From positions 682,001 to 746,000 of the forward strand of contig AP026139.1 of NCBI GenBank assembly GCA_030295235.1: 64,000 bases of DNA. The letters run 5' to 3'. The notes beneath the pieces were generated by a model, which made no database searches, was not told the origin of the DNA, and saw nothing but the letters and a program-made list of their open reading frames with translations. Below, one piece after another: positions 1 through 64,000 of the stretch. How positions within the stretch are numbered: position 1 is the stretch's first letter; each line of letters starts with the position of its first letter. The translations under genes were made by a program, and so were the position numbers. The DNA is from Fistulifera solaris. Lineage: Eukaryota.

Positions 1-435
1 GCGATATTGCCTTTATCGATCGGTACGTAAACAAAAGTGCGTTTTTTCATCAATTTAGTGGCCTGTAAAAACCTGTCACGAACGAATGGCTTACGTGTTG
101 TTGTTCTTCGTAATTACAGCGCGGTATGGCATCAAGCCGATCCAATTACGAAAGGAACGCGCTGGGCGCTAGTGATTTTCTACAGAGTGCTTTGATGGAT
201 GATGCCACGGAAATAGACTATATACAGATTATAATTCTGGAAAGAGAGAGCAGCTTGAATCAAGGACTTTAAGTGAGACTTGAATTGCTTTTGTATTAAC
301 TGACCATCGGCTAGAGCTATCATACCATTCGTTAGGGAAAACCAGAAATAATTTAGATCAATGTAGGAGGAATAGCAACGAACTTGTCTATAAATTTAGC
401 ACAAGTTTATGCTACGCAGTTGTATAATAATTTGT

Positions 436-1094
436 TTATTCCCATCCGGCCTCCGAGGAACTGATCACATAAGCGGCAACATTGGCAATCTCATCATCAG
501 CTAGACGTCCGCCGAAAGCAGGCATGGCGTTCTTTCCGTTGGTGACTTGGCTGATGACGGCCTTCTCGTTTCGGCCACCAGCCAAGTATTGCTCCAAGGC
601 CTCCTTCTCCAAGGTCTTTTCGGGCATGATCACGTTTTGTCCTCCAGCGTGGCAAGCGGCGCAGTTGGCGTTGAAGACTTGTTCTCCGGCGGCAACATCG
701 GCGGCGAAGACGGGTTGACTGGCGATGACCGCAGCAGCACCAATGGTGGCGGCACCTTGGGCAGCCTGATGAGAACAGCGATCATAGAACGTGAGAGATA
801 TCGAGACATTCAACATAAAAACGAAAGAATATTTGTAATGTCAAGATGTTGTTGAAGAGAGACAGCAAGTTATTGATTCACAGTTCGTGTTGGCACGAGC
901 CAAGCACGAGGTAACGGACGGAGAAAGCGTGCCTACGTTTTTCCCTGGCGCTCCTTTTTGCAGCGACGCAACCTGTTGCGGAAGGATCGGCTTTCTGCTT
1001 TCTGGGGAACGATTTATAACATTTGCAAACGTACCTGCTTAATAGAGAAAGCCGAAGCACTGGCGAGAAGGGAGGCAACAATAGCGATCTTCAT
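436..1094 (-). CDS. petJ: Cytochrome c6, plastid/thylakoid-lumen targeted; exons 1094-1035 and 765-436
   Basis: Exon 1 [20 protein letters not shown] (ASAF motif); GT-AG intron 1034-766; lumen leader ending VFA; mature [18 protein letters not shown] (CxxCH) and [12 protein letters not shown]. Confidence 0.95.
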
Positions 1095-1754
1095 TTTATT
1101 GATTATTGTATTGTATTGGTGTTTATTACGGTCGTTTTTGACAAAAGTGTGTCTTTTTTATCTCGACGTCTGTGTTGAGAAAGCACGGTCAAGAGAGAAG
1201 GTCCAACGTAAGGGACGGCGAACGGCGACTGACGAAAGTTGAATGTATCTTTTGGATTTGGTGTTCCGACGGAATCTTGCCATCTTTTGGTGAAGAGCTA
1301 TGGTCTCTCGGCAAGTAAAAGGTAAATCTGGGAGTGTGGACTATCTTGGAGTGTACCAAACGCGCCCGTCACGCGCAGACTACGTCCACTGTTTCTACGA
1401 ACACCACCGCCGCTCGGAGACGTCAACAAGTTGTCAAACTTGGATCTTGCAATCGGAAGAGGAGGACGAACGCCAGATTCCAGATTCCATGATGACGCCG
1501 TTGTTACAAGAACTCGGTTGATGACAGACGATCGGAAATCGGAACTACTGTCCGTCATCCGTCCGCGAAACGACGTGGCAGGGTCGCACGTCTCGCTGTT
1601 TCAAACACGCGCAGAACAGAAATCAAAACCTCGCCCGTACTCGCAAACCTGCACCGTAAATTGTTGTGAGCAATATACTTGTAGCATTCCATTGTCGATC
1701 TTTCTCCTTTCCCTCTTTTGTGCAAGAAAGATTCATTACAATCATTAATCAACC

Positions 1755-2780
1755 ATGAAACAAGTAGATTTACCGAAATGGCGTGACGACCCCTTCGAGT
1801 CGTTCAGTGACTGGAAAATAGAAATCGCATGCGACGACGACGATGACGACGACCGTCATCAATGGAAAGTCTATCCTGTACACAAGACATTTCTGGCACA
1901 CGGATCCCGACGTAGTGAATACTTTTCACGATTGTTTCACAGTGAAACAAGATTTAAAGAAAATGCAGTAAATACGAGTCATATCGTGCTCCATCTGATC
2001 GCAGTCGAGGCATTTCCCGTGCTTTTGGATTACATCTATGGTTCCGCGTTGAGTATCACTTCCGAGAACGCCACCGCTCTGCATCATTTGGGAGAATACT
2101 TTGAAATCAACCCGTTGCAGCAAACTGCTTTGGAATTCTGTCAACAGAATATGTCATTGGAAAATTTACATCTCTATTACGTTGCTGCCCAGCAACTTTG
2201 CAATGAGCCCGTCATGAGTCTCGTCACGGAGTTTTTGAGGGCCCATGTGGACAACGTTCTGCCCACTCATTTGATTGTCGAGCAATCCCATCCTCAGCTA
2301 TGGATCGAAGCATTGGGACTGGATCCGAGTCAAGGAAACAAACGATGCAACATTTACGATACGAGCGATCTGAGTCTGGTCATTGCCAAGATGTGTCGAA
2401 ATCAAAATGAAGACACGCTGGATGCGAAGACTTTTCATACGCTGGCCGAATTTCTGACGATGATCCACCCAAACGCCGCCTTGGATTTATGTGAATTGGC
2501 GGATCGCTATCGTTTTGATGATGCGAATCATCATGGTGCTCTTCCTGGTCTCGACTTGTTTCAAGAACGATGCGCCAGCACTTTGTCCAATCAATGGCAA
2601 GATTTACAAAGCATGGATGATTTACAGGTAGAAAAGATGTTGCAAAGAAGTCCGGAATTCCTGGTGAGCCTCCTCATGCAGTCGTCGAAGCGAGCAACAC
2701 GAGAAGTGGACAGACTATCGACCGAACTTGTGCAGAGTGAAAAGCTCTTGATTGCCGCACAAAAAATACAGTGGCGATAA
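1755..2780 (+). CDS. BTB/POZ domain protein, copy 1 (intact, 341 aa)
   Basis: WRDDP.ESFSDWKIEI...VHKTFLA.G.RRSEYF..LF...AFPVLLDYIYG...L.EYF BTB signature. Confidence 0.85.
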   Translation: MKQVDLPKWRDDPFESFSDWKIEIACDDDDDDDRHQWKVYPVHKTFLAHGSRRSEYFSRLFHSETRFKENAVNTSHIVLHLIAVEAFPVLLDYIYGSALSITSENATALHHLGEYFEINPLQQTALEFCQQNMSLENLHLYYVAAQQLCNEPVMSLVTEFLRAHVDNVLPTHLIVEQSHPQLWIEALGLDPSQGNKRCNIYDTSDLSLVIAKMCRNQNEDTLDAKTFHTLAEFLTMIHPNAALDLCELADRYRFDDANHHGALPGLDLFQERCASTLSNQWQDLQSMDDLQVEKMLQRSPEFLVSLLMQSSKRATREVDRLSTELVQSEKLLIAAQKIQWR

Positions 2781-3685
2781 GTGGAATCGACTGAAGATGA
2801 TACAGGATACAGGATAGCAAGCAAGATCATGAACGGTTGGGTTGGCAATATAGTCCGTGGGCTACGTAATTATAAGGAGGATGGGAGTCAAAAGTAGCTT
2901 TCGAAAACCAGATTCAAGCAGAGAGGACGCTACTTACCCTGAAACTTTTAATGAAAACGGTAGGCGATTAATCGAAAAAGCCACCAGGACCGACTCGAAG
3001 TGATATCCAGAAGGCTTTTTGATAGCGGAACGCAAACGTAAGAGTTTCTTGACATAGAAAGGCTTTGAGGGTTTAACAGTGCGAGTCATATGCGCAGCAA
3101 TAAAAGGGATAAATGCCTGATCATCCAGGGTTAATGTATTAATCTAAGGGTCTGGAGCTGTCGTCAATGTATTCCTTGGCTTTGATGCTAACTAGCTAGC
3201 CGTGACTTCTCACATGCGCGAGAATCATGATCACCTGTTTTGATCGACACCGACTTGTGTACCAATTGAAATATTTCGGGGAATCATATCAACTAGTTGT
3301 TCGCGTGAAAGAAGCTAAGTTGCATTATCCATGTGAAACACAGCTTCGTGTCTACATAATTATCGAACGTTTGGATTCTGGCCCTTACCAGGGTACCAGG
3401 AAGGTGAGGGAAATTGTGTACTTTCACGTAGACTCCCGTAGAAAAATGTACCAAGCAGAGGTGCGTTCCCGTGTCTCCCAGTGGATCGATTCCGTTCCTT
3501 GCAAAATCGTAGTGGTACTGAAACTTGCCGTTCCAACGAGAATAAAAAGAACGCACTTCTGCGTGAATTTTGTGAATACTTTGTAAAGAATAAAGATCTT
3601 TGGCAGCGACGTGCATTTATATAGTTCATCACAGCAGCTCGTTTATCCCTCCCAACTCCAATCTTATAGACTTGCACTACATCAA

Positions 3686-4779
3686 ATGGATCATAGCAAT
3701 CGAGAAAAATGGCGCAACGACCCCACCAAATCATTTAGCGATTGGAAAATCGAGATTGTTGTCAATGATGACAGCCGGTGCAGCAGAACATATCATGTTC
3801 ACAAGACGTTTCTAGCGCACGGACCCCGACGAAGCGAGTACTTTGCCATGCTGTTTCACAAAGAAGACTATCAAGAACATCAAACGAATCAAAGTCAGAT
3901 CATGCTCCATCCTCTCGCTGCAGAAACATTTCCCACGTTTTTGGATTACGTTTATGGATCTAAACTGACCGTCACCGCGGAGACTGCCACCGCTCTGCAT
4001 CACCTGGCAGAGTACTTTCAAATTAGGAGTTTGTTGAGCGAACTTTTGGGATTCTTCGCATTTGATAGTCCTATGTCAATGGAGAATGTACACATTTATT
4101 ATCTACATGCCAAATATCTCTGCGACGTATTCGTCATGGGCCTGGTCACATCCTTTTGAGGACTCGTATTCAAGCTGTTCTTCCGACACACCCGATTGTT
4201 GAGCATTCGGATCCTCAGCTGTGGGCAAACGTTTGTCGTTTAGACCCAAAGAAATGGAATGTAGGAGCAACCATTGATAACTCCTGTAAATGGAGCCGGA
4301 TTGTGGCTAAAGTTTGCACACATCAGGGTGAAGATACGCTAGATTCGGAATCGTTTCAAACTCTCACGACTCCGCTGGCTTCGATCGATCCAAGTGTAGC
4401 CTTGGACTTATGTAAGTTAGAGGACCGTCTCTATTGCAAGAGCGACAATGACGAAGCTCCATCCTGTCTTTCTTTGCTCCAGGAACGATGCGTCAGCGCC
4501 TTGTCAGAGGACTGGAAAGGATTGAACGGCTCGGATGTAAAGCAGGTCGAAAATCTAATGCAGAGAAGTCCGGAATTCCTTGTGAAACTTTTGATTCAGT
4601 CGGTGAAAGAAGCTTCGCAGGAAGTGGATCGGCTCTCGTTTGAGCTTGACAGCTGCAACAAAGCGGTGACAGAAACACCAACTCGTCGAGCTGAGCCCGC
4701 TATCGCTAAAGTTAGCGGTAAGAGAGGACGGGACGAGGACGACGGTGAGTACCAGAGATATTATTGGGAGGTGTGGTAA
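3686..4779 (+). CDS. BTB/POZ domain protein, copy 2 (one apparent frameshift near 4155)
   Basis: Same BTB motifs; ORFs 3611-4159 and 4156-4779 join if one T is added to the run in TCCTTTTGAGG; C-terminal half aligns with copy 1 (LLQERC, MQRSPEFLV). Confidence 0.8.
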
Positions 4780-5150
4780 AGCAGACGCTGAAGAAGGCGG
4801 TGAACAATGTCTGGTTATGAAGCTGAAAATACATTAGAGGAGTTAAATAAAAGGTCTGTCAAGACTTCGAGGAAACGATTAAATGCATTCGAAAGGCATG
4901 TGCTCGATTCTTTGGCTAGATAACCTTCATGGGTCAAACTTTTCGAAGGGCTGTTGCTTAGTATAGGGTAAAGTGTAGGCCGCAGTACGCCACGACTGAT
5001 TTGCAGTCACGCATGTGATGGTGATGATTTTTTTATCATTCCGCCGCTTTGTTTCAAATTTTTTTACTCCGGGGTATTATTCATCTGCCCTCACTTTGCC
5101 TTCCACTGGTATATCATTCCTTTTCGTTCTTGCAATCTCTAGAGACTTCA

Positions 5151-6205
5151 ATGGATGAAGAAGATCAACCGAAATGGCGGGACGATCCTAGCGATTCGTT
5201 TAGCGATTGGAAAATAGAGATCATCTCACAAGACATGGGTGAGAACGGCGCTGAAACCCATCACTTTCATGTACACAAATTGTTTCTCGCAAACGGATCG
5301 AGACGAAGCGAATACTCCTTTAAACTGTTTCGCAGTGAAACAAGCTTCAAAGAAAACCAGTCAGATACTAGCCAGATCACGCTCGATCCTCTTGCTGGCA
5401 CAGCGTTTCCTTTTCTTCTGGATTACATCTACGGTGCTAATTTGTGTATCACGACGGAGACGGCTACTGCATTGCACCATTTAGCAGAATATTTTGAAAT
5501 CGAACCGCTGCAACGCAAGGCACTGAAATTTTTAGAAGCGGACATGTCGGTGGAGAATGTGCATCATTATTACGTTCACGCCAAACAGCTCTGCCATGAG
5601 CCAGTCATGAGCATCCTTACGGACTTTTTGAAACGAAACATATCTGCTGTACGTCCGACGACCCCCATTGTGGAGCAGTCAAGCCCAGATCTATGGTTGA
5701 GTGTGCTGGGTCTCGATGGCGATCATGAAAAGATAGAAATTGGCAACACTGTTCTATTGAGTTAGGTCATTGCCAAAATGTGCATCCGACAGACCAAAGA
5801 GACTCTGGATGCGGCAACATTTCATACCCTTGCAGACGGACTGACGCAAATTCACTCCAGCGTAGCTTGGGAATTGTCGGAGCTGGCGGATGCGTATCGT
5901 CTTCACGACAAAAAGGTTGAAACAAAGTCTGGCCTCCCATTGATCCAGGAACGGTGCATTGTCTCTCTTGCCGCTGATTGGCAAACTTTAGACGGGAAGG
6001 ATAAAGCTCAGGTTGAAAAATGAGACAGAGAAGTCCGGATTTCCTCGTGGACCTTTTAGTGCAAGTAGTGCGCGAAGCATCACGGGAATTAATAAAAATG
6101 TCTTCGAAATTTGCTGAATGTAAAAGAAAGGTAAAAGAGAAGAATGCCATCAGGGGATATCGAGGTTATTCAGTGCGCTATCCAAGCGATTCGTCTAGCG
6201 ATTAG
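5151..6205 (+). pseudogene. BTB/POZ protein, copy 3, with in-frame TAG at 5763-5765 and frameshift near 6020
   Basis: Aligns to copy 1 across the stop (LSLVIAKMC vs LS*VIAKMC); RSPDFLV resumes in another frame. Confidence 0.65.
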
Positions 6206-7050
6206 AAGATTGAGACAATGTCACCTGAAGATAGCGCATACAGCGGAACACATCTTGTTCATAAGACATTTCTCACGCACGGGCTTAGAGTATTTTCCGA
6301 AGCGAAGATCGCTTCGAGAAAAAACGCTCACATACGAGCCGTATTGAGTTAGAAGTGTTCTCGGCTGGGGCTTTTCTACACTTTTGGACTTTGTCTACGG
6401 ACACGATGTGACTATTGATGCGGTAAGCGCAAGCGCTTTGCTCGAGTGGAGAACTTTGAAATCAAACAATTGACGCTCGAGTCTCTCATTCTGTCAGCAA
6501 GACATGTCAGCAAATAACGTGCACGTTTATTATGTTTCTGCAAAACAGCACATAAGGAGGCAGTCTTGGATCTGATTCTCAACTTTTGCGAAACAATTTA
6601 AATGATATCCAAAACATCGCATCGTAGAATGGTCCCATCCCCAATTCTGCGTTTGTATGACAGTCCTGTGAGTAAACGAATAAAGGGCTCTCGTCACTTA
6701 AGCAAACTGATTACTAAGCTATCCTTGAATCATGGATGTGGAAACTTTTGAAAAACACATCGACCGCTGATTTCGATCGATTCCAACGTCGCAATCAATT
6801 TGTATGCATTGTCGGATTGATGCATTCGAATGATACGGACTATGCCTTTCCGAGTCACCAATTACTCATGAAACGATGCGTGCGAGCATTGTCGCAGAAT
6901 TTGGAGAACGCTAGGCCAATGGAAGGTCAAAAACGTGATACAGAAATGCCAGCAATTTCTACGGAACCCTCTGCAGGAGATGTTCAAACGCTCTCTTGGA
7001 AATGGAACAGAAATAACGGACAGCCTATTCTATTTGTCTTATGACAATGT
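6182..7050 (+). pseudogene. Heavily degraded BTB/POZ copy 4
   Basis: Fragments in shifting frames: PSDSSSD*KIE, LVHKTFL, LLDFVYG, MSANNVHVYYV, LLMKRCVRALSQ. Confidence 0.65.
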
Positions 7051-7244
7051 TGCGCCCGTTCGATTTGACATGTGTTTGAGAATGAGCGTGGACCGTGTGG
7101 GCAGTCAATTATGGATGCATGGCATGAGCAGACTCTCTGACATAATACATAGTACATATTGCGAAACTGAGCTCCTTGTTAATCCATTCATTCTGTGGGT
7201 GGCAGCGACAGTGAAACGCCTTTCGTCACGATTAATGCAGGTGC

Positions 7245-8057
7245 TTATCGCACCATCACCGGTTTGATGGTAGATTTGAGAGAGAACCAGGTCAACTGAT
7301 CCGGTGGATTGTTATCATTTGTATTATGAAGTATCCGAACATGGCAGACAGTGGGAGGGTGAGAACAAGGCGTTTGCAGAAGCTTCTGAAAGCACCACTC
7401 GCGACGATGAATCCAGTTGGCGGGATGTTGGAGAGGAGAAGCAGCCGTCGCGCCGACTACACCAATACTGAGATACAGTTGTTGTCGAGGTGATGAACTC
7501 GTAGTAGTTGTATCATCGTGTTGCAGTATCGTTCTTATGACTTTGCGAGACAGGGGAGCTTCGTCGTCCAGGACTTGAGAATTTGCACCGAAAAGAGACG
7601 AAGCATCGATCCAATACAGACTCCGCGGACAAGCAAACGAAGTACCACAGCTCAGTAATACACATTTGATATGTGAAGAATGCAATTCATTGTGTAGCGA
7701 TTCTTCCAGTTGTATTATTTGTTGTCGCAACCGCATCATCTTTGGTAGTACTCGTTGTGGTTGTGTCACGACTGTACTATGATTCGACAAGAGCTGCTCG
7801 ATCGGCCACGGTGAGAAGCCGCGTGTGCATAAGAGATACCGAAAGACTGCCTGCGCGGATATACGAAGCACCGCGGATGATGCGAGTGGCCGAGGCAACA
7901 TTAGATCGAGAGTGGTGATCGACGGACACGTCTTATTGTGAGAAGGACGCGTTCGTCGACGGCATTTCGTTGCGGCAGATCGTTGGCGTCGTTCATTCTT
8001 CTTATCAAACGTAGATTCAGCGATTGCTCTCTCTAGTGAGTTGTTGCTTGAAGCCAT
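7245..8057 (-). CDS. Putative p31comet/MAD2L1-binding protein-like HORMA protein (possible start at 7901)
   Basis: Colinear motifs FRYLLCTRGFSPWPIEQL, VLLSCGTSFACPRSLYWID, LSRKVIRTIL and C-terminal LTWFSLKSTIK resemble p31comet as I recall it. Confidence 0.5.
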   Translation of the reverse strand: MASSNNSLERAIAESTFDKKNERRQRSAATKCRRRTRPSHNKTCPSITTLDLMLPRPLASSAVLRISAQAVFRYLLCTRGFSPWPIEQLLSNHSTVVTQPQRVLPKMMRLRQQIIQLEESLHNELHSSHIKCVLLSCGTSFACPRSLYWIDASSLFGANSQVLDDEAPLSRKVIRTILQHDDTTTTSSSPRQQLYLSIGVVGATAASPLQHPANWIHRREWCFQKLLQTPCSHPPTVCHVRILHNTNDNNPPDQLTWFSLKSTIKPVMVR

Positions 8058-8434
8058 TTAATTGTTATATCTTAAACATTTCTGTTCCAGTACAAATGTA
8101 ATGTACTGTAGGTAATGAATAATGAATAATGAATGATGAAAAACGTTTTTGACGTACAAATCGATGTGACGTTAACTGGACGTTACATATGCCTAAATAG
8201 AAAGAGTAAGAATTTTCGGAAGTTGTATAAGTACGTAATAGGCATTTTCATCCAACGGATAAGCTGATTAAGCGTTGAGGTCGATTTGGAGAAGCGGCGG
8301 CCACATAAATTTCTCCACCTTTCTGTAACCTTTTCTCGTCTTCGAAAACGCCTTTCGTCTCTAAATTCATTGACATCCCTTCTTTGCATCCTATTGCTTT
8401 CATTCTCGATAAAACGAAGAAACAAGTAACAATA

Positions 8435-9032
8435 ATGGCCATCAGTGAAACTCCCACAGAAGGAATAGTCTCGCAACGAAAGAGTTTTTGGTCTCGCTTT
8501 CGCCGTCAGACAAAGAATAACGAACGCTGGCCTTCGGTTTCCCAGAACAATAAGGCAATTTCCCCACACCATCCTGTCGTTAACGAACAAGCACCTACAG
8601 CGCGAGAAGCGGCTTTTTCGGGACCACCGCGTTATGACTGGATGGATATTGTACGTCTCGGAAAATACTTCGTTGTTGCTCTTGTCGTTTCAGTATCGCA
8701 CTCACACAACCTTCGTAGGAAACGGCAGCCGCTATACAAATACAAGCGGCGTATCGACGTCATCATGTTCTGCAGCAATTGGAAAAGAGGGTCATTTGAC
8801 GGCCCCCATTCGTCAACGGCAACAACTACGTAGTGTTCCCAATCTCTTGGCCTGTTGTGGCGTGGGATTCCTGTTTGATTACAATGATGAACTGGAGCGT
8901 CAAGAACACTATAGCAGGCAGAAACAGGAACGAGCGGACCGGGAAGCACAATTGCGAGATCAATTTTTGCGAAAACAGCGACAGTGTGAAGCGGAAACTC
9001 CGGTGATCGAAGCATTTGAAGTAGTTGAGTGA
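8435..9032 (+). CDS. Small IQ-motif protein; intron 8651-8718; apparent frameshift near 8785
   Basis: Spliced product reads YDWMDI|ETAAAIQIQAAYRRHHV (IQxxxR); adding one A in GGAAAAGAGG joins it to the ORF ending at 9032. Confidence 0.6.
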
Positions 9033-9125
9033 AGGGGGAAACGTCATTTTTTGTGAAATCTAAGCGAAGTTATGAAGTTTATTTGTTATTGAAAAAGTTA
9101 TGAATTTTATTATTTAAACTTCATG

Positions 9126-10709
9126 CTAACCCAGTTGCACACATCCAAGAGCATCGGGAATATCATAGACACCATCGACCGCCCACGGCTGATCGTTAAC
9201 ACGATATCGCACCGGACGAACCGGATACGGCAATGGGATTTTCCACGCCTGCGGTATCGTCGTTCCGTACGGTGCCAACTTGGTTTCATCGGATGAACCT
9301 AACCAGACGCCCAACTCCCAGTGACGAATAAACAAGCGTCGACCCGCAGATCGCATTTGCCCTTCGCCCCAAGCCGCCTTGCTCAAATTGTGACTCGTCA
9401 AGACGAACCATTCCATCGTATCGTCCGCACTATTATCGTTCGCATCATCGGTACTCCCACCGTTTGACAACTGGTAATATGTTTTAATGTGCCCGACGTG
9501 TTTTCTTCCCTCATCCGACCATCGATGATACAATGGACGCAAAAATGCTTTCGAGACATTTCGGTAGGGTCCCGGCACCGATCCACCTCCCGCATATCCT
9601 TCGTACGATGTTCGAATTTGTTCGACGGTTGGATACACCAGTTGCAATTTTTGTGCCAGAGAAACTTGAGATGGGGAAGGACGTTCGTGTTTGGGGCGAG
9701 TGGCCGAAAGAACGTCCATGGATTGATACAATTCGTTCAAGTACTTTTCCGTCAGCGACCCCATGGATGAAAATTGACACACGACCGGTCCCACACTGTT
9801 TGCTGGTGATGGATGCTTCGTATTTCTAGTCCATCGCTGTCGAAGCAGTTGTTGAATGCGCAAGTGACCTTGCAAGGCACGATTCGGATGTTCCGAATCA
9901 CTCACTCGATGATACCCCGGTGTCGATGGTACTAACGCCACGGTCGCTGATGAGAAATCATATTGCCTTAACCATTGTGTAAGCGAACAGGGAGATGTCT
10001 GAGTTGATGGCGACCATATTCGTGGTCGAATGTAATCATATGTCTCAAAATACGCCACCAGATCATGTTCAAAGTCGGAGGATGACGATAAACGCTCTGT
10101 GGTTTTCAGTGGGAAATCTTGAATACAAGCGCCTTGTATCTTACGATAAATATCCCGTTCCAGTAAATTCGCCGTATGAATAATGAGACGGAGTTTTTCT
10201 TGTTGTGTTGTTTCTTCTCTATAACCGAATAAAATGATCTTCGAATGATGCACGCCGTAGGGAATCCGCAAAGGCAAAGGATTGTGGAGACTTCGCGGTG
10301 GATCACTGGGTCGTAACAAGCGTACATCGACGGATGTCGCTTGTTTCCATTGCATCAAATACTCTGGATTCGTTTCGTGTCCGTAGAACACGGTAACTTG
10401 TGGAATCGTGAGCAATTCGGGAATTTCGTGTAACAAGAATTCAAAATCAATCATGTAATTGCAAAGAATCATGGAATGGATCGTCAACGACGCTGTTGCC
10501 ATGTCGTAGCCGAGCATTTCTCGGAAGGATCGATCATTAGGAGTTCGTTCGCGATCTCGTGTGGTGAACAAGTAAATGGGAGCTTGCGAAGGATGATGAT
10601 GATTCGGCTTGTTTCGTTTCTCGTCCGACGACGACGACAGCGATTCGGTAGCAGATCGCTTGCGATGGGAGAGACTATCAATGCCTGTATCTGACGGAAC
10701 AGGTTCCAT
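9126..10709 (-). CDS. TDP1: Tyrosyl-DNA phosphodiesterase 1
   Basis: Two catalytic HxK motifs (YGVHHSKI, HIKTY) plus IHTANL, QFSSMGSL and TSHNLSKAAWG. Confidence 0.93.
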   Translation of the reverse strand: MEPVPSDTGIDSLSHRKRSATESLSSSSDEKRNKPNHHHPSQAPIYLFTTRDRERTPNDRSFREMLGYDMATASLTIHSMILCNYMIDFEFLLHEIPELLTIPQVTVFYGHETNPEYLMQWKQATSVDVRLLRPSDPPRSLHNPLPLRIPYGVHHSKIILFGYREETTQQEKLRLIIHTANLLERDIYRKIQGACIQDFPLKTTERLSSSSDFEHDLVAYFETYDYIRPRIWSPSTQTSPCSLTQWLRQYDFSSATVALVPSTPGYHRVSDSEHPNRALQGHLRIQQLLRQRWTRNTKHPSPANSVGPVVCQFSSMGSLTEKYLNELYQSMDVLSATRPKHERPSPSQVSLAQKLQLVYPTVEQIRTSYEGYAGGGSVPGPYRNVSKAFLRPLYHRWSDEGRKHVGHIKTYYQLSNGGSTDDANDNSADDTMEWFVLTSHNLSKAAWGEGQMRSAGRRLFIRHWELGVWLGSSDETKLAPYGTTIPQAWKIPLPYPVRPVRYRVNDQPWAVDGVYDIPDALGCVQLG

Positions 10710-11706
10710 GGTTTCACGCAAAGAGATGAATATAGAACCTATGCATTACGGTAATGGTAGATTACATTCCGCGTATGATGAAGGAAATGCATGGATGCGG
10801 GTTTTGTTTCTCTCATGTTGCGCCAGGAATGCTTCCTCCTTGACTATAGGGGTAATGTGTCCGCTTATCCCGACTGGACTTCAGTCATGAGTCATGTGTG
10901 ATGCTAGACTCATAAAAATCAGTGACATGGGCGCTCTCTCTAGAGTGTTGTTGGACTACAAAATGTTCAAGCTTAGCGTCTTACGTTTCTGGAGTAAGAT
11001 ACCAGATACAGATAAAATAAAATCGTTGTATTTTTGCCATGAGAAACGCTTCGAATATCGTCCTTCGTCATTAGGTTTAGGGGTAATGTGTAGGCGGCAG
11101 CATTTCGACCCGACTGGATCTCAGATATCAGTCATGAGGTCTTGTTCAGGAGGATAAACATACCGTTGGGACGTCCTACCAGGTATTATTATTTACGTAA
11201 TGACAGCATGAACCAACACCGTTGAAATTTCTACTACTCTGAAATTGAAAGAAAGAGCGTATTCTATTTTGTTTGAGGAGAAACAGTTACTAATCAAACT
11301 ATGAAACAGACGAGACAACGCAAAAACGCGAAAGAGAGCGGTTCGGTAGCGAGCAAAAGCGCAAGACCGAAGACGCATTCCTGAATCAGGACACTGCAGG
11401 ATCTGGGGTTTCACGCAACACTAAGAAACGAACTGTTTCTCAGCACCTTTCTCCGCATGCTGAGACAAATCGAGTCAAAACTGCGTCTTCGGAAAGTACG
11501 GCTCGTTCTCGCACGAGTCATGGCGAACAAGTACAGCGAGTCGAAGAGCATCATCCTTTAGCTCCCAGACAATATTCGTTAGTCTGGTTGTATAAGGCGG
11601 CAGGTAGAAGGGAGAAAGGAGCAGATGAAACGGAGCTTATAGTGACCTTACGGCTAAAGAAGAGAAAAAGATGTGAAAGGATGGCTTCGAAATATAGAAC
11701 ACGAAA

Positions 11707-12207
11707 TTGACCCGCAGTCAACGCCACCGAATTTCATCTCGACACAAGCAACACCGCGACTTCACCTTTCCGACAAGGAGAGAAAAAGCATATAAATTAC
11801 TCCTTCTGGTCAAGCCTCATTTCGAGGCGATCAAACTTGTTGCTCATGCGTGGGGTGTCGGTCGAAAGGCGATGGAACGATTGGAAAAGAGGGCAATCTC
11901 CAGTCAAGACATGACTATACGAAGGAAGAAACGGAGCGATGCCGGAAAGACCCTTCTAAATTCGGAAGAAAAACGTCGCTCTGTATACACCCCGAGATTT
12001 ATTTTTGCCAAGCTACTGCGTGAGCGAAATCCTGGTAAACAATTTCGACAAGAAGATATCGATAAAGCTTGGGATGTTGCTGACGAAGCAACGAGGAAGG
12101 AGTGTTCCGATTTGAGAGATAAATGGCTGAGTGAAGGTCTTCCTATCAATCACGAAAACTCTAAGGAAAACGATGACGCTATCTCTGAAAACCAGTGGCA
12201 GCTTTAA
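11707..12207 (+). CDS. Basic hypothetical protein, possibly DNA-binding; 5' end unresolved
   Basis: 166-aa ORF with RRKKRSDAGKT; non-ATG start; upstream ATG at 11301 is not in an open frame with it. Confidence 0.35.
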   Translation: MTRSQRHRISSRHKQHRDFTFPTRREKAYKLLLLVKPHFEAIKLVAHAWGVGRKAMERLEKRAISSQDMTIRRKKRSDAGKTLLNSEEKRRSVYTPRFIFAKLLRERNPGKQFRQEDIDKAWDVADEATRKECSDLRDKWLSEGLPINHENSKENDDAISENQWQL

Positions 12208-13061
12208 TGAAAGTAATAGCATCTGCGATGAGAAACTTGAGGGTTGTGTTTTACCGCTGCGTCAAGTAAATTACTACTCGGAGTATGATGGTGTAGTTGA
12301 TGTTTGAGAGTCATTGTACTTCATAAAGCGACTCATAGTGAACAAGATTCTAAAGGACAATAACATCGCCTGCTTTGATCAGCATATCGGATCGTTTCTT
12401 CCACAAGATTCAGCATGGTGTCTGCTCGACAAGTTCAGAGTTCGACCACAGTTCAGCATTCAAAATGATAGCTCTGGGTAAGTTTTATTAACCATCGATA
12501 AAATTCCTACGATGCCAGGTTAATGTCACGTTGCCATTCGCAACCGTGAACAATTCGTCGTCTTTATCATTTTGGCATGAAAGGGAGTTTTTTGTCATAA
12601 AAGATATAGGAAGACACTGATTAATGCCGCATATCAATTGTCATCTGGCTGAATGGAGCCTGAGCTACAACACTATGTTTTAATCATGTTACACATTGAG
12701 TCACGACAGGAATGTGGAACTCCCATAGTCGGATCATTTCGCATTTCGCTCTCGTTGCGATGATGACGGCGCCTTGATTTCGTCATCGCATCACTTTTCA
12801 CGTAGCGCTGGGTGAAAAAGTACTTGTACCCCAACGAGAATCCTTCCACCACCGTTTTTCCTCCTTCATCGGCATGTGCGCATTCCCAACTGAACTGACC
12901 TGACCGCGCACACAGAAAAAATACGTGGTCCATTTTTTTTGGTTTGTTTTTCTCCTCCTCCTTTGACAAAGAGAACAAAAACCGTCTTTGAATAGCAACA
13001 TTTGCTGATATATTTATTCATCTTCTACAGTCTCTTGTCTCTTTTTTACAACGACAACAAC

Positions 13062-14362
13062 ATGGGCAAAGGAGGTCAAAAGTACCAACGGTGACTTCAT
13101 CGTCTTCGATCAACCAGAAAAATGGTGGCTGGGAATCTCCTTACAAACCGCTCGACAAGAATGCTCCCGAACTTCCCTCCAAAGGACAAATCAAAGCTGT
13201 TATTCCCAAAGAATGCTTTGAACGCAGTTATTTCTGGAGTCTCTTTTATTTGGCGCGAGATACGGCCATGGCGGTCGGCTTTGTGTACGCTACCAGTCAA
13301 GTTCTTTCGACCGAAATGCCTCCTTTTGCAGGCAATCCGACGGCTATGGTCCATCTAGCTCTCTGGGCATTCGGTTGGTCATTTTATGCCTTTTGGATGG
13401 GCACAATTATGACAGGTCCTTGGGTTTTAGCTCATGAATGCGGACACGGAGCCTTTTCTCCTTCGCAAACCTTCAACGATATCATCGGCTTTGTCTTGCA
13501 TCAAATCTTGTTGGTTCCTTACTTTGCCTGGCAATACACTCACGCCAAACATCACCGTCGCACCAATCATTTGACGGATGGTGAATCGCACGTCCCATCG
13601 ACCGCCAAAGACAATGGTTTGGGTGCCAACAACGAGCGATTGTCGTTTTATGCTGTCTATCATGAAGCCATGGGCGATGGTGCCTTTGCCGCCTTTCAAG
13701 TGTGGACGCATTTGTGCATCGGCTGGCCGTTGTATTTGTTGGGACTTGCTTCGACCGGAAAACTCGCTCACAACGGAACACCTTTGGAGGGACGCATCGC
13801 GGATCATTTCCGACCCACATCGCCCATGTTCCCTGCCAAGGTTAGTTTCAAAATTACACTTTCCACTGTGACCACCATCGCCACATTGATCGGATTGTGC
13901 TACGCTAAATACCAATACGGCATTCTACCCGTCGTCTTGTGGTACTGGGGTCCGTACAACTTTACCAACGCCTGGCTCGTCCTCTACACCTGGTTGCAAC
14001 ACACCGATCCGTCCATTCCGCATTACGGTGAAGAAGAATGGACGTGGGTCAAGGGTGCATTGAGCACCATTGATCGTGATTACGGCATTTTCGATTTCTT
14101 CCATCACACCATCGGTAGTACGCACGTCGTGCATCACCTGTTTCACGAAATGCCCTGGTACAATGCGGGCATTGCAACACAACACGTCAAGGCGTATTTG
14201 GAACCACTGGGTTTGTACAATTACGATCCGACACCTTGGTATCAGGCTATGTGGAAGATTGCCAAGACGTGCCATTACGTCGAAGATGACAAAGGCATTC
14301 AATACTTTAAATCGTTGAACGATGTGCCATTATCGAATGGCCAAAAAGCCAAGATTGCGTAA
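13062..14362 (+). CDS. FAD2: Microsomal delta-12 (omega-6) fatty acid desaturase
   Basis: His boxes HECGH, HAKHH, HVVHH; TWLQHT; MGKGGQ start at 13062 joins the main ORF with one extra A in the run near 13080. Confidence 0.92.
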
Positions 14363-14738
14363 CAGAACCGACCTAGTATACGTACGTACGTATAGTTCGT
14401 CACTTACCTAGTAGAAAGGCTTGGTAATATCGGTATAACATTATACACTCTACCATTTTCGATCGCCTCGATCAAATTTATCGTCAGCTCGCATTAACAA
14501 TGTAGCCTGTTATTCTCGTAAGACGATCGGTGCAGCTTGATTTAGAATTCAATGTTTGTCTAATTTCGTTGTCGCATGTAGGAAAGTAAAGAGCGCACGA
14601 AAAATATTAGGCAAAACATTTGTATAATACTAATGGTTTATGGCTGATTGTTGTAAAGGTTTCCTTCTGACGAAAAAAGAAGACAAGGGAACCGCAAACA
14701 GAGTATAAGAAGTGCATCATCCGACCGCTCTCTTTATT

Positions 14739-15675
14739 CTATTTTTCACTCCACAATAGAAGCAAAATCGTCAGTGAAAGACAACCTCCAAAAAAGGCTC
14801 CACTACGGTGAGAATCGGATGCCGGTGCTGAAAGAGACTCTAACGTAAAGGAGTAGGATTCTCCCGACTCTTCTGGCTTGTTGTCTCCTATAAGAATAAA
14901 GTATTCCGTTTCCGCTTCAACAATCCATCGCATAATTGTCACTGGCTCATCGTCACCTCCAACAGCCACACAGTTGCCCTCTGATATTATATGAACACGC
15001 GCTTCTCGATTGAGTGTCAATAGTAGCTCTTCCTCAACAAACATGGTACGAAAGGAATACCAAACTCCGTGAAAGTTAGATCCTCCACACACATCGTCAT
15101 CCAGATCCGAAAGCGCACCCCTGAGGATAAAGGTATCACCATAGGGTAAATCTTGACTTGTCAATGAGACCGCGCTTGCTTGATTGTCGTTCTTGGGAGT
15201 CTCAAAAGTTTCGATGAACAAAGTTGCCGTAACAATATCGGAATCATAGGGACGAATTGTGCTGATGAAAGTCTCATAACCAGCCGTAAAACTTGCGCAT
15301 AAGAGGCCCGCCGGGATTCAGCTCCCAACAATATGTAGAATGACAAATGCTCTCGATGACATTGTCTCCGTTACCGGTTATCAATCGTAGAGCATTCTCA
15401 GGCTCAACGGATATACGCCCTACTCTTGATTCCAAAGGCGTGTAACGAAAAATAAATTGTGGTGGGAATTCATTGGTATCCACACACTCTGAGAACGTTT
15501 GCGGACCAAAGTCTAAATCAATGGTTAGATCAATCGCAGATTCTGCTGTGACGACAATAGGTTCGGGACATGATGGTTGTTGCTGCGCCGTAGCTTTCAA
15601 AACAATCCAGAACGAATACCACACTGTCATGAAAAGGCCACGACGGAGGCAGATTGGCTGGAAATGGATCCTCAT
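14739..15675 (-). CDS. Secreted or surface hypothetical protein, possibly GPI-anchored; frame break near 15300
   Basis: Hydrophobic N-terminus, Cys-containing acidic body (GVWYSF), C-terminal hydrophobic tail GAFFGGCLSLTILLLLW. Confidence 0.5.
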
Positions 15676-15980
15676 GATGCGTTGTGTAAATGACTAAATG
15701 TAATAGAACAGATATCAATACAGCAACGAAGCGTCGATTCCTAATCCTTCGTCTCGTGTGGAATGAATGGACAAAACAAACAAACAAACAGACTTGTGGG
15801 CCATCCAATCTGAAATTATGAGGATGATTCGTTACGTCTGAAGTCTGAAGGCTATCGAGCAAGACGGGTCTCGCAACTCGGAACTAAAGACTGGGTACCA
15901 GTTTGCACCAGTACTTGTACTGGTTTGAAGGAGAGCACGACTTGTCTCGCAACTCGGAACACGGACTCGGAACTAGACGG

Positions 15981-16279
15981 TGCGTTACCTACAATGAAGT
16001 TTTGCAGATAAATGAAAATTATGAGAAGAGTTACGTTTGTAAACTATTCGAATGAAAGTTTTCACAAAAGTCGATCTAATCGGAAAAGGACTCCCGCCGG
16101 TCGTGGGAGTTCAAGATTCAATTCCCACCAGTCGTGGGAGTTGTGATGTAGACTCCCACAGAGGATTCCCACACGGGTTCAGGATCCGAAGTGGGAATGT
16201 TATCCTTGGTCTCGGCCCGATAGGGTTAGAGGCCGTGATTCTTAACTGCATAAGGTTCAGGTTAATCCTGGGCATTGCA
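15981..16279 (-). repeat. 3' LTR
   Basis: TGCGTTAC...GGCATTGCA; no differences seen against 21013-21311. Confidence 0.97.
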
Positions 16280-16290
16280 TTCTGCCTCTC
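16280..16290 (-). other. Polypurine tract
   Basis: Minus-strand GAGAGGCAGAA directly abuts the 3' LTR. Confidence 0.8.
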
Positions 16291-16402
16291 AAGGTCCGGG
16301 AACGGACGAAGGACGGAATGTGGACCTTGCAGAACAAAACAGAAACAACCTTCCGTTTTAGAAGGAAAAAAATAAAAAGATCGGCTCCGAGAAGGGGGGT
16401 GT

Positions 16403-19400
16403 TCAGGAAGGAAATGGAGTTTCATCTCGAAAAGGCTTGATACGACGAATGGAGATTCGTTCAATGACAGCCTCGTTCAGTTGAATGGTGACGGTGCCAT
16501 TTGTGTGAACGCGAGTGATGGGAAAAGGACCGGTTGCGCGTGGTTCGAGCTTATTCGGTCGGAAGGATATTTTGAGGATTTTGTCGCCAGGTTGGTAATC
16601 GTGCAGCGAAGCGTTGTCGATTCTCTGCAATGGACCGTTTGTCAACGAGTTGTTGACGATGTTCTTGGATATATTTCCAGTCGGCCAAGAGGGGAATGTC
16701 GAGAATCATGTCGCGTCCGAAGGCCAAGGATCCTGGGCTGGCTTTGAGGGGAGCCATGTATGGCGGCGCGAGTTGCAAAAAGACAAGTCGATAAGGCGTA
16801 ATCAACCATGCGTTCTGCGCTCTGGATGTCTGTTGGGAGACGGGTAGATTGCATTGTTCGCAGGATGTTACCAACAGTTTGGTGCATGCGTTCGCAGATG
16901 CCATTCGAGCGTGGGTTTTTGCTTGTAATTGGGCGACCGGTGATGCCGTGTTCTTCGAGTAATTGGTCAAAGTCGTAGCCAACAAATTCGCCTCCTTGGT
17001 CAAAAAATGCAAAAAAAGCGGACGTGGGTAGCGGTTTAGCCAGACAATCTCCAATTGACGAGCGACGTGGGGCGGCGGTCTTGTTTTCAATGCGTATAAG
17101 TTCGACAAGGTTCGTGACTGTGTCAATGACTGTGAGTGCAGAGAAAGAGGCTTCTGTGTGGCCGACTTTCATGTGCCAAGGACCGATGAGGTCAACTGCA
17201 ATATCCCTCCAGGGATGGGAATGAGCTTCACGAGGAGCGAGATGACCATGGCCGCTGGAGGATGTTCTTGCACTTTGGCAATCTGCACAAATCGAAACAA
17301 AATGAGTAACGCGATCTCGGAGTTCAGGGTGGAAAAGGTGGATCGACATAGTCTCAATCAACCGTTTTTGTCCAATGTGGCCGAGTGCGAGATGATACCA
17401 GTGGATGGTATTGTTGAGCATGGAAGTGGGGAGAAAGATTTTGGGGTTTGTTTTGCCGTCTTTTGATAGCAAATAATGTGTGTGTCAGGTGCGAGTTCAA
17501 TTAGGGTGAAATTGCGAGGTGTTTTGGTTTGGAGTTGCGAGATAAGGACGTCTCCTTTCTGCTTTTCCAAGATGACGCGATAGTCTAGCTCGAAGGGAAT
17601 TCCTTTGAGCGCAGGAAGACTAACGAAGGTGCTCCGAAGGTGAGTATCATCAGCCATGGAGAAGAATGCCAGCTGGGGGCGGTGGTCGAGGGGTTTGAGC
17701 GCTATCCTCCCTCGTGTGTTTGGTGGGGTTGTTCGAACAGAGTGTTTTTTATGTCTTCGCCGGGCAATGACTGGATCGGCAGACGGGACAGGGCGTCGGC
17801 TAAGTTGTTGTCCTGACCCTTGATGTATTTGAGTTGGATCCCAAATTCGTCAAGGAAAAGACGCCAGCGCAGGACTCGCTGCGAATTCACTGTTTCAAAG
17901 GTGTTGTTTTTGTGGTCAGTGTACACATGTAATTGTTGTACTCCGTGAAAGCATCGTGCGAAATTCCTTGAGTGTTTCGACGATGGAGAGAATCTCCTTC
18001 TCACCGACTGTGTAATTGCGTTGAGCAGGATTAAGTTTTCGAGAGTAAAAGGCGACGGGTTTGCCGTCTTGGAAGATTGCAGCCCATTTGGTAGTCGCTT
18101 GCGTCAGCGTAGGACGTGAAACGGTTTGTTGTGGTCTGGATATTGAAGGAATGCTTCTTGTGCGAGGAGTGCTTTCATTTTGTCAAAGGCTTGTTGACAT
18201 TTGGGGTCCCATTTGAGCTTGCCTTTCATTCCGGTCATTTGTGTTAACGGTGCGAGGGATGTGTGCGCGTTTTGGATACATGTCGCGATAGAAGTTGACG
18301 GGCGCCAAGGAAGGATCGTAGCTGCTTGACCGTTCGTGGGGCTTGGATTCGGAGCATAGCATCGACTTTCTTCTTCCAGGGCTTAAGGCCAGTTGGGGTG
18401 AGCCAGTAGCCAAGCCAATCGGTTTCTTGAACACACCATTCGCATTTGTTTGGGTTAATGGTGAAGTTGTTGTCTTGCAGGACGGCCAGGATCTTTTCAA
18501 CAGATTGAAGATGCGATTCCAGGTCGTCGCTGAAGATGGCGATGTCATCAATGTAGACTTCGGCTTCGGAGAAGGGGAGGAGGAGTTCTTCCATTGTCTC
18601 TTGTGCAATATCGGGTGCAGGAGAGACTCCCATAGGAAGGCGATTGTATTGATAGTTGCCGAAGGGTGTGCAGATGACGCACAGTTTTTTTGCTGTCGTC
18701 GTCGAGTTCAAACGTGTAGAACTGCATACTGACGTCGAGTTTCGTCAAGTATTTGTATCCTTTAAGCGTCGTTTGAGGATGTCTTGAATGCGTGGTAAGT
18801 TGTATACCTTGCGTCGTAACACTTTGTTCAGCTGGCGGAAATCGGAAATCCATCGGACAGAACCGTCTTTCTTCGGGATAATGAAAGATGGAGCAAGCCA
18901 TTCGGAGGCACCCGTTCTGGTGAGTACGGTTTCCTTCGTAAGGCGCTCGAGTTCATTTTTGAAGACTGCCTCTTGTGATCGAGGGACAGGATAGGGTCGG
19001 CAGCGATATGGTTTTGCGCCGGGTTGGACTTCAAGACGGACTTTCTTTTTAGGATATTTGCCAAGCTTGCCAGAGAATAATTTTTTGAACTTGTCGAGAA
19101 TGCGGCCGGTAAAGCGGCGTTGCGGGCGACTAAGGTGTTCTTGTTCGTCGGGCGACGGTTTGGGTGTCGACTGCTTGATAGTCGGATGGGAGTATTACTT
19201 TGGACTTGTACCCTGCCTCTCTGATTGCATCTTCGTCATCTACGAGCATGGCATTGTGTGATTCAAGCATTTCTTTGCAGAACTTGTTGCGAATGAAGTA
19301 GTCGGCGGGTTTGAAGTCGATTGTGTTTTCGTTAAAAGAAACTGTTTGTTTTTCGAAGTCGATTTTGATCGCGAGTGCTTGCAGGAGATCTTGGCCAATG

Positions 19401-19718
19401 ATGATGTCGTAACCTGAATGTGGGTTATCAAAGATTGTGGCGCGATAAGGACCTGGAGCTTTTGCGATAGCGAAAATTCTGGAAGACAGATATTGGAGAG
19501 TAGAACTTGTTCGTTGTGGACCTGAGGTCCATGGAGACCAACAAATTGTTCACCTTTGATCTTGATCGTTTCGGTCCCTTTGGGAAGGGCTTTTCGATTG
19601 AACATTGTGCTGTCGGATCCGGAATCAAAAAGGACTCGAAAGAGGCGTTTGTCTTTAGAAGACGATAGCGTAGTGTATATAAGGCTAATAGAGCGCATGC
19701 GAGACGAGTTCGTATCAT
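16403..19718 (-). CDS. pol: Pol polyprotein (protease, RT, RNase H, integrase), split by many frameshifts
   Basis: VLFDSGS (PR); YNRLPMG...VYIDD (RT); VYTDHKN...NNLADALSR (RH); H..LGH...C..C, VDLIGP, NGICER, GPF (IN). Confidence 0.9.
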
Positions 19719-20035
19719 AGATAGAGCCTACTAATTTTAAATCACTGCCTTCTCCCTCGGAGAATATCTTGTCACATGCCGCTCACGAGAGCAGGCTCGT
19801 GTGATTCCAAGTTCTTAGACGTCTTTGTCTGGTTGACGAATGGAATGGAGTCAAGATGATGTGAGTGATTTAAAATAGTGGAGGTGACGTAACAATCTGT
19901 TAACGTACCCGACTCGTTGAGATCAAACTCATAAGCGGGGGAGCACGGCCGAATATGCCGGAGAGGTTGCCGAGAAGGCAGATGAATTGTCATTGTCAGT
20001 GGAAGCCATTTTGGAGATGACATTAGATTCGTTGT

Positions 20036-20969
20036 TCACGTCTTTATGTTTCTCGTTGGTATTGGCATCCTTGCCCTTGCCGTTCTTGTTCTTGGCGGCG
20101 GGTTTTTTGTTGGCAGATGGACGATCCGGGTTGTTGGCGTTCGAGAAGCATTTGCTCCAAGGGTGACCAGCACCTGGGTGGATGGGACAGTCATCTTTTG
20201 CTTGAACGGTTCTCTTTGCTTTTTTGTTGTCGTTGTATTTGTTGGTGTTTTTGGGCGCTTGTTGTTGTTATTGTCGTTGTTGTTGTTGTTGCTTTTGTTG
20301 AGGTTCTTGCGAAGGTTTACAGCTTCATCGAGTTCCTGGAGAGCTTTGAAATACTGACGGACTGTGAGGATGTCAACATCCGAGAGAGATTCGCGACCGG
20401 CAGTGATGAATGCTGCCTGCCAATCATTCGGCATTGCGTCGAAGAAGTACTGCTTGATGAATGCCTCAGGAAAGAGACAGTTGGGACCGGGAAGCCATTC
20501 AATGTACTGGTTGTACGTGTTCATGAGGCCGTAGAAGACCTCGGTTGGCATGCCTCGCGGTTTCTTCTTCTTGTGGATCTGGTTGACCAAATCGTGTTGG
20601 GTTTTTTCGTTGGCGTAGTGGTCGGCCAACCAAGCCATGACGAGGTTCTCAAACTTGGCGACGACGTCTTTTTTGCCCGTGGGGATGAAGTTCGTGATCG
20701 TGTTCCAATTTTCTTGATGGAACGGAGAGAGTGCGCTTGAACGCGATTGGTAGCGAAGCTTCGAGGTCGGTTTCGACAGTGACGACTTGGACGATTTCGG
20801 GGATGACAATGGTCACATGCTGCATGATCTTGCGAATGCCGAAATCGTTCAACAACGGAACAACAATTTCGTACTTGTTTTTCTTGATCATCCACTTGAT
20901 GGGGGTGCGATCGGTGGGGTCGAAGACATAAGCCCAGTCAGGAGTAGTAGTAGTAGTAGGAGAGGTCAT
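20036..20969 (-). CDS. gag: Gag, frameshifted
   Basis: ATG 43 nt inside the 5' LTR boundary; QYFFDAMPNDWQ; zinc knuckle CPIHPGAGHPWSKC at about 20148-20190. Confidence 0.75.
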
Positions 20970-21012
20970 TTTCTGAAAAAAATTTACGTAGGAATTTTTG
21001 CTCTGATCAGAA

Positions 21013-21311
21013 TGCGTTACCTACAATGAAGTTTTGCAGATAAATGAAAATTATGAGAAGAGTTACGTTTGTAAACTATTCGAATGAAAGTTTTCACAAA
21101 AGTCGATCTAATCGGAAAAGGACTCCCGCCGGTCGTGGGAGTTCAAGATTCAATTCCCACCAGTCGTGGGAGTTGTGATGTAGACTCCCACAGAGGATTC
21201 CCACACGGGTTCAGGATCCGAAGTGGGAATGTTATCCTTGGTCTCGGCCCGATAGGGTTAGAGGCCGTGATTCTTAACTGCATAAGGTTCAGGTTAATCC
21301 TGGGCATTGCA
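21013..21311 (-). repeat. 5' LTR
   Basis: Direct repeat of 15981-16279. Confidence 0.97.
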
Positions 21312-22138
21312 GACGGGTGTGTGACTATGATGTAACAATTTCTTTTTAATTTCACTTAAAACCAGGGTAAACCGTACCGATGCGCGATGCGCATGAGTGA
21401 GAAAACGAGCTAGGATGGTCATGAGTCATGAGGCAATTGATGAATCCCGTGTAGGAATTCCATGTTGTTAGGTTTCAGGTTGGATTGCTTTCGTTGTGTC
21501 TTTTTCTGCGAAGAACTGTAAACCGTGCGACGGACGGTCGTTCCACGAACTTGGGATTGGTTACCACTACGACCTACCTTACTTTGACACGACACACTCG
21601 ACATGACTCTAGATTATGAAGTAGTCTCGTATGGTGGGAGAACGTGTCACACTCGTGAATGACGTAAACATTCGGGCGCGCCAACATGCTGCTTCGAGGA
21701 CCAAGTCGAGGACCATAAGAATAGCTGAGACGCGATGCGCGATTGGGGTACTGTTGGAGTATCACTGCTCAACTCCTAACGTACCCAACGGATCAATTTT
21801 TCGTTGGCCCTTGTGTTGTACGGAGTACAAAAATACACAAATGTACGTGCACATGGAGAAGAAAGGGGGGGAGAAACTCGTCTTCGGCAAAAAATCGAAT
21901 GTTGTTGTTGTCGTTGTTTCGCATTAAATAAAAAACCCTTTACGCTTCGATTCATTCATTTGTTAATAATTGAACTCTACAATAAACAAGTTGTGGCAAT
22001 TCTATCAGTAGCCGCTTCGTTGATTGAAGTCAAATTCGTACAACATCGAACTCTAAAAACGAGCCTCCGTAGTGAAGCCCTTGCTTCTCGTTCGTCGCAT
22101 CATAGATTTCTTTCTTTCTCCGTTAAACGAACTGAAAT

Positions 22139-25100
22139 ATGACATTCCAAAGGAGCATATTCGCTCTCTTGGCCATGACTTGCTTGTCGTACGGCTTTAT
22201 TACACAAGATGGAAATGGATTCAAGGCGACGAGCGATGTGACCGAAACGTAAGTGCCTTCTGATGAATGAAGTTTCTCTTGACATACAAAATCTCATTTC
22301 GTACTCTTTCTTTCTTTCTTTCTTTCTTTCTCAAACAGAATGAACTTGGCACTCGATATACAAGCCATGCGTCTCGCGGGGAATGATTTTGCGGCCAAAA
22401 GAACATTTACGTCAATGGCACGAACGGAGGAGAGTTGACCTTGCAAATCTTGAGCAAAGGTGCTTCACGACGATGGCCCGATAGTCCCTTTTACAATATC
22501 TATCGACACGAATTCACAGTATTGGGACAAAAGAAGAACACGATACACTGGGAAACTTTGATGGGGCGCCCGCGGAAGAATATGCCGATCGGTTGGTCCT
22601 CGATTTGTTTGACTTGCAAGTGGAACACATTCAAGCGGAAGCCACCGTGATTCTGCACGTCATGATGGCTTACCTCAGTGAACTCTTTGACATGGTACAA
22701 GCATGCTATACCATTGCGGATGGAACATCCACCAATGTCAATGGTGATACCAACAAAATGCTCCTACTCCTCGATCAAGCGGCCGCTCTTTACGTTGGAG
22801 CCGAACAAACACGCGGTGAATCGACGGGTTTTCTTTTGTACAATTTAGCGCAAGTCACGGGAGCATTTTTTGGACAAGATACCGATGGCGTGGAAGTCAA
22901 AATCAATCGGTTGGTCATTGAACTCTTGCACAGTCTGCAATCCAAAATTAGTAGCGGGACGTGCGCCAGCATGGAGGGATACGTTGTCATTCGGGAAGAA
23001 GTCAAACTCTTGTTCAAATACGCCAACACGATTGTGGTACAAATGATGCTGCATCATATTCAGGAAGATACCGAAACCAAGGCGGATTTTGTCGAATTGT
23101 ACGCCTTGGCGCTCATGCCACAAATCTCCATTTGCGATGACGCGGCTCATGATCTATTACTTAGCTCGGTCGTCGGAGAAGGTCTCAACGATTCGAATCA
23201 AGCCACCGTGATCTCGACGCTGCAAAGTGTGTACGATTGTTTCAACATTAATTGTGAACTGGTGGGTGCCTACCAAGGTGACCGCCTTCCCGCCTGTAGC
23301 GACACGGTGACTTCCTTCCCTGCATTAGCGTCTTATCAACCGACCAAGGATGTACGCAGCAAATCATACATCGATCGAGATATTCGGCAAATGAGTATAT
23401 TCATGGCGTACGGAGACTTTAAGGCAGCGTATGATTGGTACCGATTTGGTTGGAACAGCAACGTCAAGTTAAGAGATTTTGCATTGAATGCAAAAGGCGA
23501 TTCCGTCGATTTGTATATGGAATATTTTACCGACGAACGATATTATCCCGACAACTTGCTGAGAAATGCCTTCCAGAAGAGTGCCCCTTTTCAAATGGCA
23601 TCCGATAAACAACGCGAAAGTTTGATCAAGGGTACCATTAACGGCATACTTATGTTTTGGGCCGTCGTCGATAGTTTAGATCAAGCGGGACAGAACTGTG
23701 ACGCCGGCAACGTCGACGCCGCTACCGAATATTGGGACACCGCTGCGGCATATTTTGTGGGATCTGCGGAAGGACAGGGACCAATGGGGGAAGATGGAGG
23801 CCAGTTTCTGTTTGGCGTCGCCAAAGACATGTGTACTGGTTTTGAAACCTGTGAACCCAATATTGGTTCTACTTTAAATGCTGCTGTGATGGCGTCGTTC
23901 AAGACCGGCAAGTCCATGCTGACGGAAGGTACCACCAACTGCTTTGGAGTGAAAGATCTCTCTGGAGACATGGTCATTGAAATTACGAAAATCTTAGTCC
24001 AGGCAACACTCTGGCACGCAGCACGAGTGTCCGAAGGTTTGGAAATGGCACAAGGTGCCCTTTTGGCGTATTCTCGATCACTACTTCCAGGCATTGAGGC
24101 TGCGAACCCTACAGCCGCCGCCACGATTGACAGCAATACCAATTACTTTTTCGAAGCCACTATCACAACCGACATGTCGGCTGTAGTGAATGCTTTTTCC
24201 CAGTCTTTGAGTCAGATGGAAATAAACTGTGCAGATATCGGGGACATTACAGTCAAAGGACAAACTGGCGGTGTTTGTGTCGGAGATCAATTCTTATCGA
24301 CACCAACGATGGCTCCAAATCCGGCCCCAAGTGTTTCCGCCCCACAATCTCCTTCAGCAGAATATCCTGTCGACTCTCCTGTTAATGTCGATTCGCCGAC
24401 GCGAGCACCTAATTTGCCTGAAAGTCGTGTTCCTATCTACATACCGGATGTGCACGAAGGCGGTCTTGCATGGGGACGCTATATGTTTTCCAACGAAACG
24501 ATTGCACAATCTGATTCTCTCTTCACTCTGGATATTCGAGATATGCACGATGCTCCGACTCCCCTGGATGCGCTGCTTGTCTACAATCAAACGTCAAGGA
24601 ACAGCGATGGACTGTCGCTGACTGGCAACTCGTCGATAAACAGTCTAAAAGAATTCAGCACCAAAGCATCAACATTCATGTCGCAGGATCCCATGTACAA
24701 TTTCTACAGGATTGCACTCTATGAGGATGAGGCTTTTGATGACGTCGTCAATGCCGCAGGATGGCCATTTGGAAATGCCGTGGTTGAGCTGGCCTTGGCT
24801 CCAAAGAATGGGAACGATCCTGTTTTAGCCTCTAAGGCAGCTGTGGTAATGAACATTTGGATAATGATCGTGCATCGGCTGTATGAATCCGCTCGACAGT
24901 GCAGAGCGAACTCTTGGTCGCCTCGGTGGATTGACTCGGCTGTTGCGCTCTGGATTGGACAGCAACAAGGAGAAGGAAAATACAACAGTGGATGGAGTAT
25001 GTACAGAGTCGCTCAAGATGCTGCCATGTTTTACGGGAATAACGAAGGTGAAGCAATATCAAACGGAGAAGTGCTCACTCTTCTGATCGCACTACAACAG

Positions 25101-28100
25101 GAAGGCACAAAATGTGACGGATCGTCTGAAACATACCTTTCTTACAAGTTTCTAGTCGACGAAACGATTCGTGTGATGTCCACTCCGCTCCTACAGAATC
25201 TTTTGTATCACATGAGTGAAGACAACTTTGAATACGTTGAGTTGTATGCCTTAGCCTTTATTCCGCAGGCGCTATCTTGTAACGAGGGTTGGTATTCTAA
25301 CTTAAGAGATTCGTTGTATGAGAAATTTGAGAGAAACACAAGAATCAATGAACCTTTCATCGAGATCTTTTCTGACGTTTTGATATGCCTAAAAATGGAA
25401 TGCTCAGACCTAGGTAACATATCTACTGCGGGCGCTTTTCTAAAAGACCTTGTTACTGGCCTATGTGGACGTTTGGAATCCGCTGCAACAGATAAAGTCT
25501 TGGCTGGATATGCAATCACAAGTTCTAACGGAGAGCTGGAACGCATCGATCTCGATATTCATCAGATTGAGCTCTTCATGCGAACATCCTCTTACGACTT
25601 AGCTAGCGACGTTTACGCAAATGGCCGCAATATGATAATCACAGGAGCCCGTAATCTGCACTCACTTAAGGACTTTACAGATGCAATTCCATCGATGAAT
25701 ACAGGGGGTCTCTTTCAAAAGTTCAAGTCGTACTCAAACGCTGACTCCGACAGCTTTATATCAGATCAAGCACTTTCTTTACTTGAGGGAGGTGATGGTA
25801 CTCGTTATGACGGTGCATCTCGGCGCCAACTTTCTGAAGCAATGCTCCGACATTCCCAGACAACTGTCGCTCTTTTATTGTTCGTCGGCAAGATGTATGA
25901 AGCTGTAGAAAAATGTGAAGAAGCAGGCGGACAGCAGCAAGTGGACGAAGCTGCGGCCTTCTTCATAGGGTCTATGGAAGGTCGACGTACGGGTGGTGAC
26001 ATTACCAAACATGGCAAGTTGATGTATGCTCTGGCAAATGAAATGTGTTCTTTCTTTGAAGAATGTACCAACAATGAAGAAGCCAAGAGCAATGAATTTA
26101 TTCTATTCGCTTTGAATGACTTAAAACAAGCCATCACCGAAGGCAAATGCGAGCAGGCAAAATCCAAATTGAAAGAAAGCATCATTCCGAATTTGTATAC
26201 CTCTACTATACAAGGAACGTTGCTTTTTGCTGAGATCAACTCTGAGTTGCCACCACAGACAGACAATGCTACTTTGGCCGCTGGCGATATGATCGCAAAA
26301 TCAATCTTGCCAGTGGTTGCAAACATATCATCCAGCAGTGCTGCTATAATAAGTGAAAATATGGAATTCAGTCGTAGTAACAAGCCTGTCAAGGATGGCG
26401 CCGAGGCTGTCTTCGATGCAATCGCATCTGTCTTGAATTCCACTGGTATTGGATGTTCGCAAATTGGTCGCTTGGTGTTTACTCCACTTGCAGTGTTGGA
26501 GATGAAGGCGAACAGCCGGATCCCGAAACGCCAACAAATCTCGGCAATGACCTTTACGTGACTACAACATATGTTCAAGACAGAGCGGAGATTGGTCTTG
26601 ATGTAAAGGATATGCTAGACTTGTTGAGTACCGGTGATCGCGAGGATCAGGCACTCCTTGTTTATCAGGAAGGAAGGCATTCAGATGTTTATGACAGCGA
26701 GGGCAGAGGGTTGACCTTCGGTCGCTAGGCGGATTTTCCTTAAGTGCTAACACGTCTAACCCACTATACACAATGGCGGTGTATGCGCTTCGAGGTCCAA
26801 ATGGCATATATCGTGACAGGGATGCTTGGCTATATGCGGATACTGTTGTTCGAGAATCGTTATCAAAGTCCACAATTGCTGCCGAAGCAGCTGTCGCGTT
26901 GAATCTTTGGATGGAGCTGGCAAGAGAGCTTTACAGCACCTTTACGCTGTGCAAACAAAGCAAAGTGACCGATGAAGATGGGATCCATTCCATTGACGAA
27001 GCGGTTGCGTATTGGATCGGTGATGGACAAATAGCTGGCGAATCCCAGAAGGGCCATCTTCTTTATGCACTTGCCGAGAAAATGGCTGAAAATTTTGGAC
27101 TAGACGAAGCCGGACAATCTAGGACCAACGTCAACATTTTGCGCCTCTTCCATGAGGCGAAATTAGAGGTTTCCTTACCCGGAGCTTGCAAGGATAGATC
27201 TGCAATCCATCGCGTTCGTCATGTGGTAAACAAAATTCTGTCACAAATGATCCTATTAAACATTCAAGCTTTAATCCATTATCTCCGAGTCAACGACCGT
27301 GATCGAGTATGGGTATATGCACATGGTGTCATTCCATTGATCGCTGGTTGTAGTCCGGCTGCATTCGAATATCTTCGACAAGAACTTCTTGAAGATCAAT
27401 ACTCTGCGAGTGATGTTGAAAGTATCATACAGCGCATTTATTCCGTTTTCCCATGTTTCGGACTCAAATGCGATGACATCGGTAAACATTCAACAGAGAC
27501 GACCTCGTCTTGCACCGATCCGCCAGCACGAACGCCGCTAGCAGGGTACAAGCCATACAGTGATGTTTCTGAAGAATCCAAAATAGACTTGGATATTTTG
27601 GAAATGGGCATTTTGATGGAAATGGAAGCTTACGAAGCTGCCGAAGATCTATACATTTACGGAAAGCATGTTTCTTCTGCGTCTGATGGAGGTCAGACTG
27701 CGTTGAGTTTGCAGTCTCTGGCTACTCTTTCCGACCGATCAAAGGCACCAGAACTTGAAGCCTTCAAAGTATACTTCGGCGGAGACGAGAAATACGCCGA
27801 TTCTATTATCGCTCCGCTGTTTTCTAGTGGCAGCAAGTACGACAAGACCGAGCGTCGGGTTATTGCTACCGGTGTCTCCCAATACCTGGTTATGTATGCG
27901 GCTATTTTGGATTCAATGTACGAATCAAATGAAAAATGCGAATCTTCTGACAAAAGCAATGTAGATGCCGCTATCCACTCGTGGGATAAAGCTGCAGCTT
28001 ACATCACAGGTCACCTAGAGGGCTACGATGAAGACGGATTGTCGGAGGGACTTTTCTTGTGGGGCCTGGCCTCGCAAAACTGCGAAGAATTCGGCACCTG

Positions 28101-28821
28101 CTCCGACGAAACACCAGGCTCGGCTATTGTTAATGATAGAATATCCACGATTCTTTACGCAGGTCGCGGTGCTATTCTCGGCGGCAATTGCGCTGAGCTG
28201 CGCAAAGCGAGATCCCAACTTATTCCTCTACTCCAGGCACCTCTTATTCAAGCATCATTGAGCTCTCTTTCCAAGCTCAATACAAGAAACGGTGCTTCGG
28301 ACTCTTTACTTCACGCTGAAGCCCATGTGCGTTCATTGGCGATCCTTCCATCGATAGCTGAGAAGGACCGGGGAAGTGCTGATATAATCAGCAAGAACAT
28401 GGGCATTGACAACACGGCTTTGGTTGATGGCGTCCCCGCCGTAGCGTCTGCGTTCGCCTCCTCGATAAGTAAACTTGGAATTGATTGTAACAATGTTGGA
28501 CAATCGAAGACAATTAACGCGTGCACAGGCGATGTGAAAGGAATGAGCACTGGTGCAATAATTGGAATTGTGCTGGCACTTCTTGTTCCGATTATTGCAG
28601 CATACTTCATCATTAGACGCAGAGGAAGGAAAAAGTCTGAAGAGCTTACAGCATTTGTGCCTCCTAAAGGCGAGTTCAACCACGAGAGCAACGCGGATTC
28701 GGAACCGGAGCAGCCCCGGTCAGACAGCAACGGCAACAAAGGGAATAGCGAGAACCCAAATTACACTATTTCTGACGACGACGATGACGGCGTAAGCACC
28801 ACCGAGCCCGATATCGTGTGA
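22139..28821 (+). CDS. Giant (~2,200 aa) type-I membrane protein with six FEA1/low-iron-inducible-like repeats; intron 22249-22338
   Basis: Signal peptide MTFQRSIFALLAMTCLSYG; in-frame GT-AG splice; six modules with IDLD-like and D.A.A[YFW].G motifs; TM GAIIGIVLALLVPIIAAYFII then RRRGRKK; needs small indel corrections near 22380-22400, 22530, 26468 and 26710. Confidence 0.75.
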
Positions 28822-29042
28822 AAATCCTGATTTTATTGAATGTTGATAGATTCTACGACAACAGCTCAACCCTTTGAGCTCCAGAAGGATGCGTGACCCT
28901 CGGACCTAATAGCACACAAAGATTCGACGCGGTGCGCCATTGCAAAACCAGACCCAAGTATCTGCACAATCAAGTAAACGTCGCTCGTCGTCCGCGAAAG
29001 TTCTAGTAAGTATCATGTCATTATAAATAAATTATCGCACAG

Positions 29043-29855
29043 TTATAGTTTCATGTTGAGAAGAAAGTCAGGGAATGAAACATCTACCTTTCCGCTGTCC
29101 CCCGGAACGCTCAGGGGTCTCGGTAGATTGATACATGATCCATTGTTTGTCAAACCGACGACGATATTAGAACAATCGAAGCTCACACCGCCGTTCTCAC
29201 AAAATTCACACGAATTACATGGGTAATCAGCCAGACTGACTTCACACCCGCACAAACTTGCGCTTTCAGCGAAGGCACTAGTCGCATTCGACTCATTCAC
29301 GGGCTCGTCCTCTCCCAAACAAACGTCAAAACCAAAGTTCAAAGTTCCAACATTGATCGGACCGATGCTTATATCCGCGAAGAAGACATTCTTCGTCAGA
29401 TATTGATCGTCGAAGTCCACAATCACTTCGAAGCCAGGCGTTGCGCATATTCTTCGCGTTAATGGGTCACATAACTCGTCCGTGTAAATCTCAACTTTAA
29501 CTTGTCTTTCGATCAAAAGAGGGATCAGCAACATGGTTTCGCAATTGATGGATCCTGTGAACTGGTCTTCCAGCAGTTTGCATGGTCGGAGCAAATCAAA
29601 CCACCTTGGCAATAAAGATAGCTGGCCGCCATCTGCATTATCTCCGTTTGAATCGCCACCATCGTCAACAGCATCGCCGCTTTCTTTCTTGGTGCTTTTC
29701 TTTTGAGCCGACGCGTCGGGTGAATTTCGAACAATATGGTTGAGCTTCCTTGCTGCACCCCTCACTCTTGATGCAGGCATGTCGTCGACGACTCCTCTGG
29801 CGCCAACAGCGAGCGCCCATAAAAGAGCCAGCAGACGATACAGCGTGGTTCTCAT
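29043..29855 (-). CDS. Secreted cysteine-rich hypothetical protein
   Basis: Signal peptide MRTTLYRLLALLWALAVGARG; CGCEV...CNSCEFC...FDCSN cluster. Confidence 0.65.
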   Translation of the reverse strand: MRTTLYRLLALLWALAVGARGVVDDMPASRVRGAARKLNHIVRNSPDASAQKKSTKKESGDAVDDGGDSNGDNADGGQLSLLPRWFDLLRPCKLLEDQFTGSINCETMLLIPLLIERQVKVEIYTDELCDPLTRRICATPGFEVIVDFDDQYLTKNVFFADISIGPINVGTLNFGFDVCLGEDEPVNESNATSAFAESASLCGCEVSLADYPCNSCEFCENGGVSFDCSNIVVGLTNNGSCINLPRPLSVPGDSGKVDVSFPDFLLNMKL

Positions 29856-30822
29856 TGTCAAAGGTGGTGTTATAGATCGATTAAAAAATTGGTCAGGATT
29901 TTGCACGAATTTCTATCTTTGTCATGACAAGAAGATTTGTGTCTCGTGTTCCATTCTAATTGGATCTTGTGAGCACATCGGTTGGGCTTCTTTACGACAC
30001 AATGAGTAATTAGTAATAATTACTTATTGCGTTACGAGAGTGATTTTCTCGTTAGCTACAGTAGAAAATCGATTTTTAAAAAGACTCCTCGCAAGAACCT
30101 ATAACATTATTTCAGTAGGCTCCCTTTCTTGAGCCGTGCCTTGCCGCTATAGTGCGAGTACCAGATAGTGGACCCTTGGTCACAAACAAAAAATCCTTTA
30201 CAAGACAACTGCTTGTTTGAAACGTGTAAGAAAGTTATCGTTGTTCACTTTTTACGTTTTTCTTCCAAGAAATCAATCATCTCGCCATCGCCCCCCGTTC
30301 CCCAAGCATGAACCATAGTGTAACGTCTCTCAGAGAATGATGTGGCATTGTTTAAGAGACAACGAGCGACAGTGTAGCACAACCAGCCACTCCCAGTTCC
30401 TTGTTTCTCATGCTGTTATTTCGATCAGTGTTGATCGACTGCCTGGTATCCATGTCAACCTAACTGCAGTCATATCTGTGTGATGCTGTCGCATCCATTG
30501 ACTTATTAAAAGGAAACTTCTTGGACACAGTCAAATCAATATTCGATTACCGCATTCGGAAACTAAACAAGCCCAGCAACTAGCAGGTTGAAGAATTCCA
30601 TTTCGTTGTACGAGTGAATCGTGAGGGGAAACCAAACAGAAATGTGTGAAGCTGCTTTCAGGACAGTCACTCATGAAGGAAATGTAAGATAATAATAACG
30701 CAAACAGGACTTCCATGAACTAAAACTTGTCGATATGACGAACTACATTTCGCTAACGATGTCAAACATGTAATTAAATACTTTAAACAAATTAAAACTC
30801 ATTTCTAATGCAAAATTGAAAT

Positions 30823-31599
30823 CTAATGAGAAATGTACCCCTGGTTGGCGTACTCCTTCATGGCGACACCGACCGGCTTGAAAAAGAAGGGCGTCTCCTC
30901 GACAACACCCAACTTGCTAACAAATTCTTGGAAGGCAAATGCTGTGATGGCAATCATGGCAAGACGTCCATTCTTAATTTCGTTGAGCTGCAGACGGCGT
31001 TGACCTTCCGGGTCCTTAGGGTACAGTCCCAAAGGATCGAATCCCAAGTTTCCAGGAAAGTAGTCGGCTTTCTTGGCTTGCGAGAAGCCGTAGGCTTCGA
31101 TGGCGGCGGCCGCCACTAAGCATACGACCCAGTACACGGGGCTGATCTTGCCCAAGCCACCGTTGAGAACGGAGGGAGCACGGTCCGTGGCGTCGACGAT
31201 CGAAGGAGCACCGAAGGTGGAGGCGAACTTTGTGTTGAAGAGTTCAGACATGGGCCATCCGGCCGCGGCGAGCATTGCCAAACGAGCGTGCTTGATTTCG
31301 GCTTCACGGTATTTCATGAGCGAGGCGTTATCCTTAGCGAATCCGAAGGGATCGAAGCCAACATCACCGGCGAGTGTTCCATCCAAAGCGATAGGACGAG
31401 TCATGAACGGAAGAGACTCTGACATTTTGGACGGAACAGGAATCGTGGGCACGCTTTCTTCTTGTGCGACGACAGGCTGTTCATTTTCAAGGGAGTCGGC
31501 CATGGCCAAATTCGTACTCTTCAAGATAAGCGACGATTGAGGAGCGAATGCCGAGGCACTGGCAAGACAAGTGAGAGTAATGGAGGCAGAAAACTTCAT
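30823..31599 (-). CDS. Fucoxanthin-chlorophyll a/c light-harvesting protein (possibly Lhcz type), copy 1
   Basis: ASASAFAP targeting motif; GFDPFG; REAEIKHARLAM; RAPSVLNGGL; EIKNGRLAM. Confidence 0.92.
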   Translation of the reverse strand: MKFSASITLTCLASASAFAPQSSLILKSTNLAMADSLENEQPVVAQEESVPTIPVPSKMSESLPFMTRPIALDGTLAGDVGFDPFGFAKDNASLMKYREAEIKHARLAMLAAAGWPMSELFNTKFASTFGAPSIVDATDRAPSVLNGGLGKISPVYWVVCLVAAAAIEAYGFSQAKKADYFPGNLGFDPLGLYPKDPEGQRRLQLNEIKNGRLAMIAITAFAFQEFVSKLGVVEETPFFFKPVGVAMKEYANQGYISH

Positions 31600-32458
31600 G
31601 ATTCTTGAATGTAATATTAATGAATGTGAATTAACAGCTGAAAAATTATGATCAGAAGAGAAATTACCTGGTAGTGAATGGATAAGAGAGGACGACCAGA
31701 GACCAGAGCAGCTGCTGATGTGTTGAAAGATGTGATGTCTTTCGAACACATCATCCGTCAAATCGTCCTCATTAATATTTATGTAGTGTACAAGTACTCC
31801 GAAAAGGATTCCGGAGCTCCTGCGACACAAAAAAGCGTTCCATTTAGAACCCTCAATCCTATTTTGCCAGGAATGCGTCAGAAATTGGAGCTGCTTGGTT
31901 GGAAAACGAGATCGTTCGAACGCTTTTTTCCATCGGGCAACTCAAAACTTTGCAAAAGGCGCGGTTTTCGTGACGTGTATTTTTGCCGACTGAGTCATCC
32001 GGAATCCCGACACGTCAGCAAAATGTCGACTCAACTTGATTTCAGTCCCGTCCAAAATCGGCCATTATTATTATTTACCACGGAGTAGGTCTCTAGCCGA
32101 CTTTGGCATCTTGCACTTGCGGGGGAGCTTTGACCGTACTCGCCCTTCCCGCAAGCGAGGGGCTCGGCCCCCGGAGGATAGCATCAGACCGGTCAACACA
32201 CAAAAATTCTGTTTGTTCCAGAAATTCTGGAGAGGGTGTATTTCCACGTTCCGCAAGCATTTTCGACATCAATAATCGAGTGCGCTGCAAATAATAATGT
32301 ATTAAATTCAGATGTTTTATGAGATGTATATAAAATCTATCATTGATACGTTTTGATGCTGTTGGTGACCATTTTCAGGTTTTCTTGTTTCAACAACATT
32401 TTGCTCCAATGCCATTGGTGACTTTCCCTGAACGCGGTATTCTACAGACGTTTTACTG

Positions 32459-33136
32459 CTAATTTGCGAATTCTTTAATCGCCGTAACTGCGAGTTGAAA
32501 GAAGATGGAAGTCGCTCGTACAACCCCATAGTCTGTAATGTACTCTTGAAATACAAAAGCCGTGATAGCGACCATAGCGAGCCGACCATTTCGGATTTCT
32601 GCCAATTGCATGTAGCGCTGACCGGCTTCGTCTCGTGGATACAGACCCAAAGGATCAAATCCCAAGTCACCTGGCAGTGCATTTGCTGTCTTAATCCTTG
32701 ATAGTCCGTACGATTCAATCCATGACGCCGCGAGTACCCAGGCTATCCAAAAGATGGGATTGATTTTGTTTAAAGTTCCATTCAAAATGGAAGGAGCACA
32801 GCCTGTTTCGTCGACAGTCGGTGACAGATGAAAATATTCAGCAATCTTTGGATTCAAGAGTTCCGACACAGGCCACCCTACAGCGGCCAGCATTGCCAGT
32901 CGAGCGTGTTTGATTTCAGCTTGACGATATTGATAAAGTGCCGGCTTGCTTTTCGAAAATCCCAGAGGATCGAACCCTCTGTCACCTGGATAGGATCCGT
33001 CAAGAACGGAATCACGGTCCATGGAAGAAAAAGACTGAGTAGAACGCTTCCATTGCGCGGCAGGAGAATTGTGAGGGGCAAATGCTGCTTTTGAACGAAC
33101 GGCAAGGATAAGCGCGATTAAGGTAGTCAGTTTCAT
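32459..33136 (-). CDS. Light-harvesting protein, copy 2 (diverged tandem paralog)
   Basis: AAFAP; GFDPLG; RQAEIKHARLAM; APSILNG; EIRNGRLAM. Confidence 0.9.
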   Translation of the reverse strand: MKLTTLIALILAVRSKAAFAPHNSPAAQWKRSTQSFSSMDRDSVLDGSYPGDRGFDPLGFSKSKPALYQYRQAEIKHARLAMLAAVGWPVSELLNPKIAEYFHLSPTVDETGCAPSILNGTLNKINPIFWIAWVLAASWIESYGLSRIKTANALPGDLGFDPLGLYPRDEAGQRYMQLAEIRNGRLAMVAITAFVFQEYITDYGVVRATSIFFQLAVTAIKEFAN

Positions 33137-33833
33137 TGTTGCTCGAGCTTTAGGAATGATTTTTGGTGTTTCTCAAAGTACTCTGTTTATCAGTTGTCGT
33201 TGTTGCTGTTGAAGTTCTTTTTATGAGACATAGAATCGCTTCGCTTCAACAAAGTTCATTTTACGAACACATTTATGCGATCGAGCCTCTTGTAGGTTCT
33301 CGAACAATTCAACTCCACAGCGTCGTTCGATTCGAACAGAAGCGCGCTCTCTTCATTTCTTCAGAATTTCATTGGGAAAAGGCGAACCTCAAGTCGTCCC
33401 GAACACATTCCAATATTTTGGTTTTATTCAATGACAAACCGCATCTCACGTGAAACATGGAGACAATCGACGAACGACGCGACGCGGAGTTCACGATGGT
33501 GTTCGGAGTTGCTCCAAAAGGTTAAGGCCTCGAACCAACAATAATCTGTTAGTACTACCGGTACCAGTACCGGTAGGAGACGTCCATGAAGGAAAACACG
33601 AGCTTCGAAATCGAAACAACAAAAATAATAATAATAATGGGCTACAACGAAGTTGATACAACGGCAAATCCAGAGCCTTAATGGAAACAGTAAAGATTCA
33701 CTTCGTAGTGAAGAACGATCACCGACATCGGAATGTGAAAACCTCGACAACCCGAAACAGCTTCTCTTTCGTTCCGTTCCCTCGTCTCTTGACATCGTTA
33801 CCTGGTGATCATTATTACAACCAACAACTCATC

Positions 33834-35536
33834 ATGCTGCTGTTGATAGTGCAGTTCCTTCTCCTCGTCGCTCGAAAGGAAGGATTCGCTTTGCTAACAG
33901 GAAGGCCATCTCGAGGGAACCATTTTTTCCCACAGAAAGAGTCACAAAGGTTGACATCTTTCTATTCTTCACTGCACTCGACAACATCGTCCTCACCATC
34001 ATGGGACGACTTTGATTATTTGCAACACTGGTATCCCGTGAGCTGGGCTTGTGACATTAAGTTGAACCGACCGACGCAGGTCAGTCTCTTTGACATGTCG
34101 TATGCTGTGGCAATCACTAAAACGAACGATACGCTTTCCGTGCTGGCCTATGAAGATCGGTGCCCCCACAGAGGTGCCGCTCTTTCGGAAGGACGTGTCA
34201 CGGAAACAGGGTATTTGCAGTGCGCTTATCACGGTTGGTCCTTTGATCAACAAGGCAAATGTGTCCAAATCCCCCAATCACCCGCGAAAAGTAGTCAATA
34301 TTCAACCCGTGCGTGTGCCAACGCTGTTCCAGCCATCCTTCATCAAGGTCTAGTATGGCTCTGGCCAGGTCCTGTGATCAATAATGACGTGACTTTGCTT
34401 CCCTCGCCTCCTTCAGTCCCCGAAATGGACGATCCGGCGTTCAAAGTGACACGGACGGTGCGGGATTTCCCTTGCATTGATTGGACTCTGTTGTTGAGCA
34501 ATATCATGGATCCGGATCATGGAATGTTTGCACACCAAGCTTCGGCGTTTGACATGTACTCGGCTTCTCCGGAATTTCAAATGCAAGTGGAGCAATCTTT
34601 TGACAGTGCGGGTTGGCAGATGGTTTGCAAAGTTCCAGCGCAAGAGAAATTGCGAAACAAAGATCGTATTTTACGCGGTCTTGGCACCAAAGCAATGCCC
34701 ACGAAAATCACTGGGGTAACCGCGTTTCATGCTCCCACGCATGTGACTATTTCACGACGGAATGAACAAGGAGAGACATCGTTCGTTACGGCTTTTTGGG
34801 TGTGTCCAACGGGAACTGGTCGTAGTCGATTCTTTTCCGCCGCCGTCGGCAAATTGCCGTTTCTACCACCCCGATGGTTATTTCATGCTTTATCGAATCA
34901 ATTTCTCGACCAAGACACCGTGCTTGTTGCATCACAGCAACCACCCGTTCTATTGGCAGAGGTCAAGTGCTTGGAAGAGAACAAACAGTCGATGCGACAA
35001 GGCTCCGCAAAAGTGGGAGCCCGCACGAATTTGTTTGTGTACCAAAGTCCCACCGATCGATTGGTGCGACTAATTGGTAAGTATCGATGTTTGTCTTTTC
35101 TAATCCTGTCATTGACAGTCCGTCTCATTGCCTCCAAGATACCTTTTGGGATGCTACTCTGGCCAAGGCGCCACGTCGATCGGAAACGTTACTGTCCATG
35201 AAAGCGACTGGGCTGTTAAAATTCATTCCTCCACGACATGTAGTCTTAGATAGGCAAGAACAACACCTCGATATTTGTCCTGACTCACAGGATACGGTGC
35301 GCAATTGTGAGTTCATCAAACGAACAAGCTTAGTCGTGACGGCAGCTTGGGTTTTACGTACATTTCTGAACAAGAACGTAAACGCCCGAATGTTTTGGTG
35401 GATTCCAGTTTTGTTCTCTGGCGCGGGTTGGTCGGCCGAATGGATTCGAAAGCAATTTTATTACAACCACCCGGAAGCAAACCGTGATAGAGATCTGAAA
35501 AACATTCCTAAGAAAATGTGGTTGGATCCAAAATGA
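33834..35536 (+). CDS. Rieske non-heme iron oxygenase (PAO/TIC55/PTC52 family); intron 35077-35138
   Basis: CPHRGA...CAYHGW Rieske motif; N..DPDH...H iron site; C-terminal HLDICPD; hydrophobic leader. Confidence 0.88.
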
Positions 35537-35796
35537 ATCTCCCCAGGCACTGTACAAAGAAACAATTGTAAAAGAAACGAATTGCAATTAAAGGGAAACA
35601 ATATTGTAAATGCTGCACTTGGCTCGATAGCTTCCCTCCATGGACACTCCCTTATGCGCTTACATATACTGGCACAAGGCTCACAATTACTGGCACAAGG
35701 ATCACAAACTTAACTCATTCACTTTGAACATAATGTACAGAATCTAATTGATGACAAAGCTATTGGTACATAATTGTAAATCTTCAAGATCTCTCA

Positions 35797-38700
35797 TCAA
35801 CCTGATAGTATACCTTTTCCCGCGGGCAATTCGACCTCTCCGGCAGTCACAGTGAACAGCGCTAATCTTGCCTTCTTTGAAGTAGAGACATGCGAATACG
35901 ATGGAGACAAGTCTGATACTCCCAGATACGAAGCACGGACATCACTGCAGTTAGCATACCGATCGTAGAACTGGCTTACTGTTTCAGCAGCATGGTCGTC
36001 ATCGTAGCCTGCTTGGATTCCACCCCATACCAAGCACCCATCTGTGCGATTCACAGTCCCATGCTCGTAGGTAAAATCCAAAAACCGGTGAATTTGTTGG
36101 GGCGGCGCAAAGGCATACACCGCCATAGAGTGAATCATGAGATCTCCTAACCTCCGGCGATAGATGTGTCCTTGACGATCAATGAAACGAAGAAACTGGG
36201 CAACGTCAGGCCTATTGAAAAAATCAAGGTCAGCCACAAACAAGTTGTTGTAGATACCACACATTTCTAAATCGATGGGGCGTTGCGGTTTGAATCCTGG
36301 GTGTCGCTTGGTCCACATCGTCCACATGCGCTGTGTTACTTTCATCTCGTAGGCACACATTCGAAAGCCGTAAACAAATTGTTGCGATGACATGTAGTCG
36401 AATATATCATAGCGAATGGGCGAATGAATGAAACTGTCCTCATCCAAACGCCATATGTAACGATAATGGCAACCCCCCTGCACATTTAGCTGCGAAAAAT
36501 AATCCCAGATATCAATGGCGAACCAGTGCATCATGCGGCGGTACCCCTCTGAAAATAAAGGCCATGCAAACCAATCGGCGGGATTGTCGTTTATATGATG
36601 AATGGGACGTGACCAGTACGATGAGTTCGTCAAGTCTACCAAATGCAAAACACCCTTCAAATTTAATGCGTCTTGCATCAAGTTCCAATCCATTTCCGTG
36701 AAGTCTCCACTATGGAACACAAAAACATCCGCAGTTCCATCGTGTGTGTCAAGGTAGTTCTTCTTGAGAAGCTGCATCGATTTTAACAAATTTGAGAAAC
36801 TATCCCGACCTTCATAGCTAGAATGGGTCTTCTGTGCCAGGTAAACTATGGCATTTGAATTGTTACGGACTCCGGGAGTTCGTACAATTGAGGTATTTTT
36901 CATGGTTTCGGTAACATATGTAAACGTTATTCGTTGTTGAGCCTTAGACTCCTGTTTTTCAAGTTCTTCACTAACCAACAGGCTAAGTTCCTTAGCAAAA
37001 AGTGCGGGGACAGAGTCTTCTAAAGAGATGCTAGTCAAATTCGGATTCCAGTATATCGCCGCTTCAGAAACCGTACTCGCGCCATGTATCAAGTATTGAC
37101 ATCGTGCAAGCGCCATAATATCGACCACGGTCTCTGCATTCACGCGGTGATGGGAGGCGTAAAAATGCGGCAGCCATTCCCTACTCCTACCTTTCAAGGA
37201 CCGAACAACTTGATAGCCTTGATGCAATAGCTCAAGCGAAGCTGTGACGTTCTCGTTTTCGAGCTGTTTGTGCAAGAAATTCAAAGCAGTTCTAGATTCG
37301 GTCGCCAGATAAACACAATGCCCACCAGCCTCCGCGAAGGCACGAATGTATTCCAAATACTTTTCCAAAGAGATCTTTCTACGAAATTTTCCTTGCTTAT
37401 CAATACTGCGAATATGCACCCCGAGGCAAAGAGGACTTTCTCGTGTGAGAGCGAAGACGCGATCTACCCGCTGCTGCAAATAAGATAAAGGGCGGAAGTG
37501 TTCCTGCAAAATCGAGTGCGCTCTCTGGCGCAGTTCCGGTAAAGACTCGGCGGACCACAAAGTCACTTCATCGTAGTGCCAGGCACGGATCGACGAGGGA
37601 TCGTACAACTCGAGGCCCGTTACGAGAGACGATCCCATCTGCATTAACGGTAATTGCAATCGACACCTCTTGGACGGACGAATCGGTTCAAAATAGCTGT
37701 TCCAAATTCCATTTCCGTGCAACGTAAGCGTAGAGTTTGTCTGCGAGATCACCTCAGGTGACTCGGGATAAAATCGTCCCAATGAATCGTGTTGGACCGT
37801 GGCGGCAATACCTGCCAAAACAGTTACTGTTTGATTGTCTGCATCATGAAAGTCTGGATCGTACACCAAATGATTTTCTTGCGGATCCAAATGCACCCAG
37901 GGCAGCAGCTGATATTGTGCCGCATATCGCAATTGATTCAATATCGTGGTAAAGAATGATCTGCCGAATCCATGTCCACCCGCGTTATGGATGAGTAAAA
38001 TACCTTGGTAGTTACTACAGTTCACTGTCGCGTCATCAATGATTCTTTCGACCTTGTCTTCGTCCACTTCCCACCACACATCAGTACGAACACGAGCCGG
38101 GTAAAGAGAGGACGACTGATTCCGCATTTGCAGCAGCGTTCGAAATTGTGCTACCGTAAGCCGCTCATCGGGATCTTCCAAATCAACACTCACTAACTGT
38201 GCGTTCAGCCACAAGGCTGACTCAGAAACGGCCGATAAGCCGTGCAACAAGTAATGACATTGTGACAAGGCCTGTATTTCAATCAAAACTTCAGTATTGG
38301 TCTGGTGATGATGATGCTGAGGCATATCAAAGACGGCGGTCGCGTTGGTCGAGCGGAGTGCTTGGAAGGTTCGGATGCGGGACGTAATATGAGACGGCCA
38401 GTAATTTTGTATTTCTTGTAACACCAAATCACTGTCGGTGGCAAGATAAATGGCCCAGTCGTCATTTTTGTTGTACCGAGTATTCTGTTGTTGCGCAAAC
38501 GCCAATACATACGGCAAAAACTCGGACGTTTCCAAAACACGACGCCCAGCCGCCTTGTCGGAATGTCTTATGTGTAATCCCAGCAGCACCGAAGCCGGTG
38601 GATTGACCAACGCCGCCGCATGCCGGATCGGTGCCCGCAATCGAATGTATTGCTGCACGATACGCGCAGCCGTTGCCCGTTGAGGCGCAATCCATTCGTG

Positions 38701-39582
38701 AAAGGGCATGTGCAGTTGTGTCACATAATCAGGCAAATAATGATACCGCCAACACCGCGGTGCATAATCGGTAAATCCGTGCAATCCGGGCGTAATCAAA
38801 AACAAATCCATCGTGACATAGGTGTGACACGACGTGTCACCCGGAATATAATCCGAAATGGGCTCAAAGTAATGTTCCCATACTCCAGTTCCAGTTAAAG
38901 TGAGTTGATGCATCGATACGGAGTGAGACACATCCGGCGGACCGGGCGAGAAGTCTTTCATATGCCCACCAGGTCGACGCACATAAGTTGCATTTCGGGC
39001 TTGCATCGGAGGATTCAAGAGTACGTGTTGGTGTTGATGCGCTTGATGCACCAACGGATCATATACAATATGACTGACATTATTGAAATGTACCCACGGC
39101 GTCAAATTGTACTGTTCGGCATAAAGGATTTGACTGACTACGAATTGAAAGAAAATGGTGCCGGCAGCACCACCGATATCTCCCATTTGAATGTGGTAAA
39201 CGCCCTGCGTGTGTTGACAGGCTTGGTGTGTGGGAGTGGTGCGCGTGGATACAGTGCGTAACGCTTCTAACGAATTGAGATTGCTGTAGAAAGATTCATC
39301 ATCGTCGTCGTCAGTGTTGCTGTCAACATAATTCTTACGAGAATGACTGTCATTGTCAATTCCTGATTTCTGTTGTTGCGGTTGCTCCTTCTTGTAGTCA
39401 TCCTTCTTGCTTGTATTATCAACCTCTCTTTCTTTAGTGTTCTTGTAGATGAAAGAAGAAGAAGAATGATGATGAATGGTCGCTTTGTAACCCAAATACA
39501 AGTTCACAAACGCAACCGTCACAATAAACAGCACCAACAGTATCAACGATGGTGTTTTCATTCGACGAGCAGCGGCTTTCAT
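35797..39582 (-). CDS. Type-II membrane multi-domain glycosyltransferase: two NodZ/GT23-like modules plus a GT15 (KRE2/Mnt1)-like module
   Basis: N-terminal anchor; LGLHIRHSDK...IYLATDS and LGVHIRSIDK...VYLATES; GYRRMMHWF...YIWRLDED...YNN...RRLGD. Confidence 0.75.
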   Translation of the reverse strand: MKAAARRMKTPSLILLVLFIVTVAFVNLYLGYKATIHHHSSSSFIYKNTKEREVDNTSKKDDYKKEQPQQQKSGIDNDSHSRKNYVDSNTDDDDDESFYSNLNSLEALRTVSTRTTPTHQACQHTQGVYHIQMGDIGGAAGTIFFQFVVSQILYAEQYNLTPWVHFNNVSHIVYDPLVHQAHQHQHVLLNPPMQARNATYVRRPGGHMKDFSPGPPDVSHSVSMHQLTLTGTGVWEHYFEPISDYIPGDTSCHTYVTMDLFLITPGLHGFTDYAPRCWRYHYLPDYVTQLHMPFHEWIAPQRATAARIVQQYIRLRAPIRHAAALVNPPASVLLGLHIRHSDKAAGRRVLETSEFLPYVLAFAQQQNTRYNKNDDWAIYLATDSDLVLQEIQNYWPSHITSRIRTFQALRSTNATAVFDMPQHHHHQTNTEVLIEIQALSQCHYLLHGLSAVSESALWLNAQLVSVDLEDPDERLTVAQFRTLLQMRNQSSSLYPARVRTDVWWEVDEDKVERIIDDATVNCSNYQGILLIHNAGGHGFGRSFFTTILNQLRYAAQYQLLPWVHLDPQENHLVYDPDFHDADNQTVTVLAGIAATVQHDSLGRFYPESPEVISQTNSTLTLHGNGIWNSYFEPIRPSKRCRLQLPLMQMGSSLVTGLELYDPSSIRAWHYDEVTLWSAESLPELRQRAHSILQEHFRPLSYLQQRVDRVFALTRESPLCLGVHIRSIDKQGKFRRKISLEKYLEYIRAFAEAGGHCVYLATESRTALNFLHKQLENENVTASLELLHQGYQVVRSLKGRSREWLPHFYASHHRVNAETVVDIMALARCQYLIHGASTVSEAAIYWNPNLTSISLEDSVPALFAKELSLLVSEELEKQESKAQQRITFTYVTETMKNTSIVRTPGVRNNSNAIVYLAQKTHSSYEGRDSFSNLLKSMQLLKKNYLDTHDGTADVFVFHSGDFTEMDWNLMQDALNLKGVLHLVDLTNSSYWSRPIHHINDNPADWFAWPLFSEGYRRMMHWFAIDIWDYFSQLNVQGGCHYRYIWRLDEDSFIHSPIRYDIFDYMSSQQFVYGFRMCAYEMKVTQRMWTMWTKRHPGFKPQRPIDLEMCGIYNNLFVADLDFFNRPDVAQFLRFIDRQGHIYRRRLGDLMIHSMAVYAFAPPQQIHRFLDFTYEHGTVNRTDGCLVWGGIQAGYDDDHAAETVSQFYDRYANCSDVRASYLGVSDLSPSYSHVSTSKKARLALFTVTAGEVELPAGKGILSG

Positions 39583-39632
39583 TATTCGAATCAATCTCGT
39601 AACCCAAACATGCTTTAGCGTTAATTGTTCAT

Positions 39633-39928
39633 TCGAATGTTGTCTATTGAAGCGAAATGAGCATGTCAGAGAAAGAAAGAATGGCATTGATGCAAAATAG
39701 ACCCGAAGAATGGTGTGATCGAAAATCCATTTTCCACTGACATCCGGGTACCCCCTCTTTCGATAAATTTCTCAACGAGAGCTACGTGAAAACTGCGTGG
39801 ACATTCGAATAATGCAATATTTTTCGTCTGTTTTTACGTATTGGTGTCAATTCGCTGTCGAATGTTGTCTACTGACACGATTTATTCATGTCAGAGGAAG
39901 AAAGAATGGCATTGATGCAAAGAGACCT
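39633..39928. repeat. Imperfect ~70-bp direct repeat, 225-bp spacing
   Basis: TCGAATGTTGTCTA...CATGTCAGAG.AAGAAAGAATGGCATTGATGCAAA at 39633 and 39858. Confidence 0.8.
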
Positions 39929-40147
39929 ATCTTGCAGAATAAACGGAGTTTTTAAATAATTTGCAGTGGGTCTCTTGAGTTTTTTTTCATGACTGAAATG
40001 CAGACGTGGTTGTGTTGGACTCAAGAGCAACCTTAATCAATTGAGGTGTTCGTCTATAGTCTAAAGCCTAATGCAACAGATTATATGGTATTCAAATGTA
40101 GTCAGCCATGTTGCCTATCAAACCATGAAAACGAACCTTTGACAAAA

Positions 40148-41089
40148 CTAAAACGATATTGCCTTCCCTGCATAATCATACAATCCACCCGAATGCTTTG
40201 CTTCCAAGTGTTGCAACACTTGCAATAGCTGTTCCACTGTGTATTCTGGTGCAAATAAGGACTCTGGCCTGACATTTCGTTGAAAGGGTTGACTCAAATC
40301 AGTGCGAGTCGTCCCCGGATGCAGAGCCACACAATACATGGGGGCTTGGTTCCGACGGACCCTGGCTAATTCCAACGCGCTTGTTCTGGTGAATTGATTC
40401 AAGGCACTTTTACTCATACGATAGGAATACCACCCGCCTAATTGATTGTCGGTAATCGAACCAACTCGCGCCGATAGATTGGCAATGACGCGGGGTGTCG
40501 AAGTCATCGATTGCTGCTGCATGAGCGGCAGCATTTGTTGAGTCCACAAAATAGGTCCCAAGACATTGACTTGCATTGTTTGTAAGAACCAGTCGGGTTG
40601 AATTTGCGATAGAGCGCGTTCCGGCATGTGTGTTTCGTCGTGCAAAATGCCGGCCACATTCAGTAAAACGTGAACGGGTCGGCCTTGGAGCTGGTTTTTC
40701 AATTCCTCTCCGGCTTGTTGTATGCTAACAGGATCCGTTAAGTCTAACGCCAGAGGAATTACGCGGTCTGGGACGCTGAAAGATAAATCACGCGTTGGAT
40801 TCCGACAGCAAGCCACAACCGTCCCTTGATAGTCTTGCAAAAACGTTTCACAAAATTGTTTTCCAATTCCTCGTGAAGCTCCAGTTACCACATAAACAGC
40901 ATCGGGATCATCACGAGGTATATTCTTGTTGCTGTTGTGGGAAACATCAACATCCGGAAAGATGGGTACGCCTAATGTTCCGGGAGGAACGTGTTGTGTC
41001 GCCCATCGACGCGTAATATTATTGTGGTTGGTGGCAACGCGAGATGACGACAGAGTAAAGGCGAAGACCGATCGAAACGGAAGTAACAT
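40148..41089 (-). CDS. Short-chain dehydrogenase/reductase, CsgA/C-factor-like
   Basis: VTGASRGIG; SARVGSITDNQLGGWYSYRMSK (YxxxK); LHPGT. Confidence 0.9.
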   Translation of the reverse strand: MLLPFRSVFAFTLSSSRVATNHNNITRRWATQHVPPGTLGVPIFPDVDVSHNSNKNIPRDDPDAVYVVTGASRGIGKQFCETFLQDYQGTVVACCRNPTRDLSFSVPDRVIPLALDLTDPVSIQQAGEELKNQLQGRPVHVLLNVAGILHDETHMPERALSQIQPDWFLQTMQVNVLGPILWTQQMLPLMQQQSMTSTPRVIANLSARVGSITDNQLGGWYSYRMSKSALNQFTRTSALELARVRRNQAPMYCVALHPGTTRTDLSQPFQRNVRPESLFAPEYTVEQLLQVLQHLEAKHSGGLYDYAGKAISF

Positions 41090-41410
41090 GCTAATAACTT
41101 GCTTAGATTGCCTGAGGTATGAAAGAGCAAGAGGAAAAACACTGATCGTATAGTCAATGGAGTAACAATGTACCATTGCATGACAAAGGTTCACACTTTG
41201 CGTTAAACACGTCGTTTTTCTTTCGCAAGAAAAAAAAAGAAAAGAAAAAATGAGTCAGAACATACTTATGTCTTTCCGGTTGTGAAAGATGATAAGTTTC
41301 CAGGATTTCTGGAACCGCCAGATTTTCTAAAATAGGTATTCTTGTTCAGAGGCAGTAGCTAAGTTAATGAGGTTCGTACCGACGACAAGCTGTTGCTGAT
41401 TGCAAACAAG

Positions 41411-41789
41411 ACATGCAAATGATAGAAAAAATCGAAAAAGAGGGAAGTGCCACAAATCGAGTGATCATTATTGCAATGACGAACGGTCACTACTCGTGAC
41501 TGCGATCCAGTCATGTTGAAAAACGGTCAACACTTCGACACTATAGTGAAAATGAAAGTCCAGCATTAGAGACCATTTTCGACGTTACTGATCGACAAGT
41601 GTGTTACAAAAGTAAGCATTTTGACTAAATCATCCCCACTGGCACATGCAAATGTTAGAAAAAATCGAAAAAGAGGGAAGTGCCACAAATCGAGTGATCA
41701 TTATTGCAATGACGAACGGTCACTACTCGTGACTGCGATCCAGTCATGTTGAAAAACGGTCAACACTTCGACACTATAGTGAAAATGAA
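41411..41789. repeat. 146-bp near-perfect direct repeat (41411-41556 and 41644-41789)
   Basis: Direct comparison shows one mismatch; 87-bp spacer. Confidence 0.92.
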
Positions 41790-42069
41790 CAAAAACACCG
41801 TTACCGAGTACCGTACCAGGTATTCTGGAACGTACTTGTACACAATATTTCTGCTGGTATAATAAGATCAACAACAACAAAAGAATATTTCATGATGATT
41901 CGGCACACCAAAGACCAAAGGCCTTAAGTTGATCTCTTTGCTGAAAACAAAATGTACGACGAATCTTTAATGAAACTTCAAACTGCGAAAGAGAGTTGTA
42001 TTAGGTTTTATCAAAATAGTTGCGGCTGATGTTGCAGATTTTGCTGCTGGGCAACAAATAAGTTCAAGG

Positions 42070-43892
42070 ATGAACTTTCTGGTGTTGTTCGATCGACCGC
42101 ATCCTCTGTATCTGGCGGGCGAAACTATCACAGGAACGATCCAGTGCAGTTTGAAGATAAAGAATAATGAAACACAACAAAAAGAATTCGAAGAGAAGGA
42201 AGATGATAGCGTTTTCTCTATCAGTTCACTGTTTGTTACATTCTCGTGCATCGCCGAATGTGGATGGAAGGAAGCGACTACAAAGAATAAGGAAAGCATC
42301 AGCCCCACTTTCTACTACATTTCCAGACAAATACTCTTTTTCAGCAAGAATCAGACTCTGCATTCGTCACAGCACCTCAGATAATCCCACGGGGCGCAAC
42401 TAGTGTCGAAATGGACTCGCGTTACAACACGACTTCGACCACTTCCGACAGCAACGACGACAACGAGACCTCGTTTTGGATATTTCAAGTGCTTTGGTGG
42501 CCCCGGACATCACAACACAGTAGCGAGAATAGTACGCTTCTTGGTCTAGGGCAAGTGATGGTGGAAAAAGATGACGCGCAATTGAAGGAAACGGCCGAAC
42601 AAGCATCTTATTTCATTACGCCTAGCATACATTCGGAAGGAGCTGTGCCTTCCGCACAATCCATTGAGGTCTCTTTTTCTCGAGAACTTTCAACGATTCA
42701 TTCTGTAACTTTACAACAGCCATTCATGGAAGGCGGGTCTTTGCAAGTAACACGCCGTTTACTCACGAGCAGAAAGAACGACGACAATCAGTCTCCTCGA
42801 ATCGCCGTACCGTTTTCGTTTGCGATACCTCGCAACGCTCCGTCCAGTCTAGCTATAGCAACCCCACAGGCGCAAGTTCGATATGCTGTCACAATCATGT
42901 GGGTGGGCGAGAGTCACCGAGTGCACGAACAAGAACTTTGGGTCGTACCGCATCCGCCTCCTTTTGCCAGCATCTTGTACCGTCCTACCGGGACCGTACA
43001 ACAAGAAGTCTCATTACAACCCAAACGTGGCTTCTTTGGGTTCGGTAATTTTACCAGCGATCCTGATGACGACTATTGTATCACATGTCAAATGGGATTG
43101 TCGCAAAGAATCTATGCGCCGGGGGATATCCTGCAATTCACTTCGCAGACAAAAGTTGAGAATTATACGCACGATCAAGATATTCAGATTTCGTTCCGCT
43201 TGATTCGTACTTTGACGTGCACGGTTTTGGATGGATACGTACGCCGACAAGTAACTAGCAAATCATATCCGATAGGGACATTACGTAAGCGAAGATTTTC
43301 TAAAGTTCTTTACCCGCATGAAACCTGGGAGCCAACTCGGCAACTACAGGACCGCGATTCTACCTTTGTTATTCCTTCTGTTCCGCCGAGTACGTGTCTT
43401 ACAGAAGGTTCGAATTTACCCGTGCAGGTTTCGTACACAGTGCAGCTACACGTCAGTCCGGCCAATAGCAATGAAACGCTGGCTCAATCGGAATTGCCCG
43501 TTTACATTTGTGCATTGCCGCCAAGGACTGTGTCGAAATTTCCGGACGGGGCCGAATGGGACTCAACCGAGAATTGGGAGGAAGCTCGTTCAGAATGCAC
43601 TGTCAACGACTCTCTGCCTTTACCCACAATGAGCGTTTCACCCAGTAAAAACAATGCCCTTTGGAACGTAACAATCAATGGACAATCTGGTGTTTATTCC
43701 CCTCGTGAGCACGTATTGACAATGTTGCACGAGGAAGACGATGAACAATCTGACGGCGAAGACTCCATACTGAGGGAAGAAGAGAGGGTTGTGCAGAGCC
43801 GAACAACGACTGTCCCCGACGATGAAAGTCTTTCCGATCCGGACGATGAAGATGACGGCAATCAGTTTTCCGCGTCGGACGAAGAGGAGTGA
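42070..43892 (+). CDS. Arrestin-fold protein; apparent frameshift near 42340
   Basis: LYLAGETITGTI; VPFSFAIP...PSS...VRYAV; IYAPGD; IPSVPPS...VSYTV; frames join at the T run in CTCTTTTTCAGC. Confidence 0.7.
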
Positions 43893-43973
43893 TCGGGCTC
43901 CAAACTGCCGCATGACAGGACATGCCAATTACAAAAAAATTGCTTTGCCGATTTGGAGCGTTCATTCTGTTTG

Positions 43974-45138
43974 CTACGTCTCGAAGTTCAGTTTCGTTTT
44001 ATGATACCGAGGGCGAGACTTATCAACGTTCATCCAATACGAAAGTACTGTTGGTTCTTCATGACCATCATCGGACGTCGTGTACCAACTATTTTCGGTA
44101 TTCATTGCTTCGTTGGCGAGCTCTGTCGGAAAATATGGAAAGAAGCAAGGACCGCGTGTGTTTGAAAGTGTGTGAGAAGTCTGTTTCTAACGCAAACTTC
44201 ATTCTCCATCCGACATCGAAACTTACGATCCGCTAATTGATTGTCTGATCGATAGACATGCAACATAGTACATTCCTCCGGCTGTATTTCTTCCTCCAGC
44301 AGTCGCATCGCTTCTTCAAAATACGGTTTTAAACTCTCTTTATTGACCTTCCACTGTTTCTGCATTTGTTGAATGACTAAATTCGAATCTCCCTGAACGT
44401 GCAACTCCACCAAAATTGGGCGTTCTGTATTGAGTTGCAGCTTTCGCAATTCTTCTGCGGCAATCGTTAATCCGACAATGACTCCATTGTATTCGGCTTC
44501 ATTGTTAGTGGCCGGTAATGGCACGAACGAACGAGCATGCCAGGTTTTCGTTTGCCATTGTGGAATCGTCGCTGTATTATTACCACTAGAGGAAGGTATT
44601 TGTTGCGTGATACGAACCACAGCACCCGAACCAGCTCTTCCTGGATTCCCCCGTGAACCACCATCGAATTGAATGGCAATGATCACTGGAGGCGCATCGG
44701 TGCAACGCGGTCTCTTTCGTTGTGTGATGGAAACGCCCGTCGTTCGTTTGTTAGTGGCTCGATCCGCATCGTCAACACTGCCGCCATTCGCTCTTAAAAA
44801 GTTCTGTGCTTCTTGCTCTGTAGCAAACCCCTTAAATGATGCACCAGAGTAGCCTTTGACCTAAAACATGATGTTTATGAGTATTGTCGAGGAAAGGGAA
44901 AATGATTTGTGAATCATCTACCATCTTGAGTAGCAACACGTTTTGCACAAGCAAGTCTTTTTCCTTTGGATTATTGCTTCGATCTGCAAGCCGCGATCGC
45001 ATGTGTATACGTGCAGTTTCAAATACATTTCCTTTCTTTATGACTTACCTGAGCTTCACACTGTGGCCAAGAACGAAAGATGCCCGTACTGTGTCCTCTT
45101 GCGACCGCATAAAATCGTTTCTTGCCTTTATTACCCAT
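43974..45138 (-). CDS. RNH1: Ribonuclease H1 (hybrid-binding domain plus RNase HI domain); three exons
   Basis: FYAVARGHSTGIFRSWPQCEAQ|VKGYSGASFKGF; FDGGSRGNPG, TNNEAEY, GDS, NQLAD|QLANEA; introns 45048-44861 and 44226 to about 44122. Confidence 0.88.
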
Positions 45139-46219
45139 TTAATAGTTGTCGATATCGCAATACTAGAAAAAGACAAAGGAATGCATCAAACAGAAACAGC
45201 AAGAGGAACAAAAATGAGAGAGACTTGAAAATAATACGTACTACGTAGTAATGTTTTGCTGCACCGCCGCGTAAAAGTTCAGTTCATTAACGCTTAAGGT
45301 TAGAGGTAAAATGGCTCATAACGATTTCGTTTCAAGACTGAAAATCAGTCGTTAACACTTTGTCCCATAGTAAAATGAGAAAAAACGACCCGTCGAGATT
45401 TTTCCACATCCAAGAATTGAATTGACACGTGCGCTGCGAATACAGCTGAAGGCAATTTCATCCCACTGAGATCAATGTAGATTGTAGATGAGCAAGATCG
45501 AAGAATGAAAGAGATAGCACGCAATCACGTCCCAAAAAGATTTTGATTCATGACTAAAAAACAGTCGTGGTGAAATTCGAACAAAATCTTTGTCCTATAC
45601 CTGGTACCAGGTAGTAATAAAGGGACGACAATATCTGCCAAGAATTGCCCACATCCAGGACTTCATTCAGACTTGTGTCTTAATGTTCATTAGACTGGCG
45701 AATTGATTCTAAATGCAAGCATTTACTCCTATGACAGCTCTGGATTATTGATCTGTCAATAGTGTAGGACATAAGTTCGCTAAACTCTCAATTTTATTTA
45801 GAGGAGGGGGGTTAACAAAAGACGTAATGCAGCTGACGCTAAATTTCTGAATAGAAATAGGTGTTAACGAAAGCCGATAACTCTCTCTCTAGCTCTCTCT
45901 AGAGAGAGATTCGACCGATAGATTTGCAGTCGTCACTCAATACGCAACGGACGCTTTCGCGGACCGTGAGACGTTGGACGGCCCGGCGCGCTCATCCTCG
46001 ACTATCCGTAGGAGAGTACATCGATTGTACCGTTGCTCGTGTTTCTCCCGTTTCGTCCTCTTTTTCGTTTCCTCCCTTTCTTTATTTCCATCCATCATCG
46101 TCTTGTTTGCATTTATTTGTGTTGCAGGAGCTTTCTCTTCTCATTGCGTAAACAACCAAGAAGAAGGAAATCTTACAGTCTCGCGTCGTAATTTAAGCAA
46201 CAAAGAAGCGCACACAAAC

Positions 46220-47617
46220 ATGGCTCGACGACAGTCCTTTCCGGTGACGGTGCTCTTCATTTTGTTCATTGTGGTCTTGACTTATTTAGTACAAATGAAT
46301 CAAATTGACATGACTTCGTTTCAAGAAGTATGGTCAAAAGCAACATCGGATACAGCTACACAGAAAACAACACTTCCTTCTTTGCGATTCGTATGGGATT
46401 CACAACCGACGAAAAGCACATCATCAACGACGCAACAAGAGAATGATTCGAGTGATCACAATGAAGACGACGACGATGACGATGATGATGATTTGAAAAA
46501 ACAAATAACAAAGACAAAGAGGAAAGCAAAGATGACGAGGAAGAGAGTAAAGATGATGATGGGGACGAAATTAGAGATGACGACGAGGAGAGTAAAGACG
46601 ACGATCAAGACGCAAGCACCGACAATGAAGGCGATAGTAGCGGTAGCGGTGACAGTGACGACGCAAATGACGGCAAAGCCCTTCGCAAACCACCTCGCTC
46701 GTCTTCCACTATCATTCCCAAAGTCGCTTGGCTGGCCAGTTATCCTAATTCAGGTACATCCTATACGATGACGACCGTCGAACGATCTACCGATTTGTCG
46801 ACCGCCACCATGTACGGCATTGAAATTGCTACCAAAGACAAAGATACATCGGAAGTTGTGACACCGGGAGGTCCCCTGTGGGAAGGTATGTCCGGAAAAC
46901 GCGGTACAACCATTCGTCCTTTGCCAACCACCTACGTTTTGACCAAAACACATTGTGGAGGGCGTTGCATCAAATGCCCCGCCACCGAATACGTCATTGA
47001 TGTTGAAGCCTTTCGTCAAGCCTGTTTGCGAACGACGGGATACGATCCACCCCGACAACGTTTTGAACGACAAATGAAAGTACCCGTCGCCAAAATTTTG
47101 CATTTAATTCGCAGTCCCTTTACCAACATTGTCGCGCGCTTCCATTTGGAGCAACGTCATTATGTACGAGAAGGTAACAGCAAGTACGAACGCGATGCCG
47201 ATGGCTTTCGTCAATGGTGCAAGGACTTGGACAAGAGATACAGCAAGACGGAACATTTAGTGTGGCAGGACGATCCGGCCTTGAAAGAACTGTTTTTGCA
47301 AGTGCCCTGTCGAGCGGAATTTTACAAATACACACAATGGCACAACCATTTGTTTCAATTGCGTGACATGTTGTCCAATCCAAAGGACGACTACTTAGTC
47401 GTACATTATGAAGACTACGAGACCAATTTAAATGCTACCATTGGGACGATTATGGACTTTTTTAGAGCAAGAAGTGGTGAACCCATTGCGCGAATTCCGA
47501 CCCTTGCCGGATTATGCCGATCATTTCTCGAAATCGGATCGTCGTCGGGTTCGACAGCTAGTTCAGTATATGTCATCGAGTGAAACGTGGAGCATGTTGG
47601 AGCGCTATCTGGAATAA
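46220..47617 (+). CDS. Golgi-type sulfotransferase-like protein; frameshifts near 46500 and 47460
   Basis: N-terminal TM, acidic stem, WLASYPNSGTSY (PAPS-binding loop), TKTHC, LIRSPF, VHYED. Confidence 0.75.
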
Positions 47618-47722
47618 TTCAAACATAATGAGTCGATATGCGTGCGCACGCTACGAAGAAAATAGAGAAATAATGTTTCACGATGAACGTGTTTTGCTGG
47701 ATAATAATTACACTTTGAATGA

Positions 47723-48678
47723 TTATTCATCACTACTACTGTGACTATTGTTGCGTTGCAATTTTGGAGGATCCACTGATAATGTCGTTTGTATCCATGT
47801 AGGAAGTGTTGACGATGTCGTTTTGTTACGCGCTGGTTCTTGGTGTTGAGTTTCCGTTTCATCCCGTGACCACCAGTACGGATCTTGTTCAGACCGACTG
47901 GCCCATTCATCTTGCACGGAAACAAAATCGACGGATCCTTCGTCTCGAAGATCGTGCTGACTGTCTCCTCCTCCTCCTCTCCAGAAAAAGACCGAATCCC
48001 ACCATGATGATGATGATTCACCCGTTTGCGATTGCCTTGTCGTAAAAAATGATGTTTCATGTTGATGATGATTCGGAGGATTCTCTCTCGTCCATTCTAA
48101 ACCATCGGGTAAGAAGGGTTCTCGTATATCATGCCGTGAAATATTCTCATGACCTTCCCACCACCACGGTCTCCTCCGTAGGGATGCTTCATGATCCAAC
48201 AAAGAACGCTGCAAATCATCCCGATCCCGTTGCACTTGAAATCGATAATAATACCGTAAAAGAAAGAATCGTATGCATTCCATGACGGTAATCATCCACA
48301 ACCAAATTTGCAAGGCGATGCGTCGTGTCGGATCATGTCCGTACGGAGGAGGCGCATGCGCTACCGTCAAGAACAGTATCGCTCCACCGGATGCAACCGC
48401 AATGAGGATCCACGAAATACGCGCACTCCACAATAATGTCGATCGTTCACAAACCCAATCAGTACTAAAACCACAACAACTCCAGACAGACCGTAACCCC
48501 AACAACGCCGCGGCGACTCCGGCTACCCAATCAAACGAACGATGTCGTTTTGGTTCGAGCCATAAACAGGTCAGTAAACCGACGGTTAAGCAGATATCAA
48601 AACAGATCCATAATTGCAATGTCTTTTGAATGTTCCGTCGACTGCAACAGAAATAATGACTGGGAATGCGAGCGTCAA

Positions 48679-48714
<36 letters not shown>

Positions 48715-48805
48715 GAGTCAAGCGTGTCGTAACGGGCATAGGAGATGCCGCGGCGATATCCCAGGGACTCATATTATTGTCGTTCTCATCGTGTTCTTCT
48801 GTCAT
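47723..48805 (-). CDS. Hypothetical multi-pass membrane protein with poly-Asn tract
   Basis: Long ORF with about four hydrophobic segments. Confidence 0.6.
48679..48714. repeat. (TTG)n microsatellite encoding poly-Asn on the minus strand
   Basis: About 11 perfect units. Confidence 0.9.
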
Positions 48806-49559
48806 GATTGCGTGTGCATGGAAGAGAAAAGGAAATAATAATACATGAGGAAAAAGAAAATGGAATGGGAATATACTTGTACTTGTACACGAATCATCAT
48901 CATCATCGTCCGTTGTCGCGTCGCGCGTCGCCGCTGTCAAGAAAATTCGACGGGAAGAGAAACAAGTCTTTCTCTACCGCAGTGTACAAATGAGTACCGA
49001 TCCGACGTTTTCAGGCAAGACGCAGCTAACGGTCGACGGGCGGTCCAAATGCGTGAAACTAAACTAAACCCGCTTGTACCTGGTACGCTTCGGGGCTCCA
49101 TGCTTTTAATTTGAATTTCCTTTTTAAATTCAACATTTGACTGCTTTTTCAATTTTTTTCTATCTTTACGCAAATAATTAAACTGGTATGTAGAGTCCTG
49201 AGTCCTGAATCATCATCATCATCATCGTGAACCGTGAACCCGTTCCCCAATGTAGGGGAATCGCCAATACCAATACTGGTACTTACGTACTTACTCGAAA
49301 CGGTACCGGTATTTAACTCGAAACGGTGCCCACTCCGAGCTCCGAGTGATAAATTATGAGTCTAACGGTACCACCAATCGCAATGACACTTGAAGAAAGA
49401 GTACTGGTAGGGAAAATTTAGATTCGCCCAAATTGTGAGGCGGAATCTCAAGGAGCCAATCGTGCGATGTAAACTAGTTGCACAACGTCATATTTCCTAA
49501 AATTCTCGAATTGCTTCATCAAACGAATAGAACCGGAAGCAGTATCCTCTTGTCGTGGA

Positions 49560-50504
49560 ATGCGACCCATCCAAATGGTAGAGGACAATCCATCGGATAG
49601 TAGAACTGTGCACCGATCCGATGTCGACTCGCGATGGCAACAAATCTTGGAGATTGTGTTGTGTATTTGCGCTCTGGTAGTCGCCTATTGGTTTGACGGT
49701 TGGAAGATCAACAATCGACCTACTCCCTATCAATATCTCGCTCAAGAAGACGTTTACGTGCGCGATCTGGCTCATGATGAGCATCTCAATTATACCTGCT
49801 TTGTCGACAACTCGGCTCTGCACTTTGTGGCCATCTTCTTGCCGCTATTATCGCAGATTGGTTGGTCCCTTCTTTTGTTGGGAAGAAAACAATGGTTTAA
49901 CGAGATGCATGGAATAGTATCGTGCACCTGTTTTGCCCTGGCACTGGATACGTTCATTACGTACGCCATTAAATGTTATGTCGGATATCTCCGACCCGTG
50001 TATTACGATCACTGTCGACCATTTGAAGATTATCATGGATGTACCACCAACAAGAGCTTTATTCATGTTTCCTTCCCCAGTTCACACAGCTCGCTGTCAT
50101 TTTGTGGCATGACAATTCTTGCCTTGTTTTTGGATCGGACATGGCGACAATACAGAAGTCGCCACCGATATCACATGGCCCTGAAAAGCGATTTGAAGAT
50201 TGCGACAGGCGACTCTTTGATCTTGCTTCAAGCGACTAAAACAGACCGGTTTGTATCACTGCTTTGCGTAGTGACCCCCATGGCCTTGGCCTTGTTTGTG
50301 AGTTGTACGCGCATTTACAACAATTTTCACTATCCGGCCGATGTTTTAACAGGAGCCGTTTTGGGTGGTGCGATTGCGATAGTTTGCCACGGATTTTGGT
50401 TCGCTCACGGACGCGACATTCAACTGGTCCAAATATATAAGCCGAATTCTATTGATATTCCCAAAATCATAGATGAGGAAGGGGAAGAGATGATGGAAGA
50501 GTAG
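49560..50504 (+). CDS. PAP2-family lipid phosphate phosphatase
   Basis: KCYVGYLRP, SFPSSH, TRIYNNFHYPADV; several TM segments. Confidence 0.88.
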   Translation: MRPIQMVEDNPSDSRTVHRSDVDSRWQQILEIVLCICALVVAYWFDGWKINNRPTPYQYLAQEDVYVRDLAHDEHLNYTCFVDNSALHFVAIFLPLLSQIGWSLLLLGRKQWFNEMHGIVSCTCFALALDTFITYAIKCYVGYLRPVYYDHCRPFEDYHGCTTNKSFIHVSFPSSHSSLSFCGMTILALFLDRTWRQYRSRHRYHMALKSDLKIATGDSLILLQATKTDRFVSLLCVVTPMALALFVSCTRIYNNFHYPADVLTGAVLGGAIAIVCHGFWFAHGRDIQLVQIYKPNSIDIPKIIDEEGEEMMEE

Positions 50505-51295
50505 CAAATACCTAGCACGTAGCATAGCACGCAAAACAAGGGTCTAATCGTAGCCGTCACACGAACTCTTGCGGAAACTATGAGAGGAACGAAACCCTTC
50601 GCGAGGGACATAGAGATGGAAAGCGTTTTCAGTGATTGGAAAACAAACCCCACAACACGTTCTAGGAACCCAAAGCCTTGCCGCTAGCGCACAAGCTCCT
50701 AAAAAAGAAAGAAACGGTGATCAAGAGTCCAAAATGGTATTTGTCTGATTCCGAGTCTTCATCGTCGTGGGACAGCTCGTTTCGTTTGCATGTACGTAGG
50801 ACAGAAACGAAAGTCTAAACGAACGCAGAGCATCGAGTTCAATTTACGTCGACCCATCGACCAGAAACGTATCGATATGATGTTGACCCTTCAATCACTG
50901 GTAATGATCCCTTGTCCGTTTGCAGGCGAAAAGCGAAATCAGAGATTTCCAGCAGATGCAAAGAAAATGGTCAAGGGAAAGGAGACCAACATGAACTCTA
51001 CTAGACTAAACACTATTTGGCTTAGTTATTTTTTCATAGCTTGAGAAGGGAATTGCTTATAACTCATTTAGCTTTGTAAATATAGATGTCTATCCAATGC
51101 CCTAGTTTTGAATATTGTGTAAAGTGTGTACACTTGACTTGATGAGGAGGAGTGAGTCGTCGGCAAATCTTCAGTCCCGGAAGTGGCGGCGATACCAGTA
51201 ATATGATGATGATTATTTCATTACTACTTCAAAAAGTAAAACGAAGACGCTTTCAAACTCACTCGTTCTTGCTCATTTGCTTTTTTGAAGCGAAA

Positions 51296-52389
51296 ATGAG
51301 TATTACCTTGAAATCAGATGTCATTATAATAGGAGCGGGGCTTTCCGGGATGACGGCGGCCTTTCAATTGTTACAACAAGTCAATCCTCCGCAAGTCGTC
51401 GTTTTTGAAGCACGCAATCGCATCGGGGGACGCATTTACACCGTTGAGGAGGGCTTGGATTTAGGTCCGACATGGTTTTGGTCGGAAAACAAACATGTAA
51501 AAGAACTGTTGAGTCTTTTTCGTATCGATTTCTTTGAGCAATACGAAACTGGGCATCATCTCTTTCAGTCCTCGGTCGATGCACCGGTGAAACGATTTGC
51601 GTCTGATGATTCTTACAGCGTACCATCCTATCGCTTCACAGGAGGAACTGTATCGCTTGTGAATGCTCTCAAGGATCAACTAAATCATGATACTATTCAA
51701 TTTCAAAAAGTCGTAAAATGCATACAAGTACTCGAGGAAGAAAAATGCGTGCAGGTGCAACTCGAGAATGGTCAACAATGGCAAGCCTCACACGTGATTG
51801 TTACTTTACCACCACATCTGGCAGCTACCACTCTTTCCTACGATCCACCCTTACCAGCGACGTTGCAGAATATCATGCAATCAACACCGACATGGATGGG
51901 ACAAGCCATGAAAGTGGCATTGCGCTACTCCCAACCGTTTTGGCGCGACGAGCAACTCTCGGGCATGGCCGTCAGTCACACGGGTCCGGTCCAACAATTC
52001 CATGATGCGAGCAATGAGAATGTAGCAGGCTTGTTTGGATGGGTGACCGACCGGGGGACGCGCATGACGACGGAAGCACGTCGCCAAGCTGTTCTGCGAC
52101 AAGTCGTACAACTGTTTGGGCCACAGGCGGCAGTTCCTTTAGCCTATCACGAAATGAATTGGGAGAGGAGCCGCTTACCAACAATGCCGAGGGAAATCCG
52201 GTTGTGGCAAGAGGGCATCCTACCTATGGTCATGCAGCGTTACAAGTTCCTTGGGAAGGACGAGTGTGGTGGGCAACTACAGAAGCGTCTCACGTGAGCG
52301 GAGGATACTTGGATGGTGCGATTTGTATCGGACGCCGTGTTGCTCAAGCTGTAGCGGAGCGATTGAAGCAAGAAGTGGATGAATCATAG
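51296..52389 (+). CDS. Flavin monoamine oxidase-family protein; apparent frameshift near 52163
   Basis: IIGAGLSG; EARNRIGGR; DLGPTWFW; TE...GGYLDGA. Confidence 0.85.
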
Positions 52390-52439
52390 CTGCACTCAAC
52401 AATTGAACACGGTTTCTATTTCCTCTTCTATTTCTATGT

Positions 52440-53549
52440 TCAGAACGCAAGCAGACGATGAACCTCCATTCGATAACCATCCGTCAGATCGATCAAACAG
52501 TGGGTGCAAGTCATGCTGTTTATTTGATGGATGGCTTGATTATACTTTTCTCGGATCGAGGCTGGTATGGTTGCTCCATCAGAGACTCGTCGACGCAAAA
52601 ATCGATCCTGGTATTCAGTCTCCCCCTGAAAGGACTGCTCCGTCGTCCACTGAGTGTTTGTAGGTGCGATGGTGCGCAGATTGTTATTGAGAACGTTCTC
52701 AACGGAGCCATTCCTTCCGGCAAATCCGTAGATACTTTGCAGTAAATCAAAATTGAAGGCACCTGGATCCAGATTTCTTCCAGGACGATTGGTGTAATCC
52801 ATGCACTCACCTGTATTGATGTTGGTGTATATTCTGAGGAAAGGTACCGGGCGCGTGAGAAAACATCGATCACAACGATCCGCACACACATTCCCAGATT
52901 ACTTACTCGTCCGTGTGCGCCAATCCGAATCCGTGACCCAATTCGTGACACATGGTGTACTGTTTCTGATCTTCTTCGTGCAACCAATAATCATTTAACA
53001 TGGCGACACTATTAACCATGTATTGACCGTTGGTTAATGCCACATTGATTCCCCCTCCAATCCGTCTGCCCGTAATTGCCATTGCATACTTTGATACGTC
53101 CTTCGGAAGGCGTACATTCCGAATCAACAGCAACACGCTGAATACTTAAAGCCAATGGGTCCACGCTGCCGTATCCAGCGTCCCATCGACTCACCCATTG
53201 TTCCAAATAGGGAGTCCACGAGTCGTCGAGTGCATTTTCGATTATTAAATATAAACCGTTGTTGCTTCCTGGAAGAAGCCGCAGGCCACAAGAGTGTATC
53301 ATTGCGACCTGGAGGATCTTGTTGTACCAAAAACTCAACGGGTTGTGTCGCGCCGGTCCAAACAACAATCCCAATAGCAATTGCAACCACGATCAAAACG
53401 CCGAGACATACCAAACACAACAACCGATTCATGCAGGAACATAATAACGAGGAGCAACCCCATTGATTGCTTGACTGCGAATACGACTCATCATCGGTTG
53501 TGATGGAGGGGTATCTTTTTCTTGACTTGTACTCTGGAGCGTTATTCAT
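52440..53549 (-). CDS. Membrane-anchored metzincin-like zinc protease, copy 1; intron 52906-52834; frameshifts near 53300 and 53050
   Basis: HELGHGFGLAH (HExxHxxGxxH) followed by GECMDY Met-turn; N-terminal TM. Confidence 0.75.
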
Positions 53550-54052
53550 GCTATTGATTGTCGGCGATATGTTGATTGGTCGATTGGACGAAAGAATTGT
53601 GAGACTTTTGCTTCATCATCGTTGGCGAAAGGGTTTTTCCGCAAAACCCAGTTGTACAAGTACGTGGCAGTGAAGACAATGCGCGACTCCATCAACGCTC
53701 GTTCTATCTGACTGCACGTTGACCCCAAAGCACGGTACATATTGAACTATAGACCAAAAATTTCAATTTTGAACTCATCGCAACACCAAAAAAGCACGAT
53801 CGATTGTGATGAAAAAGAAAGTTGAGAGAAGTTCCCTAGCAAGAGGCGAGCGCCTTCTTGAAGAACAAAAGATAAAGCACGATTAGGTTTAGCACGATCC
53901 AAACGAATGGATTACGATTTGTTTGACCGAATGGCGCACGAATCGATGATGACAAGACATCTGTCACTCTTTATCGAGTTACAACAGAAAAACTCAATTC
54001 AAAAGTCTTGGTGATAGCTCTAGGTATGAATAATGATTAGCGACTGAAATGC

Positions 54053-55041
54053 TCAAGGCAAAAGCTTATGAACAAAGATGCGGTACCCATTCGAAAGATC
54101 GAGTCGGCAATCGGCACAAGACACATCTCGACTCGCTTGTTCCACCGCTGCTCGGTATTCATTGAGTATACCTGTCGACTGTGCCCTAGCTAGACTCAGT
54201 CCTGGACGCAAAGAACGGCGCTCGGTATTTCCGTACAGTCGATGCAACAAGTTGAAATTGTATTCCCCACAATTTAAATTGTCTTGCGGAAATTCCGTGT
54301 AATCCATGCACTCTCCTGTGGGTTCATTGAAGTATTCTCTGGACAAGACCGATAGAACAAAACGTGAATGATTGAGCGCTCAAGTGATGTAATTTTACAA
54401 AAGAGCAACGCCTTCCAGTCTCCTACTTACTCGTCGGTGTGCGGAAGACCCCATCCGTGTCCCAATTCATGACACATTGTGTATTTCCTCTGAACATCAG
54501 TGTTTTGCGTGTCAGCGAGATTAATCCAGTAGTCATTGTACTTTGAAATGCTATTCTGAATGTAATTGTTCTCGTCCGTCAAGGCGATATTAATGCCACG
54601 CCAATCTGTTTCGCCGTAGTTTCCGTTACACGTCTTGAGTTTACCCATGATAGGCTCACATTCCGGATCCACAGCTACACGCTGCACCGAAAGTGAAAGC
54701 GGATCAATCGAATTCGTGCCGTTCGAATAACCACCATCCCACTTTTGAATGTATTCCTCAAAGGATGGAGTCCACGTTTCATCGAGGGCATTCAAGACTT
54801 CCACTTGCACTCCACCTTGACCAGTGGGTTGTCTCCATAAAAGAGTTTCATTGCGCCCTGGTTTGTCCGATGGTACCAATGTGTCTCCTGAGGCGTAGAA
54901 AATCCCCGCCACGAGCATGTAAATTACAATTGCCACGGCAATACAACAAAGTGAAGAACAGATCCAGCAGATGATGCTTCGCATGCATGAACACACAAAG
55001 TTCCAACAGGAAGCTGTTTTGGAAAGCGTCTGTGTTGTCAT
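54053..55041 (-). CDS. Metzincin-like protease, copy 2; intron about 54430-54339
   Basis: HELGHGWGLPH; GECMDY; same intron position after HTDE. Confidence 0.82.
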
Positions 55042-55374
55042 GAGAAAGTCGCTAAAAATGAGATAGATTGGTATTCGTGTCAATCGTAAGGAGATTGGAA
55101 GCAGTTTTCGCTTTCGCGCTTTGTTCCCATTTTTGGTTTTGAGATTTGTGAGGAAGAAAAAGTTTCTTCGTCGAAAACCTCGAAAACTCTCGTGACGAAT
55201 CTGTCATCCGACCGGACTTCTCAATTTCATTATTTTGCAAGGTGACGGACGTGATCGAGTCTGACTAGGATAATGTTTCAAAAGGAGCCATCGTGCAGTT
55301 ATATTCATTGTTCATTGAACTTTATCTTTCTAGTTTCCTTACATGTTGGTATACTCGTTAAACTCGCTGGAAAG

Positions 55375-56358
55375 TCAAACCAAGAGCTTATTTACAAAGA
55401 CGCGATATCCCTGCGAAAGTTCGAGGGTACAGTCGGTGCAAGACCGGTCTTGACTGGCCTGTTCGATCGCGGCACGGTATTCTTGCAGAGTTCTCTCCGA
55501 CAGTGTCCTAGCTTGAGGACGCAGAGCTCTCTTGTGTGCGCGACGCTCGAAATTTCCGTACAATTCGTGCAACAAATTGAAATTGAATTCCCCGCAGTCT
55601 AAGTTTCGTCCAGGGAACTGTGTGTAATCCATACATTCTCCCGTATTCACGTTGTAATAGTTTCTGTTGTAAAAGAATGTGTGAGAGTGTTGTGTCCTAA
55701 GTTGCTGAAGGTTTTCATTGACTTACTCGTCCGTGTGGGCAAGACCCCATCCGTGTCCGAGTTCGTGACACATGGTGTACTTCATCTGATTATCATCGTT
55801 CTGCATATCACCAACCGTCATCCAGTAATCGTTATACTTGGAAATGCTGTTTTGGATGTAATTGTTTTGATCGGCTAGTGCAATATTGATTCCTCTCCAA
55901 TCCGTTTTACCATAGTCACCATTACACGCCTTAAGTTTCCCATCGACCGGTTCACATTGCGAGTCAACTTCCACACGTTGTACCGTCAGCGAGAGGGGAT
56001 CAACGGTGTGCGTTTCATTCTGGAAACCGGCATCCCACTTTTGAATGTATTCCTCAAAGAATGGAGTCCAGGTATCGTCGAGGGCATTCAATACTTCCAA
56101 TTGCAGCCCTCCTTGACCGGAAGGTTCTCTCCAAAGCAGTGTATCGTTGCGTCCGGGCATATCCGAAGGCACTAATACGCTAGCAGGATCGTTCATTAGA
56201 GTATCCAGCGTCTCCTGATCTCCTGTCAGAAGGACGTAAAGCACGACGGCTACGGCGATACTGAGGGCGAGCGTAAATACCCAGCAGATGATGCTGTTCA
56301 CGCAACCGCAAAGAATGCTGCAACAAGAAGGCTCCTTGGGTTGTGAACGTGCTGCCAT
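55375..56358 (-). CDS. Metzincin-like protease, copy 3; intron about 55726-55664
   Basis: HELGHGWGLAH; GECMDY; same intron position. Confidence 0.82.
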
Positions 56359-56928
56359 GGTGAATAATTATGCTTAATTATAAGGTGGTGCTGTTTCAGA
56401 GGATGCTTTTGTGATTTGTGTCGAAAGTGCCAAAAGAAAAACGATTGAGTAGATTTTGTCCTCATTCGTGGGCGTTTTGGAGCAGACGCTCTATCGAATG
56501 GGGTGTACCCAGACATGGCGAGCCAGAGCGAGCACCGCATTGGGCCTATGTCGTGTCTCGGACTGTCCGTTAAGGACATTACTATCGGTTTCAAAGTAGT
56601 ATGTACTACAATATCTATTAGCAAAGAAACCAGTCAACGGTCTCTCGGAGTACTTCGCGCACTTCTTTCGTATCAGTTCATCGGATGCTTTTTCTCGTTT
56701 CGCGCACTTTTCGAACCCAAACATCAACCACAAATCGAATTCGAACTCTTCGCACATCTTCGAATTAGCTCTTTTTCGAATCATCTATTCTTCTTTACAC
56801 AACGTTGTTCCTTTGGAGCCCAATTGTGAATGGGAGTATCTCAAACATGTTGGCGCGAGTTCTTCTTCGAGACTCGCTGATGAAGATGTTTCCACATTAT
56901 CATGTCTTTCGATGACCACAGGAAGAGG

Positions 56929-59652
56929 ATGACAACAATACGCTCTAATTTATCACAACGTTGAATGTCTTCGTCTTTCAGGTGCTTTTCCTAGCAGTGA
57001 AGGCGTCAAAAGATACTCAAGGCAGATCTAGAAGAATGAATGGGGAACAAGAATTACAAATTGAGCATGCGCATGCGGTCCTCTTTCCTGCCTTCACCTT
57101 GCTCCTCGGCGTCGTCACCTTTCTGGTTCTCGCTCGTTCTTTCAAGGCTTTACCTTATACGGCTGTCATGTTTCTTTTGGGGACCGTCATGGGTATATGG
57201 GTAGAGCTTGCTGAATACAGCACCGATCACATTACGGAAAGCTTGCGACTATGGATTCCCATTGATTCCGAAGTGCTCCTGCTCGTTTTTTTTACCCGGT
57301 CTTATTTTCAAAGATGCCATTAGTTTGAATGTTCATCTGTTCGCTATGGCTATCTTGCAGTGTCTCATCTTTGCGTTCCCCCTGGTGCTGGCGGGGACCG
57401 TCCTGACGGCTATGGTCGCTTATTACATTTTCCCCTACAACTGGTCATGGGATTTGTGTCTTGCCTTTGGGAGTATTCTGGCGGCTACTGACCCGGTGGC
57501 AGTAACTGCATGTAAGTTGGAACGCGTCTGTAGGTATGAGTCGTTGTAGCCTCTGCTAAAGGATGGCTGACATTCTCTTTCTCTCCTACAAAGTATTGGA
57601 GCAAGTCGGAGCACCTCCTCGACTGAAGATTCATATTTACGGAGAATCTTTGCTCAACGATGGATCCGCAATCGTCTTCTTCAGTATATTTTCAGAACGC
57701 TTCTATTACCTGCTAAACGTGGAGGGACTCGGGGAGGATATTGGTTGGGTCGAAGGAACCCTGATGTTTTTGAAGAAGTCATTGGGAGCCGTTGTGATTG
57801 GCTTTGCATTCGGTGTTGGTCTACTTTTGCTTCTCGGACTATTAAGTCATCGTATGAGTCGGACGGAGAATGTCGTCGAAGTAATGGCCATGGCTGCTGT
57901 GGCGTACACGGGATTCTATGTGGCAGACTATGTCTGCGCTACATCTGGTATAATTGCGACTGTGACGAGCGGTGTTACTGTCAAATTGTTTGGGCGGGCG
58001 CTCGTGAATGATGTACAGCTGGTCGACGATTTTTGGGCTCTTGTGCAGCAAATCTTGAACACTGTTTTGTTTGCTCTAGGTGGAGCGGTATGGGGATCGG
58101 TAGTTACTCGTGGTCAGCAAGATGGTCTATTTACAGGGACGGATTGGGGTTATATGATACTGCTATATGTTCTGTTTCTTTGCATCCGGGCACTTTTGTT
58201 TGTGGTTTCATACCCTACAACCAAGAGCATCGGTCTATCCACCAACGTGAAGGAAACGGTATTTATGGTACACGGCGGACTCCGTGGCTCGGTAGCAATT
58301 GCGCTCGCGCTAGCTCTTGATAATCGCGTTCATGCCGTTGGCGCATCTCAGCAGTACATCGATCAGACGACGACTGCCTTTTCCATGATAGGCGGAGTCG
58401 CTTTTCTGACGCTCATTTTACAAGGCGTTACAGCAAGTCCACTTATTAAGTATCTCGGCTTAACGAGATCATCAAAATCCCGTAAAAAGATTTTGAACGC
58501 TTTGCAAACTCGGTACAGACTCGCTATGGTAGACGAGATGGTTCGCTTGCTGACACAAAAGCGATTCCATGAGGTGAATTTCGCTTTGGTTAAACATCAT
58601 ATACCACTTTTACGTGACTTGACCCGACAACAACTTCGAGACTCCGTTGAGAAATTTTGTGAGAAGACTCCGGCAGAAGATTACGTTCCACCGTATCTGA
58701 AACGAATTTTACCGTATTTAGCGGAAGATAATGAGGAAGAATCAGAATATCAGAAAAATGTCGGCTTCGAACGCAATGAAGATGGTCTGCACACAGATGC
58801 GTACGATGGTGTATCACAAGGTCATCGCAAGACGAAGAGGCGCCAACGTCAAAGTAATATGCGCTACATGATGGCAGAAGATCGTCTCACCATAAAGGAA
58901 ATGCGCCTATTGTTCCTATCTATCATGAAAGCTGCCTACGAACGTCAGATCAATGATGGCGAGTTGGCAGACAAAGAGTTTCTTACCTTGGCTTTGTATC
59001 AAAGTTTAGATTGTGCTGAAGACGACGTGTCAAATGGAAAATCAATCAATGATTGGATTCACGCTACTGCAATGGATGGTTTGTTGCAAGGTATGGCAAA
59101 ACGCTGCATCAACTGCTCAGTTGTGACGTATCTTTTGAAAAGACTAATATAAGTTTGAGACGATTGGACATTGAACGAGCACTTGCATTCATGGAAGCAC
59201 ATCGGTGGGCGCGGGATTATATCCAGAAAGAATTTCAGGACTCAGACAGAGAATTGGCTGAGGAAGTTAAGCTCGTCATGTCAGAATCTCAGTGCCAATG
59301 CGAAAAAGCCTCGACTGTTTTCGTTCAGTATGACCGGCACGATGTTACAGATATCGTTTCGCACAAATTTTGTTCTATTGTTATTAGCAGTGCCGTCAGC
59401 TGTATAGAGAAGCTGGTCAGAGCTGGGTTAATGCATGAGACCGAAGCCGAACATGTTGTGACAGAAATGGAGAATAGCTTGATCGGTGTCCGCACTTGTC
59501 GCCTCCGAGACCATCCAGGAGAAGTGCCTACGGACATGTATGATGACGAGGAAGAGCAAGAAAGAGTGCACCATGAACGAGCTACAGGATCTTTAGCCAA
59601 GCAGTCCAAAGTAAAGGATACCTTGACGCAAGAAGAGTCCTTTCTGGAATGA
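56929..59652 (+). CDS. CPA1 Na+/H+ exchanger, SOS1/NHX7-8-like, copy 1; intron 57512-57593; frameshifts near 56950, 57290 and 59145
   Basis: ATDPVAV; GESLLNDG; GGLRG; colinear with copy 2. Confidence 0.82.
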
Positions 59653-60810
59653 ACATGCTTGGCAGCTTTAAAGTCCCAGCGTAACATATAACATGTGAAG
59701 GGGGGAGCTTAGTCACGTATGTGAAGAATTTATATGAATAAAATTGAAGCTGCCTTTCAAGTCGAGACTATGGTAGAATTCAGTTTTGCTAATTTGGCAC
59801 AATGACATAAAGGAACTTGAGCTATATCGACTCGAAAGCCAACCGCGAGGTAATCGAAAGTAGTTATTTCTAGTCGTGCTAGAACAAACCGCAGGGTCCG
59901 CTGGGGAACAACTGCCTCCACCCTGAATTGGTGGTGGGAGGTTTGAGCGTTTGAAATTGCTCGGAGCCACCCCGTACGATCTGGAAGGTCTAACTTCTCT
60001 ATACGCCATGGGGGCGGCCAATACGTAGAGGTCGCTTTCCAATAAAGTGTCAGGCCCTGATAACTCATACTGAGCCCGGACGGCAAAAGTAAGCGTTGCG
60101 AGTTCCGAAAGCTTACGGCCAGCGGTATCGCGTTCGGTATTAGCCATAATTGCCGGTGGGGTAGCGACCAGTGCCATCGCGATGTCCCAAGTGTTGATCC
60201 TTCTCTTCGACGCATGTTAGAACAAGTAACTATGCAGATCTACGACCCGTGGTGAGGAAAGATGACCTAGGAGATGGACCGCCGAAGTTGATTGCTGCCA
60301 TTTAACGTGAATCGCCATAAAAAGAGCCGTAGTAAGTACGGTAACTCGTACAAGCAGGCATGCAAACATGCGTGCATCCGGGCATCGTAGCAAAGTGTGT
60401 AGTGTCGTTTCGTTCGAAGCGCCGCATTTTTTTGTCCCTTTTCATACTTTGAGTGCGATAATTCATGTCGATCATGGCGTATTGGTACGCAACATCCATG
60501 TTGCGGAAAGTAAGAGAGACTTTGGTAATGGGTAAAAAATGAACCCAATGGACCGAATTTGAGAATTCTTCGCACTAGACGATGTGTGCTCGAAAACCGC
60601 AAGCTCAGACAAATTCCCTGTGAGAACTACTACATTCTGAACGTGAAAGCGGATGAAATAAGAACACAAAATGAGTTCTGGCGATGATAAGTTGATGTTG
60701 AGCTTTAAAGATAACGGGAAGGAGACGAGCGAACGAATGATGATCTTTGCTGCCGTTCACCAACCTTGTAAGAAGTAAGAATACCAGTATGTGCTGTCGT
60801 CACTGCCCAG

Positions 60811-60995
60811 CCAGAAAATCTGGGAATGTGGTGTTCTGACATGCCCAGAAAATCTGGGAGTGTGGTGTTCTGACATGCCCAGAAAATCTGGGAGTGTGGT
60901 GTTCTGACATGCCCAGAAAATCTGGGAGTGTGGTGTTCTGAAATGCCCAGAAAATCTGGGAATGTGGTGTTCTGACATGCCCAGAAAATCTGGGA
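60811..60995. repeat. 34-bp tandem minisatellite, 5.4 copies, each with a palindromic core
   Basis: Unit GCCCAGAAAATCTGGGARTGTGGTGTTCTGACAT; cores start at 60811 + 34n through 60981. Confidence 0.95.
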
Positions 60996-61114
60996 CCGCA
61001 CAGACAGTGTGGTGTCCTCCCCGCTCGATTCGCTGCGCTCTTTACAAAAAGAACCCTTTCGATGACGTTATTGTTGCTAATAATATAGTGTCTGCTTTAC
61101 ATGCTTGTCGAAAA

Positions 61115-63893
61115 ATGCAATCTTTTTTCTTTCTTAACAGAATGCTTTGTTTCATGTTGTTTTGGTTGCCTACGGCGCAGGCAGCCGAAGATACGCACAA
61201 TTCATCGATTATTACCGGTGACCCTCACTTTGAGGAAGCAGAAGAAGAAGAACACATTGAATCTGCCTATGCAGTCCTATTTCCTTCTTTTACGTTAACA
61301 CTCGGTGTTTGTGTTTTCTTACTTCTCTCTCGCTATATACACGCTTTACCATATACGGCCGTCATGTTTATTTTGGGAACGATCATGGGGATCGGCGCTG
61401 AACTCATTGACAACACCAAAGATCACATTAACGAAAGTATTCGATTGTGGATCCCTATCGATTCGGAAGTCCTCTTGCTCGTATTTCTACCTGGACTTAT
61501 CTTTAAAGACTCGTTCGGTTTGAATGTACATCTCTTTCGCATGGCCACGACGCAGTGTCTGATCTTTGCTTTCCCCTTGGTGTTGGCAGGGACGGCATTG
61601 ACGGCTCTCATTGCCAAATATATCTTTCCCTATGACTGGTCCCTGGATTTATGCTTTACGTTTGGAAGTATCTTGGCGGCAACTGATCCAGTAGCAGTGG
61701 CAGCGTGTAAGTATGCCTACAGACCGAGGTGGCGTGTTGAATCGATTGGTTTCTAAACAAAATCATCTTTCGCACAATCGCTTAGTAATGGAACAAGTGG
61801 GAGCCCCTCCTCGACTCAAAATTCATATTTCTGGAGAAGCCTTATTGAATGACGGAGCTGCGATTGTCTTTTTCAGCATCTTTTCGAAACGCTTCTACTA
61901 CTTGTTAAACGTCGAAGGTCTCGGAGAGGACGTTGGTTGGGCCACAGGGATTGCCTTATTCTTTCAAAAGTCTCTCGGAGGTGTAGCTATTGGATTGTTT
62001 TTTGGTCTTGGTTTGCTGTTGTTCCTTCGACTCCTCAATCGTCGATTCAACCGCGAAGAAAATGTCGTCGAGGTCATGGGCACTGCAGCTATCGCCTACA
62101 CCGGATACTATGTCAGCGATTTTGTCTGGGCTACCTCCGGCGTCATTTCGACCATGACGACAGGTTTGGTTGTGAAATTTTTAGGAAGAGCCTTTATCAA
62201 TGATCTCAAGCTGTTGGATGATTTTTGGACATTGATGGAACATATTTTGAATACGGTACTATTCACTTTGGGTGGTGTGGTCTGGGGCGCAGTCATTGCC
62301 CGTGGAGAGCGCGATGGTGTATTCACAGCCAAAGATTGGGGCTACATGCTATTACTCTACGTTCTCTTGCATCTCATGCGCGTATTGCAATTTTTGGCCG
62401 TGTACCCAGTGACCAAACGCATTGGACTGTCTACGAACATGGCAGAAACAGCCTTTCAAGTCTTTGGTGGTCTTCGCGGCGCTGTTGGGATCGCGCTTGC
62501 ACTGGCTCTTGACAATCGAGTCAATGCCGCCGGGGCCGACCCTATCTTTGCCGAACAAACAACAACGTTGTTTGCGATGGTTGGTGGCGTCGCCTTTCTC
62601 ACCTTGGTCATAAATGGGGTGCTAGCTGCCCCATTGATTCGATATCTAGGTCTGACGCAGTCTACGGAGGCTCGTGAAAAGATCATAAATGCGTACGAAA
62701 CCCGTTACAAACTTGCCATGATAGATGAGATGGTGCGATTGCTGACACAGCCACGATTTATTATGGTCAACTTTGCCTTGGTGAAGCATCATGTACCGTT
62801 ATTGCGAGACCTTACGAGACAACAATTGCGAGATGCTGTTGAAAAATATCGAGAAACAACACCTGCGGAAGATTACAAACCGCCGTTTTTGAAGCGGATT
62901 TTACCGTATCTACCTGAGGACGCTGAAGAAAAATTGTATCAGCAAAAGCGAATTCTTGATCAAACAGAAGACGTCTTGGATACAGAAGCATACGCACGCA
63001 AATTGAGACACGACCAGCGAACTAAGTTACGGCGGCGTCGACGTCAGAGTAGCATGCGATTTATGATGTCTGGGGAACCTCTTACCGCTATGGAAATGCG
63101 CTTGTTGTTCATCTCCATCATGAAAGCTGCTTACGATCAACAGGTGAATGACGGAGAGTTGGCCGACCAAGAGTTCCTGACAGTCTCCTTGCATCAGAGT
63201 CTCGATTTTGCCGAAGATGCGGTCAGCAAGGGTCAACCGCTCCAGGATTGGGATTATGTTACTTTCGTAGATGGTCCCGTCCAGTCGGCCTACAAGCACG
63301 CCAAGAAAAGTTCACTGATGAAGAAATTTTTCGAGACTGCGAGCTCGGGCCTGAACCTCAAACACAAAGTAAAGACTTTGGACATAGAGCGATCGTTGGC
63401 ATTCATGGAAGCGCATCGTTGGGCAGCGGATTATTTTCTGAAGGAATTTCAAGGAGTGGATAAAGAACTCGCCGAGGCTGGCAAGTATGTTCTCATGGAA
63501 TCTCAAATTCAATGGAAGAAAGCCGCTGCCGTTCTCGAAAAGTACGATGAGAAAGATGTCACTGATGTTGTTTCACACAAATTCTGTTCGATTGTTTTGA
63601 ACAGCGCTGTAAAGTACATCGAAAAGCTGGTAGAGGTTGGATTGATGAACGAGTCGGAAGCGGAACACCACGTTGAAGAAATCGAACACTATTTGAAAGA
63701 CGTTCACACCTGCCGCAACTTCGATCATCCTGGAGAACTTCCTGTAGCTTCTTACAATGATCAACAAGAGCAGGAAATATCGCAGTTTCATTTGAGAGCA
63801 ACTCCGAAACGATCACAACACAGTACCTCTCACTCTATACCAGAGGAAGAAGAGGAGGCTCATCCTGGAAGCAGTTTCTTTTTGGCATCTTGA
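61115..63893 (+). CDS. CPA1 Na+/H+ exchanger, SOS1/NHX7-8-like, copy 2 (intact); intron 61707-61785
   Basis: Signal-like leader; FLPGLIF; ATDPVAV; GEALLNDG; GGLRGAV; long cytosolic tail. Confidence 0.9.
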
Positions 63894-64000
63894 TGATAAT
63901 GATTACTTGAACAGAGGCTTGTCTCACATATTCAAATGGTCATTAAGGAAAAAGCAACCTTTTAGTTTCTGGGACTGGAGACGACGACAACTCCTCGATG

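Follow-up and report, generated by a model that had tools for sequence, protein, structure and literature searches.

The locus at 22139-28821 on the forward strand of the window, the whole 64,000-nucleotide stretch of Fistulifera solaris DNA analysed here (assembly GCA_030295235.1, contig AP026139.1, positions 682,001 to 746,000), raises the question of whether a series of interrupted reading frames represents one gene, several genes or a decayed remnant, and of what its product might do. Two long stop-to-stop frames are present on this strand (22485-26561, 1,358 aa; 26695-28821, 708 aa), and short ORF pieces, also on the + strand (22139-22249, 22340-22435, 22387-22647 and 26381-26725), join both into one reading. 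We found that this region is a single gene on the + strand, with 2 exons and one 90-base intron. Exon 1 (22139..22248) starts with the ATG at 22139, encodes a signal-peptide-like N-terminus and the first residues of the first module (A1), ends in phase 2, and is collinear with residues 1-37 of a 2,197-aa F. solaris protein, the homeolog P0001. The predicted 90-base intron (22249..22338) has the form GTAAGT...CAG with a TTTC-rich tract, and its removal restores the reading ...SDVTE-T-MNLALD..., which matches P0001. Read contigs cross 22249-22338 unspliced, and are therefore silent on splicing and expression. Several homolog gene models begin at a Met directly after the intron, which suggests that these models probably missed exon 1. 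Exon 2 (22339..28821) ends with the stop codon at 28819-28821 and contains four sites at which the assembly is without one base.

These four sites appear in the assembly as frame changes near 22396, 22528, 26473 and 26704, each of which is the effect of one absent base. Contigs from 4/4 public runs, which come from one study and possibly include the assembly's own source data and are thus not organism-independent, add one base at each of the four sites, and contradict the assembly exactly there. At 22396 (+), adjoining an AAAA run, all four runs add an A behind 22396; in run X4 one contig carries this A, and an alternative version has a T behind 22400. At 22528 (+), which also adjoins an AAAA run, an A is added in 4/4 runs at full depth. 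At 26473 (+), adjoining GG, the added base is a G behind 26473 or, in another version, a C behind 26476, and both versions together account for all depth in 4/4 runs. At 26704 (+), an A is added in 4/4 runs at full depth.

The encoded product is a type I membrane protein of 2,198 aa, with a signal-peptide-like start, six modules of ~330 aa in the order A-B-A-B-A-B, a single membrane-spanning helix and an acidic tail of 68 aa, all encoded on the + strand. The N-terminus (MTFQRSIFALLAMTCLSYG...) was judged signal-peptide-like by eye, and is likewise hydrophobic in complete orthologs. Module A1 (22208..23321) spans the intron and the first two assembly errors, and is followed by B1 (23322..24284) and by a Pro-rich linker between the first and second pairs (24285..24431, residues 601-650 of the 1,358-aa frame). 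Modules A2 (24432..25484) and B2 (25485..26500, spanning the error at 26473) form the second pair, from which a short acidic linker with some Pro (26501..26551) leads to A3 (26552..27531, spanning the error at 26704) and B3 (27532..28530). The Pro-rich linkers that had been described between all pairs are therefore found once, in the first linker of about 50 aa, and not in the second, which has about 17 aa and 3 Pro. The single transmembrane helix and short acidic tail of the initial annotation were located at 28552..28614 (GAIIGIVLALLVPIIAAYFII), where homologs are also hydrophobic, and at 28615..28818. This 68-aa cytoplasmic tail is basic at first, continues with ..AFVPPKGEFNH.. and an acidic stretch, and closes with ..DIV.

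The modules repeat far beyond chance. AB pairs align to one another at E 3e-56 and 2e-47, and in each of the 15 pairings of module profiles the homology extends over nearly the whole length (hhalign probability 97.1-100%). Profile comparisons gave 5e-43 to 3e-53 between A modules, 3e-56 to 2e-62 between B modules and 6e-11 to 2e-26 between A and B, confirming the six homologous modules in strict alternation, (AB)3, that had been proposed from the letters. Every motif quoted for the two types was also recovered: DQAAALYVGAEQ, DSAVALWIGQQQ and DEAVAYWIGDGQ plus V..YA....P...C for type A, and WDTAAAYFVGSAEG, VDEAAAFFIGSMEG and WDKAAAYITGHLEG plus C..F..C for type B. Each of the six modules contains 6 Cys, and the protein has 10 N-x-S/T sequons, consistent with an ectodomain.

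Could this reading frame nevertheless be a decaying pseudogene, its four frameshifts real, or three tandem two-domain genes? The four frame changes of the uncorrected window are what a pseudogene would display. However, the extra base is present at every site in the contigs of 4/4 runs, all four shifts are in the same direction, and three of them adjoin a run of the added base (A or G). The corrected coding sequence, 6,597 bases for 2,198 aa, has zero inner stops and is 94.4% identical to the homeolog over its full length with 1 gap, which makes real decay highly improbable. A set of three genes is, if anything, even harder to credit. Proteins with a single pair, of about 730-780 aa, do form a large class, but the present frame has neither a stop nor a start signal nor a signal peptide between its pairs, and a membrane anchor follows the last pair only. 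Exactly three units are present in 27 complete proteins, and the transcript-derived ortholog of Amphora coffeiformis has an ORF marked complete at 2,195 aa. The locus is thus one intact protein-coding gene of a Fistulifera-type raphid diatom, and it appears broken solely through single-base omissions in the assembly. This validated the earlier reading of the ORF fragments as one protein of ~2,200 aa broken by indels, and the indel correction that had been proposed as a check revealed no real stops. Since the omissions make the gene look broken, the homeolog in the window has probably been missed or split by gene callers; its annotation is corrected here to that of an intact gene.

The initial annotation had assigned the protein to the Fea1 family. 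Pfam Fea1 (PF07692, low iron-inducible periplasmic protein) has a gathering score of 25 bits and a profile of 359 positions. The homeolog P0001, 94% identical to the window protein, scored 48.2 bits, above the 25-bit cut-off, which was also passed by 10/10 scanned homologs (32.8-131.8 bits), and the uncorrected pieces of the window scored 22.3 bits, slightly under it. When the modules of the window were scanned singly, A1, A2, A3 and B2 gave no Fea1 match (A2 alone having no Pfam match), and B1 (13.3 bits, E 0.044) and B3 (20.9 bits, E 2e-4, profile positions 25-246 of 359) gave sub-cut-off matches, B3 being the module closest to Fea1. In homolog P0007, A1 covers profile positions 3-341 of 359. 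Among one-pair relatives, the halves at the A and B positions both match Fea1, with matches at E<=0.001 in 32 of the 44 members. A Pfam scan of 44 members at E<=1 found Fea1 in 36 and every other family in 1, and the nearest named Atlas clusters are Fea1. Taken from the homeolog and homolog scores, the family assignment appears sound. The direct matches of B1 and B3, the mutual homology of the modules and the matching of both halves in relatives together mark all six modules as Fea1 domains. A sub-cut-off match to DALR_1 (16.8 bits) was taken as chance.

AlphaFold2 models were obtained for the pair AB2, composed of A2 and B2 (pLDDT 89.6, pTM 0.92), and for B3 (pLDDT 93.2). Both consist of helices with just a few strands of 2-4 residues, suggesting an all-helical fold in which each domain would be a helical bundle, and the confidence scores of the AB2 model suggest that the AB pair is a rigid unit. 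Canonical transferrin lobes have a mixed alpha/beta fold. The 'lobes' that had been proposed for this protein are thus not transferrin-like in their predicted fold, and Pfam Transferrin had no match in any scan, whether of window pieces, modules, homologs or the 44 members; together with the all-helical models, this ruled out a canonical transferrin identity.

Among solved structures, a search with the P0001 sequence returned no relative at E<=1, and an alignment-profile search gave only a chance match to deoxyribose-phosphate aldolase (E 0.047). Foldseek with the AB2 model gave no match at E<=0.001. VIA-align gave a best Z of 7.2 for AB2 in a wide search and 8.2 for B3 (8.5 at a second look), with matches to generic four-helix bundles (PsbQ, talin/vinculin, b562 fusions) in the chance range for helical models. 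The all-helical predicted fold is therefore not claimed as new. Imelysin 3n8u, IrpA-like 4ecg and ICMP 7xrx are bacterial proteins that are also helical-bundle, iron-associated and periplasmic, and were ranked first, fifth and seventh by Foldseek for the B3 model (E 0.055-0.34, probability 0.15-0.35), the top row being imelysin 3n8u at a non-significant E of 0.055. DUF4856 was an Atlas lead (0.89). However, imelysin-like proteins were absent from the VIA-align best 50 in both B3 runs, and neither the imelysin-like Pfam families (Peptidase_M75 / IrpA) nor DUF4856 matched any of the 44 members even at E<=1, so that the imelysin/DUF4856 lead was left unconfirmed.

Proteins of one, two, three and four pairs exist among the relatives, the ancestral unit being the A+B pair. 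The form with three pairs is an old one that raphid pennate diatoms have conserved. Its named holders are Fistulifera, Mayamaea, Seminavis, Amphora and Nitzschia sp. Nitz4, the last of which we take to be non-photosynthetic; all are raphid and benthic or coastal, and no oceanic, iron-starved species is among them. Residue conservation was counted over 78 modules (six from each of 13 orthologs). Four Cys, two Gly and one Pro are invariant (78/78 modules for each), and a polar set is conserved as D in 74, Y in 73, D in 77, N in 76 and Q in 74 of the 78. One further position is Q in 36/39 A modules and E in 36/39 B modules. Oxygen-donor residues (Asp, Tyr, Asp, Gln or Glu, Asn, Gln) are thus kept across the six domains. 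In the tail, the motif GE[LFMV][NST]H is found in 29/35 homologs, and 34/35 end in V or I. NPxF is present in some ortholog tails. A plastid-type Phe follows the signal peptide in the window protein and P0001 and is unconserved in orthologs, and plastid targeting was dropped.

The published systems closest to this protein are compared here from excerpts of the papers cited. A review assigns PF07692 to ISIP2A and states that it binds ferric iron (PMC7966952), and the Phaeodactylum tricornutum protein, ISIP2a/pTF, is likened to the window protein by this shared Fea1 domain and by its published description. In pTF, a signal peptide is combined with a C-terminal membrane anchor, and the cytoplasmic C-terminus carries an endocytosis motif; the protein resides at the cell surface and is endocytosed (PMC7972479). 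The window protein has Fea1 domains and a C-terminal anchor too, and its tail carries conserved motifs of putative role. The two differ in that pTF is small, about 58 kDa as derived from an 84.7-kDa APEX2 fusion (PMC7972479), against about 2,198 aa here, and its published description gives it a C-terminal Fea1 domain (PMC4855317), against six in three A+B pairs. ISIP2a has been shown to bind iron, to depend on carbonate and to be iron-induced, whereas the window protein is known from sequence and models. A profile search for named ISIP2a relatives returned 14 proteins, none informatively named. In Ot-Fea1 of Ostreococcus tauri the Fea1 domain is likewise duplicated and accompanied by a signal peptide and a C-terminal membrane helix, and the protein is iron-loaded in cells (PMC4855317). 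However, this green-algal protein has two domains, which group with green-algal Fea1 domains, unlike the diatom three-pair protein with its long conserved tail. Chlamydomonas reinhardtii FEA1 and FEA2, the founding Pfam Fea1 members, are secreted and low-iron-induced (PMC7966952); both are soluble in the periplasm and comprise about one domain, with neither a membrane anchor nor repeats.

The same design principle of many iron-binding domains per C-terminal membrane anchor is followed in Dunaliella by multidomain membrane-bound transferrins, for which binding of up to 10 iron atoms is stated (PMC10372677). However, their domains are genuine transferrin domains that share neither sequence nor fold with the all-helical models of the window protein. 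ISIP2a itself is called convergent, and Dunaliella p130B, considered as a possible multi-domain Fea1 protein, proved not to be one, as it consists of beta-propellers related to ISIP1 (both PMC10372677). In the literature searched we found no characterised six-domain Fea1 form. The possible novelty that had been raised for the six-module architecture was nevertheless not upheld, since Lelandais et al. had reported in 2016 that the Fea1 domain was multiplied several times independently, in even numbers from 2 to 10 (PMC4855317), which also places the present protein within a known kind. These even numbers fit the A+B pair unit described here, and the excerpts consulted mention neither the alternation of A and B, nor its age, nor the tail motifs. 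The protein is a new, uncharacterised and conserved member of a known iron-uptake family.

By analogy with this family, from which the iron part is drawn, we consider it rather probable that the protein is an (AB)3 Fea1 surface protein that captures dissolved ferric iron at multiple sites and whose tail directs export and endocytosis. It would be located at the cell surface and capture dissolved ferric iron like FEA1, Ot-Fea1 and ISIP2a (phytotransferrin). Given the oxygen-donor residues conserved in all six domains, one chain may hold several iron ions, three if there is a site per pair and six if there is a site per domain. Tripling of the pair would provide more capture sites per membrane anchor, extended away from the membrane, and the tail would direct export and endocytic uptake as described for ISIP2a.

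The same architecture might instead perform a different job, with another ligand (metal, anion or polymer) or a role in adhesion or the extracellular matrix of benthic raphid diatoms, and with a conserved tail that links it to trafficking or to the cytoskeleton and not to the uptake of iron. We regard this as a distinctly less probable but serious alternative. The named holders are all raphid and mostly of benthic genera, the A-type modules are too diverged to match Fea1 alone, and a scan of 12 neighbouring frames showed no iron-related one. The E-box CACGTG, a putative iron-responsive element of Phaeodactylum promoters for which our literature search found no paper, has 4 matches in the window, none of which lies within 21000-22139 upstream of the gene. 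The role of Chlamydomonas Fea1 has also been called a matter of debate (PMC4855317). However, the characterised Fea1-domain proteins named in the literature excerpts consulted are all tied to iron, the hard oxygen donors are conserved family-wide and in all six modules, and the Fea1 match is specific, as no second Pfam family recurs among the 44 members.

A more specific version of the iron-capture reading, which we put forward tentatively, is that in this branch of the family the A+B pair of diverged Fea1 domains would be the working unit instead of the single domain, and that the three-pair proteins of raphid diatoms would form an old and distinct class of endocytic iron receptors with multiple sites and their own cytoplasmic sorting code. 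This putative code would comprise, in this order, xPxF, GE[LF][NS]H, an acidic stretch and a final [DE]-x-[VI]; in relatives with one pair, a bare hydrophobic, GPI-signal-like end would serve as the anchor. The pair is predicted to be rigid (pTM 0.92), and a conserved site position that is Gln in A and Glu in B distinguishes its two halves.

Many algae take up scarce ferric iron without reduction mainly through Fea1/ISIP2a proteins, and our searches of solved structures returned none of this domain. With six Fea1 domains on one anchor, the protein described here is a natural test case for the number of iron ions that a single Fea1 domain, or a pair, binds. As a conserved six-domain protein, it also bears on why these domains come in twos, and on the tail signals that may drive uptake.

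Stop-to-stop reading of the gene at 22139-28821 gave two long forward-strand frames, 22485-26561 (1,358 aa) and 26695-28821 (708 aa), besides several short ones. From the ATG at 22139 a stretch of 36 codons, hydrophobic at its beginning, runs up to GTAAGT, and a 90-base intron ends in CAG at 22336-22338, with the splice in frame (AC joined to A). We infer that this intron is real; the public sequencing runs, which are DNA-like, carry one unspliced contig through it. After the intron the reading shifts frame four times, near 22396, 22528, 26473 and 26704, each time in the direction expected for one missing base. All five pieces are collinear with P0001, a 2,197-aa Fistulifera solaris homolog ('hypothetical protein FisN_24Hh058' in the source), at 94% identity. 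Gene models of the orthologs (P0002, P0003, P0005, P0010, P0016 and others) often begin at the post-intron Met (MNLALD...) or further in, and so are without a signal peptide. The first small exon of the orthologs seems often to have been overlooked, which suggests that the intron position is conserved.

Five public runs were found, and four of them, from a single study, contained 77-86% of sampled words and were compared as contigs. These four may include data behind the assembly itself, and they behave as DNA. At each of the four frame-change sites the contigs of all four runs insert exactly one base: an A behind 22396, 22528 and 26704, and a G behind 26473, for which a second version has a C behind 26476. 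One further insertion, an A behind 22054 and so upstream of the gene's start, was present in three of the four runs, the fourth having no depth there. The initial annotation had read the locus as one gene interrupted by apparent indels, and the inserted bases confirm this: the breaks in the reading frame are not real. With the four bases restored by script, the coding sequence has 6,597 bases, no inner stop and 2,198 codons for amino acids, and the corrected protein aligns with P0001 over its full length at 94.4% identity with one gap. Three of the four in-gene sites adjoin a run of the inserted base, A or G. Over about 7 kb the assembly is short of single bases at five places (22054, 22396, 22528, 26473 and 26704), and four of the five adjoin such a run of the inserted A or G. 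Other genes of the same assembly may be split likewise.

In the runs the locus occurs in two versions whose DNA differs by about 8-9%; one of them is identical to the window. In the run contigs the two versions showed 0 and 38 differences over 442 bases (23177-23618), 0 and 43 over 521 bases (26976-27496), and 0 and 30 over 378 bases (27625-28002). Two homeologs within a single genome would account for this; F. solaris is allodiploid. The homolog protein search did not bring up the window's own protein at full length, and this homeolog is probably absent or fragmented in public annotation.

The corrected protein consists of a signal-peptide-like start, modules A1 and B1, a Pro-rich linker of about 50 aa, A2 and B2, a short linker of about 17 aa, A3 and B3, a single membrane helix and a 68-aa tail; its ectodomain carries 10 N-x-S/T sequons. 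Identity between the AB pairs is 26.7% (E 3e-56 and 2e-47). We split 13 full-length orthologs at their module borders and compared the resulting profiles pairwise. E-values were 5e-43 to 3e-53 for A with A, 3e-56 to 2e-62 for B with B, and 6e-11 to 2e-26 for A with B, over 272-326 aligned columns per comparison. The alternation of A and B is therefore strict and real, which bears out the earlier proposal of six homologous modules in (AB)3 order. The cysteine count is exactly six in all six modules. Across 78 modules (13 orthologs, six modules each), four Cys, two Gly and one Pro never vary, and strong conservation was also seen for the Asp of the opening L-D motif (74/78), a Tyr (73/78), the Asp of a D-x-A-A-A motif (77/78), an Asn (76/78) and a Gln (74/78). 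One position splits by type, with Gln prevailing among A modules (36 of 39) and Glu among B modules (36 of 39). None of the modules appears degenerate.

Against the Pfam Fea1 cut-off of 25 bits, the 708-aa frame of the window scored 22.3 bits, just under it; B3 alone scored 20.9 and B1 alone 13.3 bits, and the Pfam scan gave no Fea1 match for A1, A2, A3 or B2 taken singly. All ten scanned homologs passed the cut-off, with 32.8-131.8 bits, upholding the assignment to Fea1 first proposed. The best Fea1 stretch of the Amphora protein is module A1, covering profile positions 3-341 of 359. In the alignment of one-pair proteins 32 of 44 members matched Fea1 at E<=0.001; the best stretch lay in the first half in 5/12 proteins and in the second half in 7/12, and 7/12 had two stretches. 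One module therefore corresponds to one full Fea1 domain, and by these matches the family as a whole clearly is Fea1.

An exhaustive protein search with pair 2 (680 aa) matched 923 representative proteins at E<=0.001, a number that falls to 398 at E<=1e-10 and to 130 at E<=1e-30. We ran an AB-pair profile over all fetched proteins, dropping 10 near-identical cluster members. Among proteins that start with Met and are made only of full units, 39 had one AB unit, four had two, 27 had three and one had four. Named holders of the three-pair form (F. solaris, Mayamaea pseudoterrestris, Seminavis robusta, Amphora coffeiformis and Nitzschia sp. Nitz4) are all raphid pennate diatoms; the centric Pseudictyota dubia has a 2,858-aa relative and Stephanopyxis turris an 803-aa one. 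Long runs of single-type Fea1 domains in place of alternating pairs were seen in P0087 of Paulinella micropora (4,250 aa; 12 matches, all to the B part of the AB profile) and in P0048 (2,885 aa; one B-like piece, then about eight A-like domains).

A FastTree tree of 91 units, with SH-like support only and no inferred root, sampled 18 of 27 three-pair and 22 of 39 one-pair proteins, and took in every one of the four two-pair proteins as well as the only four-pair protein and the three window units. Units clustered by position: first units formed one clade (18/18, support 99), as did third units (18/18, support 99), and 16 of 18 second units grouped together (support 96), the other two standing unresolved beside that clade. 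A split with support 100 set first and second units apart from a group made up of the third units and 21 of the 22 one-pair proteins. Because units group by position, the tripling is older than the divergence of these genera. The four-pair form arose when unit 1 was copied once more; the two-pair forms are nested inside three-pair clades and are thus losses or incomplete gene models. P0040, a 2,200-aa three-pair protein of Nitzschia sp. Nitz4, a non-photosynthetic diatom, has long branches and a divergent 126-aa tail lacking GE[LF]NH.

Tails were compared in fetched proteins of 2,000-2,900 aa, 35 of which extend by more than 20 aa beyond the last hydrophobic segment (7/35 being near-identical cluster members); in a further five the hydrophobic segment is the very end. 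The motif GE[LFMV][NST]H occurs about 15-25 residues past the membrane helix in 29/35 tails, or 22/28 by hand count once near-copies are removed. The C-terminal residue is Val or Ile in 34/35, the residue two positions before it is often acidic, and in some proteins NPxF directly precedes the first tail motif. The window protein reads ..AFVPPKGEFNH.. and ends ..DIV. A C-terminal valine can mark a protein for export from the ER, and NPxY/F can mark one for endocytosis. Most one-pair proteins show, by eye, a bare hydrophobic end that follows small residues and resembles a GPI signal.

AlphaFold2 predicted pair 2 (44 aligned sequences) as nearly all helix, with mean pLDDT 89.6 and pTM 0.92; the high pTM of the pair suggests that A and B would be held in a fixed arrangement. 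B3 alone gave pLDDT 93.2 and pTM 0.92. No solved relative was found by sequence search, and fold searches returned only generic four-helix bundles, the best at Z 7.2-8.5 over about 100-130 residues, a level that helical models reach by chance according to the search tool. The first Foldseek rows for B3 were bacterial imelysin-like iron-associated proteins (3n8u, E 0.055; 4ecg, 0.33; 7xrx, 0.34), and Atlas gave DUF4856 as a lead (0.89). VIA-align and Pfam lent this link no support, and we treat the putative kinship as a lead only. A transferrin fold was rejected on the almost wholly helical models, and 'lobe' in the initial annotation, if meant as transferrin-like, does not hold; ISIP2a and transferrins have been termed convergent (PMC10372677), in agreement with a non-transferrin fold here.

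Just upstream of the gene lies a retroelement integrase fragment (Integrase_H2C2, 16642-17484, reverse strand), and GC skew is strongly positive (0.18-0.24) over 16000-22000. The convergent neighbour at 29043-29912 (reverse strand) is a 289-aa frame that begins like a signal peptide and is rich in Cys in its C-terminal part; no Pfam match was found for it. Beyond it are two tandem chlorophyll a/c-binding (light-harvesting) genes (30823-31941 and 32459-33172, reverse strand), adjoined by a Rieske/pheophorbide-a-oxygenase-type gene (33657-35201, forward strand).

The locus is one intact gene for six Fea1 domains in three pairs, with a single anchor and a conserved tail. Repeated, independent multiplication of Fea1 domains, in even numbers from 2 to 10, was already published by Lelandais et al. 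in 2016 (PMC4855317) and repeated in a review, so that the novelty first suggested for the architecture was overstated; the twelve B-like domains of P0087 exceed this published range. In the accessible parts of the literature covered, which included few subscription journals, we found no characterised six-domain Fea1 protein, A/B pair unit, age for the tripling or tail motifs.

ISIP2A, which carries the same Pfam domain, binds ferric iron (PMC7966952); ISIP2a is surface-located and endocytosed, with a C-terminal endocytosis motif (PMC7972479), and the two-domain Ostreococcus tauri protein Ot-Fea1 is iron-loaded inside cells (PMC4855317). As the main alternative, this architecture could serve a different ligand or role, which we consider less likely than iron capture. 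This would accord with the lack of an iron link specific to this protein, with its unrelated neighbours (two light-harvesting proteins, a Rieske/PaO oxygenase, a glycosyltransferase, a desaturase and Tdp1) and with named holders that are benthic or coastal diatoms. By analogy with its characterised relatives, we favour, with some reserve, iron capture: the six-domain protein, uncharacterised and new to description within the known Fea1 family, would capture dissolved Fe(III) at the cell surface, may offer three or six iron sites per chain, and would be taken up by endocytosis via its tail.
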